A stretch of 64,000 bases of DNA from an uncultured Acidobacteriota bacterium. Lineage in GTDB: Bacteria > Acidobacteriota > UBA6911. This document shows, one piece after another, positions 1 through 64,000 of this stretch; within the stretch, counting starts at the first letter, position 1, and the number at the start of each line of letters is the position of its first letter. A program made the position numbers and the translations under genes. Below the pieces are notes generated by a model. That model ran no database searches. It had not been told where the DNA came from and saw only the letters and a list, made by a program, of their open reading frames with translations. The DNA is taken from assembly GCA_963843575.1 (NCBI GenBank), contig CAWJKZ010000014.1:480001-544000 (forward strand). Reading direction: 5' to 3'.

Positions 1-64
1 CGCGGCCGCGAAACGTGCGAGAATTAGCTGTGTTCCGGCACCGCGCCGCGATCATCGAGGGGGT

Positions 65-481
65 ATGCAGATGAAGGCCACATACCTGAGAGCCGTCCCC
101 TACGCCGGCGATGCCCTGGCGCTGCCCGTGAAGGACGTGGTTTCGGCACTCCCTTTCTACCAGACGGTCATGGGCTTTCGCGTCGTGTCGCACGTCGGCG
201 GGCCGGTGCGTTCTGCGATCCTCGGGAGGGACGCGGTTCAGATCGGCATTGCCGAGAACGGCGGCGACCCGACCCAGGAAGGTTGTTTTTTCGAGGTGGA
301 CAGCATAGCGACGGCGCTGGCGGAGCTCAAGGCGAACGGGCTGCAGACCGAGGGTGAATTCAGGATCGACAGACACGGGGGAAAATCCTACAAGGTGTTT
401 TTCGTCATCGCGCCGGACGGCCTGTGCTACTGCCTGGGGGAACAGCAGACCGGAGCGCCCGGCACCGAGGAAGCGAAATGA
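65..481 (+). CDS. VOC/glyoxalase-bleomycin resistance family protein
   Basis: 138 aa with VOC pattern (LPVKDV..ALPFYQTVMGF ... FFEVDSI ... FFVIAPDG); stop overlaps the next ATG (ATGA). Confidence 0.75.
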   Translation: MQMKATYLRAVPYAGDALALPVKDVVSALPFYQTVMGFRVVSHVGGPVRSAILGRDAVQIGIAENGGDPTQEGCFFEVDSIATALAELKANGLQTEGEFRIDRHGGKSYKVFFVIAPDGLCYCLGEQQTGAPGTEEAK

Positions 482-3177
482 GCCGATACGCGCTGGTTTG
501 CATCCTGATTCTGGCAGGATTCCGGGGTTGTCCACCGGAACCGGCAAAGACGGTTACCGTCCTCGAGCCACCCGAAGCGGGTTGGGTCCCGCGTGTCGGG
601 CCAAACGGGGCGATCCTGGTCAACGGGCGCAGAATCACACCCGCAGGTCAATTGGCCATGGTGCAGTCCTACAACTGGGGCATGGCCCTCGACCGCGCTC
701 AGTCCCGCGCCGTGCTGATCAGCCGCGACGCGCTCACCCTGGTTGACCTCGACAATACCCTCCGGACGCGGCGCATCCCGCCCCACGGCGCGAAGCCCGA
801 CAAGAAGTACGGCGCGGGGAGCTATATGGGGTGTGCCTTTTCTCCCGACGGCAAGCTCGTCTACTACGGCAGCGCGGACCAGGGGCAGGTCAAGGTCTTC
901 GACCCCCGCAAGAACGCCGTCGTGGCGAGCCTCGACATCAACGACAGACAATATAAGGACAGCTTCCTGGGCGATTTCGTGATAAGCCCCGACGGCACCC
1001 TGCTGCATGCCGTCGACCAGTTCAACTACCGGATGGTCACCGTCGACCTCAGGAAGGGAAAGCCGGTCCGGTCCATCCGGGTCGGGAGAAACCCGTTCGG
1101 GATCCGGCTGTCGCGCGATGGACGCCATGCGTGGGTGTCCAATGTCGGGATGTACGAGTACCCACTGGTACCGGGGGTGACCCCCGCAAACCGGCGCGTC
1201 GCGGGCCTCTCCTTCCCCGCCTACGGCGTGCCGTCCCGGGAGGCAGAAGAAGGGGTGACCGTGGACGGCCAATTCATACCGGGGCTGGGCAGCCCCAATC
1301 ACCCGGACGCCATGTCGGTCTTCAAGGTCAACCTGGAAACGGGCGCCGTGGAGCGGAAGATCAAGACCGGTTACCTCGTCGGCATTGAACGCGACGACAT
1401 CACCACGGTCGGGGGCGCTAGTCCCAGCGCGCTGGCGGTGGGCCGCATGTTCATCTATGTCGCCAACGCGACCAACGACACCATATCGGTGATCGACCCG
1501 GAGGCCGACGGCGTCATCGCCCAGATTGCGCTTAACGTTCCTCGATTGGAGAAGCTGCGTGGCGTCCTTCCGTTCGGCATCTGCCTGAGCCCCGATGAAA
1601 CGCGGCTCTATGTCGCCTGCTCGGCGCTCAACGCGGTCGCCGTGATCGACCTCGAGCGCCGCGAGACCCTGGGATACATCCCGGCGGGATGGTTTTGTTC
1701 GCTGGTGCAAGTGGCTTCTGACGGCGGGCACCTGTTTGTAGCCAGCGCCAAGGGGCTGGGCTCGGGGCCCAATGGCGGCGCCGGTTTCGTGGCTCCGCCC
1801 CGCGGAACGCACCCCGGCGACATCATGCAGGGCTCGTTCCAGGTCATCCCGGTACCCGATCAGGCCCAGCTCGAGGCATACACAAGGCAGGTCGTCGCCA
1901 ACACGTACGCGGAGCGTGAGGTCGCCGACAATGGCCTCAATCCCGTGCCACCGGCGCCAGGTCTGCGTGAGAGCCCCATCCGCCACGTCGTGTTTATCGT
2001 CAAGGAGAATCGCACGTTTGACCAGGTGTTCGGGCAGCGGGCAGGAGTCGACGGCGATCCCGCCAATGCGGAGTTGGGCCTGAAGCGCTCTTTCGCCAGC
2101 AAAGACGGTTCGCGGACCCTGCGCGACATCGATGTCTCCCCCAACCACCACGCGCTCGCCGACCAATTCGCGATCTCCGACAATTTCTACTGCGACTCGG
2201 ACCAGTCCAACACCGGCCACCGCTGGGTCGTGGGGGTCTACCCGAACGAGTGGGTCGAGGTCAACGCGCGGTCGCGCATCGAGGAGCGCATTTTCAGCTC
2301 GGCCCCCGGCCGGCGTTACGTCGCGGGGTCGAGCGCCGCGATTTTCCCCGAGGACTACAACGAGGCCGGCGCGCTCTGGGAACACCTGCACCGGAACCAC
2401 GTCCCGTTCTACAATTTCGGTTTCGGGACAGAGATGCCCGCCGCGTTCGAAGAGCAGGCGTTCAAATACACGGGAATCCACATGAACGTCAGCATCCCTC
2501 TTCCCAAACCGCTGTTCGATCGCACCTCCCGCAAGTACGCGACGTTCAACATGGCAATTCCCGACCAGTTCCGTGTGGATATGTTCGAGGAAGAGCTGAA
2601 AGAGAGGTGGCTGAGCGGCCGGGAGCCATTCCCGCGGCTCGTCACAATGGTGCTGCCGAACGACCACCTGACCGACGAGCACCCGGCGGACGGCTACCCC
2701 TTCAGGGAATCGTACATGGGCGACAACGATCTGGCACTCGGCCGGGTTGTCCAGACGCTGTCGCGCACGCCCTATTGGAAAAACATGCTGGTGATCGTGA
2801 CCGAAGACGATCCGCAGGGGGGAAAAGACCACGTCGAGGCGCACCGGTCGATACTGATGATGCTAGGCCCCTATGTGAAAAGGGGGTACGTCTCGCACGA
2901 GGGTGCGAGCTTCGCTTCCGTAATCAGGCTGATCTTCACCCTGCTTGACCTGCCGCCGCTGAATCAGTTCGACGCCACCGCCTCGCTGCCCCGGGACTTT
3001 TTCACCGGCGAGCCGGACTTCGCCGGGTTCAAGGTTCGTCCGGTCGACAGGCGCCTCTTCGATCCCGATCGCGCCCTCAAACCGTTCGACCGGGGATTCA
3101 ACTGGAAGGCCGTCGTGCACTCGGACAAGATGGACGATCCCGAAGATATGCGGAAGTACTACGACAAAGGGAGATAG
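478..3177 (+). CDS. secreted YncE/YVTN beta-propeller + alkaline phosphatase/phosphoesterase-family fusion
   Basis: Hydrophobic N-terminus from ATG 478; beta-propeller repeats (AFSPDG, ISPDG, YVANAT); C-terminal IRHVVFIVKENRTFDQVFG and EDDPQGGKDHV phosphoesterase motifs. Confidence 0.85.
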   Translation: MSRYALVCILILAGFRGCPPEPAKTVTVLEPPEAGWVPRVGPNGAILVNGRRITPAGQLAMVQSYNWGMALDRAQSRAVLISRDALTLVDLDNTLRTRRIPPHGAKPDKKYGAGSYMGCAFSPDGKLVYYGSADQGQVKVFDPRKNAVVASLDINDRQYKDSFLGDFVISPDGTLLHAVDQFNYRMVTVDLRKGKPVRSIRVGRNPFGIRLSRDGRHAWVSNVGMYEYPLVPGVTPANRRVAGLSFPAYGVPSREAEEGVTVDGQFIPGLGSPNHPDAMSVFKVNLETGAVERKIKTGYLVGIERDDITTVGGASPSALAVGRMFIYVANATNDTISVIDPEADGVIAQIALNVPRLEKLRGVLPFGICLSPDETRLYVACSALNAVAVIDLERRETLGYIPAGWFCSLVQVASDGGHLFVASAKGLGSGPNGGAGFVAPPRGTHPGDIMQGSFQVIPVPDQAQLEAYTRQVVANTYAEREVADNGLNPVPPAPGLRESPIRHVVFIVKENRTFDQVFGQRAGVDGDPANAELGLKRSFASKDGSRTLRDIDVSPNHHALADQFAISDNFYCDSDQSNTGHRWVVGVYPNEWVEVNARSRIEERIFSSAPGRRYVAGSSAAIFPEDYNEAGALWEHLHRNHVPFYNFGFGTEMPAAFEEQAFKYTGIHMNVSIPLPKPLFDRTSRKYATFNMAIPDQFRVDMFEEELKERWLSGREPFPRLVTMVLPNDHLTDEHPADGYPFRESYMGDNDLALGRVVQTLSRTPYWKNMLVIVTEDDPQGGKDHVEAHRSILMMLGPYVKRGYVSHEGASFASVIRLIFTLLDLPPLNQFDATASLPRDFFTGEPDFAGFKVRPVDRRLFDPDRALKPFDRGFNWKAVVHSDKMDDPEDMRKYYDKGR

Positions 3178-3525
3178 CGAGCCTCCGACGCCAAAGCGCG
3201 AGTCTGTCTGCCCCGAGGTTGCCAGGGTGGCTTCACGAGGGAGTCAATGCCGATTCCGGCGTCTCATGAAAGCCACCGGGGAAAGTCCGCCGCAATCGGA
3301 AGCGGCGGCTACCATTTGGGATTTGCGGCGATGAGGTCTGGCGTCCATTGGGACCGAGAAGAGATAGCCCTGGCCGAATTCGCAGCCCAACTCCCGAAGC
3401 ACGAGCAGTTGGTCGGGCGGGCGTTTCGACGCCTTCGGCCACCACCTGCTGCGCCCCAGGTTGACGAGTCCTGCGAGCCTTGGAGGAGTTGATCTGAAGG
3501 CCCGGAGGATCGGGGGACCTCGAGG

Positions 3526-4746
3526 TCAGCTTTCGCCCCTGTGGAACACGAGCACCGCGTTAAGGCCGCCGAAGGCAAACGAGTTCGACAGCGCGTATTC
3601 GAGCGGCGCGCTTCGGGAGGCGTTCGGTACCACGTCGAGGTCACATCCGGGATCCGGGGCGATGAAGTTGGCCGTCGGCGGCAGGATGCCGTGTCGCAGC
3701 GCGAGGAGGGTCGCTGCCGCCTCCAGCGCACCCGATGCCCCGAGCGCGTGACCGTGCAGCGATTTCGTGGAGCTGACGGCCAGCCGCTCGGCATGCGGGC
3801 CGAAAACGCTGCGGATGGCGGCGCACTCCGCCGGGTCGTTGATCGCCGTCCCGGTGCCGTGCGCATTAATATAGGAAATGCGGTCCGGTTGTAGCCCGGC
3901 GTCGGCCAGCGCGGCGCACATCGCCCTCGCCGCACCGCGCGGCGAGGGGGCCGTGAGGTGGTGCGCGTCGGAGGACATGCCGAATCCCACGATCTCACCC
4001 AGGAGGCGCGCTCCCCGGCGCGCGGCCTGGTCCATCGACTCGAGCAGCAGGATTGCGCTCCCCTCGCCCAGGATGATGCCGTCCCTGCCCAGCGAAAACG
4101 GGCGGCAGGTCTCCTGTGCGACGACTCGCATGGCCTCCCACGCCTTCAGGTGTCCGAGGCTCATCGGGGCCTCGCTTCCGCCGGCCACCGCCGCATCGAC
4201 CACGCCGTCGCGTACCATCCAGAAAGCCTGGCCGATGGCGTGGCTCGCCGACGCACAGGCCGAGGACATGGTCAGGCCGGGACCGCCCAGACCGAACTCC
4301 ATCGATATGTGGCTGGTCAGCGCGCTGGCCATGACCCGGGTCACGTTCATGGGGTGAAAGCGGGTTTTCCGATCCCGGTAGAGGTCGGCAAAAGCCGCAT
4401 CCTCCGTGGTCTGGCCGCCCACGGCCGAGCCTGTAACCACCGCCGTGCGCTCCCGCAGGCCCGCGTTCCACTCAATGCCCGACTGCGTGACCGCCTCGTG
4501 CGCCGCAACAAGGCCGAGCTGCGAGAAACGGTCCAACAACGCCGCACGTTCCGCGCTGAGGTACCGGGAGGCGTCAAACCCGCAGACTTCCGCCGCGTTT
4601 CGGAACCGGACAAGGCTGCTGTCGACGAGGTGCATCGGACCGATCCCGGGGACGCAGCGGACGATGCGATCCCAGAAGGCAGCCCGGTCCAGGCCGAGGG
4701 CGGAAACGACCCCAAGCCCCGTCACCGCCACCCTGCGTCCCTGCAT
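3526..4746 (-). CDS. fabF: beta-ketoacyl-ACP synthase II family (FabF-like)
   Basis: RRVAVTGLG start, SSACAS catalytic Cys, YINAHGTGT and KSLHGHALG His residues, SNSFAFGG end. Confidence 0.9.
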   Translation of the reverse strand: MQGRRVAVTGLGVVSALGLDRAAFWDRIVRCVPGIGPMHLVDSSLVRFRNAAEVCGFDASRYLSAERAALLDRFSQLGLVAAHEAVTQSGIEWNAGLRERTAVVTGSAVGGQTTEDAAFADLYRDRKTRFHPMNVTRVMASALTSHISMEFGLGGPGLTMSSACASASHAIGQAFWMVRDGVVDAAVAGGSEAPMSLGHLKAWEAMRVVAQETCRPFSLGRDGIILGEGSAILLLESMDQAARRGARLLGEIVGFGMSSDAHHLTAPSPRGAARAMCAALADAGLQPDRISYINAHGTGTAINDPAECAAIRSVFGPHAERLAVSSTKSLHGHALGASGALEAAATLLALRHGILPPTANFIAPDPGCDLDVVPNASRSAPLEYALSNSFAFGGLNAVLVFHRGES

Positions 4747-4757
4747 GGCGAACCCCG

Positions 4758-5030
4758 CTAGACGTGCACCCTGCCGGGGCCGCCGCTTTTCTCACGATCG
4801 AGCAACCCTTCTATCCCGTCGACGATCTCCCGCACCGAACGCATCGACCGCGCCTGCTCGTCCGGGATGCTCATGTCGAACGCCTCCTCGAGCTCGAAGA
4901 AGACATTGAGCCCGTCCAACGAATCCATGCCCAGATCCTCCAGGCGGCTCTCGAGCGAAATTGAGCCCGTTGGGATACGTTTGACCTTCGCGATTGCCCC
5001 GACGACCTTGTCGATCACCTCAGTGGACAC
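4758..5030 (-). CDS. acyl carrier protein
   Basis: LGMDSLD phosphopantetheine site, ELEEAFDMSIPDE; GTG start at 5030 preceded by AAAGGA. Confidence 0.9.
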   Translation of the reverse strand: MSTEVIDKVVGAIAKVKRIPTGSISLESRLEDLGMDSLDGLNVFFELEEAFDMSIPDEQARSMRSVREIVDGIEGLLDREKSGGPGRVHV

Positions 5031-5117
5031 TTTCCCGATTCCTTTCACGCGGCCGGGCAGCCCGACCGCAGATCCGCGCTTGCATGGAGACAAGCGGCCG
5101 GGCACGCTCCACCCCCG

Positions 5118-5867
5118 TTACTGCCGAACCGCCAGACCGGTGTAGCCCATCAGGCAGAGGCGCGTAAAGCCAAAGGCAAAGTCGGAACCGATCCTGCCGG
5201 TTGCGAGCATCCTGCCGAACGCCGGGTGGGCGACTCTCGGCATGAACCCCCGGCACTGGACGACCTGCATGCCACTCGCCCGGCACATCTCCCTCAGCTC
5301 CGCAGGCTTGATGAAGTATCGAAGGCTGTGCATGTTTTTCGGCGTGTTCCTGACAAACCACTCGACGCCCTTGATGACGACCAGCCACGAGAGAAGATTC
5401 CGGTTGAACGTGTGGAAGTAAAAAAGTCCGCCATCCCTGAGCACACGTGAGACCTCGAGTACGACGCGGGCGGGCTGCTCGACATGTTCCAGGAAGTCGA
5501 GCGCGCACACGACATCGAACGACCGGTCGCCGAATCCCAGTCGGCGGGCATCACCCGGTCTGTAGTCGACGCCCCCGGTGGCATCGTGGCGGCGCGCGAC
5601 GCCGAGGCTCTCCTCCGACGAGTCGACTCCGGTCACTTCGAACCCATGCCGGGCAAGCTCGTTGGCAAGAAACCCGGCGCCGCACCCGACGTCCAGGACC
5701 CGCACCTTCCCGGTGGGCATCCGTCTCCTGGTCTCCTCGACGATCCACGGGGTCCGGGCCCGCCCTTCCGCTCGAAGCAGGGCGACGGGATCATCGTCGG
5801 CCGTGTACCACCGTTCCCCATAGCGGTCGTAGAGTGTGTTGTCTACCTGGCGCCGGTTCGAGGCCAT
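5118..5867 (-). CDS. UbiG-like class I SAM-dependent O-methyltransferase
   Basis: VLDVGCGAGFL motif I, FDVVCALDFLEHV, FHTFNRN, FIKPAEL as in the UbiG family; ATG at 5867. Confidence 0.8.
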   Translation of the reverse strand: MASNRRQVDNTLYDRYGERWYTADDDPVALLRAEGRARTPWIVEETRRRMPTGKVRVLDVGCGAGFLANELARHGFEVTGVDSSEESLGVARRHDATGGVDYRPGDARRLGFGDRSFDVVCALDFLEHVEQPARVVLEVSRVLRDGGLFYFHTFNRNLLSWLVVIKGVEWFVRNTPKNMHSLRYFIKPAELREMCRASGMQVVQCRGFMPRVAHPAFGRMLATGRIGSDFAFGFTRLCLMGYTGLAVRQ

Positions 5868-6343
5868 ATGAGATTCCAGTACACGAATTGATATGCCGCC
5901 CACAGCAGGGTTGCAGCGCAACTGAAGGACAGGAAGGCGCGCTCGAACCCGTGAAAGCGCACCCACCCTGCCAGGTCCCCGGAAAGTCCGTGTGCCGCCG
6001 GCCAGAGCAGGCCGGCGCTTGCGAGTACGACCGGGTGCAGTGTGAACAGGCAGGCGTGCAGCCATTGCTCACCGGCGCCGCAGTGCCGGTAGTGCACCAC
6101 CTCGTCTTTCGTCACGAACAGGGAGGAGAAGATAGCCAGCCCGGCGAACACCAGGACGTTTCGAGCGCTCGGCGGCATAAAAACGACCCAGACGAAGCAG
6201 GCAGACACCGTAAGGGTGTCCAAGACGTGCCCCACCCGTTCCCACCGGGGCAATCCGCGTTTCCTGTGAAAGACGCATTCGTCGACGGTCGTACAGAGCA
6301 TCTGGAGAATTGCCGGCAGTGCCAGCCAGTGGGAGGTCAGCAT
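5843..6343 (-). CDS. hypothetical integral membrane protein in the type III PKS cluster
   Basis: 166 aa, several hydrophobic helices, overlaps both neighbours; duplicated DE-x-H...E-x3-H motif. Confidence 0.7.
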   Translation of the reverse strand: MLTSHWLALPAILQMLCTTVDECVFHRKRGLPRWERVGHVLDTLTVSACFVWVVFMPPSARNVLVFAGLAIFSSLFVTKDEVVHYRHCGAGEQWLHACLFTLHPVVLASAGLLWPAAHGLSGDLAGWVRFHGFERAFLSFSCAATLLWAAYQFVYWNLIWPRTGAR

Positions 6344-7494
6344 TTTCTGAACAGCGCCCCGGCAACGGTCAATCCGGGTCCAAAGGCAAGACTGACCACA
6401 ACGGTACCCGACCGGACGGCCGGATCGTCTGCGACCGCCATCCAGATGTGGGGCAACGTCGCCGACGACATGTCGCCCCGCCGGAAGAGCACCTCCCGGC
6501 TCAACGCCACCTGGTCCTCCCTGAGGCGCAGCAACTCGCGCACCGAGTCGAGGATACGCGGGCCCCCGGGGTGCACCGCGAACAGGGCGTCCCCCACGGC
6601 GTCGTCAGATTTCAACCCCGCGCCGCAGAGAAGATCCGACAGAAAGCGAGGCAGACAGGCAGCGACCCTGCCGGGCACGTCGCGAGAGAGCGTCATCCGG
6701 AAGCCCCACTCCGACAATACCCACGTCATGTCATCCAGGGAGTCCGGCACAATCTCCTCACGCAACGACAGAAGCTCGAAGCAGCGGCCGCCGGTTTGCG
6801 CGGCCTCGGGGGTCAACGTGTAGCGGATGTGGCCGTCGGCGAAGAGGCTCTGTACGACCAATTGCTCCGGCGAATGGTCTCCGGGATCAAAATGAAGCGT
6901 GCAGAGTTCGGTGTGGACGATCTCGGCGCGTCGCGCCGGCGACCCGCGTCCGTCGCTCAGCAGGCCGGCCGCCACCCGCAGGGCGGGCAAGGCCGCGTAG
7001 CAGCCCATATGGTAGACCTGGGTCGCGTGGGTCCGGGTGTTCCACTTCTTCGACTCGATCAGGCGCTGGATCGGGCTGGGGGAAGCGTACCCGGTGCATG
7101 AGACGTGCAGGAGATCCGAAGGTGGGTGGGAGTCTCCCGCGAAAAGGCACTGGACCACCCGGTTGGCCGTCTCGGTAAAGAACCGGTTGCGCACGCCGAG
7201 CCCCCGGCCCCGCGGGTTTTCGTGCAGGTTGAAGATGTGCATGCGCGGCCAATCCGTGTGCATGAAATCGGCGAGTTCCGAACGGCGCCACCCGATGTGC
7301 CCGGGCGGACAGGAATAGCGGCGCGCGAGGCGGCCCATCCGTTCGTGCCACAGAGGCAACTCGTCGTCGCGGCCGCACGCCGTTGCGGCCGCGCGCGCGT
7401 GGGCTGCCGCCAGCCATTCCAGCCCCTCCTCCTGCGGACGGTGAAACGGCGGCAGTTGTGCTGCAAATCCCTGGACGAAGGCCGGTTTCTTCAT
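6337..7494 (-). CDS. type III polyketide synthase (chalcone/stilbene synthase family)
   Basis: HVSCTGY, HMGCYAA (Cys), ELCTLH, SLFADG, AVHPGGPRIL (His), GDMSSAT (Asn position is Asp), LAFGPGLT; ATG 7494 with AGGA upstream. Confidence 0.9.
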   Translation of the reverse strand: MKKPAFVQGFAAQLPPFHRPQEEGLEWLAAAHARAAATACGRDDELPLWHERMGRLARRYSCPPGHIGWRRSELADFMHTDWPRMHIFNLHENPRGRGLGVRNRFFTETANRVVQCLFAGDSHPPSDLLHVSCTGYASPSPIQRLIESKKWNTRTHATQVYHMGCYAALPALRVAAGLLSDGRGSPARRAEIVHTELCTLHFDPGDHSPEQLVVQSLFADGHIRYTLTPEAAQTGGRCFELLSLREEIVPDSLDDMTWVLSEWGFRMTLSRDVPGRVAACLPRFLSDLLCGAGLKSDDAVGDALFAVHPGGPRILDSVRELLRLREDQVALSREVLFRRGDMSSATLPHIWMAVADDPAVRSGTVVVSLAFGPGLTVAGALFRKC

Positions 7495-7627
7495 AGATCC
7501 TACACAGAGCCGATTTCGCATGGACCCGCGCTGTTGTTTTTCCCCGCCGGGGGATGGGCGGATGCGAGAGAGGCTCCGATCGCAGCAATTCTCCCGTAAC
7601 GATACGGTCACTTCAAGCTGCCTTTTT

Positions 7628-7761
7628 GGGTTCGCGCAAGAATAATTTCACATTTTGCTGACGGCTCCGTTAATAGCGATGAGCTCCTATCGTTGGTAGC
7701 TGCATCATGCTGTTGGCTCGGGAGCCGTCAGCAAAATGTGAAATTATTCTTGCGCGAACCC
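7628..7761. mobile_element. MITE-like element, copy 1 (134 bp, perfect 41-bp terminal inverted repeats)
   Basis: GGGTTCGCGCAAGAATAATTTCACATTTTGCTGACGGCTCC (7628-7668) is the exact reverse complement of 7721-7761. Confidence 0.8.
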
Positions 7762-7963
7762 TTAGCTTTGTCGATACCGGGCCGCACGGGTGAGGGGTTC
7801 CAGACCGCTCGTTCACAACCGGGCTGAAATTCGAGGAGGTTTATACAATAATGGTCTTCCAGACGGGCCGAGCGCGGCGGCCGGTCCCGCGAGGGTTGGC
7901 GCAAGGCATTCAGACGGGCGGCTTGCCCGCGACGGGCCGCGGAACAGGCACAGAGGCCGGCAG

Positions 7964-8536
7964 ATGGCGCTCATCGGAGCCAACGAGCTCAAACGCAAGA
8001 TGCTTATCGAACTGGACGGGCAACCGTACACCGTGCTCGAGGTTTTCTTCGCCTCCCCGAGTGCGCGCGGGGCCTCCACGATGGTGCGGACCAAACTTCG
8101 GCACCTGATTACCGACGCGGTGCTCGAAAAGACCTTCAAGACCAGCGAGAAGTTCGGAGAGCCCGACGTAACCCTGTCCCCCGCGTCGTTCCTGTACTCC
8201 GACGGCGAACACTTCCACTTCATGGACGAGGCCACCTTCGAGCAGCTGGCCCTCACCGAAGCGCAGCTTGGGCACGACCGCCTTTTCCTGAAAGAGGGGC
8301 TTTCCCTGCAGGTCCGCAGATACAATGCCGCGCCGATTGCCGTGCAGCTCCCTCCCTTCGTCGATCTGACGGTCGCGGCCGCCGAGACGGGAGTCCGCGG
8401 AGACACGAGTTCCGGAGGCACGACCAAACCCGCCACGCTCGAGACGGGCCTGCAGGTCCGCGTCCCGCTTTTCATCCGGGAGGGTGAACTCGTCCGCATC
8501 AGCACACAAACCGGGGAGTTTGTCGGCAGGGCTTGA
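7964..8536 (+). CDS. elongation factor P family protein with EfpL/YeiP-type loop
   Basis: 190 aa; KOW loop SPSARGAS; FLYSDGEHFHFMD; GVRGDT..KPATLETGL.V.VPLFI.EGE...T.TGEFVGRA. Confidence 0.9.
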   Translation: MALIGANELKRKMLIELDGQPYTVLEVFFASPSARGASTMVRTKLRHLITDAVLEKTFKTSEKFGEPDVTLSPASFLYSDGEHFHFMDEATFEQLALTEAQLGHDRLFLKEGLSLQVRRYNAAPIAVQLPPFVDLTVAAAETGVRGDTSSGGTTKPATLETGLQVRVPLFIREGELVRISTQTGEFVGRA

Positions 8537-8560
8537 CGGCGGGACCAGGCGACGGTCTAA

Positions 8561-8689
8561 GGGCTCGCGCAAGCATAACTTCACAATTTGCTGACGGCTC
8601 CCGAGCCAACAGATCCTACAGCCTATCGTTGCTTGCGGCGACCCGCCCGGCGCTCACGCCAAAATGTGAGTTGATTATTGCGCGAACCC
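8561..8689. mobile_element. MITE-like element, copy 2 (129 bp, degenerate TIRs, TAA target duplication)
   Basis: Starts GGGCTCGCGCAAGCATAACTTCACAATTTGCTGACGGCTCC, ends ...CAAAATGTGAGTTGATTATTGCGCGAACCC; TAA at 8558-8560 and 8690-8692. Confidence 0.75.
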
Positions 8690-8728
8690 TAAGTACTCAT
8701 GCTCAGAAATAAGCTAACGATTCCAGGG

Positions 8729-9002
8729 ACGCGGATCAACGCGGATGCACGCGGATGCACGCGGATTGCTGCCTGGTGGCAGGCCGCGCCCGGCATTCCT
8801 CCCCGAGGGCTGCCTTTGGCACGCATCAAAGCCCGGCTCCCGCAGGAAAACGTGGACCTTGAATCGAAGCAGCATCCTTTCAACCGCGCGCTTTCCTGCG
8901 GGAGCCGGGCTTTGATGCATCGGCGCGAAGCGCCGGCCCTCGGGGAGGAATGCCGGGCGCGGCCGATCCGCGTGAATCCGTAAAATCCGCGAAGATCCGC
9001 GT
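8729..9002. repeat. long compound palindrome with tandem ACGCGGAT / ATCCGCG repeats at its ends
   Basis: Four ACGCGGAT units on the left and ATCCG units on the right; perfect 29-bp (8782-8810/8936-8964) and 27-bp (8823-8849/8892-8918) nested stems. Confidence 0.85.
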
Positions 9003-9069
9003 TCTGCTGTTGTCAATCGGTGACCAGCTCCATCCCAAGTATACGTTAGCGTACTTGCGAAATGGGGTA

Positions 9070-9519
9070 CTAAGGCAGCTTTCCCAGGACACGCCACAAC
9101 CAGCGGTGAACGTTGTGCGGAAAGGTGCGCGGTTCGGCGAACATCATGATGCATGCGCCCGAAATGACGCTCACCCCGTTGTCCCGGCAGTAGGCGATAG
9201 CGGCGGCAGATTCGGCTCCCTGCTGCATCCACACGCGCCGAATGCCCGCCGCTACCGCGTCCACCACCACCTTCTCGGTCTCGGCGGGGGGAACGACGAT
9301 CACGACGCCTCCGACGGGCGCGGGCAGGTTGCGCAGGCTGGGCCAGCAGCGCTCGCCCTCGATCTGCTCGGCGAGCGGATGCACGGGAAACACCCGGTAA
9401 CCTCGAGACCTCAGATCCCGCAGCACGGCATTCCCGAACTTCCTTCCGCCGCGCGAAGCCCCGACCACAGCGAGGGTGCTCTGCGACAGGAACTCAGAAA
9501 CCGATTCGCGAGAAGCCAT
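9070..9519 (-). CDS. CoA-binding protein (YccU-like)
   Basis: LAVVGAS...GYRVFPVHP...VVIVVPP...RVWMQQGAES...GACIMM. Confidence 0.88.
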   Translation of the reverse strand: MASRESVSEFLSQSTLAVVGASRGGRKFGNAVLRDLRSRGYRVFPVHPLAEQIEGERCWPSLRNLPAPVGGVVIVVPPAETEKVVVDAVAAGIRRVWMQQGAESAAAIAYCRDNGVSVISGACIMMFAEPRTFPHNVHRWLWRVLGKLP

Positions 9520-9976
9520 CTGCGGAGCCCTCCGGCTGGAGTGCAAATCCTACCATGCGGAATAGGGCCGCCACAGGTCCGCCCCGCTCGAGGCAGGAGT
9601 ATACTGGGCCGCCCAAACCCGGGGCCAAACGCGGAGAGAGGCCCAACGATTCCGGCTCCGAGCTCACCCAGACCAACCCGAGCATAGACATGCCCGGGCC
9701 GCTGGCGTACTCGAAGGACAGACGCGCGCGGCAAGGGATCTGACGACGGGAGAGGTTTCCCTGGGGAGTCGTGGAGCTTGCCGGTGCATGCCAGCCGCGA
9801 CCGAATCTGGGAGGGAGCGTCGGGGCCCGCTGACCCGACTTAGGCGGAGGCCGGCGGCGCGGCCGACTTGCGCTTGAGCAGCAGAACGACGCCTCCGATA
9901 ATCATGCCCACGATCGGCCCCGCCTGTTCGCGCAGCGATCCCAAGCCTCGCAGCTAATGCGCGACACCCTGAAAGG

Positions 9977-10384
9977 TCAACGCCGCTGGCGCCCGCCCGG
10001 CTTTCTCCCGGGCGACCTCGACGCCTTCCTGGCCGGCGTCTTCGGGCTGGGGCTGGCCGCCGCAACGCCCTGCGGCGCCGCAACGGTGATGGAGTCCTTG
10101 ACGGACAGCTCCGGGAATACGGCGCCGACCATCGAGACGGCCCGCGCCCGCAGCTCCTCGGAACCGAGCGTCCCCGACAGCGACACCTGCTTGTTCGCGG
10201 CATCGGTGTCGAAGCTCAGGCGCGCGAGTTCGGGATCCGAGTTCAGCTTTGCCCTGACCTGCGCCGCCAGTTCGGCATTCGTGATCCTGCCGGTGCCATC
10301 CGCCGATCCCGGGCCCGAGCCGCAACCGGCTGCGGCTCCGATAAACAGCAGTGCCAGCCCTGCCATGCCCACCGTTTTCATCAT
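9977..10384 (-). CDS. BON domain lipoprotein
   Basis: Lipobox AAGC after a hydrophobic stretch; LAAQVRAKL..DPEL...VSLSG...SVKDSITV BON pattern; basic tail. Confidence 0.7.
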   Translation of the reverse strand: MMKTVGMAGLALLFIGAAAGCGSGPGSADGTGRITNAELAAQVRAKLNSDPELARLSFDTDAANKQVSLSGTLGSEELRARAVSMVGAVFPELSVKDSITVAAPQGVAAASPSPKTPARKASRSPGRKPGGRQRR

Positions 10385-10541
10385 CGGATTCTTCCTGTTC
10401 TGGTCGAGAATTGAGGATCTGCCAAGATCATAACACCAGTTGCCGGCAGATGGTCTTGCGAACTGAGGTTATGCCCCGCAGAACTCAATTCTCAAGCCCC
10501 CCCGAATCGTGTACCATGACGCGTTCTCGAGGTCTTGGATC

Positions 10542-11645
10542 ATGGCGAAGGAGTTTGCGGCGGAGTCAGCTCCGCGAGGGTCTTGGGCTGGCCGCGCCCG
10601 GCAGGCGCTGAGCCGGCGCTATCGCCAGTACATGGAGCGAAGGGAGGAGATCCTGGCCTCCCGCGCTACCGACCGGGTCGTGCGCGAATTCGACTGGGGA
10701 CTGGAGTGGACCGCAGACTGGCCCTGCGCACGCGGGTGCTCGCCCGGTAACGGGGATCCGGGCCACTATCTCAAACAGCTGAACGCGGCTGCTGTCAGTG
10801 GAAGTGCCGAGTTTTTCGACTACCGCCCCCCTACGGACTTCCGCTGTGACGACAACTGGCTCCGCTTCACGTCCGCCGTGGCCACCCCCTGTCCGGAAAA
10901 CAACACCGTGCACGCGCAGTGGTTCCCGGCCCGCCGGCATCGTCGCCGCGCCGTGCTGGTGCTGCCGCACTGGAATGCGAAAGCCCACCAGCACGTGTCC
11001 CTCTGTCGCGTGCTCGGCGCGCTCGGGGTCTCGACCCTACGGCTCAGCCTCCCCTACCACGACCTGCGGATGCCCCCCGAGCTGCAACGCGCCGACTACG
11101 CGGTGTCGTCAAACGTGGGCCGAACCGTGGACGCCACGCGCCAGGCCGTCATCGATGCCCGGTCCTGCCTGGACTGGCTCGAAACGCAAGGTTATGAAAG
11201 GCTGGGAATCGTCGGCACCAGCCTCGGCTCCTGCTACGCTTTCCTGACGAGCGCGCACGACGCGCGGCTTCGCGCCAACGTCTATAACCTGTTCTCCCTC
11301 TATTTCGCCGATGTAGTGTGGACAGGCTTGACGACGCGCCACGTCCGTCAGAGCTTCGACGGCCACATCGAACTCCCGCAGCTGCGCGACGCCTGGGAGG
11401 CCATTACGCCCTGCAGTTACCTCCCCCGTTACGCAGAGTACGAAAAGAAATCGCTGTTCATCTACGGGAATTGCGACACGACCTTCCTGCCGACCTATTC
11501 CGAGGCGATGATCCAAAAGGCACGGCAGCACGGGATCCCTCACAAGGTCGTCGTCATGCCTTGCGGGCACTACACGCTGGGCGAGGCACCGTTCAAGTTC
11601 GTCGTCGGCTACCAGATCTCCGCTTTCCTCCTCCGATCGCTCTGA
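10542..11645 (+). CDS. alpha/beta hydrolase (ABHD18-like)
   Basis: GIVGTSLGS nucleophile elbow, VLPHWN, LSLPYH, candidate triad Asp (CDTTF) and His (CGHYT). Start uncertain (10509 or 10542). Confidence 0.8.
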   Translation: MAKEFAAESAPRGSWAGRARQALSRRYRQYMERREEILASRATDRVVREFDWGLEWTADWPCARGCSPGNGDPGHYLKQLNAAAVSGSAEFFDYRPPTDFRCDDNWLRFTSAVATPCPENNTVHAQWFPARRHRRRAVLVLPHWNAKAHQHVSLCRVLGALGVSTLRLSLPYHDLRMPPELQRADYAVSSNVGRTVDATRQAVIDARSCLDWLETQGYERLGIVGTSLGSCYAFLTSAHDARLRANVYNLFSLYFADVVWTGLTTRHVRQSFDGHIELPQLRDAWEAITPCSYLPRYAEYEKKSLFIYGNCDTTFLPTYSEAMIQKARQHGIPHKVVVMPCGHYTLGEAPFKFVVGYQISAFLLRSL

Positions 11646-11876
11646 CAGTCAAGGGCTGCGCCCTTGACTCGCCGCCGAGAACATCTGGAATAACAAAGTC
11701 CCGGTTATTAGTTAGTTAGCTTGCGGTCCCCGGCTGCCGACGGCCCCGCGATTCGGCCGAAAATCGAGTTTCGCGATAAAAACCTTCCACGATCCGGCGA
11801 TATCCCAGCTGGGCATGAAACTCTCTCTGTGCAGCGTCACTCTCGCTGCCATTCGGATATCACAGGAGGGAAACCG

Positions 11877-12170
11877 ATGAGAAACGAACGCCTGCCGTAC
11901 CCCACGAAGCCGCTGATCATAAACGGGGAAGAACTCGAGGAATACGTCATCCCCGAGGAGAAGAAGGCCGAGGTGCTGCGGCAACTCTACCTGTTCCGGC
12001 CCATCCCGTCTCTGGAGCAGGAGTTCCTGGATTTGCACTCGGGGAGGAGGTTCAAGGTGCGGCAGTTCCGGGTCACCCGCGAAAACGGGTTCAACTGGCT
12101 GGTGAGCCCCTATTACGAGGACGGGGGCGGCACCGTGATCGACTGGGTGCCCCCTGACCCCGACAACTAA
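11877..12170 (+). CDS. hypothetical protein (97 aa)
   Basis: Strong SD AGGAGG upstream of ATG 11877; coding-like codon usage; no family recognised. Confidence 0.7.
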   Translation: MRNERLPYPTKPLIINGEELEEYVIPEEKKAEVLRQLYLFRPIPSLEQEFLDLHSGRRFKVRQFRVTRENGFNWLVSPYYEDGGGTVIDWVPPDPDN

Positions 12171-12190
12171 GGGTCTGTCACAGACCCTAA
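12168..12190. repeat. 17-bp palindromic mini-element flanked by TAA (possible IS/MITE scar)
   Basis: TAA-GGGTCTGTCACAGACCC-TAA. Confidence 0.45.
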
Positions 12191-12265
12191 ATGGCGGGTG
12201 GGGCGGACAGCGGGACCGTACGACTTGCCCGGTGCGGGCCCCGGGCGCCTCATCCCTGCAACGGT

Positions 12266-13387
12266 CTACTGCTGCGTCATCTGCTTCGGGACCCACTTCT
12301 CCCAGCCGAAGGCGGCCATTATCACGCGGAACAGGTCCGCGTTCTCGATGAACCCGTGCAGCCGCTCGGCACCCGGGCCCTGGGCAGCAGCGAGCACCTG
12401 CTCGCCCGTGTGACCGTCGTCGACCCTGACGTTCGGCTTCGGTGGGTTGGCCGGGGGCGTGCCCGCGGCAGGTTCCGGCAGCAGGGGATCGCCCCTCTTG
12501 CCCCCGCGCAGCCGGATATCGAACGAGTGGTCGGCCGCAAAGAGGATGAGAGTATCGTTTTTAACTGTCTGGGCGGTCTTCCGTATCGTGTCGTCCAGCT
12601 CGATGGCCTGTTGGAGGCCCCTCTCAAGGTTGTCGGTGTGGGCATCCCACTCGACCATCAGGAAGTAGCCCTTTTTGTTCTGCGACAGGATCCGGATTGC
12701 CCGGCTCGTAGCCTCCCACACGTCGAAGTCCTTTGTGTTCGACAGGACGATGATGCGCTTGTCCTGATCGTTGACGCCGGCAAGCGAGTCGTAGAAGGCG
12801 TACCCTTTTTGGCGCGCCGAAGCCGCGACGTCGACACCGATCTTTGCCGTGGCCGCGAGCACGAGGTCGCGCCCGGACCCGATCAACACGTCGACACCGT
12901 CGCCAAACCGCGGCTTGAACACCTGAGCAAAAATCGGCCCGGAGGCGCTGCGGTCGTTGGAGTGGGCATAGCAGGCGGCAGTCGTCGCGTCGGTGATATT
13001 CATGTTCGAGAGGACGCCGGTCGAAAGGCCGCGCTCCTCGGCGTACTCCAGGATGGTCTTCAGGATCTCCCCGTCCTGCTTGCCGCGCTTCGCCCCGGCC
13101 GACTGCGAGATGACGCCGTTGTTTGTCTTCTGACCGGTGACGATAGCCGACATCCCCGCGGCGGAGTCTGTTACCCATACGTCTGCCGCCGAAGTATCGA
13201 CGAGTGCGATATGAGGCATCTGCTGGATATAGAGTTTCTGCGGGTGGTTGTAGCGGTAGATGCTCGCCGCATTCAGCGTCGGGATTCCCGCCGCGTCGCC
13301 GAGAAAGAGTATTACGTTCTTGGCCTGGCCGTTCGCCGCCTGGGTGGCGAAGACCATCAGGCCGAATAAAACGAAAATGCGCTTCAT
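12266..13387 (-). CDS. alkaline phosphatase (PhoA family)
   Basis: Signal peptide; KNVILFLGD, VTDSAA catalytic Ser, TDAT.A..YAH, GYFLMVE, ADHS, HTGEQV. Confidence 0.88.
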   Translation of the reverse strand: MKRIFVLFGLMVFATQAANGQAKNVILFLGDAAGIPTLNAASIYRYNHPQKLYIQQMPHIALVDTSAADVWVTDSAAGMSAIVTGQKTNNGVISQSAGAKRGKQDGEILKTILEYAEERGLSTGVLSNMNITDATTAACYAHSNDRSASGPIFAQVFKPRFGDGVDVLIGSGRDLVLAATAKIGVDVAASARQKGYAFYDSLAGVNDQDKRIIVLSNTKDFDVWEATSRAIRILSQNKKGYFLMVEWDAHTDNLERGLQQAIELDDTIRKTAQTVKNDTLILFAADHSFDIRLRGGKRGDPLLPEPAAGTPPANPPKPNVRVDDGHTGEQVLAAAQGPGAERLHGFIENADLFRVIMAAFGWEKWVPKQMTQQ

Positions 13388-13486
13388 AGTCGTTTTCCTA
13401 ATAGGATTGAATTGACGCCATTCCCTGTCGCTGGGGGAAGGCCACATACTAAGCTAACAACCGGCGTCGGGTACAGAGGTTTTGGA

Positions 13487-13640
13487 TTTGGAGTGCGACG
13501 GCTCGACGCCGCTTTCCTGGCGGCGCCTCGGCGCCGCCGCAGCCTGAGTTTGCAGTTCGCACCTCTGATTCAGTATGGCGTCGAGGCGCCGGGAGTTTCG
13601 GCCGCAGGGAGCAGCCAAAAGCGGCGCCGAGGCGCCGCAC
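13487..13640. repeat. REP-like inverted repeat pair (GGAGTGCG...CGCCGCTTT / AAAGCGGCG...CCGCAC family)
   Basis: TTTGGAGTGCGACGGCTCGACGCCGCTTT and AAAAGCGGCGCCGAGGCGCCGCAC; related copies at 20362-20400 and 25768-25790. Confidence 0.7.
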
Positions 13641-13722
13641 GTCGTTGGACGGCCTCTTCAGCCCGCCGCCCCGCGATAAATTGGTGTTAGAATGCCGCGC
13701 ATCGCTGCCAAAGGAGGCAATC

Positions 13723-14871
13723 ATGACGCGAAAGGCCCCTGGTTCGGGTAGACGCGGTTTCTTGCAGGGATTCCTTGTTGCTACCGGCTTCGCCGCCGCA
13801 CCCGGCGCGCGGGCACAGGCACAAACGAGCGGCGCCGCGGGAGGGCGAGCCGACTGGCTCCCCACCCACGCCAGGCTGCAGGCCTATCGTTCGCTGAAGC
13901 ACTCGAGCCACGACCCCACGGGCGGCAACCGCGATTTCTGGCCCATCAAGGGGGGAGGCACCCAGGAATTGTTCAACGAGCAGGGACCAGGAGCGATCAC
14001 ACACATCTGGTTTACCATCTCGGCGCAGAGCCCGACGCACCTCAAGGAACTCGTGCTGCGCGGCTACTGGGATGGCAACCCCAAACCCAGCGTCGAGGTG
14101 CCCGTCGGCGACTTTTTCGGGCTGAACCTCGGCGACTACGTGCTTTTTGAAAGCCAGTACCTGGCCTGTTCGCCGGGGAAATCCCTGAACTGCTACTTCG
14201 CGATGCCCTTTCGCAAGTCCGCCCGGTTCACGGTCACCAACGAGGGTTCCCGGGAAGTCGGGGCGTTCTATTCCAACATCGATTTTCTCAAAACCGACGC
14301 CCTCCCTGCCGAAGCGCTTTACTTCCATGCCCAGTACCGTCAAGCAGTCCCCAACCGCCCGGTACGGGACGCCGAGGGAAGGGACATCAACAACCCGGAC
14401 GGGCGGCAGAACTACGTGATCTGCGTAAGCCGCGGCCGCGGCCACCTGATGGGGGTGACCCTGGGGGTCGTGCAGAACGCCGAGGCTTGGATGGGCGAGG
14501 GCGACGACATGATCTTTGTCGACGATGAGGCCAAACCCGCGATCATCGGAACCGGCTCCGAAGACTACTTCCTCGGCAGCTGGAACTTCGGCGGGCGCGA
14601 CGGCGCTCACGCCTTCTCGCACCACCAGTACGGGGCGCCCCTGATCCAGAGCCCCGAGCGAACCGGCGGCCGGTATTGCTGCTATCGCTTCCACGGAGAC
14701 AACCCGGTCAGCTTCACCAGGTACCTGAAACACACGATCGAACACGGCCACGCGAACAACCGGGGCGACAACTTCTATTCCTGCGGCTACTGGTACCAGG
14801 ATCAGCCCTACACCGATTTTCCGGTGTTGCCGCCCGTGGCGGAACGACTCCCGATAGTGTCGCGCGCCTGA
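13723..14871 (+). CDS. Tat-exported DUF2961 / glycoside hydrolase family 172 protein
   Basis: SGRRGFL twin-arginine signal, AAGGAGG SD; GPGAITHIW, YWDG..KPSVEVPVGDFFG, NCYFAMPF, GEGDDM, GTGSEDYF, YRFH..PVSF, IEHGHAN. Confidence 0.88.
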   Translation: MTRKAPGSGRRGFLQGFLVATGFAAAPGARAQAQTSGAAGGRADWLPTHARLQAYRSLKHSSHDPTGGNRDFWPIKGGGTQELFNEQGPGAITHIWFTISAQSPTHLKELVLRGYWDGNPKPSVEVPVGDFFGLNLGDYVLFESQYLACSPGKSLNCYFAMPFRKSARFTVTNEGSREVGAFYSNIDFLKTDALPAEALYFHAQYRQAVPNRPVRDAEGRDINNPDGRQNYVICVSRGRGHLMGVTLGVVQNAEAWMGEGDDMIFVDDEAKPAIIGTGSEDYFLGSWNFGGRDGAHAFSHHQYGAPLIQSPERTGGRYCCYRFHGDNPVSFTRYLKHTIEHGHANNRGDNFYSCGYWYQDQPYTDFPVLPPVAERLPIVSRA

Positions 14872-15233
14872 TCTCCTGTCGTTCCGGAAGGCCCGGGGTG
14901 AAGATTCTTGCGGTATTTGCGCACCGCGGGTATCCTCGTACCCAGAGGATTAGGGTCGGGAAGTACTGACCGGTTTCTGTCGCGCAAGTCGAGATCCGCA
15001 TTCAAAGGCGCGAGGGTTGCAGCGTCGATCGTGGCTGGCTCGGGCTGCGTTTACGCGGTGCGGGCCAAAGCCAGTCACAGTTGTGTTCCCGGGTGCACTC
15101 GACCATCGCGACACAAACCAACCTGCAAGAACGGTGCTTCCGTTACGCGACCGAGTGGCGGCGGATTAAAAGGCGGACTTGTGCCATGTGTCCGCGACGG
15201 GCGGCGTCGACCGCGCGATGAAGGAGCGAACCA

Positions 15234-16040
15234 ATGGCTACGCGATGGAACCGTTTGGCTGTGCTGGTCCTCTTTGGGTTGGCGATAGCTGTCCATGCCG
15301 CAGCCCAGGAGGCCGATCTCACCGAAGAGCAGATGAAGGAATTCCTGCTCAAGGCCGACGTGATCAAGAGCAAGCACACGAGCAAGGGGGTGACGTCACC
15401 CTATCGACTGACCCTCAGCGATGGGAATATCACTCACGATGCAGCCTTTAAGTCGGTCGACGAGAGTAGATCGAAGATGCAGTTTGCCGACGGCAGAGTC
15501 GAGGTGAATTTCGTCGACTCCTACAAGTACGACCTGGCTGCCTACGAACTGGCCAAGCTACTGGGCCTTGGCCACATGATGCCCGTGACGGTCTTGCGCA
15601 AGTGGAACGGGAAGACGGGCGCGCTCGCGTGGTGGCTTCCCGTCGAAATGGACGAGGAGTCGCGCCTCCGCAACAAGGTGCAGCCTCCCGATCCGGATGC
15701 CTGGAACAAGCAGATGTACAGGATGCGGATCTTCACCGAGCTGGTGTACGACACGGACCGCAACCTCGGCAACGTGTTGATCGGCAAGGACTGGAAGCTC
15801 TATATGATCGACTTCACCCGGGCCTTCCGCCACTACTCGGACCTCCGCACGCCGCAGAATCTCCGGCGTTGCGACAAACAGCTCCTCGAGCAGCTCCGCA
15901 CCCTGAAGGCGGAGCAGCTCGCCGAGGTAACCAAAGGGCTTCTGAGCAAGGTCGAGGTGAGCGCCGTGATGAAGCGCCGGGACAAAATCGTGACGCTTTT
16001 CGAACAGTTGGCCCAGAAGTCGGCCGACGTCATCTACTGA
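15234..16040 (+). CDS. secreted atypical protein-kinase-fold protein (PI4K/HipA/Fam20-like motifs)
   Basis: Signal peptide (AVHA), AAFK, LAAYELAKLLGL..MPVTV, DTDRNLGN, IDFTRAF; AAGGAG SD. Confidence 0.7.
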   Translation: MATRWNRLAVLVLFGLAIAVHAAAQEADLTEEQMKEFLLKADVIKSKHTSKGVTSPYRLTLSDGNITHDAAFKSVDESRSKMQFADGRVEVNFVDSYKYDLAAYELAKLLGLGHMMPVTVLRKWNGKTGALAWWLPVEMDEESRLRNKVQPPDPDAWNKQMYRMRIFTELVYDTDRNLGNVLIGKDWKLYMIDFTRAFRHYSDLRTPQNLRRCDKQLLEQLRTLKAEQLAEVTKGLLSKVEVSAVMKRRDKIVTLFEQLAQKSADVIY

Positions 16041-16056
16041 AAAGAGAACCGGACGC

Positions 16057-16800
16057 ATGGAAAGCAAGCCAATGACGGCCTTGGGAGCTTCCGAGCTCGA
16101 GGCATTGAAGAGGATCTCCACGCCCACCATCTCGAACGCCATCGAGCTGTTCGAGGTCCGACCTCGCAACGCGGGATACCTGGGGCCGGATGTGCGCTGC
16201 ATGTTCCCCGGCCTCGGACGCCTGGTGGGATACGCCTCGACCGGGGTCATCACGGCCGATCTCCCTGCTGCGGCCCGGAAATTCAACCGCGCCGAGTATT
16301 GGGAGGCGACGGCCCGGATCCCCTTGCCTCGCGTCGCCGTCATTCAGGATCTCGACAGCCCCACGGGCACGGGGTCCTTCTGGGGGGAAGTTAACGCCAA
16401 CATCCACAGGGCGCTCGGCTTCGTCGGGGCGGTGACCAACGGCAGCGTGCGCGATACGGACGAGATGGAAGCTCTGGGGTTTCACGCCTTCGCCCGGGTG
16501 GTCTCGGTTTCCCACGCTTACGTTCACATGGTCGATTACGGGGGCGCCGTGCGCATCGGCGGTGCCGTCGTGTCCCCCGGCGACCTGCTTCATGGGGACG
16601 GACACGGCGTCGTCGTGATCCCACGTGAGATTGCGTCGTTTGTCGCCGAGGCCGCGGCTGAGGTCGATGCGGCCGAGCGGGAGTTGATCCGGTACTGCCG
16701 CTCGGCCGACTTCACCATCGAAGGGCTCAGGCAGGCCGACAGCCGCATGGCGTCGCGCTTTCTGGAACTCGCCGGGGCGCGCCGCCGCACGCCCTCATAG
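16057..16800 (+). CDS. RraA / HMG aldolase family protein
   Basis: STPTISNAIE, LVGYA.T, FWGEVN, GAVTNGSVRD, VSPGDLLHGDGHGVVVIP. Confidence 0.85.
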   Translation: MESKPMTALGASELEALKRISTPTISNAIELFEVRPRNAGYLGPDVRCMFPGLGRLVGYASTGVITADLPAAARKFNRAEYWEATARIPLPRVAVIQDLDSPTGTGSFWGEVNANIHRALGFVGAVTNGSVRDTDEMEALGFHAFARVVSVSHAYVHMVDYGGAVRIGGAVVSPGDLLHGDGHGVVVIPREIASFVAEAAAEVDAAERELIRYCRSADFTIEGLRQADSRMASRFLELAGARRRTPS

Positions 16801-16838
16801 GCCGGCCGGTCGCGCCGAGCCTGGAATCGAGCCCTGGG

Positions 16839-17459
16839 TCAGGGCGCCGAAGCGGGGGGCGGCGCCTGCTGCCGCTGCCTCTTCTCGAGGGCCTCCTTGT
16901 CGGAGAGGTGGAGGTCGAACTGCACGACGACCATGTCCTCGATGGGGTTGAGGCGCGACGTGTAGATCATCCCGAAGTCTTTCCTGTTGAGCTTCATCTC
17001 GCCTCGGAAACGCGCGTCTTCGTCGCGCACGAACACGGCCCGGACCGGGACCTGGATGCTCCGGGTTACCCCGCGCATGGTAAGGTCCCCGGTCATGGTG
17101 AAGTTGGCCTCGTCGACACGGGAGATCCCGGTGGAAACGAACGTCACCTGTGGATACTTGGCGACGTCGAAGAAATCGGGGCTGCGCAGGTGGTTGTCGC
17201 GCCGCTCCACGCGCGTGTTCAGGCTGGCCGCCTCAATGGTCAACCGGATGCTCGAGTCCTCCAGTTTGCCGGGATCGATCTGGAAATCGCCGTCCCACCG
17301 TTCAAAAAAGCCGTGCGCCGAAACGAACAGCGAATCGCCGACGAAGTTGATCTGACAGTGATTCCGGTCGGGCAGGAACGTCCGGCGCTCTGCGCGACCC
17401 GGGAGGGGCGAGAGGACCAGGGCAAGGACAAACAAATGCATCCGCAGTGAAAGAAACAT
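16839..17459 (-). CDS. YceI family polyisoprenoid-binding protein
   Basis: Signal peptide; AASLNT...RDNHLRSPDFFDVAKYPQVTFVST, GDLTMRGVT, LNRKDFG. Confidence 0.9.
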   Translation of the reverse strand: MFLSLRMHLFVLALVLSPLPGRAERRTFLPDRNHCQINFVGDSLFVSAHGFFERWDGDFQIDPGKLEDSSIRLTIEAASLNTRVERRDNHLRSPDFFDVAKYPQVTFVSTGISRVDEANFTMTGDLTMRGVTRSIQVPVRAVFVRDEDARFRGEMKLNRKDFGMIYTSRLNPIEDMVVVQFDLHLSDKEALEKRQRQQAPPPASAP

Positions 17460-17560
17460 GCACAACCCCCGTTTTGGTCTGAGCTGCAATTGATCCCGAA
17501 CCCGATAGGAGTATTGTGCCTTGCGGGGCATCGGGGTTCAAGGGGGGCTCAGGCTGCGAC

Positions 17561-19724
17561 TCAGGCGGCCGGGAGGGCGGCCTTGACTCTCTCCGGCGTG
17601 AGCGGCATTTCGAACAGGCGCGCACCGGTCGCATCGAAGAGGGCGTTGGCGACCACCGCGCCCACGGGGACTATCGCCGGTTCGCCGCCGCCCTGGGGCG
17701 TAAGATCGTCGTTCTTGACCAGGACCGTCTCGATCACGGGAAGCCAGGAGAATCGCGGGAGTTCGTAGGTATCGAAGTTGCGGTCGAGCACCTCGCCGCC
17801 CTTGAACCGCACCTCCTCGCTGAGCGTGTAGCCCAGCCCCATCGTGATGCAGCCTTCGACCTGCATGGTCGCACCCTCGGGGTTGATGACGATTCCCATC
17901 TCCTGGGCACAGACAATTCTGGCCACCCTCACCCTCCCCGTCTGCTTGTTCACCAGGACCTCGGCAATTTCGGCCACGTATGTTCCGGCGTCAATGCCGC
18001 ACGCGATGCCGACGCCGCGTCCACTGGGCGCGATCCCCTTCTTCCAGCCGAACCGCTCGGCCGCCGCCTGCAGGACGCTGCGCATCCGCTTGTCGGTGGT
18101 GTTGGCGAGCCGGAATTCGAGGGCGTCGACCCCGGCCTTGGCAGCCATGATGTCAACCTGGGATTCCCGGGCGAACACGTTGATGTTCGCACCCGGGGCC
18201 CGCCACGGACCAACCCCGAACGGATGGACTCGGACGGCATCCCCGGACCACTGACCGTAGGTTCTGATCAGGTTGTTCGGCACGTCGTAAAACTGTTCGG
18301 CGCTGCGGGAGCCCGCGAAGTAGACCTGGTAGTCCCACAGGCTCATCCTGCCAGCTCCGTCGACGGCGGAGGCGACCTTCACCACCGCCGCCGGGCGGAA
18401 GTTGTCGTAGAAGAACTCCTCGGCCCGGTTCCAGGCGACCTGAACCGGTTTGCCGGTGATGCGCGACAGGAGCGCGGCCTCGACGCCTTGCCTCGCGTTC
18501 CCGCTCTTTCCCCCAAATCCCCCGCCCACGAACGGCGTGATCACCCGCACCTGTTCCGGCGCGAAGCCGAGCGCGCGCGCAATTTCCTGCTGGTTGGGAA
18601 AAGGGGTCTGGGTGGAAAGCCAAAGGGTCGCTTTCTGCCCTTCGATGTGTGCGAGCGCCGTGTGTGTTTCCATCGGGGCATGTGCGCCATACCCGTCGGT
18701 GTAGGTGTGCTCGAACACGGCCGGGGCGGTCGCGCGCGCCTGCGCAATGTCACCCCTGCGTTCGCTCTCCCGCGCCTCCGGGCGCTTTCGCGACCAGGTA
18801 GTCGAAAATGGTGCGGTTGTCGGCGGCGGGTGCGGGCAACTCGAAATCTGCCTTGACGGCGCCCAGCGCCCGAGCGGCCATTTCAGGGTCCGGGTGGAGC
18901 ACGGCCACCATGCCGTCCTGCTTCACTACCGTGACGCCCGGCAGCTTCTCGGCCGCGGTGGTGTCGACGGTCTTGGGCTGCGCTCCGTGGGCCGGAGGCC
19001 GCAGGACCCTGGCGTACAGCATGCCGGGAAGTCGCACGTCGCCGGCGTACACGGCTTTCCCCGTGACCTTGACGACGGCATCCGTCCTCTTCGCCGGCTT
19101 TCCCATCAACGAAAACTCGGATGGGGACTTGAGCGCCGTCTTCCCCTCGGACTTCCGCGTGATCGTCCGTCCGCCGGCCAGCTGGGCGAAAGAGACGCGC
19201 TTGCTGCGATCCGAGGCGGCGAAGACGATCCCGCGCTCAACCCTGAGGTCGCCCGCCGGGATGCGCAGCCGTTCGGCGGCCAAGCCGATCAGCACGGTCC
19301 GCGCCTCCGCGGCGGCTCCCCGGAGGGCGGGGCCGAAAAACCGGGTGGACATCGAACCGTAGGTCCCCATGTCGAAGGGACAGACCTGCGTGTCCCCCAT
19401 GATCATGTCCACGGCCTCCAGCGCGACCCCGAGTTCGTCGGCGGCCATCTGGGCCAGCGAGGTTACGATGCCCTGGCCCATCTCAATCTTGCCTGAGTAG
19501 ACCGTAACACGCCCGTCCTCACCGATCCGGAGGTAGGCATTCGGATCCGTGGGATAACCTCGGCCGCGGCTCTCCTGGCCTTTCGACGGCGGGATCTCCA
19601 GGCTGAAGAACACGAAAATGCCGGCACCGAACGACTTCAGAAAATCGCGCCGGTCGAGTTCGAGGGCTCTGCCCCAGAGTGTCGCCGCAGGCTCCTGCCC
19701 CCGGTTCCGCTTTTCCCGGCTCAT
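17561..19724 (-). pseudogene. xanthine dehydrogenase family molybdopterin-binding subunit (IorB-like), split by a +1 frameshift near 18780
   Basis: Tat DRRDFLK; EMGQG, GTYGS, KVTGKAVYAGD in the 5' ORF; HAPME, GGGFGGK, WRAPG, GGGEP in the 3' ORF. Removing one base from the GGG run at 18780-18782 fuses the two ORFs; may be a sequencing error. Confidence 0.8.
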
Positions 19725-20185
19725 TTCGACCTCCCGACCTTCGCGATCGCCTGCAGGATGCGCTTATGCGCACCACATCGGCACAGATTGTCGTCCATCG
19801 CCGCGACGATCTCGTCGCGGGTGACGCGGCGCTTGTTCAGCAGCAGCGCATATGCGGTCATGATCATCCCGGGGGTGCAAAAGCCGCACTGCAGCGCGCC
19901 CTCGTCGACGAACGCCTGCTGCAGCGGGTGCAGCTTGCCGTCGCGCGCCAGGCCTTCGATGGTCGTCACGTCCTTCCCGCCAACGTCCCGGACGGGCAGC
20001 CTGCAGGAGCGCACTGCCTCTCTGTCGACGACGACGGTGCACGCACCGCACAGGTTTTCTCCGCAGCCGAACTTGGTACCTGTCAGCTCGAGGTCCGTGC
20101 GCAAAACCCAAAGCAACGCACGGTCCCCCTCGACGTTCAGGCTCGTGGCCTTCCCGTTGAGCTTGAACTTGATGGTTTCTTTCAT
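19721..20185 (-). CDS. (2Fe-2S)-binding subunit (IorA/CoxS-like)
   Basis: GTKFGCGENLCGACTV, SC, TTIEGL, QCGFCTPG, NLCRCG. Confidence 0.92.
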   Translation of the reverse strand: MKETIKFKLNGKATSLNVEGDRALLWVLRTDLELTGTKFGCGENLCGACTVVVDREAVRSCRLPVRDVGGKDVTTIEGLARDGKLHPLQQAFVDEGALQCGFCTPGMIMTAYALLLNKRRVTRDEIVAAMDDNLCRCGAHKRILQAIAKVGRSK

Positions 20186-20268
20186 GGGCGAACTCTCGCG
20201 AAAAAGTTGGAGCGATTCTAGCAGAACGGCACTCACTTCGTCAGCTACCCAAGCAGAGAGTAGAACAA

Positions 20269-20463
20269 GTGGGTCCGCTTCAGCCCGGACGCTTCGTGCG
20301 CCCGCTCTATAGCGCAGGTCAAAAAACGTCCGGGCTGAAGAGGCTTTCCAACGGTTGATTGTGGAGTGCGGCGCCGAGGCAGCCGAGGCGCCGCACTCCA
20401 GATTACTTCAGTTCGTCCGGATTGAACATCAACCGTTGGACAGCCTCTGAAGCCCGGACCCGC
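20269..20463. repeat. REPIN-like inverted REP pair (GTGG-headed GTCCGGGC-TGAA-GCCCGGAC family), interrupted by an insertion
   Basis: GTGGGTCCGCTTCAGCCCGGAC (20269-20290) faces the split copy GTCCGGGC-TGAA (20328-20339) ... TGAA-GCCCGGACCCGC (20448-20463). Confidence 0.7.
20340..20447. mobile_element. 108-bp MITE with 20-bp TIRs and TGAA target duplication, inserted in a REP loop
   Basis: GAGGCTTTCCAACGGTTGAT vs reverse complement of ATCAACCGTTGGACAGCCTC (19/20 match); TGAA on both sides. Confidence 0.75.
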
Positions 20464-20567
20464 TTTTTTGCCGGGATGAAATAACGCGGGCTCTCCGGAA
20501 ACTTTCGGTGTGGAAGCACGACTGCACGGCGGAGCCTGCGGTCGAGCATTGAGTGGGAGACGATACC

Positions 20568-21041
20568 GTGAGAGCACAGGAGGGGTTTACCCTTATCGAA
20601 ATCCTCATTGTGGTGGCCATCATCGCCATCGTGGCCGCCATCGCGGTTCCGAGCCTGCTCACCTCGAGGCAGGCGGCAAACGAGGCTGCCGCCATCCAGG
20701 GGTGCAGGACCATCGGCTCGGCCGAAATAGCGTTTGCGGCAACGAACAACCAGCAGTACACGACGCTCGCCGCGCTCGTGACCGGGGAATACCTCGACAG
20801 CCGCTTCGGGGCGACAGGGTCGGTAAACAACTACAACTATGATGTGGGGGACGTCTTGGGCACGAGCATCGACGGCGCGCCGCCGGATTCGTTTGGCTTC
20901 CTGGCCACACCCCGCACCGGCTACGGCCGATTTCTCTACTCGGTCGCGCCGGATCAGGTGGTTCGGTTTCAGGGCGTGGTCGCGGGAGCTTCGTTCCCGT
21001 CCGGAGTCGTAGCGGGGGACCCTATTGGCAAAACCAACTGA
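20568..21041 (+). CDS. type IV pilin / prepilin-type N-terminal cleavage-methylation protein
   Basis: G|FTLIEILIVVAIIAIVAAIAVP class III signal; GGGAGA SD before GTG 20568. Confidence 0.9.
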   Translation: MRAQEGFTLIEILIVVAIIAIVAAIAVPSLLTSRQAANEAAAIQGCRTIGSAEIAFAATNNQQYTTLAALVTGEYLDSRFGATGSVNNYNYDVGDVLGTSIDGAPPDSFGFLATPRTGYGRFLYSVAPDQVVRFQGVVAGASFPSGVVAGDPIGKTN

Positions 21042-21099
21042 GGTTCCTCAACGGCGGGGTGGGGGAGGCAGCTGATGCTGTCGCAAGCAGGGATCCGGC

Positions 21100-21121
21100 G
21101 GGGCGGGCCGAGGCCCGCCCC
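21100..21121. terminator. GC hairpin between convergent pilin and nuoM genes
   Basis: GGGGCGGGCC-GA-GGCCCGCCCC; weak U tail. Confidence 0.4.
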
Positions 21122-21146
21122 TTCGGGGGAAAGAACGCTCGCCCAG

Positions 21147-22724
21147 TCAGCGGGTGCCGGGCGGCTGCACGGCGGCAGGGGGGATCACCTGCGCGCGATT
21201 CGTCTTGAAGTAGTCGGTCCGCACCCGCTCGACGATCGAGTTCACGGGCTGGTCGAGGTACTTGGTGAAGAAGTTCGGATAGATCCCGATCCAGAACGCG
21301 AGGATGATCAGCGGCACGAAGGTCGCAAACTCGCGCAGGCTCAGGTCGGGGAGCGCCTTGTTTGCCGGGTTCTCGAGCTTGCCGAACATCACGCGCTGGT
21401 AGAGCCAGAGCATGTAGGCGGCGCCGAGCACGATGCCGATCACAGCGACGGACGCGTAGATCCAGAGTCCTGGGGCGGCGAACGTCCCCTGCAGGATGAA
21501 GAATTCGCCGATGAAGCCGTTCAACCCGGGCATCCCGATCGAACTGAGCGTCATGATGAGAAAGACCGTGGCATACAGCGGCATGATGTGGCTGAGGCCG
21601 CCGTACTCCGAGATCAGCCGCGTGTGGCGACGCTCGTAGATCACCCCGACGATGAGGAACAGCGCACCCGTGGATATGCCGTGATTGACCATCTGCAGCA
21701 CGCTGCCCTGCAGGGCGACGGGGGTTGCCGCGAAGACGCCCAGCATCACGAACCCGAGGTGGCTCACCGAAGAGTAGGCCACCAGCGATTTCATGTCCTT
21801 CTGCATCATCGCGACGAGGGCGCCGTAGATTATTCCGATCAACGCCAGGATCAACAGCGGCTTCAGGAAGTGCATGGTCGCCCACGGGAACATCGGGAGG
21901 GAAAAACGGACGAAGCCGTAGGTCCCCATCTTCAGCAGGACGCCGGCCAGGATCACCGATCCTGCCGTCGGGGCCTCGACGTGAGCGTCGGGCAGCCAGG
22001 TGTGGAACGGGAACATCGGGACCTTTATCGCGAAACCGATGAAAAACGCCACGAAGACCCAGTACTGCAAATCCGTCGGGAAACCCAGTTTCTGAAACGC
22101 GAGGATGTCGAACGAGTAGATGCCGGTGGCGTCATGCTGGTAGAAGTAGATGGCCAGGATGCCGACGAGCATCAGGACGGAACCGGCCAGCGTGTACAGG
22201 AAGAACTTGATCGCGGCGTAGAGCTTGCGCGGGCCGCCCCAGACACCTATCAAGAAATACATCGGGACCAGCATCACTTCCCAGAAGACGTAGAAGACGA
22301 GGAAATCCAGCGACATGAAAACGCCCAGCATCCCGGTCTGGAGCAGGAGCATGAAAGCGTAGTACTCCTTCACCCGCTCGGTGATGGCATTCCAGGACGA
22401 GAGGATCGCGATGAAGCCGAGGAGGGTTGTCAACAGCACCAGCAGCATGCTGATCCCATCGATTCCGAACTTGTATTTCGCACCGATCAAGTCGATCCAG
22501 GGTCTCTCGTAAATAAACCGGAACCCTGATGCGGGATCGATGTAGCGGGGGTCGAAGAAGCTCGTCATCAGAGGGATCGACACCAGGAAACCTGCGAACG
22601 CGGTGATGTTGGCGATCCACTTGGCCGCCGCGGCGTTTTCCCGCCTGGTGAACATGATCAGCACCATCCCGGCGAGCGGGAGGTAACAGACGATGTTCAG
22701 AATGTTGTTCATGAAGAAATCCAT
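21147..22724 (-). CDS. nuoM: NADH-quinone oxidoreductase subunit M
   Basis: GIDGIS, FYVFWEVMLVPMYFLIGVWG, KVPMFPFHTWLPDAHVEAPT, LLKMGTYG, AYSSVSHLG. Confidence 0.95.
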   Translation of the reverse strand: MDFFMNNILNIVCYLPLAGMVLIMFTRRENAAAAKWIANITAFAGFLVSIPLMTSFFDPRYIDPASGFRFIYERPWIDLIGAKYKFGIDGISMLLVLLTTLLGFIAILSSWNAITERVKEYYAFMLLLQTGMLGVFMSLDFLVFYVFWEVMLVPMYFLIGVWGGPRKLYAAIKFFLYTLAGSVLMLVGILAIYFYQHDATGIYSFDILAFQKLGFPTDLQYWVFVAFFIGFAIKVPMFPFHTWLPDAHVEAPTAGSVILAGVLLKMGTYGFVRFSLPMFPWATMHFLKPLLILALIGIIYGALVAMMQKDMKSLVAYSSVSHLGFVMLGVFAATPVALQGSVLQMVNHGISTGALFLIVGVIYERRHTRLISEYGGLSHIMPLYATVFLIMTLSSIGMPGLNGFIGEFFILQGTFAAPGLWIYASVAVIGIVLGAAYMLWLYQRVMFGKLENPANKALPDLSLREFATFVPLIILAFWIGIYPNFFTKYLDQPVNSIVERVRTDYFKTNRAQVIPPAAVQPPGTR

Positions 22725-22768
22725 CGACCACAGCTCCTCGGTTGGAGACGGGGGGCCCGGACACCCCG

Positions 22769-24823
22769 CTAAAACCTGAACAGTTCGTTGTAATAAATCA
22801 ATACGATGACGACGATGCCGAAAACGGCAACCAGGGCGTAGCGCTGCACGAGCCCGGTTTGAAACGCGGTCGCAATCCTGTTGAGCCGCATGTTTATCCA
22901 GCCGATCAGGTTCACCAGCCCGTCCACCACGTACTTATCGAAGAGGCCCGACAGCGACGCCGAGCCCCGGGTCGTCGCGGCCGTCCCGTTCACGGCACCG
23001 TCGACGAACCTGGAGTCCACAAACCAACACGCGCTGCCCAGGTCCTTGGTACGGTTGACGAACAGCGCGTCATACAGCTGGTCGACGTAGTACTTGTTGC
23101 GCACCAGCTCGTAGACGCCCTTCACCCGCGCGGTAACCCTGTCGGCGGTGCCGGGTCTGGCAACATAGAAGCGATACGCCAGCGCGATGCCCGCCAGCGC
23201 GATGGCAACGGACAAGACCGTGAACAGCAGCTCCTGTCCGGCAGAATGCTCGACGGCGTGCTCCGCGGCAGGCAGTCGCAGCACCGGTTCCAGGAAATGC
23301 TCGAAACCGTTTGAGACCCCCGTCCAGCCGGGAAGCCCGACATAGCCCCCGATGACGGACAGTACCGCCAGGGCGGCCAGCGGGTAGACGACGTTCTTCG
23401 GCGACTCGTGGATGTGCTGCCGGGCGTGCGCATCCATGCGTTCCTGTCCCCAGAAGGTCAGGAACAGAAGCCGAAACATGTAGAACGCGGTCATGCCGGC
23501 GCTGAGCCACAACATGAGCCAAACGACCGGGTGGCCGTTGCTCCACGCTCTCCACAGGATCTCGTCCTTGCTGAAGAACCCGGCCAGGCCCGGGACCCCG
23601 GTGATGGCCAGCGTGCCGGTCAGCATCGTCGCGTAGGTCCACGGCAGATAACGCCGCAATCCCCCCATTTTCATCATGTCCTGCTCGTGGTGCAGCGCCA
23701 TGATGACCGACCCGGAACCGAGGAAGAGGAGGGCCTTGAAAAATGCGTGCGTCATCAGGTGAAAGATGCCGCCGACGAACGAGCCTACCCCGAGGGCCGC
23801 AAACATGTAACCCAGCTGGCTCACGGTCGAGTAGGCAAGCACGCGTTTGATGTCTGTCTGAGCGAACCCGATGGTTGCGGCGAAGATGGCGGTCGCGGCA
23901 CCAATCACCGCAACGATCATCATCGCCTCCGGCGAACGGCTGTACAGGGCGTTCGACCGGCAGACCATGTAGACGCCGGCGGTGACCATCGTGGCTGCAT
24001 GGATCAACGCCGAGACCGGCGTGGGACCTTCCATCGCGTCCGGCAGCCAGACGAACAGCGGGATCTGCGCGCTCTTCCCCGTCGCCCCGATAAACAGGCA
24101 AATGCAGGCCCAGAACAGAAACCCGTGGCCCTCCTGAACGGGGAGGGCGGCAGCCCTGGTAAAAACCTCCTCGTAACGCAACGAGCCGAAGTGAACGAAG
24201 ATCAGCATCATGCCGAGGAGAAAACCAGCGTCGCCTATCCGGTTCACGACGAATGCCTTCTTGCCGGCGTCCCCCGCGCTCTTCTTGTCGAAATAGAAAC
24301 CGATGAGCAGGTAGGAGCACAAACCCACCCCTTCCCACCCCACGAACATCATCACGTAGTTGTTCGCCAGGACGAGCGTCAACATCGCGAACATGAAGAG
24401 GTTCAGGTACGAAAAGAAACGGTAATACCCCGAATCGTCCCACATGTACCCGGTCGAATACACGTGGATCAGGAATCCCACGCCCGTCACCACCAGGATC
24501 ATGACCGCCGAGAGCGGATCGAGTTGAACACCCCAGGGGATTTCAAACTCGGCCAGCTGCCCGTTCGCCAGCGGAAGGAGCCCGCCCCGCAGCCAGCTGA
24601 ACAGGTCTTGCGTGAAGACTTCCCGGCCATCGAGCACAAAGGCCTGGTAGACCACCGCCGCCGAAAGGGCAAAAGCCAGCCCGACCGAGAGCAGGGCGAC
24701 GGCGGAAACAAACCTCTTGTTCAGTTTCCGCCCCGCCAGCCGCAACGAGTACAGCCCGGTTATTCCGATAATCGCACTGCCGGCCAACGGCAGGATGGGG
24801 ATGAGCCAGACATAATCAAGCAT
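22769..24823 (-). CDS. nuoL: NADH-quinone oxidoreductase subunit L
   Basis: GWEGVGLCSYLLIGF, NRIGD, GKSAQIPL.VWLPDAMEGPTPVSALIHAATMVTAG, HAFFKALLFL, GFFSKDEIL. Confidence 0.95.
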   Translation of the reverse strand: MLDYVWLIPILPLAGSAIIGITGLYSLRLAGRKLNKRFVSAVALLSVGLAFALSAAVVYQAFVLDGREVFTQDLFSWLRGGLLPLANGQLAEFEIPWGVQLDPLSAVMILVVTGVGFLIHVYSTGYMWDDSGYYRFFSYLNLFMFAMLTLVLANNYVMMFVGWEGVGLCSYLLIGFYFDKKSAGDAGKKAFVVNRIGDAGFLLGMMLIFVHFGSLRYEEVFTRAAALPVQEGHGFLFWACICLFIGATGKSAQIPLFVWLPDAMEGPTPVSALIHAATMVTAGVYMVCRSNALYSRSPEAMMIVAVIGAATAIFAATIGFAQTDIKRVLAYSTVSQLGYMFAALGVGSFVGGIFHLMTHAFFKALLFLGSGSVIMALHHEQDMMKMGGLRRYLPWTYATMLTGTLAITGVPGLAGFFSKDEILWRAWSNGHPVVWLMLWLSAGMTAFYMFRLLFLTFWGQERMDAHARQHIHESPKNVVYPLAALAVLSVIGGYVGLPGWTGVSNGFEHFLEPVLRLPAAEHAVEHSAGQELLFTVLSVAIALAGIALAYRFYVARPGTADRVTARVKGVYELVRNKYYVDQLYDALFVNRTKDLGSACWFVDSRFVDGAVNGTAATTRGSASLSGLFDKYVVDGLVNLIGWINMRLNRIATAFQTGLVQRYALVAVFGIVVIVLIYYNELFRF

Positions 24824-24992
24824 ATGGTTGACTTCGATAGGGACTAGGGCATTGGCTGCGGGCCGAGACCAGTTCCGGCAGGCTCGGACCAGCGACGGCG
24901 CCGGAGCAGCCCGTCCGGCACCCGCTCCCAGCTCTGGAGAAATACGCTAAAGCAAAAGGCCTCAAATATTAGCAACTGTAAATGGAGCGTTT

Positions 24993-25022
24993 TTAGTACC
25001 ACAGTGTTCCGGGACTTGTCAA
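24993..25022 (-). promoter_or_regulatory. putative sigma70 promoter for nuoLM
   Basis: TTGACA-18 bp-TACTAA on the minus strand, about 170 bp upstream of nuoL. Confidence 0.5.
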
Positions 25023-25095
25023 TCAAAACCCCGGCCGGCAGCCCGCAAGCAGCCGGGCAGTCCGAGAGCGCGTTCGCAGGGCGAAATCAGCTCCT

Positions 25096-25743
25096 TCAAG
25101 CGGTGCCGTTACCGGGCTGCCCGCTTCCGCGGTCCGCCCCGGCGGCATCGGCCAGCAGGGAGAGATAAACAGCCTCGACGCGCGCCCCGGTCGCCTCGAA
25201 GGACCCGGAGGTGTCTATGATGTAGTGTGCCACCTTGACCTTCTCGCTCGACGGCATCTGCGCCGCCATCCGGGCGCGGGCCTCGCCCTCGGTCAGCCCG
25301 TCGCGGTCCATCAGGCGCCGAAGCTGCAGTTCCGGCGCACACGTCACGACCACCAGCCGGTCATACCCCCGGTACGAACCGGTCTCCACCATCAAGGCGG
25401 CGTCGACCACGACGATCCCGGCCAACCGTGCTTGCTCGATGGCGTCCACGCGGCGCCGGATTTCCTGCCCGACCGCGGGGTGCACAATGCTGTTGAGCAG
25501 CGTGCGCTTCCCGGCATCGGCAAAGATTATGGCTGCGAGGGATTTACGGTGGATGCCGCCGTCCCGATCCAGGACCGACGGACCAAAGACCTCGACGATC
25601 TTCCTGTGAGTTGCAGTCTGCGGGGCGAGCAGTTCGTGGACGATCGCATCTGCGTCGATGATATATGCGCCGAGCTCGGCCAGGACCCGCGTTACGTAGC
25701 TCTTGCCGCAGGCGATGTTGCCGGTCAGCCCCACACGCAACAT
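25096..25743 (-). CDS. coaE: dephospho-CoA kinase
   Basis: VGLTGNIACGKS P-loop, IIDAD, LNSIVHP, QLRRLM.RDG, ARMAAQM. Confidence 0.93.
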   Translation of the reverse strand: MLRVGLTGNIACGKSYVTRVLAELGAYIIDADAIVHELLAPQTATHRKIVEVFGPSVLDRDGGIHRKSLAAIIFADAGKRTLLNSIVHPAVGQEIRRRVDAIEQARLAGIVVVDAALMVETGSYRGYDRLVVVTCAPELQLRRLMDRDGLTEGEARARMAAQMPSSEKVKVAHYIIDTSGSFEATGARVEAVYLSLLADAAGADRGSGQPGNGTA

Positions 25744-25767
25744 GGCGCGGATCATATCACAGCCGAA

Positions 25768-25790
25768 TTCGGAGTGCGGCGCCTCGGCTT
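25768..25790. repeat. partial copy of the GGAGTGCGGCGCCTCGGC REP-like repeat
   Basis: TTCGGAGTGCGGCGCCTCGGCTT matches the units at 13487 and 20362. Confidence 0.5.
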
Positions 25791-25972
25791 GAACATTGTA
25801 TGCATCTTGGAGCAGAACGCGGGATCAACGTCAAAAACCAGCCACGGAGGGACAGGGACATCACGGAATCTGTCCGGTGGCTTCCGACTCCGTCTTCCGT
25901 GCGCCTCACTGTCTTCCGTGGCGAGCTTTCGATTTTCGCCGCACTCGGAATCGGCTTCAGGTCGTCTCTCGT

Positions 25973-26935
25973 TCAGGGGATGTCCACGATCAGCAACGAG
26001 TGTGATTGCTCGTTGACGACCACCACCGAACGGCTGTCGGGCAAAACTTCGACGTCGACGGGCCCCTTCTCCACCTCGAAGGTCCGGCCCTGAAGCTCTT
26101 TCATGTCAGCGGGCAGCACGGTAACGTTGCGCGACTCGGTGTTTACGACGTAGACCGATTTGCCGTCCGGGCTGACGGCAACGCCGAACGGCCGCTTCCC
26201 TACCGGCACGGTCACGAGCACCTTGTGGGCCACCGCGTCGATCACGGTCAAGTCGTTGGATCGGCTGTTGGCGACGAAGGCGCGCTTTCCGTCGGGAGCA
26301 ATCGCGATCCCGTCCGGGGCGTCGCCAACCGGGATCTTGGCGATCACCGCGCGTTGCGCCGGATCGACGACCCAAACGTCGTTGGAGCCGCCATTGACCA
26401 CAAAGACCTGCTCGTTGATGGGTGACACGGCGAGCGCAATCGGGGCCATCCCGACCTTGATCGTGGTGGCCACTGCGCGTTCCCGGATGTCGATGACGTG
26501 CAGCTGCCCCTCGCGGCTCCGGCCAAAATTCGTCACGAACGCGCGGTACCCCTTGGGCCCGACGGCGACGGCGTTGGGGGCCCCGTTGACCTTGATATTC
26601 GCCTCGACCCGGAAACCGGCGATGTCGACGACAGCGACGGTCCCATCGTCCCTGCACGCCACGAACACCGTCTTGCCGTCGTCCGTCACGGCCAGTCCGA
26701 GGGGGGCTATCCCAACCGCCAGAGTGCGCGCCACGACTTTCTTCACCAAGTCCACTTCGACCAGATCCCCGGTTCCATAGGAGGTCACGTAAGCGGTGCG
26801 ACCGTCCGGGCTGAGCGCCACAAAATTGGGGTACTCGCCAACCTTCTTCACCTTCACCACCTTGGCTGCCGCGACGGCGGCGAAGGCCAGGACAACGGCT
26901 GCACACAGGACGGCGATCGGTTTTCGGTACTTCAT
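25973..26935 (-). CDS. secreted YncE/YVTN-repeat beta-propeller protein
   Basis: Signal peptide; about seven VG..P.GIA.SPDG...YV.N repeats. Confidence 0.88.
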   Translation of the reverse strand: MKYRKPIAVLCAAVVLAFAAVAAAKVVKVKKVGEYPNFVALSPDGRTAYVTSYGTGDLVEVDLVKKVVARTLAVGIAPLGLAVTDDGKTVFVACRDDGTVAVVDIAGFRVEANIKVNGAPNAVAVGPKGYRAFVTNFGRSREGQLHVIDIRERAVATTIKVGMAPIALAVSPINEQVFVVNGGSNDVWVVDPAQRAVIAKIPVGDAPDGIAIAPDGKRAFVANSRSNDLTVIDAVAHKVLVTVPVGKRPFGVAVSPDGKSVYVVNTESRNVTVLPADMKELQGRTFEVEKGPVDVEVLPDSRSVVVVNEQSHSLLIVDIP

Positions 26936-26987
26936 CTCGCGAATTGCCCTTCCGTTCGGGGCCATGGCCCGCGGTTTGTTTATATTA

Positions 26988-27731
26988 CTACTTGGTTGCC
27001 GCTATGAGGCTGAAGACACCGCTGTCCGGCGACCGCCTTGCCTTCAGCCCCTGGATGATGACCTGCCGAAAGCCGGCGGAAAACAGGAGCTTCAGGGCCT
27101 CCTCCTGATCGTAATACGTGCCGTCGGCCTCGGTGGGGTTTTTCTGGAGATATCGCAGCTGCAGCTTTCTGAGCCCCCAGACACACCTGTTTCTAAATGA
27201 TCCGGGCTCCAGCACTTCCGCAAGAATCAGGTGCCCCTCCGGAGCGAGGATGCGGGCGGCTTCGGCAAGAAACTGGGGAGCATCGTGGCGGTGAAAATCG
27301 AAGATCGATACGGCGATCTCCCCGAAGCCGTCCGGAACAGGGCAGCGGCCCGGCTCGGTCTGCTTGAATTCGAGCGAGTGATCGAGGTTGAGGTGGTGCG
27401 CCCGCTGCTTGGCGCGCTCGAGCAGCGTGATGTTTGCATCGAAGGAGTAGACCTTCCCGACAAATCCTTTGCGCCCCGCCAGACGCAACGCAAACGTGCC
27501 GGTGTCGGTGAGCATGTCGACGATCCTGACCCGCCTGGTATTGATCACGAAATCGACGACCTGTTCGACGGTGGCGTAGTAATCCAAGCCGGTGCGCCAG
27601 TGAAAATAACGTGAGATCCCCTCCTCGTAGGAATCCACTCGGGCGGGGAGACCGCCCAGAAACGGGCGGGCGCGGGGAGGCGAGAAATCGAATTTCTTTT
27701 GCTGGCCCGCCGCGGTTTTGTCGGTCTTCAC
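26988..27731 (-). CDS. class I SAM-dependent methyltransferase-like protein
   Basis: Degenerate motif I (IVDMLTDTG), FD...LLERAKQR, EAARILAPEGHLILAE; GTG start overlaps the upstream stop. Confidence 0.7.
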   Translation of the reverse strand: MKTDKTAAGQQKKFDFSPPRARPFLGGLPARVDSYEEGISRYFHWRTGLDYYATVEQVVDFVINTRRVRIVDMLTDTGTFALRLAGRKGFVGKVYSFDANITLLERAKQRAHHLNLDHSLEFKQTEPGRCPVPDGFGEIAVSIFDFHRHDAPQFLAEAARILAPEGHLILAEVLEPGSFRNRCVWGLRKLQLRYLQKNPTEADGTYYDQEEALKLLFSAGFRQVIIQGLKARRSPDSGVFSLIAATK

Positions 27732-29407
27732 TCGAGTCGCCTAGTCGTAAGAAGCAGCTGGCGCTTCTCCGGGGTCAATCGAAATAGGAGCAGGTTGTCC
27801 GTGTGTACGGCAAGAGCATACCCATCCGTCAACCTCGGGTCAATCTGGAGCGCGTTCCAGAACTCGTCGCCCTTCTCAAGGCAGAGCCAACCGACCTGCG
27901 AGCCGGGGGCACGCAGCGCCTGGTCCCACCGCCGGCGCCATCCCTCGTTGTAGACGAACTCCCGCACCGGCAGGCCGGAGTCGTAGACGAGCGGGGCCAA
28001 CTTGCCCATGTCGACGAGGATCCGGGTCGAATCGTACTGTGCGCGGAGAACCCGGAGGACTTGTTCCCTTTCGGGCTCGATAAACGCGTGTTCCAGCGTC
28101 TCGGACATAATCGGTTTCAACTCGCCGCGGAGCACCGGCAGGTGCATCCCGAGCAAGCTCAGGGCGAGCAGCGGCCAACGCCGCCACCCGGACGCCGACG
28201 CGAACAGGAACAGCACGAGCGCCGAGGCGGGCAGCAACAGGATGCCCGGGCCAGGCTGAAACGCCCGGTACCGCCATTCGGCCGGGAAATACCATGCCAG
28301 CCAGGGCAGCAGGATCGCCAGGCAAGCGACGGTCGTGAAGGTGCGCCGGACTGCCCGCTCCGAGCACAGCAGGAGGCTGCCGCAGATAGCGACGGCTGGC
28401 AGCAGCAGCACCGAGTAGCGCACCCGGTAGATGTGTCCCCAATACAGCGCGGCCACGTTGATGAGCGAGGGTGTCCAGAGCAAGGCAAGCGGGAGCCATT
28501 CTCGCATCCGGTCCCGGCGCATAAGCCCGTAGCAGACGCCCGCCACACCGACCGCGCATGCCAGGACCGACGCGATCTGCAGCAGCTCGCCCGCGTGGTA
28601 GGCGAGGGAAAACAGGGGGTGGTGAAACGTCTCGTACGGTGCCGGATTGCCCCGCGCCACGCGGACCAGGAATCCGTCGCGCAGTCGGAGATAGATGTAC
28701 CCAAAATGCAGCACCAGGGGACCCGCGAACAGTGCGGCGAACACGGCGGCGGCACGAAGCGCCCGCGCCCACGGCATCCGTTTCCACCAGGCATCCGCCC
28801 ACAGAAGTATCAGGACTCCTGCCAGGAATACCCACCCTTCGTAACGACAGAGGGCGCCAAGGCTGGCAAGGAAGGCCGCCACCCAGGGGCCGGACTCTCG
28901 CTCAGAAGCCCTCCAGGTCATCAGGGCGTCGGTCGCGCCGAGCAGAAGCGCGAGCGCCACCGGCTCGGTGAGCGGGCAACTCTGCAGATAGAGCAGGTTG
29001 GGGTTTGCCAGGAGCATGATCGCGGCAAACCAGCCGGCCGCGGGGAGCCCTGTCGCGCGCAGGGCGATCCGGAAGGCGAGCCAACCGGACAGGGCGAAGG
29101 CCGTCACCGAGATCAGGCTCGGGATGAGCCCTGAGCGATATTGGGAGTCGATCAAGACAAACGGCAGGTACAGCACGTGCAGCAAAGGCAGCCAGTGGCC
29201 GCCTAGCTGCATGTATCCCGGTTCCAGGGAATCGACGATGCGTCGGGCGACCACCAGGTGCGCTTTTGCGTCGTAGTGCGCCGTGGTCATTCCCCCCAGA
29301 AAATAGTGGAGGAAGGCCGCACCCCCGAGGCCGGTGCCCAGCAGGAGCACCGGCCACCCTCGCTGCGCCGGCGCATTCTTGCCCTCGGGGCCGGTTCCGT
29401 GGGTCAC
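27728..29407 (-). CDS. GT-C fold membrane glycosyltransferase (GT39/ArnT-like)
   Basis: [40 protein letters not shown], many TM helices; GTG overlaps the asnS stop. Confidence 0.75.
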
Positions 29408-30696
29408 GGGTAGATCCTGTAGAGCATGCGCGGAAACGCGATCGTTTCCCGCAGATGATCCAGCTTGCAGATCCAGGCGACGACGCGTTCGATCCCCATC
29501 CCGAAACCGGCGTGGGGCACGGTGCCGTACTTGCGCAGGTCCAGGTACCACTGGAACGGCTCGCTCGGAAGGCCGTGCTCGTCCAGGCGCCGGCGGAGCA
29601 GCTCGAAGTCGTGGATGCGCTGACCGCCTCCTATGATCTCGCCATACCCCTCGGGCGCCAGCACGTCGACGCACAGCGCTACGTCAGGCCGCTCCGGATC
29701 GGGCTGCATGTAGAATGCCTTGATGGCGGAGGGATAGCGGTGAACCATCACGGGCGAGTTGTACTGGTTCGACAGAATCGTCTCGTCGCCGCCTCCGAAA
29801 TCGCCTCCCCACTCTATCTCCGAGCCTGATTGCCTCAGTTTTGCGACCGCCTCGTCATAGGAGACACGGGGGAAGGGGCGGACGACCTTCTCGAGCGCCG
29901 CGATGTCGCGCTCCAGGGTCTGCAGTTCGTTCCGTCGCCGCGCGAGCACCCGCTGAATGATGAAGAATATGAGCGATTCCGCCAGCTCCATGGTGTCCTC
30001 GAGGTCGGCATAGGCCACCTCGGGCTCGATCATCCAGAACTCCATCAGATGCCGGCGAGTTTTTGATTTCTCGGCCCGGAAGGTCGGGCCGAAACAGTAC
30101 ACCTTGCCGAAAGCCGCCGCGGTGGCCTCGTTGTAAAGCTGGCCGCTCTGGGTGAGGTAGGCCTTCTGGTCGAAGTATTCCGTTTCGAACAGGGTCGTGG
30201 TCCCTTCGCACGCGTTGGGGGTGAATATTGGTGTGTCCACCAACGTGAATCCCCTGTCGTCGAAAAAGTCCCGGCACGCGCGGATGACCTCGTGACGAAT
30301 CTTGAGAATCGCGTGCTGTCGCGAGCTGCGCAGCCACAAATGTCGGTGTTCCATCAGGAACGCGGTGCCGTGGTCCTTCGGTGTGATGGGGTAATCGCTT
30401 GCGATCTGACCCACCTCGAAGCCCGTCACTTCGAGTTCATAGCCTCCCGGCGCCCGCGGATCGTTCCGGACCTTCCCGCTCAGCTGCACGCTCGACTCCT
30501 GCGTCAGCCGGTCGAGAGCCTCGAACTGCTCGGGGGTGAAGTTCCCCTTGAATGCCACGCACTGCATGATCCCTGTCCCGTCGCGCAGCAGGATGAACTG
30601 CAGTTTGCCGCTGCTGCGCTTGTTGTACACCCAGCCGCGCAGCGTCACCTCGCCCCCCTCGTGCTGACCAATATCCTCGATATAAACGGAACTCAT
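29404..30696 (-). CDS. asnS: asparagine--tRNA ligase
   Basis: OB-fold (RGWV...LRDGTG), [56 protein letters not shown]. Confidence 0.96.
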
Positions 30697-31298
30697 CTTC
30701 GTCCTTTCTCGACGCGGCGGTCGGGGTTCTCGTGACCGGCCGAGAATACCATGTGGCCCGGTTGTGTGTCGCAACTCTGGCAGAATTTCAAATAGAGAGC
30801 GTAGTAGCTGTCCCTGAGGAATTCGGACTCGTCGAAGCCGAGTAACGCCGCGACCCGCCGGATCACCGGCTCCGGCCCTTCCAGCTCGGCGTAATCCCCC
30901 ACCGGGGTTTCGTCCAGCGCCAGGCGCAATGCGGCGGCACCGGGGGCGCGCACCTCAAGCTCTTCCCGGTACTTCTGATACCGGAACCACACCTGCAGTC
31001 CGAGCCGGGCGAAAATCTCCAGGGCCGCAGCCGGGTCGGCAACGGGTGTCTCGATCTCCTCGCGAACCTTGAAAACACCCGTGGGCTGCGCCGGCCCTTT
31101 GAAGGTCAGCGATGAGTTCGCGCCTGCCGAGCGCACCCGCACCACGCAGGATTGTCCGCGCAACCGCCCGTCCGGGTAGTCGAGCAGATAGTTGTCCTCA
31201 AGGTGCCGAGCCGACAGCAGCATCGGCTTGAGCTCGTCCACACGGCGCCGGAAGCTCTCGGGATCTTTGATCTTGAGTTTGATTTCCGTCTCGTTCAA
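30693..31298 (-). CDS. CYTH domain protein (class IV adenylate cyclase-like)
   Basis: ETEIK N-terminal ExExK, RVR, LTFKGP, KVREEIE, YQKYRE, LDET..G.YAELEG. Confidence 0.85.
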
Positions 31299-31468
31299 CG
31301 GGCAGCCTCCGCCCCAAAAGCTAATTCCCGCCCCTTGCTCTTGGCAAGAACAAAAGCGGTTAGGCGGCGTCCGCGGCAGGCCTGCGTTATTTTTCGACTT
31401 TTTGCCTTACCCCCGAGTCAAAACAGGCGTAGACAGAGAAGGAATCGAACCTCGAATGGGTGCAGTGG

Positions 31469-32098
31469 ATGGAAAACAGCCTGGACCCCGCGATCCCCAA
31501 GGGCCACCTGCCGAACTCGGTCTCTGACGAAGGTCTGCAGGAGCGGAGCTGGGTGAGCGCCAGCCAGAGGGGCGACACCCTGGCATTCAACCGGCTGGTG
31601 TTGAAGTGGGAAAAGGCGATCTTCAACCTGACGCTCCGGATGCTGCAGGACCCGGACGAAGCGGCGGAGGCGGCACAGGACGTTTTCCTCTCCGCTTTCA
31701 GAAGCATACGGCATTTTAGGCAGGACGCGCGGTTCTCGACGTGGCTCTACCGCATAGCGGTAAACCACTGCATCACGAGGCTGAGGCGACGACCGCCGGG
31801 TGTTCACTATTCGCTCGACGACACACGCGACGACGTGCCGCTTTCCGAAAGGCTGCCGGCCGTCGCCTCGCACGAAGGCGACTTGCTGAGGGACGAAAGC
31901 CAGAAGCGGGTCCGCATTGCCCTGACGTTTCTTCCCGCGGAGCAGCGGGCCGTTGTTGAACTCAAGTTCTTCCAGGAACTGACGTTCGAGGAAATCGCAG
32001 GAATCGTAGAGGCCCCGTTGAGCACGGTCAAGTCACGGCTATACGCCGGGCTCGAGATGCTCAAGACAAGGCTGGGCGGCATCCCGCTGCACAGCTGA
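31469..32098 (+). CDS. ECF RNA polymerase sigma-70 factor
   Basis: GD..AF..LV, QDVFL.AF, FSTWLYRIAVNHC region 2; LTFEEIA...STVKSRL region 4. Start uncertain (31460 or 31469). Confidence 0.92.
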   Translation: MENSLDPAIPKGHLPNSVSDEGLQERSWVSASQRGDTLAFNRLVLKWEKAIFNLTLRMLQDPDEAAEAAQDVFLSAFRSIRHFRQDARFSTWLYRIAVNHCITRLRRRPPGVHYSLDDTRDDVPLSERLPAVASHEGDLLRDESQKRVRIALTFLPAEQRAVVELKFFQELTFEEIAGIVEAPLSTVKSRLYAGLEMLKTRLGGIPLHS

Positions 32099-32904
32099 TG
32101 GAGGTGGAGAACATGACGTCCGGTTGCGGCAGATTCCGGGAACAGATCCCCATGGCGATGCTCGGTGACATCGGGCCCGAGGCGCAAGCCGACCTCGACC
32201 GTCACATCGCCGAATGCGCCCCCTGCCGGGACGAACAGGAGCTCTATCGGAATACCCTCGGGCACGTGCGGGCGGCCTGCGACGTTCCGACGCCGCGGCA
32301 CTTTTTCGTCTACGACGAGCCGAGCGCCAGGACCCCCTGGTGGCTTTTCCGCCAGATGCCGCGCGCCTGGCAGACGTCGATGGCCGCGGCGGCCATCGTC
32401 CTGGCTATCCTCTCCACGGCGGCGCTGACCCGACTCAGGGTCCGAGTGTCGGACGGGGCCCTGACGGTGGCCTTCGGGGCGCTGCCTAGCCCTGTCCCCG
32501 CCCCTCCCCCCGTCGACACCGCCGCCCTCGAAGCGCGCCTGTTGAAGGCCGTGGAGCAACGGGGCCGCCTCGAATCCGCGAAACTCCTGAGCACGCTGCG
32601 CGACGAGATCTCCAATTCGGGACGGAAAATTACCGGTCAGCAGCGAGCGCTCCTCCAGACGGCGCTCGCGCGGGTGGAGAACCGCGTGGACCAGAACGTG
32701 ACCGGCGCGATGGCCGCAGTGCAGGCACGCAGCGACAAGTCAATCGCGGACCTTTACGAGGCCGTCTCGCTTCAGCAGCAGCGGGACCGCAGCGCGATCG
32801 AGAACCGGATCGACAGGCTCGCCGTCAACGGCGAAGCAAAGAGCAACCAGACCGACGCCATTCTGCAGACGCTGCTCGAAGTGGCGGAGTTGAGGATGAA
32901 ATAA
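32098..32904 (+). CDS. zinc-binding anti-sigma factor (zf-HC2) membrane protein
   Basis: HIAECAPC (HxxxCxxC), one TM helix, coiled-coil extracytoplasmic part; coupled to the sigma gene. Confidence 0.85.
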   Translation: MEVENMTSGCGRFREQIPMAMLGDIGPEAQADLDRHIAECAPCRDEQELYRNTLGHVRAACDVPTPRHFFVYDEPSARTPWWLFRQMPRAWQTSMAAAAIVLAILSTAALTRLRVRVSDGALTVAFGALPSPVPAPPPVDTAALEARLLKAVEQRGRLESAKLLSTLRDEISNSGRKITGQQRALLQTALARVENRVDQNVTGAMAAVQARSDKSIADLYEAVSLQQQRDRSAIENRIDRLAVNGEAKSNQTDAILQTLLEVAELRMK

Positions 32905-32925
32905 TCCCCTAACCGGAGAACAACA

Positions 32926-33819
32926 ATGAAGAGGCACCTGATAGCCCTAGTCTTGATAGTAGCTGCAGGAACACTGTCTTCGGGCTCGACCCAGACCGCC
33001 CGGACGGATCTGTTCGACGCGAAGAAATCGCAGCAGGAACTCGAGGTCATGCGCGGAATCCTGGGCACTACCCTGAGCTTCGTGACCCGTGAAATGCAGG
33101 GCCGGAGCACCGGCACCGCAGCGCGGGAAGAGGGACTGGTCCGGAGCTTCGGATGGGGCAGCAACGTCAACGCCTTTTACCTGTATGGCCAGGGAGCCAC
33201 GTTTATCGTCCCCATGTCCCGATTCTCTTACGGCCGGCTTGCCGGATTCGACCTCGGCGGGAGCGTAGACGCCATGGAGGAAGTGCAACACGAACTCGAA
33301 GCCGCCAGCGCCAGCATGGAGGCGCAGGCCGCAGCCCTTGCCGCGGAGGCAAGCAGCGGGTACGCGCAGACGCCGCCCCCGGCGCCGCCCGCTCCACCCG
33401 CTCCGGCGGCCGCACCCGCCCCGCCGGCACCCCCTGCCCCCGCCGTGGCAGCCAAGCCGTCCCGGACCCCCCGGGCGGCTCGCAATTCCGAGGACTACCG
33501 CAAGCAGCTGGCGGAAGCCCAGGAGCGGGTGAAAGAGCGCCGGCAGCAGAGCGAGCAGAGGCGGCAGAAGATGCTGGAGACCGTCGACCAGGTCAAGGGC
33601 TACCTCGTGGAAGCCGTTGCGAACCACGGGGATTCGCTGACCCACGTCAAGCCGAACGAATACATCAATATCGTGATCACCACGGACGGGGGCGATTTTT
33701 TTGGGGGCGACGGAAGGCGCGAGGTCATCTCCGTGCAGAAGTCCACGATCACGGACTACAAGGCCGGCCGCCTCTCACTGGACGCCTTCAAGCAGAAGGT
33801 GCTGCAGTATTCCAACTGA
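32926..33819 (+). CDS. secreted hypothetical protein with Pro/Ala-rich linker and coiled coil
   Basis: Signal peptide, GGAGA SD, (PPAPPAP)n region; third gene of the ECF operon. Confidence 0.75.
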   Translation: MKRHLIALVLIVAAGTLSSGSTQTARTDLFDAKKSQQELEVMRGILGTTLSFVTREMQGRSTGTAAREEGLVRSFGWGSNVNAFYLYGQGATFIVPMSRFSYGRLAGFDLGGSVDAMEEVQHELEAASASMEAQAAALAAEASSGYAQTPPPAPPAPPAPAAAPAPPAPPAPAVAAKPSRTPRAARNSEDYRKQLAEAQERVKERRQQSEQRRQKMLETVDQVKGYLVEAVANHGDSLTHVKPNEYINIVITTDGGDFFGGDGRREVISVQKSTITDYKAGRLSLDAFKQKVLQYSN

Positions 33820-33826
33820 CCGGAAA

Positions 33827-33856
33827 GGGCGGGCCCCGCTGGGCGGGGGCCCGCCC
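33827..33856. terminator. hairpin between convergent genes, probable terminator
   Basis: GGGCGGGCCCC / GGGGCCCGCCC 11-bp stem; TTT follows on the minus strand. Confidence 0.5.
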
Positions 33857-33892
33857 GCCTCTTCGGCCCCGTCGCCATCGCACTTGAATCGA

Positions 33893-34891
33893 CTACATTT
33901 TGAACCGGCGAAGTGCGACGCCGCACTCGCGCAAAAGCGCGAGTGCGCGGTCGTTGAGCGGGTACTCCTGGTTGTAGACCACCTCGGCGATGCCGCTGTT
34001 GATGATCATCTTGGTGCAGAGCAGGCATGGGGCGAAGGTCGTGTACAGGGTGGCCCCCTTCAGACTCGTTCCGTGATATGCGGCCTGCGTGATCGCATTC
34101 TCCTCGCCGTGCGAGCAGAGACACTCCTCCAGAGCAGTGCCGCTCTGCGCTAGGCTGTTGCAGCGCGGGCAACCCCCTTCGTTACAGTTCCGGGCGCCGC
34201 GCGGGGTCCCGTTGTAGCCTGTCGACACCACCCTCTTGTCCTTGACGATGATGGCCGCGACCTTCCGCTTGATGCAGTTGCTGCGGGAGGAAACCACGCG
34301 CGCGATACTCATAAAGTACTCGTCCCAGTCGGGGCGCTGAAACCCCGCCATGAACCGCGGGATCAGCATCTCGAGTTTCTGGTGTAGATTCTCGACCGAG
34401 CCGTTGTTGTTCACCACCACGTCTGCCAGGCGATGCGTCGCAACGAGTTGCTGACTGGCGGGGTCGTCACTGTTCAGCTCACGCTCCTCCTCGGCCATGA
34501 ATTGCTGCAACGTCTGGGCGGCACCTTCCCTCGCCCGGGCCCGACTGCGCTCAAACCGCACATGCTCGTCCGCCTCCACGCCGAGCAATATGAAGTCCTT
34601 CCGACGTTTCAAAACCTGAACCTCCGCGGGGTTTCGTATCGAATCGACGACGTAGTTGCGCTCGTGACCGAGTCGAAGCAGCACCCGTTCCGCCAGAACT
34701 CCGGGACCGAATTTCGCCCGCAGCTCGTTCCCGACACAGATCAGTATCTCCCGGGTGATCTCCTGCCCTCTCGACCGGATCTCTTCCCGGATCTCGTCCG
34801 ACAGCGAGTGGTATTCGAACCCCCTGCTTTTGAGATACTCCGACACCTCGGTCTTACCCGACGCGTTCCGGCCCGTCAACCCGATGATCAT
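33893..34891 (-). CDS. P-loop nucleotide kinase-like domain fused to dCMP deaminase
   Basis: IIGLTGRNASGKT P-loop, VVDSIRNPAE; RPDWDEYFM, RSNC, TGYNGTP, HGEENAI, PCLLC. Confidence 0.88.
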   Translation of the reverse strand: MIIGLTGRNASGKTEVSEYLKSRGFEYHSLSDEIREEIRSRGQEITREILICVGNELRAKFGPGVLAERVLLRLGHERNYVVDSIRNPAEVQVLKRRKDFILLGVEADEHVRFERSRARAREGAAQTLQQFMAEEERELNSDDPASQQLVATHRLADVVVNNNGSVENLHQKLEMLIPRFMAGFQRPDWDEYFMSIARVVSSRSNCIKRKVAAIIVKDKRVVSTGYNGTPRGARNCNEGGCPRCNSLAQSGTALEECLCSHGEENAITQAAYHGTSLKGATLYTTFAPCLLCTKMIINSGIAEVVYNQEYPLNDRALALLRECGVALRRFKM

Positions 34892-34993
34892 GGCGTGCGA
34901 TGTTAAAGACTCGGAGTGGCCGTGTCAAATGAGGAGTTGGGGGGGCCGCCACGCGGCGGCTCCCCTGGTGGCTATGCGAGAAATATCCTTGCG

Positions 34994-35830
34994 CTACTCT
35001 ACCGGACCGCTTCGTCCCGCCTCGGGCAGCCCACGCGTCGACTGCTCCGGCCCCTCCGCGCGGGGCGCGAGGTTGACCGTTTCGAATCCGCTTATCTGTG
35101 CATTGGCGAGTATGTCGAGCGCCGACGGGAGCCTGCGCTCGTCGCCGCACACGCCGGACATGAGCGTGCCGTAGGCGACCTTTTCGGGATCGATGTGGGT
35201 GGTGATCCCGGCATTGTTTGACGCCAGCGGTACCGCCGATCCGGCAAACGGGAGTCGGGCGTCGATCACCACGGCGCCGCCGGTGGCCTCGCGGATGAAA
35301 GCAGCATTTGCACTTCCCAACCCAAGGGCGTGCCCGATCTCATGCAGGGCCACCGAGAGCAGATCGCAATGCCCCGCCGCATCTCCGGTCGGAGTGGCGA
35401 AGACCCGCGCCACGTTGACCAGCCCGGCGCCCATGTCCTGGAACTCCTCCCTGTAGCGCAGGTATTCCTCGTCCTGCATAGGGCTCGGATCCAAATAGAA
35501 CGACACCGCCCCGCTGTTGTCAAACAGGATCATGCCCGCGACCTCGCGGTCAGGCGTGGCTCGCTGCTCCACGGTCATGTGCACCCCGGCGGAACCCACC
35601 GGCGCCCAGCCGTAGTACAGCCTGAGAGTGAAGTCGTCGGGATAAGCCAGAGCCCAGCGCGCGGCGGCGGCGTTGAAGGTGTCGGCGAGGTTTCCGGCCC
35701 CGACGGTGTTGCCCGGGGCCTCACCGCCCACAAACTCGGTGACTATCTCGATGGCCGGAAGTTCGGGGGTCAGGACGGAAACAGCCAGCAGGACCAGCAG
35801 GACAGCTTTTGCTCTCATTACCTTCCTCAC
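34994..35830 (-). CDS. secreted matrixin-like zinc metalloprotease
   Basis: Signal peptide; DLLSVALHEIGHALGL; LMSG Met-turn candidate. Confidence 0.7.
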   Translation of the reverse strand: MRKVMRAKAVLLVLLAVSVLTPELPAIEIVTEFVGGEAPGNTVGAGNLADTFNAAAARWALAYPDDFTLRLYYGWAPVGSAGVHMTVEQRATPDREVAGMILFDNSGAVSFYLDPSPMQDEEYLRYREEFQDMGAGLVNVARVFATPTGDAAGHCDLLSVALHEIGHALGLGSANAAFIREATGGAVVIDARLPFAGSAVPLASNNAGITTHIDPEKVAYGTLMSGVCGDERRLPSALDILANAQISGFETVNLAPRAEGPEQSTRGLPEAGRSGPVE

Positions 35831-36262
35831 GAATCAGATTCGTTTGGCTATTCGAGGAAGGACATCCAGGGCAGTGCAATCGGCTGACCAGTGGCAGTCG
35901 GCACCGGATCATTGGAGAGTAGTATTTGGCTATTGCACTGATAATGCAGTGGTTTGCTTCTTCCCTTCTGTTGTGCCCCAACACCGGGTAGCCGCGAGCG
36001 CCGGACGTGTATGTAAAGTTTGCCGATATCGGTTGTGACGCCGAAGGCCGCCTCCTCCGACGCAAACCGCACCACCGGTTCACCTTAGGTCGTGCTTCGC
36101 AGATTGTAAGGTTTAACGACACCCTCCGGGCGGCCGCGTGCGGGATCCCGGCCGACGGATGGGATCGGGACGAAGCGGGGCTTGGGCAGCGGGTCCTCGG
36201 GCGACTTGATCTCCTGGACAAATTGGCATATTTTCGGGGTTCCATTTTGCCGAGGTTTAGCC

Positions 36263-36853
36263 ATGATCGACCGGGATGCGGGCTGGGCGCTTTTGCTGGA
36301 GTACACGAAGTCGGAGAGCCTGCGCCACCACGCGCTGGCAGTTGAAACCCTGATGCGGGCCTACGCCCTCAAGTTCGGGGAGGACAGCGAGATCTGGTCG
36401 ATTGTCGGGCTGCTGCACGATTTCGACTACGAGATGTACCCGCATTTTCCGGATCACCCGTCGAAAGGGGCCGAGCTCCTGCGGAGTCACGGTTACCCGG
36501 AAGAGATTGTCTATGCCATCTCGTCGCACGTCGAGGCGATGAATCTGGCACGGCACAACCTGCTGTGCCGTGCGCTATTCGCCTGCGACGAACTCGCCGG
36601 ATTCCTGGTCGCGGCAGCGCTGGTGCGGCCAGGGAAATCCATTCTCGGGATGGAAGCGAAATCGGTCCGAAAGAAGTTGAAGGACAAAGCCTTTGCGCGG
36701 TCCGTCAGTCGCGACGACATCTTCCGAGGCGCAGCCGAGCTTGGGATCGAGCTCGACGAGCACATCGCGTTCTGCATCAAAGCGCTCGAGGGGAACGCGA
36801 AGGCGCTGGGGCTGGACGGCTCGGGTCCGGTCCGGCAAGGGCAGTCATCGTAA
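36263..36853 (+). CDS. HD/HDIG domain phosphohydrolase
   Basis: LRHHALAVE, GLLHDFDYE, AISSH, ACDELAG, KKLKDKAFARSVSR. Confidence 0.88.
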   Translation: MIDRDAGWALLLEYTKSESLRHHALAVETLMRAYALKFGEDSEIWSIVGLLHDFDYEMYPHFPDHPSKGAELLRSHGYPEEIVYAISSHVEAMNLARHNLLCRALFACDELAGFLVAAALVRPGKSILGMEAKSVRKKLKDKAFARSVSRDDIFRGAAELGIELDEHIAFCIKALEGNAKALGLDGSGPVRQGQSS

Positions 36854-36863
36854 GCCGGGCCGC

Positions 36864-38036
36864 TCAGCGATAGAGGAGGTAGGGTTGCCTGCGGCGCTCG
36901 AATGCCTCCACATCGTCCCGCCAGCTCTGCCGGACCTCCACGGGACCGGCGCCCGCATCCATCAGGGACGGGAGGCGAGTGCCACCGCACAGGATATCGA
37001 TTGGCCTCTTGTGGTACTCGTACTCGTAGGGCGGCTTGCGCCATTCGAAGGCTGCCGGGTAGAGCGCTTTTGCGGCGGAGATCACCATGACACCGGCCAG
37101 GAGCGGTTCAAAGGCGTCGCGGTCTAACACGTGCAGCTGAACCCCTCCGCACATCTCTCCGGCCCATTTCTGGAAGGTGGGCTGAAAGTATGCCGGCCGG
37201 AAATGCACGCCTGGGAGTTCCAGTCGGTTTAAGCGCTCCGCGAGCATGCGCGCGTTTATATAGGGGGCGCCTATGTATTCGAAGGGCCGGGTTGTGCCTC
37301 GCCCTTCCGACAGCAGAGTGCCTTCCACCAAGACCGTACCCGGGTAAGTGATCGCCGAATCCAGCGTCGGAATATTGGGAGACGGCTGAACCCAGGGCAA
37401 ACCGGTCTGGTCGAACCAGAGATCCCGCTTCCAACCCTCCATCGGTACGACGGTCAGGTCGCACCGTATGCCGAACTCGGCGTTGAACAGAAGGGCGAGC
37501 TCGCCCACCGTCATTCCGTGCCGCATCGGGATGGGGTACATTCCCACAAAGGAGCTGAAGGCGCGGTCAAGGAGGCTTCCTTCGACGCAGCGACCGTTGA
37601 TTGGGTTCGGCCTGTCCGCGACGATCATCCGCCGGCCCGCACGCGCGCACGCTTCCATGCAACCCGCCATGGTGTAGATAAAGGTATACACGCGCGTTCC
37701 CACATCCTGCAGGTCGCAGAGGAGCACGTCGATATCCTCCAGCATCCCCGGTGTGGGCTGGCGCGTGTCGCTGTACAAGCTGTGGACGGGGAGCCCGGTG
37801 TCGGGGTCGCGGTAGAACTCCGACTCGATCATGTTGTCCTGTTTCTCGCCGCGGGCTCCATGTTGAGGGCCAAAGAGCGAAACGCACCGGAAGGAACCCT
37901 CGCCCGACAACACATCGGCGGTGTGACGCAGATCGGGCAACACGGACGCTGGATGCACGACGCACCCGACGCGGGCGCCTTCGAGCAGGGACCGTCGCTC
38001 GTGCATCAACACCTCTAACCCAAGCCGTACCGTCAT
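36864..38036 (-). CDS. exo-beta-N-acetylmuramidase NamZ family (DUF1343/YbbC)
   Basis: LFGPQHG, PVHSLY, DLQDVGTRVYTFIYTM, DRPNP, RHGMTVGELA, PSPNIP, SEGRGTTRPFE. Confidence 0.9.
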   Translation of the reverse strand: MTVRLGLEVLMHERRSLLEGARVGCVVHPASVLPDLRHTADVLSGEGSFRCVSLFGPQHGARGEKQDNMIESEFYRDPDTGLPVHSLYSDTRQPTPGMLEDIDVLLCDLQDVGTRVYTFIYTMAGCMEACARAGRRMIVADRPNPINGRCVEGSLLDRAFSSFVGMYPIPMRHGMTVGELALLFNAEFGIRCDLTVVPMEGWKRDLWFDQTGLPWVQPSPNIPTLDSAITYPGTVLVEGTLLSEGRGTTRPFEYIGAPYINARMLAERLNRLELPGVHFRPAYFQPTFQKWAGEMCGGVQLHVLDRDAFEPLLAGVMVISAAKALYPAAFEWRKPPYEYEYHKRPIDILCGGTRLPSLMDAGAGPVEVRQSWRDDVEAFERRRQPYLLYR

Positions 38037-38283
38037 GATGCCCTCCGCGGCGACGCCGGCGCCATCCGTCACCAGCCGAACATGTTAAAAACACTTGACT
38101 TGCGGCAGTCGCCTATGTCATTTATTTACACTTGTTTCACAAATCTGGGCAGCGAGTCAACCGCAGTGTTCCGGATGAACCCACCTTCCCGCACGATGTG
38201 GCTCCCATATCGGGTACGTAGGAGTATGGGAGCAAAAGGAGTAGCCCGAACGTCCGCGATGTACAAGCCCGCAAGGATGATCG

Positions 38284-38823
38284 ATGGAGCACACGTTAGT
38301 CCTCAATGCCACGTATGAACCGATCAACATAATCTCCTGGAAGCGCGCCGTCACGCTATTGTGCCAGGGCAAAGTCGAGGTTCTGGCCGAGTACGATCAC
38401 GAGGTGCGCAGCATAAGCTTCAGCATCCGGATGCCGAGCGTGTTGCGCCTTCTCAAGTACGTGAAAATCCGGAGGCGTTTTCAGCACGTCAAGTTTTGCC
38501 GCGCGAATATCTACGCGCGAGATCATCATACGTGCCAGTACTGCGGCAGCAGATGCGCCACCGAGGACCTCACCTTCGACCACGTCACCCCGATTTCAAA
38601 GGGGGGCGGCAAGACCTGGGACAACATCGTCACGTGCTGCTTCGACTGCAACCACCGCAAGGGCGGCCGGACCCCCGAGGAAGCCGGCATGCGGCTAATC
38701 AGGGTGCCCAAGGAACCCGAGTGGGTCCCGAGCATGCTGCACCTGACCATCGGGTTCAGAAGCGCCCCGGAATCCTGGCGCGACTACTTCTACTGGAACG
38801 TGGAGCTCGAAGGGGATTCCTGA
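38284..38823 (+). CDS. HNH endonuclease (McrA-like)
   Basis: LVLNATYEP, PSVLRL, RD..TCQYCG, TFDHV.P.SKGG..TWDN.V.CC..CN.RKG.RTP.EAGM. Confidence 0.92.
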   Translation: MEHTLVLNATYEPINIISWKRAVTLLCQGKVEVLAEYDHEVRSISFSIRMPSVLRLLKYVKIRRRFQHVKFCRANIYARDHHTCQYCGSRCATEDLTFDHVTPISKGGGKTWDNIVTCCFDCNHRKGGRTPEEAGMRLIRVPKEPEWVPSMLHLTIGFRSAPESWRDYFYWNVELEGDS

Positions 38824-38831
38824 CGCGGCGG

Positions 38832-39653
38832 TCATAGGGTGATTGCACCTGCGCGGTCGGAGACGGGCAGGAAGCGCACGGGGAGCGTCCCGGGGATCAG
38901 TCCCCGCGCGTGCGCGAGCCGGTAGAAGCGGTCCAATCCTTCGAGGTGTTCGCGGTCGAGGCGGTAGTCGATGTTTTCGCGCAGGTATTCCAGCAAGAAT
39001 GCCTTGGGAAGCCCCAGCTTCCCGGCGTAGACGTCGGCAACCTCATCCCGTCGCTCCAGCCCCCAATCTCTGGCTTCCTGAAAGACCGAAGCCAGATCCT
39101 TGGGCAAGCTGGGGTCTCCGACACAGGCCCAGATCGCAAATACGAAGGGTTTGCCCTGCCACGCTATCCAAGCCCCCGCCAAGTCGACAATCTCGCAGCG
39201 ATCAGGAGAGAGCTTCAGGGCTGCGTCCCCGATCAGGAGGGCGGCGTCGTGGTGGCGCAGCATCGCTTCCGGGTCGGGAGCATGGGGAACAAACACGGGA
39301 TTCAGACCAAGACGTTCTCCCAGCAGGAGTTTCAACAGAACGACCGAGGTCCTCGAGCTGTTGTCGAGCGCGACGGACCGTATCGGCCGGTCGCGGTGGC
39401 GGATCATGACCACCGATCGCACCCTGCTCGAAGCGGCCACGGCGACGCCCGGGACCACCCTGAGATTCGGGATGCGCTGGTACTCGATCGACGGCAGGAT
39501 CCCCGCGTGGACCTCACCCCGGGCAAGCTGGTCCGCGCAGTGCGCCGGGGTTGCGGGGACAACCTCGAACTCCCGCCGGCGCGGGCCGTGCAAAAAAAAC
39601 CAGCCGAGGGGGGCGGAATTCAGATAGTCCACAAGCGCGACGCGGATTCTCAC
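38832..39653 (-). CDS. mqnA: chorismate dehydratase (futalosine menaquinone pathway)
   Basis: V.YLNSAPL, V.SV, SSRTSV.L, DAALLIGDAAL, DL...W....GKPFVFAIW; GTG start with GAGGAA SD. Confidence 0.88.
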   Translation of the reverse strand: MRIRVALVDYLNSAPLGWFFLHGPRRREFEVVPATPAHCADQLARGEVHAGILPSIEYQRIPNLRVVPGVAVAASSRVRSVVMIRHRDRPIRSVALDNSSRTSVVLLKLLLGERLGLNPVFVPHAPDPEAMLRHHDAALLIGDAALKLSPDRCEIVDLAGAWIAWQGKPFVFAIWACVGDPSLPKDLASVFQEARDWGLERRDEVADVYAGKLGLPKAFLLEYLRENIDYRLDREHLEGLDRFYRLAHARGLIPGTLPVRFLPVSDRAGAITL

Positions 39654-39828
39654 CAGTCGATTCCTCATCCAAATGGCTGAAATATCGAGGGCCAAAGCGA
39701 AACAAATAGCCCGAGGGATTATAGAGAGCCGGTTGCCGAATTGGAACGGTCTTTCCTTGCAGCTGCAACGACGCGGCGCTGTTTGCATCAGGACGATTTC
39801 GGAGACGAACCCGGGCAGGCGGGACGGC

Positions 39829-40968
39829 ATGGCCGACTGCGATGATGTTCTGCTGAAGCACGCCATTGAACTGACGCTCGTGCCGGGCCTGGGGAGCCTC
39901 ACCCAGGGGCGGTTGTCCCGGGCGTGCGGCGCGATCTCCGACGTCTTTTCCTGGACCGGCCGCGTCATGGAATCTCACGGGATCACTCCGGAGGCCTGCC
40001 ACGCGGTGTCGTCACGGCGCTACCGGGGCATGGCCGAGGAGATTTTCGACTGGGCCCGCCACGAGGGTTGCTCGCTTCTCCTGCTTGGCACGCCTGGGTA
40101 TCCGGCCCTCCTGGCGGAGATAGCGGACCCTCCGCTCATACTTTATGCCCGCGGCGAGCTGGAGACCGTCCACATGCCCTGCGTGGCGGTGGTCGGCACC
40201 CGAAAGCCGACCTGCTACGGTCTGCAGATGGCCGAGGGGATTGCGGGGGACTTGGCAGCACACGGTATCATCATCGTGAGTGGACTTGCCCGCGGGATTG
40301 ACGGAGCCGCCCACAGGGGTTGTCTCCAGGCACGCGGGAAGACCGTCGCCGTGCTCGGGTGCGGCATCGATGTCGTCTATCCGCGAGAACACGGGCGGCT
40401 CGCCGCTCAGGTAGCCGAACAGGGCGTGCTCCTGTCGGAGTTTCCCCCTGGCACCTCGCCGGCGCCCCAGAATTTCCCGGTGCGCAACCGCATCATCAGC
40501 GGCGTGTCGATAGGCACCGTGATCGTCGAAGCCAGCGAGTACAGCGGGTCGCTGATCACGGCGCGGCTGGCCATGGAACAGAATCGGGACGTATTCGCGG
40601 TGCCCGGCAACATCACCTCGCCGCAGAGTTTCGGACCCAATTTTCTGATCAAGCAGGGGGCGAAGCTGGTTCAGTCGTGGCGGGACGTCGTCGAGGAGCT
40701 TCCGGCGGAGCTTCGGGCGGCGATCCTCGCGAAAGAGCAGTCCGGTCAAGACAGGCGGACGGAGGAGTTGGACCTTTTGACCGATGAGGAAACGCGAGTC
40801 CTGGACCTGCTCGAACCGGATCGTGCGATCGAGTTTGATAAACTCTTCCGCAAAAGCGGGGTCGCCATCCCGCGGTTGAGCGACCTTTTGCTCAACCTGG
40901 AGATGCGCGGCAAGGTGAGGCAGATGCCCGGCAGCCTTTATCTTAAAGTGGCTAAACCGCTTAAATGA
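39829..40968 (+). CDS. dprA: DNA-processing protein DprA
   Basis: YP.LL.EI.DPP, AVVGTRK, VSGLARGIDGAAH, LSEFP, FPVRNRIISG, VEA...SGSLITA. Confidence 0.95.
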   Translation: MADCDDVLLKHAIELTLVPGLGSLTQGRLSRACGAISDVFSWTGRVMESHGITPEACHAVSSRRYRGMAEEIFDWARHEGCSLLLLGTPGYPALLAEIADPPLILYARGELETVHMPCVAVVGTRKPTCYGLQMAEGIAGDLAAHGIIIVSGLARGIDGAAHRGCLQARGKTVAVLGCGIDVVYPREHGRLAAQVAEQGVLLSEFPPGTSPAPQNFPVRNRIISGVSIGTVIVEASEYSGSLITARLAMEQNRDVFAVPGNITSPQSFGPNFLIKQGAKLVQSWRDVVEELPAELRAAILAKEQSGQDRRTEELDLLTDEETRVLDLLEPDRAIEFDKLFRKSGVAIPRLSDLLLNLEMRGKVRQMPGSLYLKVAKPLK

Positions 40969-40993
40969 TTTGTCTTGGTTTTGTCAGAAAGCT

Positions 40994-41002
40994 TGGTATA
41001 GT
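40994..41002 (+). promoter_or_regulatory. extended -10 promoter for topA
   Basis: TGGTATAGT (TGn-TATAGT) ends 12 bp before ATG 41015; no SD visible. Confidence 0.45.
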
Positions 41003-41014
41003 GTGCGCCCTTCT

Positions 41015-43423
41015 ATGGCTAAGTCACTCGTAATTGTCGAATCACCCGCGAAAGCAAAAACGATCGGGAAGTATCTCGGCCGTAACTATGAGGTAAGGGC
41101 CTCGGTCGGTCACATCAAAGACCTCCCCAAAAACAGGCTTGCCGTCGACACCGAGAACGACTTCACCCCCGAGTACACCATTATCCCCGGCAAGGAGAAG
41201 ATCGTGCGCGAGCTTCGCGCCGCCGCGAAGGGGACGGAGGCCATCTATCTGGCCGCCGACCCTGACCGGGAGGGTGAGGCGATCTGCCAGCACCTGGAGG
41301 AGGAACTCCGGGGGAAAAACCGCAAGATCTACCGCGTGCTGTTTCATGAGATCACGAAGAACGCCATCCAGGAGGCATTCAAGAGGCCGGGACCGATCAA
41401 CACCCACAAGGTCGATGCCCAGCTCACCCGCAGGATCCTGGACCGACTCGTCGGCTACAAGATCAGCCCCCTGCTTTGGGACAAGGTCCGCCGTGGACTT
41501 TCGGCCGGCCGGGTTCAGACCGTCGCGCTCAGAATGATCGTCGAGCGCGAACAGGAAATCCGCGCTTTCCACCCCCAGGAGTACTGGAATCTCGTGGCTC
41601 AGCTGGCCGCCGGGGCGCCGCCGGAATTTGGGGCCAAGGCGCGCGCCCTGGGGGGCGAGAAGTGGAACGTCGCGGACGGCGAGACGGCAAACGCGGTGGT
41701 CGAAGAGCTGCACGACGCCGTCTTCGTGGTCGACCGCATCCATCGGCGTGAGAAGAAGCGCTACCCGGTACCCCCCTTCATCACCAGCAAGCTCCAGCAG
41801 GATGCCGCGCGCAAGCTGAACTTCCTCGTTCGCCGGACCATGATGCTCGCGCAACGCCTCTACGAAGGGATCGACATAGGCAGTGAAGGTTCGGTGGGGC
41901 TTATCACCTATATGCGCACCGACTCGACCCGGGTCTCGGAGACAGCCCTCCAGGAAGTGCGCGAGCTGATCCGCCGCCAGTACGGGGACCAGTATCTCCC
42001 GCATCATCCGATCTACTACAAGTCCAAGAAGACGGCCCAGGAGGCGCACGAGGCCATACGACCGACGTCCGTCGAGCGTACACCCGACAGCGTCAAGGAG
42101 TTCCTTGAACCCGACCTGCTGCGGCTCTACACCCTGATCTACAACAGGTTCGTCGCCTCGCAGATGAACCCGGCAGTCTTCGACCAGACCGACGTCCACA
42201 TCAAGGCCGGTCGCGTCGAGTTCAAGGCCACCGGGTCGGTGGTCAAGTTCAACGGTTTCCTCAGCGTCTACGAGGAGGCCCGGGCCGAGGACGCGCCCGC
42301 AACCGACCAGGTGGAGCAGGAAGCCGTCCTGCCGGCGCTCGCCGAGCGGGAGATCCTCCAGCTGCGCTCCCTGTCCCCCAGCCAGCACTTCACCCAGCCG
42401 CCGCCGCGCTACAACGAAGCCAGCCTGGTCAAGGCGCTCGAGGCCAGGGGCATCGGCCGCCCGAGCACCTACGCAAGCATCCTGAGCACTATCCAGGATC
42501 GCGAATACGCGGTGAAACAGGAGGGGAAGTTCCGGCCGACAGAAACCGGCGAGGTGGTGGTCGAGTTGCTCGTCGAAAGCTTCCGGGAACTGTTCGACTA
42601 CGAGTACACCGCCCGAATGGAGGACCACCTCGACCGGATCGAGTCCGGACGCGAGAAGTGGACCCAGTCGATGAAGTCGTTCTACGAGCTCCTGTCGAGC
42701 CGGCTGAAAGTCGCGGAAAAGGAGATGCGCGACGTCAAGGGCGAGGAAATCCCCACCGAGGAAATCTGCGATAAGTGTGGCAGCAAAATGGTGATCAAGT
42801 GGGGGCGCTTCGGCCGGTTCATGGCCTGCTCGGGCTATCCGAACTGCAAAAACACACGCGAGATCCCGAAGGTCTGCAGCCTCAACGGGGACGACACGGA
42901 CGCAGACGCCCCCGAGGACACCCAGTGTGAAAAATGCGGCCGTCCCATGGTGCTCAAGCGGGGCCGCTTCGGTGAGTTCATGGCATGTTCGGGATACCCG
43001 GAATGCCGCAACACCAAAAAAATCGTAAAATCGATGAACTCGGTGACGGTCAAGAAAGACGTGCCCCTGGACGAGACATGCCCGGTGTGCGGCAAGAATC
43101 TCGCGATCAAACACGGCCGCTTCGGAGAATACACGGCTTGCAGCGACTACCCCGACTGCAAGTATATCAAGCTGAAAAGGACCGGAGTCCCCTGCCCGAA
43201 ATGCGGCGGCGACATCGTCGAACGGAAATCAAAACGGGGGAAAACCTTCTATGGCTGCGCCCGGTATCCGGAGTGCGACTTCGTGCTTTGGAGCAAACCC
43301 CTGGCTATACCCTGCCCCGACTGCAAGGCGCCCTTTACCCTGATCAAAACCACCAAGCGAACCGGTACCATCCGCTTCTGCCAGACCTGCAAATTCAAGG
43401 AAGCGCTGTCGGAAATCGCCTGA
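41015..43423 (+). CDS. topA: type I DNA topoisomerase
   Basis: LVIVESPAKAKTI, DPDREGE, SAGRVQ, ITYMRTDS, QEAHEAIRPT, GIGRPSTY; C-terminal C4 zinc ribbons. Confidence 0.97.
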   Translation: MAKSLVIVESPAKAKTIGKYLGRNYEVRASVGHIKDLPKNRLAVDTENDFTPEYTIIPGKEKIVRELRAAAKGTEAIYLAADPDREGEAICQHLEEELRGKNRKIYRVLFHEITKNAIQEAFKRPGPINTHKVDAQLTRRILDRLVGYKISPLLWDKVRRGLSAGRVQTVALRMIVEREQEIRAFHPQEYWNLVAQLAAGAPPEFGAKARALGGEKWNVADGETANAVVEELHDAVFVVDRIHRREKKRYPVPPFITSKLQQDAARKLNFLVRRTMMLAQRLYEGIDIGSEGSVGLITYMRTDSTRVSETALQEVRELIRRQYGDQYLPHHPIYYKSKKTAQEAHEAIRPTSVERTPDSVKEFLEPDLLRLYTLIYNRFVASQMNPAVFDQTDVHIKAGRVEFKATGSVVKFNGFLSVYEEARAEDAPATDQVEQEAVLPALAEREILQLRSLSPSQHFTQPPPRYNEASLVKALEARGIGRPSTYASILSTIQDREYAVKQEGKFRPTETGEVVVELLVESFRELFDYEYTARMEDHLDRIESGREKWTQSMKSFYELLSSRLKVAEKEMRDVKGEEIPTEEICDKCGSKMVIKWGRFGRFMACSGYPNCKNTREIPKVCSLNGDDTDADAPEDTQCEKCGRPMVLKRGRFGEFMACSGYPECRNTKKIVKSMNSVTVKKDVPLDETCPVCGKNLAIKHGRFGEYTACSDYPDCKYIKLKRTGVPCPKCGGDIVERKSKRGKTFYGCARYPECDFVLWSKPLAIPCPDCKAPFTLIKTTKRTGTIRFCQTCKFKEALSEIA

Positions 43424-43468
43424 TCCCATCCACGACAGGCTCGGGAGCGCGATTGCCGGGCAAAGCGA

Positions 43469-44380
43469 CTACTCCCGCAGACGCTGCTCGAGCATCGGGA
43501 GAAACGTCAGGACGAGTCTTCCCGTCTTGTCCAGGCTGTCCACGCTCACCTTGTCCAGCGTGTCCTGCTCCGTGTGGTGAAAGGAATTGCCCGGGCCATA
43601 ATTGAGGTCGATGATGTCGACGCTGGGGATGCCGACGTCGAGAAAGGGCAGATGGTCGTCCTCGACGGCACCCTGATACCGCGAGAGTATGCCGCCCAGG
43701 CCCGCTTTCCCGGCAGCCTCCCAAACCAGCTCCATGAGCCACCGGGTGGAATTGGTTTCCCTCATGATGTCGAGATCGCGGTCGCCTATCATGTCGAGCA
43801 GGACCAGGGCCTTGATTCTGCCGGCGGTTCCCTCCCGTTTCCACCGCTGCGCGAGGTGTCGGCTGCCATAAGTGCTGTCGAAGGTACTCCATTCGACGAA
43901 GGCTTCTTCGCCGTCGAGAAACACGAACCAGTAGTCGACCCCGCCGTCGTGCCCGAAGAGTACGCGCGCCAGTTCCAGCAGGAGCCCCGTGCTGCTGCCC
44001 CCGTCGTTGGCTGCCACGAAGTTCTTACCTTCCATGAGCTTGCCGTCGTAATGGCTTGCCAGAGCCACCACTTTTCTGCTGCCGCCGTCCTTTCCTTTCC
44101 GGGCAATCAGGTTGACCATGTGTTTTTTGCCGTAGGGGGTGTCGGTGTCGAAGGCATCCTGCTCGACCTGGTATCCGTACGACTGCAGCTCCCGTATGAG
44201 GTAGCGGCGGCACTGCTCCAGAGCGTCGGAACCCGGTGGCCGGGGACCGAAGGCGACCTGCGCCCTGACGTGCCGCATCGCCTTTTCGGCGCTGAAGTCC
44301 GCCATTTCGGCGCGCGGAGCCCCGGCGCAGGCTGCACTCAGGAAAAAGACCAGGATCAGCAACACGGTGCCGGTACGCAT
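43469..44380 (-). CDS. M28 family peptidase / glutaminyl cyclase-like lipoprotein
   Basis: Lipobox SAAC; GPRPPGS, ASHYD, ANDGGSS, LDGEE, LDMIG, DDHLPF, HHT..DT. Confidence 0.88.
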   Translation of the reverse strand: MRTGTVLLILVFFLSAACAGAPRAEMADFSAEKAMRHVRAQVAFGPRPPGSDALEQCRRYLIRELQSYGYQVEQDAFDTDTPYGKKHMVNLIARKGKDGGSRKVVALASHYDGKLMEGKNFVAANDGGSSTGLLLELARVLFGHDGGVDYWFVFLDGEEAFVEWSTFDSTYGSRHLAQRWKREGTAGRIKALVLLDMIGDRDLDIMRETNSTRWLMELVWEAAGKAGLGGILSRYQGAVEDDHLPFLDVGIPSVDIIDLNYGPGNSFHHTEQDTLDKVSVDSLDKTGRLVLTFLPMLEQRLRE

Positions 44381-44548
44381 GTAACCCCCGTTCGGTCGAT
44401 ACGATGGAGCGGAGTATAGTACGAAAACGCCTGGCGCACCTACCGCGTATCCCGTTGGGCCAAGTGGTTTGCGAGCGTCCGGCCGCTGTGGTAGTATCAC
44501 GGTTTTCTGACCTCATTCGCGCTTCGCACCGGGAAAGGAGTCCTTTTT

Positions 44549-46642
44549 ATGAGGGTCTATGAGAGTGACGCCATACGCAACCTCGGCGTCGTAGGACATG
44601 GCGCATCGGGAAAAACCTCTCTGACTTCGGCAATGCTATACACCTCCGGGGCCATCAACAGGCTCGCCAGGGTAGAAGACGGCAACACCGTCACGGACTG
44701 GGACGACGAGGAGATCGAGCGCAAGGTGAGCATCAGCGCTGCCCTCGCCTACTGCGAGTGGAACCGGACGAAGATCAATATCCTCGACACCCCTGGGTAC
44801 AGGCCGTTTCTTGCCGAGACGGAGCTGGCGCTCCGGGCCACGGACGCGGCGCTGGTTGTCGTCGACGCCGTCGCCGGCGTCGAGGTCCAAACCGAGAAGG
44901 CGTGGGAATTCGCCGACCAGTTCAACCTGCCCCGCCTCGTCGTGGTCAACAAGATGGACCGCGACAACGCGAGTTTCGATCGGGCCGTCGGCTCCCTGGA
45001 GGAAGCCTTTGGCCGCTCGGTGATCCCGGTTCAGATCCCCATCGGAGCGGAGCGCGAGCTTTCGGGTCTGGTCAACATGCTGACGAACAAGGCCTACCGC
45101 TACGAGCGCGACGGGTCGGGCAAGTTTCAGGAAATCGAGATCCCCGCCGATCTCCGGGAGGAGGTGGCCGGCCGCCGCGAGAAACTGATCGAGATGGTTG
45201 CCGAGGCGAGCGACGAACTGATGGAGAAGTTTTTCGCCGAAGGAACCCTCACGACCGAAGACCTGGTCGAGGGTCTCAAGACGAGCATTTTCCGGCGCAG
45301 CATAGTGCCCGTGCTGTGCGCGAGCGCGTCGCTGAACGTGGGCGTGGCCCAACTGCTCGATACGATCGTCGATCTTTTACCCTCGCCGGCGCGCGTCGGC
45401 AAGGTGCAAGGGATAGACCCGAAGACCAAGGAGACCGTCGAGCGCAAGATCAGCAACGACCAGCCTTATGCCGCTTACGTATTCAAGACGGTCGCCGACC
45501 CGTTTGCCGGCCGCATCAGCCTCATCCGGCTCTACTCGGGCGTGATGAGGTCCGACACCGTCTACCAGAACATCACCAAGGGCAAGACCGAGAAGTTCGG
45601 CCCCGTGCAGGTCGCCCAGGGCAAGTCGATGACTCCGGTGGGAGAGGTGCACGCCGGTGATTTCTTCGCCCTGACCAAATTGCGCGAGACCACGACGGGC
45701 GACACGTTCAGCGACAGCGCGCACCCCATCCAGTTCACCGGCGTGCAGGTGCCGGAGCCTTCGATCACCTTCGCGATCGAGCCCAAGAGCCGCGGCGACG
45801 AGGACAAGATCAGCAACGCCCTGGCCCGCATCGCCGAGGAAGACGCCGCCATCAAGTACACCCGCGACGCCCAGACCAAGCAGCTCCTGCTCTCCGGCTC
45901 CGGGCAGCTGCACGTCGAGGTCACGGTGGCGAAGCTGCGTAGGCGGTACGGCGTCGAGGTCGTCCTGAAAACACCCAAGGTCCCGTACCGCGAGACTATC
46001 AAGGGGCGCGCCGACGTGCAGGGGCGCTACAAAAAGCAGACGGGCGGCCACGGCCAGTTCGGCGACTGCAAGATCAAGATGGAACCTCTGCCGCGCGGAG
46101 CGCAGTTCGAATTCGTCGACGAGATATTCGGCGGATCCATCCCGCGCAACTTCATCCCGGCGGTGGAGAAAGGGATCGTGGACGCCGCGGCCAAGGGGTT
46201 CCTCGCGGGCTATCCCGTGGTCGATTTCAGGGTGATCCTCTACGACGGAAGCTACCACCCGGTGGACTCGTCCGAGCTCGCCTTCAAGGTGGCCGGCAGC
46301 ATGGCTTTCAAGAAAGGCATGGAGGACGCCCGCCCGGTCCTGCTCGAGCCCATAATGAACGTCGAGATCTTCGCACCGCAGGAGTATGCGGGGGCGCTGA
46401 CGGGCGACCTGACCAGCCGCAGGGGCCGGCTGCAGGGAATGGACATGAAACGCGACACCCAGATCATCAAGGCGCAGGTCCCCATGTCGGAAATGGTCAG
46501 TTACGCCCCGGTCCTCACGTCGGTGACCGGCGGGCGAGGCACCTATCACATGGAGTTCTCGCACTACGACGAGGTCCCGGCCCACGTCGCCCAGAAGATC
46601 ATCGAAGAGGCCAGCAAGGATCGGAAGCAAGAGGAAGAATAG
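44549..46642 (+). CDS. elongation factor G paralog (EF-G2 type)
   Basis: 697 aa; GHGASGKTS, DTPGY, NKMD, VPYRETI, KKQTGGHGQF, DGSYH.VDSSE.AF, LLEPIM; not in an rpsL-rpsG-tuf operon. Confidence 0.92.
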   Translation: MRVYESDAIRNLGVVGHGASGKTSLTSAMLYTSGAINRLARVEDGNTVTDWDDEEIERKVSISAALAYCEWNRTKINILDTPGYRPFLAETELALRATDAALVVVDAVAGVEVQTEKAWEFADQFNLPRLVVVNKMDRDNASFDRAVGSLEEAFGRSVIPVQIPIGAERELSGLVNMLTNKAYRYERDGSGKFQEIEIPADLREEVAGRREKLIEMVAEASDELMEKFFAEGTLTTEDLVEGLKTSIFRRSIVPVLCASASLNVGVAQLLDTIVDLLPSPARVGKVQGIDPKTKETVERKISNDQPYAAYVFKTVADPFAGRISLIRLYSGVMRSDTVYQNITKGKTEKFGPVQVAQGKSMTPVGEVHAGDFFALTKLRETTTGDTFSDSAHPIQFTGVQVPEPSITFAIEPKSRGDEDKISNALARIAEEDAAIKYTRDAQTKQLLLSGSGQLHVEVTVAKLRRRYGVEVVLKTPKVPYRETIKGRADVQGRYKKQTGGHGQFGDCKIKMEPLPRGAQFEFVDEIFGGSIPRNFIPAVEKGIVDAAAKGFLAGYPVVDFRVILYDGSYHPVDSSELAFKVAGSMAFKKGMEDARPVLLEPIMNVEIFAPQEYAGALTGDLTSRRGRLQGMDMKRDTQIIKAQVPMSEMVSYAPVLTSVTGGRGTYHMEFSHYDEVPAHVAQKIIEEASKDRKQEEE

Positions 46643-46649
46643 CGCCGCC

Positions 46650-47444
46650 ATGCATCCCAAGATTCTGGACGTCGGACCCATCACGATCCACACGTACGGC
46701 CTGCTGCTTGCCGTCGCGTTTATCGCTGGCATCTGGCTGACGAGTCGCAATGCCCGCCGGCAGGGGGTCGATCCCGATGCGATCTGGAACCTGGGGCTGA
46801 TCGTCATCTTTTCCGCCCTGGTCGGCGCCAAGCTCCTCCTGTTCCTGTCCGACTACACTTACTATTCCCAGAATCCGCGGGAGATCTTCGCACTCTCGAC
46901 GCTGCGTTCGAGCGGTGTGTATTACGGCGGGTTGCTGCTCGCCCTGGCGGCGTCGGCCTGGTATCTGCGGGCCAGGCATCTGCCACCCTGGACGGTAGCC
47001 GACCTGGCGGCACCCGGGATTGCGCTCGGCCAGGCCATCGGCCGGCTGGGATGCCTGTCGGCAGGCTGCTGCTTCGGCAAACCGACGCAGCTCCCCTGGG
47101 GCATCACCTTCACTGACCGCTACTCCTACGACAACGTCGGGGTACCTCTGAACACGCCGCTGCACCCGACTCAGTTGTACGAGGCTGCGGGGAGCCTGGC
47201 CCTGTCCCTCTTCCTGCTGTGGAGGCTCTCGCGCAAACACGTCACCGGGCAGATCATCCTCGAGTATCTCGTTCTGTATGCGCTGCTGAGGTTCGTGGTC
47301 GAGTTTTTCCGCGACGACGAGAGGGGATTCGTGCTTCGCGGCCTCCTGTCAACCTCGCAGCTGATCGCCGTATTGACGGTGCTCGTCTCCGCGGGCGTTC
47401 TTTACTACCTGCGGAACCGGCGTCAGGAGGTTGCGGAGATTTGA
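46650..47444 (+). CDS. lgt: prolipoprotein diacylglyceryl transferase
   Basis: IHTYG, YYGG, GQAIGRLGC, HPTQLYE, RFVVEFFR. Confidence 0.92.
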   Translation: MHPKILDVGPITIHTYGLLLAVAFIAGIWLTSRNARRQGVDPDAIWNLGLIVIFSALVGAKLLLFLSDYTYYSQNPREIFALSTLRSSGVYYGGLLLALAASAWYLRARHLPPWTVADLAAPGIALGQAIGRLGCLSAGCCFGKPTQLPWGITFTDRYSYDNVGVPLNTPLHPTQLYEAAGSLALSLFLLWRLSRKHVTGQIILEYLVLYALLRFVVEFFRDDERGFVLRGLLSTSQLIAVLTVLVSAGVLYYLRNRRQEVAEI

Positions 47445-48388
47445 ACGGCACAAGCGCTCGCTGGACCGTTCCGCCGTCCGCTCCCAAGATGCGCCTGGAC
47501 CAGTACCTCACCCTCGAATTGCCCGGCCAGAGCCGATCGCACATCCAGGGCTGGATCCGTGCCGGCCAGGTCCGCGTCAACGCAATGCGCGAGAAATCCG
47601 GGTATCTCGTCCGTCCCGGCGACACGATCACGCTGGAAGCGGCGGCTGCGCCTGGCCCGGAGGCGCCCATGCCCGAAGACCTGCCCCTCGTGGTGCTCTA
47701 CCAGGACGATTTTATCGCCGTGGTCGACAAACCCGCCGGAATGGCTTGCCACGCGGGCGCCGGCGTGCGCTCCGGGACCCTGGTCAACGCCCTGCTCCAC
47801 CGCCTCGGGCCTGTCGAGACCGGCGACCCCGCGCGGCCGGGGATCGTGCACCGGATCGACAAGCCGACAAGCGGCCTTCTCGTGGTCGCGCGCGACCCCG
47901 CGAGCCACCGGGGGCTCGCTCGGCAGTTCAAGGAACGCCAAGTCCGCAAGGAATACCTCGCGCTCGTTCACGGCACGCCGTCCCCGGCATCCGGGACGGT
48001 AGACAAGGCCTTGGGCCGGGACCCGACGGACCGGAAAAAGATCTCCACCCGTGCACGGCGCACCCGGAGCGCAACCACACACTACCAGGTCCTCGAAACC
48101 TATGGCCCCTTGTCACTGGTGAGCCTACGGATCGAGACGGGCAGAACGCACCAGATCCGCGTTCACATGGCGAGCCTGGGGCATCCTGTCTTGGGCGATC
48201 TCCTCTACGGACGAGGCCGCGACCGGAACCTGCCGGCACTACTCCGTGGCCTCGTCGATCTGCCCGGCAGGATTTTTCTGCACGCGCACCGCCTGGCATT
48301 TCACCACCCGCGCACGGGCGAACCCCTCAGCTTCGTCGCCCCTCTCCCGCCCGAACTGGAGGAAGTGTTGCGCCGGCTGCGCCCGTGA
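47441..48388 (+). CDS. rluD: RluA family pseudouridine synthase with S4 domain (RluD-like)
   Basis: RLDQYL...SRS.IQ S4 domain; DKPAGM, GTLVNAL, RPGIVHRIDKPTSG, ETGRTHQIRVH, LHA..L.F.HP. Confidence 0.88.
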   Translation: MNGTSARWTVPPSAPKMRLDQYLTLELPGQSRSHIQGWIRAGQVRVNAMREKSGYLVRPGDTITLEAAAAPGPEAPMPEDLPLVVLYQDDFIAVVDKPAGMACHAGAGVRSGTLVNALLHRLGPVETGDPARPGIVHRIDKPTSGLLVVARDPASHRGLARQFKERQVRKEYLALVHGTPSPASGTVDKALGRDPTDRKKISTRARRTRSATTHYQVLETYGPLSLVSLRIETGRTHQIRVHMASLGHPVLGDLLYGRGRDRNLPALLRGLVDLPGRIFLHAHRLAFHHPRTGEPLSFVAPLPPELEEVLRRLRP

Positions 48389-48470
48389 GTACGGGGCACG
48401 CCTTGACTGGGTTTCGCGCGGACACCTATAATTTCGCTGTTAACGCGCAACCGGAGACACAGGAAACAAA

Positions 48471-49439
48471 ATGCGATTACCGAGCGTGAGATTGTCCCTG
48501 ACGGCGGTCCTGATGCTGCTGGCCGTTCTGCACCCCTCCCTTTCCGGGCAGAACCCTCCGAACAAACCGGCAGAATCCAGGCAACTGCCTCCGCGCATCG
48601 ACGACCAGACCTACCGGGTCAGCGTCGACCTGATCAACGTCTTCTGCTCGGTCTGGGATAAGAACACGAACTCGTTCGTCACCAATCTCACCCGGGAAGA
48701 CTTCACCGTTCTGGAGGACGAACAGAAGCAGGAAATCAGGAACTTCAGCCGGGAAACCAACCTCCCCCTGACCCTGGCCCTGCTGATCGACACCAGCCAG
48801 AGCGTGTCCCCCAAACTGAAGTTCGAGCAGGACGCCGCGACGAACTTCTTTCACAGTGTGCTGCGCGACAAGGACCGGGCCATGCTGGTGGAATTCGATT
48901 CGGGCGTCACCCTGGTGCAGGACTTCACGAGCGACCCGAACAAAATGGCCGCGCAGATCAAGACCCTACGCGCCGCCGGCGGCACCGCACTCTACGACGC
49001 CATCTACCTTTCCTGTGACGAGAAGTTGATCCGGGAGATCGGCCGTAAGGCCCTGGTCATCCTCTCCGACGGCGAGGACCAGTCCAGCAAGATGACATTC
49101 GAGCAGGCGATGGAGATGGCGCTCAAAGCGGAGGCCACTATCTTCGCGATCAGCGTAAACCGGGGCGGATTTTTCGGCGTCGGCCCCACCAAGAACGGGG
49201 ACCGCATCATGAGGCAGTTCGCCGAAGAAACCGGCGGACGTGCTTTCTTTCCTTTTAAGGTCGAAGAGCTCGAGGACGCCTTCCGGCAGATCAACCAGGA
49301 ACTGCGCAGTCAGTACAATATCGGCTATCTATCCGGCAACACGCAGCGCGACGGCAGCTACCGGAAGATCGAGATCAAAGTCCCCGAAAAAGGACTGCGG
49401 TTGAACTACAGGAAGGGATACTACGCACCCACCGCCTGA
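48471..49439 (+). CDS. secreted VWA domain protein (acidobacterial type)
   Basis: Signal peptide; DTSQS MIDAS, GGTALYDAI, RKALVILSDGED, ETGG, ELRSQY.IGY. Confidence 0.9.
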   Translation: MRLPSVRLSLTAVLMLLAVLHPSLSGQNPPNKPAESRQLPPRIDDQTYRVSVDLINVFCSVWDKNTNSFVTNLTREDFTVLEDEQKQEIRNFSRETNLPLTLALLIDTSQSVSPKLKFEQDAATNFFHSVLRDKDRAMLVEFDSGVTLVQDFTSDPNKMAAQIKTLRAAGGTALYDAIYLSCDEKLIREIGRKALVILSDGEDQSSKMTFEQAMEMALKAEATIFAISVNRGGFFGVGPTKNGDRIMRQFAEETGGRAFFPFKVEELEDAFRQINQELRSQYNIGYLSGNTQRDGSYRKIEIKVPEKGLRLNYRKGYYAPTA

Positions 49440-49465
49440 CGCCATTCGAGCGGTGGTTACGCCTC

Positions 49466-49849
49466 TCAGCGACGCCGGGCTTCGAGAAGGGTGCGAACGT
49501 TCCCCTCGACGTCCGGCCCGCCGAACTCGCCGTTGAGCACCGTCTCTATCAGCTTCTCGGGCCGCCCGTCGAAGAGCCTTGTGACCAGGTCGTGGATGTA
49601 GTTGCGAACCGCTTGTTCGCGCGTGAGCAATGGCTTGTACAGGTAGGCCCGTCCCGCACGCACGTGCGACAGCGCCCCCTTTTCCTCAAGGATCCCCATC
49701 AGGGTCAGGATGGTTGTGTATGCCGTGGGCTTGCGCCGCGACATGATCTCGCAGACGTCCTTCACGGTTGCCGAGCCGCGTTCCCACACCACTTTCATGA
49801 TGTGCAGTTCCTGGCGTGTCAGTATTATTGAGTCTAGGTCCCTCTTCAT
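49466..49849 (-). CDS. BlaI/MecI/CopY family transcriptional regulator
   Basis: LT..EL.IM.VVW..GSATV.DV, AYTTILT.M..LEEKG, GRAYLY.P. Confidence 0.88.
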   Translation of the reverse strand: MKRDLDSIILTRQELHIMKVVWERGSATVKDVCEIMSRRKPTAYTTILTLMGILEEKGALSHVRAGRAYLYKPLLTREQAVRNYIHDLVTRLFDGRPEKLIETVLNGEFGGPDVEGNVRTLLEARRR

Positions 49850-50129
49850 TACTTCCGCCTCCGACGGGAAAAAGCTTTCTCCGCAGACGTACCGTACCGT
49901 CGTATTGCTTCCGAACACTTAAAAATGGCGTTCATGTTACCAGAAGTACATACGAGGGAATCCGGAAATCGACCGATTATTTAGATTTTACGCCCTTCCA
50001 TGGTTCCACGGCTTAATTTCGTGTTTTTTGCAGGAAGCGAGCACGGTCTTGTTCTTGCTGCTGGCTGACAGCGGACGGTTATGGCTCAGCGCGGCCGATA
50101 CCGCACCCGGGCCGCGCGGTATTCGACGG

Positions 50130-51173
50130 TCACGGTTTTGTCCCTTCCGTGACGCCGGTCAGCAACGCCCGGATCGGCAACGCAGCCCTCCTGCTCGCCG
50201 AATCCGCGGTAAGCAGGGTGATCTGTTCGGCCGACGCCGCGCCCAGCTTCAACTCCGCTGCCCGCCTGATCTGGTCGTGTTCGAAGATGTCCGTGCGTCG
50301 GATCGCGGCGCCGGCGCCGTGGATGCGCAAGATCGAGACGGCCACAGCGTCAATGGCCACCCGGTCGGTGGAAACGGCCAGCATCCCCGGTGCCGCCAGG
50401 TCGCCGCGCTCCGGCCCGCCGCTGATGAACACCTGCGCCGCATCCAGAAAGATCAACGAGGGTGAATACACCAGGTTGGCCTCGGCGATCATCAGCCGCT
50501 GGTCCGCCGACGCGTGCAGTTCCTGCATGTAGTTGTAGGGCTGGGCGTCGTGGCTGTACTTGGCCAGCAGCCCAATCGAATTCTTCAGGCTCGCGCTGAA
50601 GACCCCCCCGAACCGATGCGTCTTGGCACCGCAGATCTGGATGACCGGGGCGTCGTCGTCCAGGAAGCGCGGCAGCTCGACGCCCCTCTTCCAGTGTGAA
50701 TCCGGAACTTCGGCCTTGCGCCACTCGGCCGGGGCCAGTTGATCGAGCGGGAGCAACGCGACATCGAGCCGGCGGGCAAGCTCCGGGATGCCCAGGGCCT
50801 TCCACACCTCCGCCGCCAGCCCCATCCCGCTGCGCTCCACCACCGTGACCCGGCCGCAGTTGCATCGGCGCAGCGCCTCAACCACCCGCGCGAGCGTCTC
50901 GGGGTGCGTCGTGGCCGGGAATGGGTCCGGGCTGTTGAAACTGGCTTTGATGAAGACGTCTCTCCCGCGGAAATCCGGCGCCCCCAGAAGGTCGAGGGCG
51001 GCCGCGACCGCCTTGCCGCGGTCCGCGGCGCCGACGAGGGCCACCGTCGACGGGCGGGGTGTCGCGGTTTCCTGCCTCGACCGCGCCGGCATCCCACCGG
51101 CGATGGCCAGCGCGCCGAATTCACGACGGGTGACCCGGCCGACGCCCCGCGCAAATCCGCTGGAAGAGTGCAT
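50130..51173 (-). CDS. Tat-exported DUF362 domain protein
   Basis: TRREF twin-arginine; VFIKASFNS, TTHP, ERSG, KTHRFGG.FS.SLKNSIG, DRVAIDAV. Start uncertain. Confidence 0.8.
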   Translation of the reverse strand: MHSSSGFARGVGRVTRREFGALAIAGGMPARSRQETATPRPSTVALVGAADRGKAVAAALDLLGAPDFRGRDVFIKASFNSPDPFPATTHPETLARVVEALRRCNCGRVTVVERSGMGLAAEVWKALGIPELARRLDVALLPLDQLAPAEWRKAEVPDSHWKRGVELPRFLDDDAPVIQICGAKTHRFGGVFSASLKNSIGLLAKYSHDAQPYNYMQELHASADQRLMIAEANLVYSPSLIFLDAAQVFISGGPERGDLAAPGMLAVSTDRVAIDAVAVSILRIHGAGAAIRRTDIFEHDQIRRAAELKLGAASAEQITLLTADSASRRAALPIRALLTGVTEGTKP

Positions 51174-51205
51174 GCTTCCCATGTTACTCAAAGGACGGAG
51201 GCGAT

Positions 51206-51433
51206 ATGCAAGAGAAAGTGATCATCTTCGGCAAGGACACCTGACCGTACACTCAGGCGGCCCGTGAGGACTTCGCCGCCAGGAATGTCCCGGTCGAATA
51301 CCACAACGTGCTCGGCAGCCGGCGTGAAATGGACATGATGCTGAAATACTCCGGCGGGGCGCGAGAGGTCCCACTCATCGTCGACGGGGGACGGGTAACC
51401 GCAGGCTACGACGGCGGCTCCTGACACGTATGA
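51206..51433 (+). CDS. glutaredoxin-like selenoprotein (UXX-star type), Sec at codons 13 and 73
   Basis: GGAGG SD; MQEKVIIFGKDT-U-PYTQAARE...REVPLIVDGG...GYDGGS-U-HV-stop; UGA at 51242-51244 and 51422-51424, each followed by a SECIS-like hairpin. Confidence 0.85.
51245..51281 (+). promoter_or_regulatory. putative SECIS element 1
   Basis: GGCGGC-CC-GTGA-GG-ACTTC-GCCGCC; G-initiated apical loop 19 nt after the UGA. Confidence 0.55.
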
Positions 51434-51456
51434 CCCTCCCGCAGTCTGCGGGATCA
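51425..51456 (+). promoter_or_regulatory. putative SECIS element 2
   Basis: TCCCGCA-GTC-TGCGGGA; G-initiated loop 19 nt after the UGA; resembles the GCAGGUCUGC apex of the E. coli fdhF SECIS. Confidence 0.65.
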
Positions 51457-51751
51457 GACGGGGATGCGGCCTGGACTTTGCCCTCATCCCGGCGCGAGAA
51501 CGGGGGAAAATCGAAAACCCGCCACCGAGGGACATAGATTCAAACAAGCTTTGCGCGGGTCTGCGATGACACGAGCTCGGCACGCTCGGACCCGGTTTGG
51601 CTTCCACCGTGGGGCTGCCCCGCGGCGGGCAACCTCGGCGCCACCGATTTCGAGACTACCGGGTGGATAGCGCGACGTCTGCACCCCGGCGCACTTGACC
51701 CCCGGGCCCTTTCCCCCTACAGTTGCGATGGTGTTTGCGTGTGGAGCGGGT

Positions 51752-52996
51752 GTGAACAGGGTAATTCTGCTGCATTATCACGAGATAAACCTCAAGGGCG
51801 GCAACCGCGGCTGGTTCGAGATGAAGCTGCAGCGGCACGTCGAGCGTCTGCTTGCCGACTTGCCCCAGGGGGGCGTGCGCAAGTACGGCGGCCGCATGAT
51901 GGTGCCGCTGATGGCACACTCCCCCGTCGAGGAGCTGCGCGCCAGGCTGAGCCGGGTGTTCGGCGTGGCGAACATCGCGGTGGCGTGGGAGGTGCCGGCC
52001 GTCCTGAGCGAGATCAAAGACGCGCTGAAGCAGCTGATCGAGGGGAAGGATTTTGCCACGTTCAAAATAGACGCCCGGCGCGCCACCAAGGACTTCCCGC
52101 TGAATTCGCAAAAGCTCAACGAGGAGCTCGGAGGGTTCGTCCAGGAGATGACCGGCGCCGCCGTGCGGCTGCAGGATCCCGATCTCACCTGCTGGGTGGA
52201 GATCGTACAGGAGCACGCCTTTATCTATTTCGAGAAGGTGCAGGCCGGTGGCGGATTGCCCTCGGGAACGGGGGGGAAGGTGCTTTGCCTCCTGTCGGGA
52301 GGGATCGACTCTCCCGTGGCCGCGTACCGGCTGATGCGCCGGGGGTGCCAGGTCGTCTTCGTCCACTTTCACAGCTTCCCGCACACCACGGTCGAGTCGC
52401 AGGACAAGGTGCGCCTCATCGCGGCAGTCCTGGCGCGTTACCAACTGGACGCGCGGCTGCACCTCGTGCCTTTCGCCGAGGTGCAGCGCGAGATCGTGGC
52501 CTACGCGCCGCCGGCGCTGCGGGTGCTGCTGTACCGCCGTTTCATGCTGAGGATAGCGGAGGCGATCGCCTCGGCCGAAAAAGCTGCCGCCCTGGTGACC
52601 GGCGACAACCTGGGGCAGGTCGCCAGCCAGACCCTCGAGAACCTGCGCGCCGTCTCCTCGGTGGCGTCGCTCCCGATCTTCCGGCCGCTGATCGGCGACG
52701 ACAAGGAAGACATCATGAACTCGGCCCGCGCCATCGGCACCTACGACATCAGCATCCTGCCGGACCAGGACTGCTGCACGATGTTCGTGCCGCGCCACCC
52801 GGAGACGATGGGCACGATCGAGCAGATGCAGCAGGCCGAGGCCTCGCTGGATCTTCCGCGTCTGATCGAGTCCGCCCTTCGCGACACCACCCGCGAGACC
52901 CTGTCCCCGGATTACCGGCGAGGGCCGGCGCCGGGCCGCGGCGCGCCGCGTGGCGCCGAGCCGGCCGGGCTTTCTCAATTTCCGGCACGACCTTGA
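51752..52996 (+). CDS. thiI: tRNA 4-thiouridine synthase ThiI (no rhodanese domain)
   Basis: HYHEINLKGGNR, THUMP domain, GGLP.GT.GK, LLSGGIDSPVA, GDNLGQVASQT, RPLIG.DK, QDCC. Confidence 0.93.
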   Translation: MNRVILLHYHEINLKGGNRGWFEMKLQRHVERLLADLPQGGVRKYGGRMMVPLMAHSPVEELRARLSRVFGVANIAVAWEVPAVLSEIKDALKQLIEGKDFATFKIDARRATKDFPLNSQKLNEELGGFVQEMTGAAVRLQDPDLTCWVEIVQEHAFIYFEKVQAGGGLPSGTGGKVLCLLSGGIDSPVAAYRLMRRGCQVVFVHFHSFPHTTVESQDKVRLIAAVLARYQLDARLHLVPFAEVQREIVAYAPPALRVLLYRRFMLRIAEAIASAEKAAALVTGDNLGQVASQTLENLRAVSSVASLPIFRPLIGDDKEDIMNSARAIGTYDISILPDQDCCTMFVPRHPETMGTIEQMQQAEASLDLPRLIESALRDTTRETLSPDYRRGPAPGRGAPRGAEPAGLSQFPARP

Positions 52997-53099
52997 TGCT
53001 TGCCGGTGTTCGGGCGGTCTTCCACCTCGAGGGGGAGGTCGTCCTTCAAGCACAGCCCGGTTGAGGCGTTTCCCCCCCGGGCCCGTGCGCGGGGCGCGC

Positions 53100-54429
53100 A
53101 TGCACATTCTGGGACTGCTGCTCCATCTGATCTCGGCGCCGCTCGGCCCGGCCCACCCCGACGGGCCGCCGACCACCCTCTGGTCCGGCACCCTCGCCGG
53201 CAACGAAGCAGTAGCCGAGTTCCGCGTCCACTTGAGCGCGCGCGTGCCGGGCGCCTCGTGGAAGGAGGCCCGGCGCGCGTGCGGCGTACTCACCGTGTCG
53301 GTCGACGGACGCTACGACCAGCATGTCTTCCTGGCCGGAAACGGCCAGTGGACCGACCTACGAGTTCGTCGTGGGGCCGGTCGCCCCCGGCACGCACACG
53401 ATCCGCCTGGACTGGATGCGCGACTGGACACCCGACCTGACGCAGGAGCCGGAACTGCGGGACATCCGGCTGGAGCCGCTGCGCCAGGCCGACCCGGCGC
53501 TGGAACCCGTGCTGCGCGCACCCAGCCTCTGGCTTCGGGCCGACACCATCGGCCGCTTCAGCGACGTGCCGCTGGCGCTGTACTGGGAACGCCTGAAGAC
53601 CCCGCGCGGCGAGCGGCTCGTCTACACCGTCATCATGACCAACGAGGACGGGGGGACCAACACCGAGAGGCTGATGGCCCGGTGGGGTCGCACCACCGAC
53701 ATCGAGTGGTGCTACGCCCACGAAGGCTCGGGCGCCGACCGCGAAGACACCTACCAGGGACGCGACCACGAGACCATCCCGTTCCACGGCCGCTACGACG
53801 GGTGGCACCCGAACCTCTACGACGTGACGGTGAACAACGTCTTTTCCGACACCCCCGCCGGGGCCGCCCAGACGGTGCGGGTCCGTCCTTTCCCGGTGTT
53901 TGCAGACCTCGCCCGCAGCACCAGGGAATCGGTCATGGAACGATTCCCGTGGCTCTATGGGGTGATGGCCGACGAGATGGAGCGCGAGGGGAAGCTCGAG
54001 TCCCCGGCGGATCCCGCGACGGCGGCCGTCTCCGACCTGCGCAACTACGCCTACGTGGAAGTCTGTGCCGAACAGCGCGGGACGGAGCTGCGGTTCGAGG
54101 TACAGCTCGACGGCGGCGGGCGCTGGTTCAGCTCCGACCACCTCGACCCGAAGGCGCGCATCGAGCGGAGCGGCTGCTTCCGCTCGTCCGTCGAGCTGCC
54201 CCCGGGCACCCTGCCCCGGCAGATCAGCGCCTTACGGATAGAATGTCTTCCCGAACCAGCGCGCGGCGGGAAGCCCCCGGTCTCCCGCCCCGGCGCGCGG
54301 CTGCTCGGCGTCGGGCGCCTGTTCATGCTCGACAGCGCCTACCAGCCGGGAGCGAGCGTGCTCCAACGGAGCCGTCCGGCTTCCCTCAAGCCGGGCCAGT
54401 CTCTCACGGTTCGGCCGCGACAGAGCTGA
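53100..54429 (+). pseudogene. secreted hypothetical protein with a +1 frameshift near 53355
   Basis: Signal-like N-terminus from ATG 53100 reads sensibly to ..GNGQWTD, then continues in the 53323 frame (YEFVVGP...TNEDGGT...ARWGRTTDIEW). Confidence 0.65.
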
Positions 54430-54500
54430 ACATCCGCTGGCCGGGCGACGCCGCCCGACCGGCGCACCGTTTCGCTCCCCGCCGTCCTGCAAATTCACCC

Positions 54501-54548
54501 TTGACAGCCGACGCTGCCGATCGTATAAATGTTTCGCAATTTAGAAAC
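54501..54548 (+). promoter_or_regulatory. sigma70 promoter and inverted-repeat operator of the ArsR operon
   Basis: TTGACA-17 bp-TATAAA, followed by GTTTC-N8-GAAAC over the predicted start site. Confidence 0.7.
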
Positions 54549-54569
54549 TTTTATCAACAGGAAGGATTC

Positions 54570-54956
54570 ATGGCCGCAAACCCGATCACCGACAAGGCGT
54601 CGCTGCGCAGAGTCTTCGAACTGCAGTGCCAGATCTGCAAGGCGATGGCGCACCCGCTCCGCCTCGAGATCGTCGAACGGCTCCATCGGCGGGAGATGGC
54701 CGCGGCGGAGTTGATCGACACCCTGGACACGTCCAAGGCGAACCTCTCGAAGCACATGAACCTGCTGATCAACGCCGGCATCGTCCAGCAGAGGCGCAAC
54801 GGCAGGCAGGTCTCTTACAGCCTGGCCTATCCGGAAATCCACGAAGCGTGCACGATCATGCGCTCGATCCTGTTCCGCCGGCTGAAGACCGGCGGCAAAC
54901 TGGCGCTGGCCCTGAAGCCGGCGAGCCGTATAGCGATCGTCCCAACCGTCTCCTAG
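54570..54956 (+). CDS. ArsR/SmtB family transcriptional regulator
   Basis: KAMAHPLRLEI, NLSKHM..L..AGIV..RR.G..V.YSL; GAAGGA SD before ATG 54570. Confidence 0.9.
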   Translation: MAANPITDKASLRRVFELQCQICKAMAHPLRLEIVERLHRREMAAAELIDTLDTSKANLSKHMNLLINAGIVQQRRNGRQVSYSLAYPEIHEACTIMRSILFRRLKTGGKLALALKPASRIAIVPTVS

Positions 54957-54966
54957 GCGTGACACC

Positions 54967-56331
54967 ATGACATCGAAGCTAGCCACAGTTCTCAGCATGA
55001 CCGCAGTGATCTTCGCGGCCTCCGCCGTTCCGGCCGTCTTCGGGCAGCAGCTCACGCTGCAGGCCGCCGCCGCCCGGGCCCTGGAACGCAATCCAGAGCT
55101 GGCCGTCGACGCGCCCGGGCGCGAGGCCGCCAGGTTCGATCTGGCCGCCAGCCGGGCCGGCTTCCTTCCCAGGGTCGACTTCGAGCAGTCTTACACGGGC
55201 GGCAACAACCCCGTGTACGTCTTCGGGACGCTCCTGACGCAACGCCGGTTCGGCGCCGCCAATTTCGCGCTCCCTTCCCTGAATAGCCCCGACCCGGTCG
55301 ACAACCTGCAGAGCCGTTTCACGGTCCAGCAGACCGTCTGGGATTTCGGCCGGACGCGGCAGAAGGTGGACGCAGCCAGCCTGGGGTTGAGCCTGACTGA
55401 CCGCGATCATGAAGAGCACGTCCGGCAGGTCCTGCTCTCGGTCCTCGCCGCCTATTTCGGCGTGTCGCAGGCACGCGAGGTGTGGGACGCGGCACGCGCC
55501 GCCCTGGATTCCGCGCAGGCGATCAGCGCGCAGGCGAAGCAGCGGGTTTCCGCCGGCCTCGCCGTGGAGGCCGACGTGCTGCGGAGCGAAGCGCACCTGG
55601 CGTCCGTGCGCCAGCAGGAAATTCAGTCCCGGGGGGAGTTGGACGTTGCGCGGGCCACCCTGAACCGTCTCATGGGGGAGCCCCTGGCTGCCGCAACCGG
55701 CGACACCGCGGCCCTTGCGCCCGCGCTCTTCCCGGTACCCACCGAGGAAGAGCTGATCGCCGCGCAGCGGCAGAGGAGGCCCGACTACCAGCGCCTGCTA
55801 CTCGAGCTTCGGCAGGCCGAACTCGAGGCCGGCGCCAGGAAGGCGGAATTCTACCCCGTCGTCGGCGCGTTCGCTGGTTGGGAGGCCGACAACCCGTCGC
55901 TGCGGAGCGCCGGGGGGACGAACTGGTCGGCAGGGGTCAGCCTGCGCTGGAACCTGTTCGCCGGGGGGAGCGACGCAGCGAGGCTGCAGGCGGCACGCCA
56001 GCGCCTGGAACAGAAACGGCGCCAGATCGCGGCAGTGGAATCCGCCATGGCGCTCGAGATCCACCGGGCCGCGGTCCAATTGAGGTCCGCCGAGCAGCAG
56101 GTCGAGGTGACCCGCGCGGCGGAGGCGCAGGCCCAGGAAAGCGTGCTCATCCTCAAGAACCGTTACGACGCCGGCCTGGCCACCCTGACGGACCTACTTT
56201 CCGCCGAGGGCGCGCGCGCCGGCGCGCGCGCCGCGTTCGCCGAATCGATCTACCGCCACCGGCTCACGTTCGCCCAGCTCGAGTATGCGGCGGGCATCCT
56301 CAGTCCAACATCCAAAGCCATGCAACCCTGA
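54967..56331 (+). CDS. TolC family outer membrane efflux protein
   Basis: Signal peptide; LTL..A...ALE.NP, LP.VD, VWDFG, LRWNLF.GG, RY.AG. Confidence 0.9.
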   Translation: MTSKLATVLSMTAVIFAASAVPAVFGQQLTLQAAAARALERNPELAVDAPGREAARFDLAASRAGFLPRVDFEQSYTGGNNPVYVFGTLLTQRRFGAANFALPSLNSPDPVDNLQSRFTVQQTVWDFGRTRQKVDAASLGLSLTDRDHEEHVRQVLLSVLAAYFGVSQAREVWDAARAALDSAQAISAQAKQRVSAGLAVEADVLRSEAHLASVRQQEIQSRGELDVARATLNRLMGEPLAAATGDTAALAPALFPVPTEEELIAAQRQRRPDYQRLLLELRQAELEAGARKAEFYPVVGAFAGWEADNPSLRSAGGTNWSAGVSLRWNLFAGGSDAARLQAARQRLEQKRRQIAAVESAMALEIHRAAVQLRSAEQQVEVTRAAEAQAQESVLILKNRYDAGLATLTDLLSAEGARAGARAAFAESIYRHRLTFAQLEYAAGILSPTSKAMQP

Positions 56332-56341
56332 AGGTAGACTC

Positions 56342-57532
56342 ATGCGCATACCATTTTCGACAGGCATAATCGCCCTCACCGGGGCCTTGCTCGCCTCCGG
56401 TTGCCACGAGGCGACGAAACCGACCGGCCCGTCCAGGCCGGTCGCGGTGAGCGTCCTGCCCGCGCGGTACGAGACCGTGTCCTCGTCGGTCGAGGCTCCC
56501 GGCTCGGTACAGGCTCGGAACCGCATCGTGCTGGCCTCCCAGGTAAACGGCTACGTCCGCGCCCTCCAGGTGCGCGCGGGTGACCTTGTCCGCGAGGGGC
56601 AGGTGCTGGCGTCGCTCGACTCGCGCGACGCCCAAAGCCAGAAGGAGTTCAGCGAAGCCTCGATCCAGGAAGCCCGAGCCGCCCTCGACGAGGCGCGCAA
56701 GTCGGCCCAGGCCGCCCAAAGCGCGCTGAAGGCGGCACACGCCGGAAACGAACTCGCGTCCAGCACCTACGCGCCGGTTCCAGAAGCTCTTCGAGGCCCG
56801 CTCGGTGTCTCCGCAGGAGCTGGACGAGGTGCGCTCCCGCCGCGACTCCGCCGCCGCCGACCTCGCCGCCCGCGACACGATGGCCGCCGCGGCCGAAGAC
56901 CGGGTGCGACAGATCGAGGCCCGGATCTCCCAGGCCGGCGCCCAGTCGCGTCGCGCGGACGTGGCGCTCAGCTGGACGGTCGTCAAGGCGCCGGCGGCAG
57001 GACGGGTCGTCGAACGGCCCGTGGACCCGGGCGCCGTCATCTTCCCGGGGACTCCGCTGTTTGTCCTCGAGTCCGCCACGAAACCGCAGGCGGTCGGCGA
57101 TCTGCCCACGGTCGAGTCCCGCCACCTCACCCTGGGAATGAACGTCACCGTGCAGGCCGGCCAGGAGAAGTTTTGCCGGGAAAGGTGGTGGAGGTGATAC
57201 CGGTGACGGCGCCGGGAGCCCACACGATCCGTTTCAAGGTGGATTTGCCCGCGGGCTTTGCCGGCATCTCCGGGAATTTCGTCCGGATCCTCATCCCTTC
57301 GGGCACCCGCAACGCCCTGCTGGTGCCGCGCTCCTCGGTGCGGGAAGTAGGACAACTGACCGGCTTGTTCGTGGTCGACGGGGCCTCGAAGGCGCGCTTC
57401 CGCCTGATCAGGACCGCCGCATACGACAACGAACGGGTGGAGGTGCTCTCCGGCGTCGAACCGGGCGACAGGGTTGTCGACAGCCCCGGAATCGAGGTGG
57501 TTGACGGAGCCTCGCTGGAGGTCAGGTCATGA
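56342..57532 (+). CDS. RND efflux periplasmic adaptor subunit, with two compensating frameshifts (about 56774 and 57172)
   Basis: Lipobox ASGC; V.G.V..L.V..GD.V..GQ.L..LD. The true hairpin/lipoyl middle (SPQELDE...VKAP.AG.V) lies in the 56805-57197 frame; the C-terminus (EVLSG..PGDRVV) is back in the first frame. Confidence 0.8.
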   Translation: MRIPFSTGIIALTGALLASGCHEATKPTGPSRPVAVSVLPARYETVSSSVEAPGSVQARNRIVLASQVNGYVRALQVRAGDLVREGQVLASLDSRDAQSQKEFSEASIQEARAALDEARKSAQAAQSALKAAHAGNELASSTYAPVPEALRGPLGVSAGAGRGALPPRLRRRRPRRPRHDGRRGRRPGATDRGPDLPGRRPVASRGRGAQLDGRQGAGGRTGRRTARGPGRRHLPGDSAVCPRVRHETAGGRRSAHGRVPPPHPGNERHRAGRPGEVLPGKVVEVIPVTAPGAHTIRFKVDLPAGFAGISGNFVRILIPSGTRNALLVPRSSVREVGQLTGLFVVDGASKARFRLIRTAAYDNERVEVLSGVEPGDRVVDSPGIEVVDGASLEVRS

Positions 57533-60500
57533 GCAAGCCCGGAATGGCCGGCAAGGTGGCCCACGCCTTCCTCAATTCGAAGTTGACCCCGCTGATCCTG
57601 ATCGCCTCTATCGCACTGGGCGCGGCCGCCGTCGTCCTGCTCCCCAGGGAGGAGGAACCGCAGATCGTCGTCCCGATGATCGACATCTTCGTCTCGTACC
57701 CGGGGGCTTCCCCGAAGGAAGTCGAGACCCGCATCGTCCGTCCCATGGAACAGCTCCTGTGGGAGATCCCGGGAGTCGAGTACATCTACAGTACGGCGAG
57801 CCCCGGTTCGAGCATGACGATCGTCCGGTTCTTCGTCGGGGAGGATGAGGAGAAGAGCATCGTCCGGCTCAACCAGAAGATGTTCGCGAACTTCGACCTG
57901 ATCCCGCCCGGGGCGTCGCAGCCGCTGATCAAGCCGCGCTCGATCGACGATGTCCCGTTCCTGGCCTTGACCCTGTGGAGCAAGGAGCTGGACGGCTACC
58001 AGATCAGACGCGCGGCCGCCGAGTTGCGCAACGAGGTCCAGAAAATCCCCGACATCGCCGCCACCGAGATCATCGGCGGCCAGCGCAGGCAGCTCCGGGT
58101 GGAACTGGACGCAACACAACTCGCGGCCTACGGGATCGGCGCCGGCCAGTTGCGTGGGGCACTGCAGGCGGAAAACCGCGAGACCGACGCCGGCGAGATC
58201 ACCCGGGGCAACGAGGTTTTCTCGGTTCGCCTGAACGGTTTTCTCCGGAGCGCCGAGGACCTCCAGAACCTCGTCGTCGGGATGCGAGACGGCGCGCCCG
58301 TCTACCTGCGCAACGTGGCGCGCGTGCTGGATGGACCGGAGGAACCGAAAGACTACGTCTTCTTCGCCCCGGGGCCGGCTGCCAGCTCCAAGGGCATAGA
58401 CATGCAGCCGGGGTCCGGCGCGGAGGGGACTGCCCCTCGTCTCCCTGGATCCCGCCACGGGAGGGTCGGGCACGCCTGGTGCCGGGCTGTTCCCGGGCGT
58501 GACGCTTTCGGTGGCCAAGCGCAAGGGCAAGAACGCCGTTGACCTCGCCCGCCAGGTGGAGCAGCGCGCGGAGGAGTTCCGGGCCCGCTATTTCCCGGCA
58601 TCCCTCCAGATGACCGTGACCCGGAACTACGGCGAAACCGCGGCGGAGAAATCGAACGAGCTGCTGCTCCACATGATGATCGCCGTCCTTTCGGTCACGC
58701 TGCTGATCTGGCTCATCCTCGGATTCCGCGAGGCGGGGGTCGTGGCGGTAGCCATCCCGGTGACGCTTGCCCTGACCCTCATCGTCTTCCTGCTGTACGG
58801 GTATACGTTGAACCGGATCACGCTCTTCGCCCTGATCTTTTCCATCGGTATCCTGGTCGACGACGCGATCGTCGTGGTCGAGAACATCGTGCGGCACAAG
58901 AGGCTCCCCGAAAACCGCGGCCGCAGTTTCGTCGACGTGGCCGTCGAGGCGGTCGACGAGGTGGGCAATCCGACGATTCTCGCCACCCTGACCGTCATCG
59001 CGGCGATCCTGCCGATGGCCGCCGTGCGCGGCCTGATGGGTCCGTACATGCGCCCGATCCCGATCGGCGCCTCGGCCGCCATGATCTTCTCGCTGCTGGT
59101 CGCCTTCGTCGTGACACCCTGGGCCGCCGCGCGTTTACTCCGGCCCGCGGGGGGCGGCCACGCGCACGAGGATGGGGACGGGGACGACTGGTCGACCCGG
59201 CTCTACCGCCGCTTCATGGGGAGGCTCCTTTCCAGCGACAGGTACCAATGGGCGTTCCTCGGGTTGGTCTCCGTGCTACTGCTGGCCTCGATGAGCCTGG
59301 TCTATTTCCGGCTGGTTGTCGTGAAGATGCTCCCCTTCGACAACAAGAGCGAGTTCCAGGTCATCGTGGACATGCCCGAAGGGACGAGCCTGGAGAAGAC
59401 CGCCGCGGTCACGCGGGAACTCGCCGTGCAGCTCCAGCAGGTCCCGGAGGTTACCGATTACGAGACATACGTGGGTACGGCCTCCCCGTTCAACTTCAAC
59501 GGGCTGGTCCGTCATTACTATGTCCGGCGCGGGTCGAACGTCGCCGACATCCAGGTCAACCTCACCCCCAAGGGAGAGCGCTCGGCGCAGAGCCACGCGA
59601 TCGCGCTGCGAACCCGCACACTGCTGCAGCCGATCGCTCAGAAGCACGGCGCGAGGATCAAGGTGGCCGAGGTGCCGCCCGGCCCACCCGTACTGCAAAC
59701 GCTCGTCGCCGAGATCTATGGTCCGGACTATTCCAGGCAGGTGGAACTCGCCCGCAGCGTGCGGGACACCCTCGACAAGACGCCCGGGATCGTGGACGTC
59801 GACTGGTATGTCGAAGACCCGCAGCGCGAGATGCGCTTCCGTGTGGACCGCCTGAAGGCGTCGCTCGCCGGCGTCTCTCTCGGCGACATCCAGCAGACCG
59901 TGCAGGTCGGGGTTTCCGGCAGCATCGCGGGCCTCGCACATCTCTCGAGCGAGTCCGAGGACGTGCCCATAACCGTGCGGCTCCCGCTGGAGGCCCGCAC
60001 CGAGGTGTCAGATCTGAACAAGCTGCGGATAGCTTCGGCGGCAGGCCGCCTGGTCCCGCTGTCCGAGCTCGGTGTTTGGGAAGAATCGCTGCGCGAACCC
60101 AGCATTTACCACAAGAACCTCATGCCGGTGGTCTACGTGACCGCAGACGTCGCCGGCCACGAGGAGAGCCCGGTGTATCCCATCCTCAAACTCGACGGCG
60201 AGCTGCGCTCGATGAGGCTGCCCGAGGGGTACACCATGGAGACCTACACGGCCCGTCAGCCGGAGAACAGCGACCGCCTGGCGATGAAGTGGGATGGGGA
60301 GTGGCACATCACCTACGAGGTCTTCCGCGACCTGGGACTGGCCTTTGCCGCGGTCCTGGTCCTGATCTACATCCTGGTGGTAGCATGGTTCCAGAGTTTC
60401 AAGACGCCGCTGGTGATCATGGCCGCGATCCCCTTCTCCCTGGTCGGCATCCTGCCGGCGCATTGGGGATTCGGCGCCTTCTTTACGGCAACTTCGATGA

Positions 60501-60811
60501 TCGGTTTCATCGCCGGCGCCGGCATCGTGGTGCGCAACTCCATCATCCTGGTGGATTTCATCGAGTTGAGGCTCCAGGCGGGCGAATCGCTGCGCCAGGC
60601 TGTCGTCGAGGCGGGGGCCGTTCGGTTCCGGCCCATGATGCTCACGGCCGCCGCGGTTGTCGTCGGCTCGGCCGTGATCCTGTTCGACCCGATTTTCCAG
60701 GGCCTCGCCATCTCGCTGATGGCCGGGGAGGTCGCGTCGCTGCTGTTGAGCCGCATGACGGTCCCGGTGTTGTTTTTCATGCTGCGCCGCTGGGAGCTGA
60801 GCCGGCGGTAG
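57529..60811 (+). pseudogene. RND efflux permease (AcrB/CusA family), split by a +1 frameshift between 58400 and 58540
   Basis: PREEEPQI.VP, YPGASP.EVE; then [47 protein letters not shown]; likely an extra G in GGGG at 58425-58428. Confidence 0.85.
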
Positions 60812-60842
60812 GCGTTCTGTCTTTCAGGAGAGGGGGATGGGA

Positions 60843-61034
60843 ATGAGTCTCGAAAGGTGGATCCGGCTGATCGCGGGGTCGTTTGTCCTTATAAGCCTGG
60901 CGCTGGCCCACTGGGTGAACCCGAACTGGCTGTGGTTCACTGCGTTCGTTGGGGCGAACCTGTTTCAGTCGTCGCTGACCCGGTGGTGCCTGATGGAAGA
61001 CATCCTGAAAAAAATCGGGATCGGCAGGGCGTGA
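60843..61034 (+). CDS. DUF2892 / YgaP-like membrane protein
   Basis: ERWIRLIAG...WL.FTAFVGANLFQSSLT.WCLM..ILKK.G; AGGAG SD. Confidence 0.88.
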   Translation: MSLERWIRLIAGSFVLISLALAHWVNPNWLWFTAFVGANLFQSSLTRWCLMEDILKKIGIGRA

Positions 61035-61103
61035 CGGCGGAAGCCGGAAGCCTGGAGCCGGAAGCAACTCCTGCTGCCTGGCTTCCGTCTTCCGGCTTCC
61101 GTC
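61033..61103. repeat. inverted heptamer arrays (GGAAGCC)n/(GGCTTCC)n forming a hairpin between convergent genes
   Basis: GGAAGCC GGAAGCC TGGAGCC GGAAGC ... GGCTTCC GTCTTCC GGCTTCC, followed by TTTTT; may act as a terminator. Confidence 0.7.
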
Positions 61104-61107
61104 TTTT

Positions 61108-62517
<1,410 letters not shown>

Positions 62518-62738
62518 AGATCCTCCCGTTCTTCGGTTTCAGAAAAACGCCAGGCGGAAACGCGTCATAATACTTCAAGGCGGGGGCAAAACACAGACTC
62601 GAGATCCGCGCAGCCGCCGCAGCCCGCCAGGCGGGCCGCCAATTTCTCCCCGGGGTTTACATCGTGTCCCGCTTACGATAGGGTTTTAGTCTGGTGTATC
62701 CGGGTTCTTCCGGCTCCCGTTCCCTGCGAGGCTGACTG

Positions 62739-64000
62739 ATGGCTACCCAGCTGAATATAGACGACCTGTGCATCAATACGATCCGGACCCTGTCCATGGA
62801 TGCGGTCCAGAAAGCCAAGTCGGGACACCCCGGCATGCCGATGGGCATGGCCGCGGCAGCCTATGTGCTCTGGACGCGCTTTCTGCGCCATAACCCGCGC
62901 AACCCGGCGTGGCCGAACCGCGACCGGTTTATCCTCTCGGCCGGGCACGGGTCGATGCTGTTGTACTCGCTGCTCTACCTCACGGGCTACGACCTTCCGC
63001 TCGAAGAGCTTAAGCGGTTCCGACAGTGGGGGAGCAAGACGCCGGGACACCCGGAATTCGGCGAGGTCCCGGGGGCTGAGGTCACGACGGGGCCCCTCGG
63101 GCAGGGCTTCGGAAACGGGATCGGGATGGCCATCGCCGCGCGGCACCTGGCCGCCCGCGTAAACACCCCCGAGCTCCCCGTGATCGACCACTTCATTTAC
63201 GCCATCGTCTCGGATGGGGACCTGATGGAAGGGGTGGCTTCCGAAGCCGCATCACTTGCCGGTCACCTGCGGCTGGGCAACATCATCTACCTCTATGACA
63301 ACAACCGCATCACCATCGAGGGGAGCACGGGGCTGACCTTCACCGAAAACGTGAGCGCCCGCTTCGAAGCCTACGGCTGGCACGTCCAGGAAATTGGCGG
63401 ATATGACCTGGAAGCCATCGACCGCGCCGTACGAAACGCGCAGTCCGTGACCGACCGGCCTTCTCTTATCAACGTACACACACACATCGGCTTCGGGAGC
63501 CCGAACAAGCAGGACACCGCCGAGGCGCACGGTTCCCCCCTGGGCGAAGAGGAGGTGCGTCTCACCAAGCAGAATCTAGGGTGGCCGACCGGCGACGCGT
63601 TCCTGGTCCCGGACGAGGCGCTCGCCACGTTCCGGAGCGCCGTCGACCGGGGCAGCCGCCTCGAGGCCGAGTGGCTGCTGCTGCTCGGGAAGCTCTCCGT
63701 GCAGGCACCCGAGCGCTTCGCCGAGTGGCAGGTGTTGAGCGCCGGTGGACTGCGCCCCGACTGGGAGGCACACGTCCCCGCTTTCGCCGGCGAGACGAAG
63801 CCGATCGCCACCCGAGAGGCCTCGGGTAGGGTGCTCGCAGCCCTGTTCCCACACGCTCCCGGTCTGCTCGGAGGATCGGCCGACCTGTCGCCCTCGACCA
63901 ACACGTACGTCAAGTCCTTCGGTGATTTCTCCGCCGACAACTACCAGGGGCGCAACTTTCACTTCGGCGTCCGGGAACACGGGATGGGGGCCATCCTGAA
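62739..64000 (+). CDS. tkt: transketolase (partial, runs off the window end)
   Basis: Manual translation from ATG 62739: [75 protein letters not shown]. Confidence 0.96.

Follow-up and report, generated by a model that had tools for sequence, protein, structure and literature searches.

Animal thioredoxin reductase carries a flexible Gly-Cys-Sec-Gly tail that exchanges with another redox center, and its SECIS lies beyond the stop codon. The classical dithiol glutaredoxins, represented by E. coli glutaredoxin 3 (Grx3; 1fov, 3grx), share the thioredoxin/glutaredoxin fold, the active-site position and the cis-Pro motif with the protein described here. The fold is also common to Clostridium oremlandii Grx1 (cGrx1; 7c10, 7c12), a natural selenoprotein that uses selenocysteine (Sec) at the first active-site position (PMC13188914). 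A 'Grx-like, UxxC' family is listed by Zhang & Gladyshev 2008. In a 2026 review (PMC13188914), UXX-star selenoprotein family 1 appears as 'Distant Grx-like protein 1' with a UxxT motif and two Sec, and Haft & Tolstoy 2025 is cited as the primary paper for the UXX-star families. The review's treatment of family 1 indicates no characterised member, and the BSepDB paper does not mention the family terms that were looked for.

The gene described here lies in a 64-kb stretch of DNA (the window), a chromosome segment of 64% GC that also encodes a VWA protein of the Acidobacteria type. An earlier note on this DNA had stated that UXX-star families were defined computationally, which is correct and even understated, as the 2026 review already gives family 1 two Sec and the UxxT motif. 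Because this listing exists, the locus is not a discovery and its novelty is low; it is a divergent new member of an already curated two-Sec family. The window copy shares with family 1 the U/C-P-Y-T motif, a Sec three residues before the stop, two Sec, a length of ~70 residues, a glutaredoxin-like fold and a full-length profile match above cutoff, and nothing defining differs. It is nevertheless divergent from the family, with a best identity of 63–67%. Its tail reads S-U-H-V, compared with the usual T-U-G-V, and it stands without the neighbors found in relatives.

The reading frame and its family

Translation with TGA read as Sec (U) gives a continuous frame with the following elements.

51197..51201, + strand: Shine-Dalgarno-like GGAGG, read directly, 4 nt before the ATG
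51206..51433, + strand: putative CDS of a UXX-star family 1 glutaredoxin-like selenoprotein, 75 residues, final TGA included (translation with TGA as U)
51242..51244, + strand: UGA codon 13, read as Sec in U-P-Y-T, at the position of the nucleophilic active-site Cys
51422..51424, + strand: UGA codon 73, the U in U-X-X-stop, read as Sec at the third-last residue
51431..51433, + strand: stop codon TGA, two codons past Sec73, reached via CAC GTA

The encoded protein reads MQEKVIIFGKDT-U-PYTQAAREDFAARNVPVEYHNVLGSRREMDMMLKYSGGAREVPLIVDGGRVTAGYDGGS-U-HV, in shorthand MQEKVIIFGKDT-U-PYT...GGS-U-HV. It starts at the ATG at 51206, and its N-terminus matches the MPEKVIIFGKDT-type N-termini of relatives. 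The U-X-X-stop layout is present: the in-frame UGA73 is followed by exactly two sense codons (CAC GTA) and a stop. The GC content per codon position of the gene is 0.64/0.43/0.77, a coding pattern like that of the other genes in the window. Under the standard code (table 11), no + strand ORF of at least 40 aa is listed at 51206-51433. The earlier note had claimed a strong Shine-Dalgarno sequence, a two-UGA translation ending in HV-stop and absence of the gene from the ORF track. The GGAGG lies where it was claimed, the table 11 list lacks the gene, and the translation with TGA as U agrees exactly.

Profile searches place the protein in UXX-star family 1. NCBIfam NF041114 ('UXX-star selenoprotein family 1') matches over the full length of the profile (1-70/70) with 107.8 bits against a cutoff of 72, and the broader NF041212 Uxx_star model scores 83.1 bits against a cutoff of 66. 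All 12 sampled relatives, with either Cys13 or Sec13, also score above the NF041114 cutoff. The Pfam Glutaredoxin domain covers residues 5-62 (34.9 bits). The glutaredoxin equivalog models, in contrast, stay below their cutoffs (TIGR02181, 31.3 versus 90; TIGR02180, 23 versus 87.25), and the NrdH subfamily model TIGR02194 is far below its own (14 versus 85.75). The CPYC dithiol motif of the Grx1/Grx3 type is absent, and U-P-Y-T stands in its position. The gene is very probably real and intact, and the sequence evidence argues for a two-Sec member of UXX-star selenoprotein family 1 in which both internal UGAs would be decoded as Sec.

Codon 73 and the downstream hairpin

A protein search retrieved 19 database homologs with 55–67% identity, and a scan of one genome per species yielded 55 related loci. 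These loci span Acidobacteriota (many of them Vicinamibacterales), Deltaproteobacteria/Thermodesulfobacteriota, Anaeromyxobacter/Myxococcales and one Betaproteobacteria MAG. Codon 73 is TGA in 51 loci, TGC in two (L041 and L054) and TCA (Ser) in one (L042); the remaining locus (L009) has a divergent, unreadable end. In all 53 loci parsed, codon 73 is separated from the stop by two sense codons, for the most part G-V or G-I. The stops are distributed over TGA (29), TAA (12) and TAG (12).

UGA73 could be the plain stop codon of a 72-residue glutaredoxin, with the hairpin behind it acting as a terminator or another 3´ element. Gene callers have treated it in this way, since 16 of the 19 database homologs end at ...GFGGT, where the second TGA would fall in the alignment. 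Against a plain stop, all 51 TGA73 loci continue with exactly two sense codons (G-V/I) to the next stop, the two relatives with Cys at this codon keep the same C-G/T-V-stop ending, and the NCBIfam profile covers the tail. The RNA downstream of the codon bears on the same question.

51427..51460, + strand: putative SECIS 2, mostly 3´ UTR, overlapping the stop codon (fold and conservation)

The upper stem-loop of SECIS 2 (51437-51453) has 7 bp and a GUC loop at 51444-51446, the first base of which lies 19 nt after the A of UGA73. The lower pairs include the stop UGA. The bSECIS model, as given in the legend to Figure 2 of PMC13188914, specifies a loop of 3–9 nt, a stem of 4–16 bp and a G in the first two loop bases, and further limits the spacing to 16–37 nt and the MFE to <= -7.5 kcal/mol. 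SECIS 2 lies within every one of these limits, with its GUC loop, 7-bp stem, 19-nt spacing and 39-nt fold of -14.5 kcal/mol. In a shuffle test, its z-score varied with the folded length (-2.36 or -0.71). The proven E. coli fdhF SECIS reached only -1.33 in the identical test; weak z-scores of single hairpins therefore say little, either way.

Conservation is more informative. In 50 of the 52 genes with UGA73 (51 loci and the window; the exceptions are L025 and L055), the codon is followed by a hairpin with a stem of at least 5 bp and a loop that begins 14–24 nt past the UGA and has a G among its first two bases. The same definition was satisfied by about 8–10% of control sites, namely 108 of 1087 random TGA triplets from the same loci and 19 of 225 real stops of neighboring ORFs of at least 200 aa. 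The 52 genes contain 44 distinct stem sequences, with C-G and G-C pairs each frequent at every position of the stem; the pairing is therefore kept while the sequence changes. A bulge-tolerant test on the 60-nt MFE fold was passed by 46 of the 52 UGA73 sites. The Cys73 gene L054 has no hairpin past codon 73. When the 52 segments past UGA73 were aligned with MAFFT, RNAalifold returned no consensus pairs, which we attribute to misregistration of the 3–5 nt loops in that alignment. Rfam searches of the window at gathering thresholds and at E <= 10 gave no SECIS family match and two noise hits only.

The terminator reading has in its favor that the hairpin lies past the CDS, where terminators occur. 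A T-rich tail, however, follows the hairpin in only one of the 52 UGA73 genes, no T-run follows SECIS 2, and the window yielded no site resembling a terminator, which argues that the UGA73 hairpin is not a terminator. The fixed distance of the hairpin from the codon, the G in the first two loop bases of 51 of the 52 genes and the missing hairpin in L054 point in the same direction. A plain stop at UGA73 is thus very unlikely, and the comparison across the loci shows a conserved, SECIS-type element at a fixed distance from UGA73.

SECIS 2 also resembles the element of E. coli K-12 fdhF. Both start at or near the UGA and open with the identical 7 nt UGACACG. At the apex, fdhF has GCA-GGUC-UGC and the window GCA-GUC-UGC, and the loops start 18 nt and 19 nt after the UGA, respectively. 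In contrast, the fdhF element lies inside the CDS, whereas nearly all of SECIS 2 belongs to the 3´ UTR, with an overlap at the stop codon. A bulged U was not recognized in SECIS 2, and the likeness is one of sequence and fold. Five relatives carry the exact GCAGGUCUGC. The earlier note's view that the second hairpin lies largely in the 3´ UTR is borne out by these coordinates (51427-51460, with the stop at 51431-51433), and the resemblance to the fdhF apex that it had pointed out is real.

Codon 13 and the hairpin within the coding region

Codon 13 is Cys in 54 of the 55 loci (TGC in 32, TGT in 22) and TGA in one (L036). L036 has TGA at both codons, and L041 and L054 have Cys at both; homologs with Cys at both positions had been proposed as a check in the earlier note. 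One of the two scan patterns was GKDTCPYT, which requires Cys13 and cannot match TGA there. The count of Sec13 is therefore biased, and its rarity among the 55 loci is partly an artefact. A further candidate is the database protein P0007 (58% identical), which has W at both sites (DTWPYT ... GGTWGV) and which we read as the product of a double-TGA gene translated under another code.

51242..51296, + strand: candidate SECIS 1, inside the CDS, a long irregular hairpin starting at UGA13 (fold)

The core of candidate SECIS 1 is a 6-bp G/C stem, in which 51256-51261 are paired with 51275-51280, and it starts 11 nt after the UGA. Above the core are a 5-nt 3´ bulge, a 2-bp apical stem and a GUGA loop (51264-51267). 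The loop, the 19-nt spacing and the energy fit the bSECIS model, but the 2-bp apical stem is below its 4-bp minimum. The 59-nt fold has -24.5 kcal/mol and a z-score of -2.14, and shorter lengths give -0.70 and -0.61. Over 50 nt, the energy of -15.5 kcal/mol is within the spread of the Cys13 genes (mean -13.6, sd 4.8). A strict search for contiguous stems found SECIS 1 neither in the window nor in L036. The bulge-tolerant bSECIS test was passed by both Sec13 genes (the window and L036) and by 10 of 54 Cys13 genes, with two DNA examples only on the Sec13 side. The UGA13 hairpin is thus compatible with a SECIS to a modest degree, the comparison resting on two sequences. Of the two SECIS hairpins that the earlier note had proposed, the one after UGA73 is well supported (50/52 genes); for the one after UGA13, support is modest in the bulge-tolerant test (2/2 versus 10/54) and the strict search misses it. 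The equal 19-nt spacing and the G-initiated loops that it had reported were found at both UGAs (GUGA at 51264-51267, GUC at 51444-51446).

Codon 13 might instead be dead or erroneous. An ancestral Cys13 codon (TGC) would have become TGA by mutation or assembly error, and the locus would be a pseudogene or would truly encode a Cys13/Sec73 protein. The step from TGC to TGA is a single change, Cys13 prevails in 54 of 55 loci, and the UGA13 hairpin is not clearly better than the folds of Cys13 genes. The window protein also lies on a long terminal branch (0.66, compared with a median of 0.12). Together with His74, which replaces a Gly conserved in at least 90% of sequences, this branch could mean relaxed constraint. 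The remainder of the protein, however, does not appear decayed. It keeps 9 of 9 invariant columns and all but one (16) of the 17 columns with at least 90% conservation, the exception being His74 for Gly. Past codon 13, every invariant residue and nearly every conserved one is in place, and the codon-position GC pattern of the gene is intact. The same state recurs across deep divergence, as L036 (57% identical) shares the TGA and P0007 (58%) has W there. Both Sec13 genes known at the DNA level pass the bulge-tolerant test, the 2026 review (PMC13188914) gives the family two Sec and UxxT, and the Cys-biased GKDTCPYT pattern explains the rarity of UGA13 in the sample. A dead or erroneous codon 13 is therefore unlikely. 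For decoding of UGA13 as Sec, the comparative arguments (conserved columns and the TGA shared with L036 and apparently with P0007) are stronger than the hairpin. On the family tree, 30 of 53 inner branches are open, and one origin of Sec13 is not separable from several.

Genetic code and Sec machinery in the window

If TGA were an ordinary sense codon of the organism, for example for Trp or Gly, neither site would be Sec, and the deposition of P0007 with W at both positions would be explained. This reading is effectively refuted. TGA ends 21 of the 30 family-matched genes in the window and is therefore not a general sense codon here, and none of the 54 Cys13 relatives offers a precedent for W or G in place of the catalytic Cys. 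A crude screen of the window, which can detect a TGA only when 30 or more open, coding-like codons flank it on each side, turned up no further coding region interrupted by TGA. Likewise, selA, selB, selD and tRNA-Sec were not found within the 64 kb, where ARAGORN detected no tRNA. In the window, Sec use by the organism thus rests on the UXX-star gene by itself.

Decoding of the two codons as Sec would proceed by binding of SelB with Sec-tRNA to the hairpin that starts 11–12 nt downstream of each UGA. As the system is bacterial, each SECIS must sit immediately after its UGA, unlike that of animal thioredoxin reductase. The fixed spacing of SECIS 2 would lead to recoding of UGA73, while the UGA nine bases further on would terminate translation.

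Predicted fold and redox chemistry

AlphaFold2, run on a 55-row alignment, predicts a confident glutaredoxin fold (pLDDT 94.5, pTM 0.83). The model consists of a strand (residues 5-9), a helix (14-25), a strand (30-34), a second helix (39-49) and two further strands (57-60 and 63-66). It ends in a confidently placed 9-residue tail and has no C-terminal helix. The best PDB matches in Foldseek were B. cereus BC3987, C. oremlandii cGrx1, A. fulgidus Grx and E. coli Grx3, with TM values of 0.74–0.80. Profile alignment with E. coli Grx3 (1fov) puts residue 13 opposite Cys11, the more N-terminal Cys of the CPYC active site, Thr16 opposite the second Cys and Val55-Pro56 opposite the TVP cis-Pro motif. 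The first UGA therefore occupies the redox Cys position of the glutaredoxin CPYx motif, and the VP motif is the cis-Pro motif, as the earlier note had supposed for both. Its central proposal of a hidden glutaredoxin-like selenoprotein with two Sec is supported by the full-length NF041114 match, the Cys/Sec pairs among relatives and the confident fold.

Compared with classical glutaredoxins, the window protein has Thr16 in place of the second Cys, lacks the C-terminal helix and carries an extra C-terminal Sec. The fold, the active-site alignment and Thr16 point to a truncated glutaredoxin-like redoxin of the monothiol type, here of the monoselenol type. Since the resolving Cys of CxxC is replaced by Thr, the C-terminal Sec is probably the resolving or relay partner of residue 13, and the missing resolving residue is plausibly supplied in this way. 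That residues 13 and 73 form a redox couple is a real possibility, which we hold tentatively. In the common Cys13 forms, residue 13 and Sec73 would cycle via a selenenylsulfide. The double-Sec form would cycle via a diselenide, by analogy with thioredoxin reductase, whose C-terminal redox tail likewise has a Sec only a few residues from the end. The partners would differ: thioredoxin reductase uses an adjacent Cys and a flavin-linked dithiol, whereas the partner in the window protein would be its own glutaredoxin active site.

Genomic context

The genes around the UXX-star gene are as follows.

49469-49918: CopY-like repressor
50133-51191, - strand: divergent DUF362 protein, neighbor
51695-52993, + strand: ThiI, directly downstream of the UXX-star gene, with a weak promoter-like site ahead of it
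54967-60808: TolC/RND efflux set

In Acidobacteriota, ThyX is near the gene in 26 and a Nudix hydrolase in 14 of the 55 loci, and a 4HBT-type thioesterase adjoins it; the thioesterase cluster of 28 loci is an upper bound, as shadow ORFs are included. In 10–11 loci of Deltaproteobacteria/Thermodesulfobacteriota, the gene belongs to a co-directional run of UXX-star, ndk, protoglobin-PsiE and rlmN, and ndk is a neighbor in 11 loci. ThiI is no more than 6 kb away in 12 loci. The neighborhoods of relatives differ from that of the window and are conserved lineage by lineage, and genes of nucleotide metabolism stand beside the family gene in two distinct groups of phylum rank. ThyX, the thioesterase, ndk, the Nudix hydrolase, protoglobin-PsiE and rlmN are all missing from the window, and a search of one paper library found no paper joining selenoprotein, ThyX and glutaredoxin.

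The surroundings of the window copy could suggest another role, in which the two Sec bind a metal or metalloid without redox cycling and the protein acts as a small chaperone or sensor for Hg, As, Cu or similar. The CopY-like repressor, an ArsR-type domain and the TolC/RND efflux set all lie within 2–9 kb of the gene. Each of these three, however, occurs at 0 of the 55 related loci, and the conserved neighbors in relatives are nucleotide-metabolism genes. The fold, the active-site position and the cis-Pro motif are also those of a thiol-disulfide oxidoreductase. Metal binding is thus rather unlikely, and a redox role is preferred. A more specific form of the redox role is speculative and improbable as a whole: the double-Sec protein would be a self-contained diselenide module, in which the Sec73 tail swings onto Sec13, and the family would serve nucleotide or tRNA-thiolation chemistry and not general thiol homeostasis.

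Discussion

The practical value of the locus lies in annotation. Under the standard code the gene vanishes, as no ORF of at least 40 aa is called, and database entries for its relatives routinely break off at GFGGT under the name 'glutaredoxin 3'. The locus also illustrates the position dependence of bacterial Sec decoding, in which two UGAs nine bases apart would have opposite fates, and a putative SECIS that lies almost entirely beyond the stop codon with an apex nearly that of E. coli fdhF. Nothing here is new in kind. As a 75-residue protein with two predicted Sec, the gene product may serve as a tractable model for a diselenide or selenenylsulfide couple.

C-terminal variants among the relatives

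Two homologs of UXX-star family 1 depart from the family at the C-terminal end. In one locus (L042:6001-6228), Ser (TCA) occupies position 73, where the others carry Sec or Cys, and the terminal G-V-stop is retained. In the second (L009:6001-6300), the conserved tail is entirely gone and the protein ends …GWCVECGSSD-stop; this loss possibly arose via a frameshift.

Split, overlapping and partially matched ORFs in the window

17564-18718 and 18753-19724, minus strand: adjoining ORFs, xanthine dehydrogenase/aldehyde oxidase family molybdopterin-binding subunit
19724-20236: matching [2Fe-2S] small subunit, next after 18753-19724
33896-34891, minus strand: 332-aa protein, kinase-like N-terminus and dCMP/ComEB-type deaminase
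38284-38820, plus strand: 179-aa ORF, weakly matching the HNH region of IscB/Cas9d RNA-guided nucleases
52950-54953, plus strand: 668-aa ORF, ArsR/SmtB domain
57529-58539 and 58499-60808, plus strand: RND efflux permease as two ORFs

Each ORF of the molybdopterin-binding pair matches parts of the profile, and the order of the matched segments looks split or permuted. The two permease ORFs, which cover profile positions ~11-287 and ~280-1008, overlap by 41 nt, and the split has the look of either a frameshift or an error in the sequence. The sole family match of the 668-aa ORF is the ArsR/SmtB domain (residues 561-633), and a second ORF at 53323-54426 overlaps it; the long frame is probably a high-GC artefact and the true ArsR/SmtB-domain regulator gene short. 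With a score of 48.9 bits where the cutoff is 175, the likeness of the 179-aa ORF to IscB/Cas9d is at the domain level only. The match of the 332-aa protein to the anti-phage dCTP deaminase is also sub-threshold (148 bits, cutoff 400).

Genomic neighbourhood of the UXX-star family 1 genes

Among the 55 related loci (L001-L055; for example, L014:6327-7946, L041:2812-3228 and L019:2596-3516), two distinct phylum-level groups each have nucleotide-metabolism genes conserved next to the UXX-star family 1 gene. In Acidobacteriota these neighbours are a long ThyX (26 loci) and a Nudix gene (14 loci), and a run of ndk, protoglobin-PsiE and rlmN lies beside the gene in 10-11 Deltaproteobacteria/Thermodesulfobacteriota loci. 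None of these genes occurs in the 64-kb window. The selenoprotein gene of the window is followed, ~260 nt downstream, by a different gene.

51695-52993, plus strand: ThiI, tRNA 4-thiouridine sulfurtransferase

In 12 of the 55 loci, too, ThiI is found no more than 6 kb from the homolog (e.g. L055:7725-8858); its proximity to the selenoprotein gene may come from synteny within a lineage and not from any functional connection.
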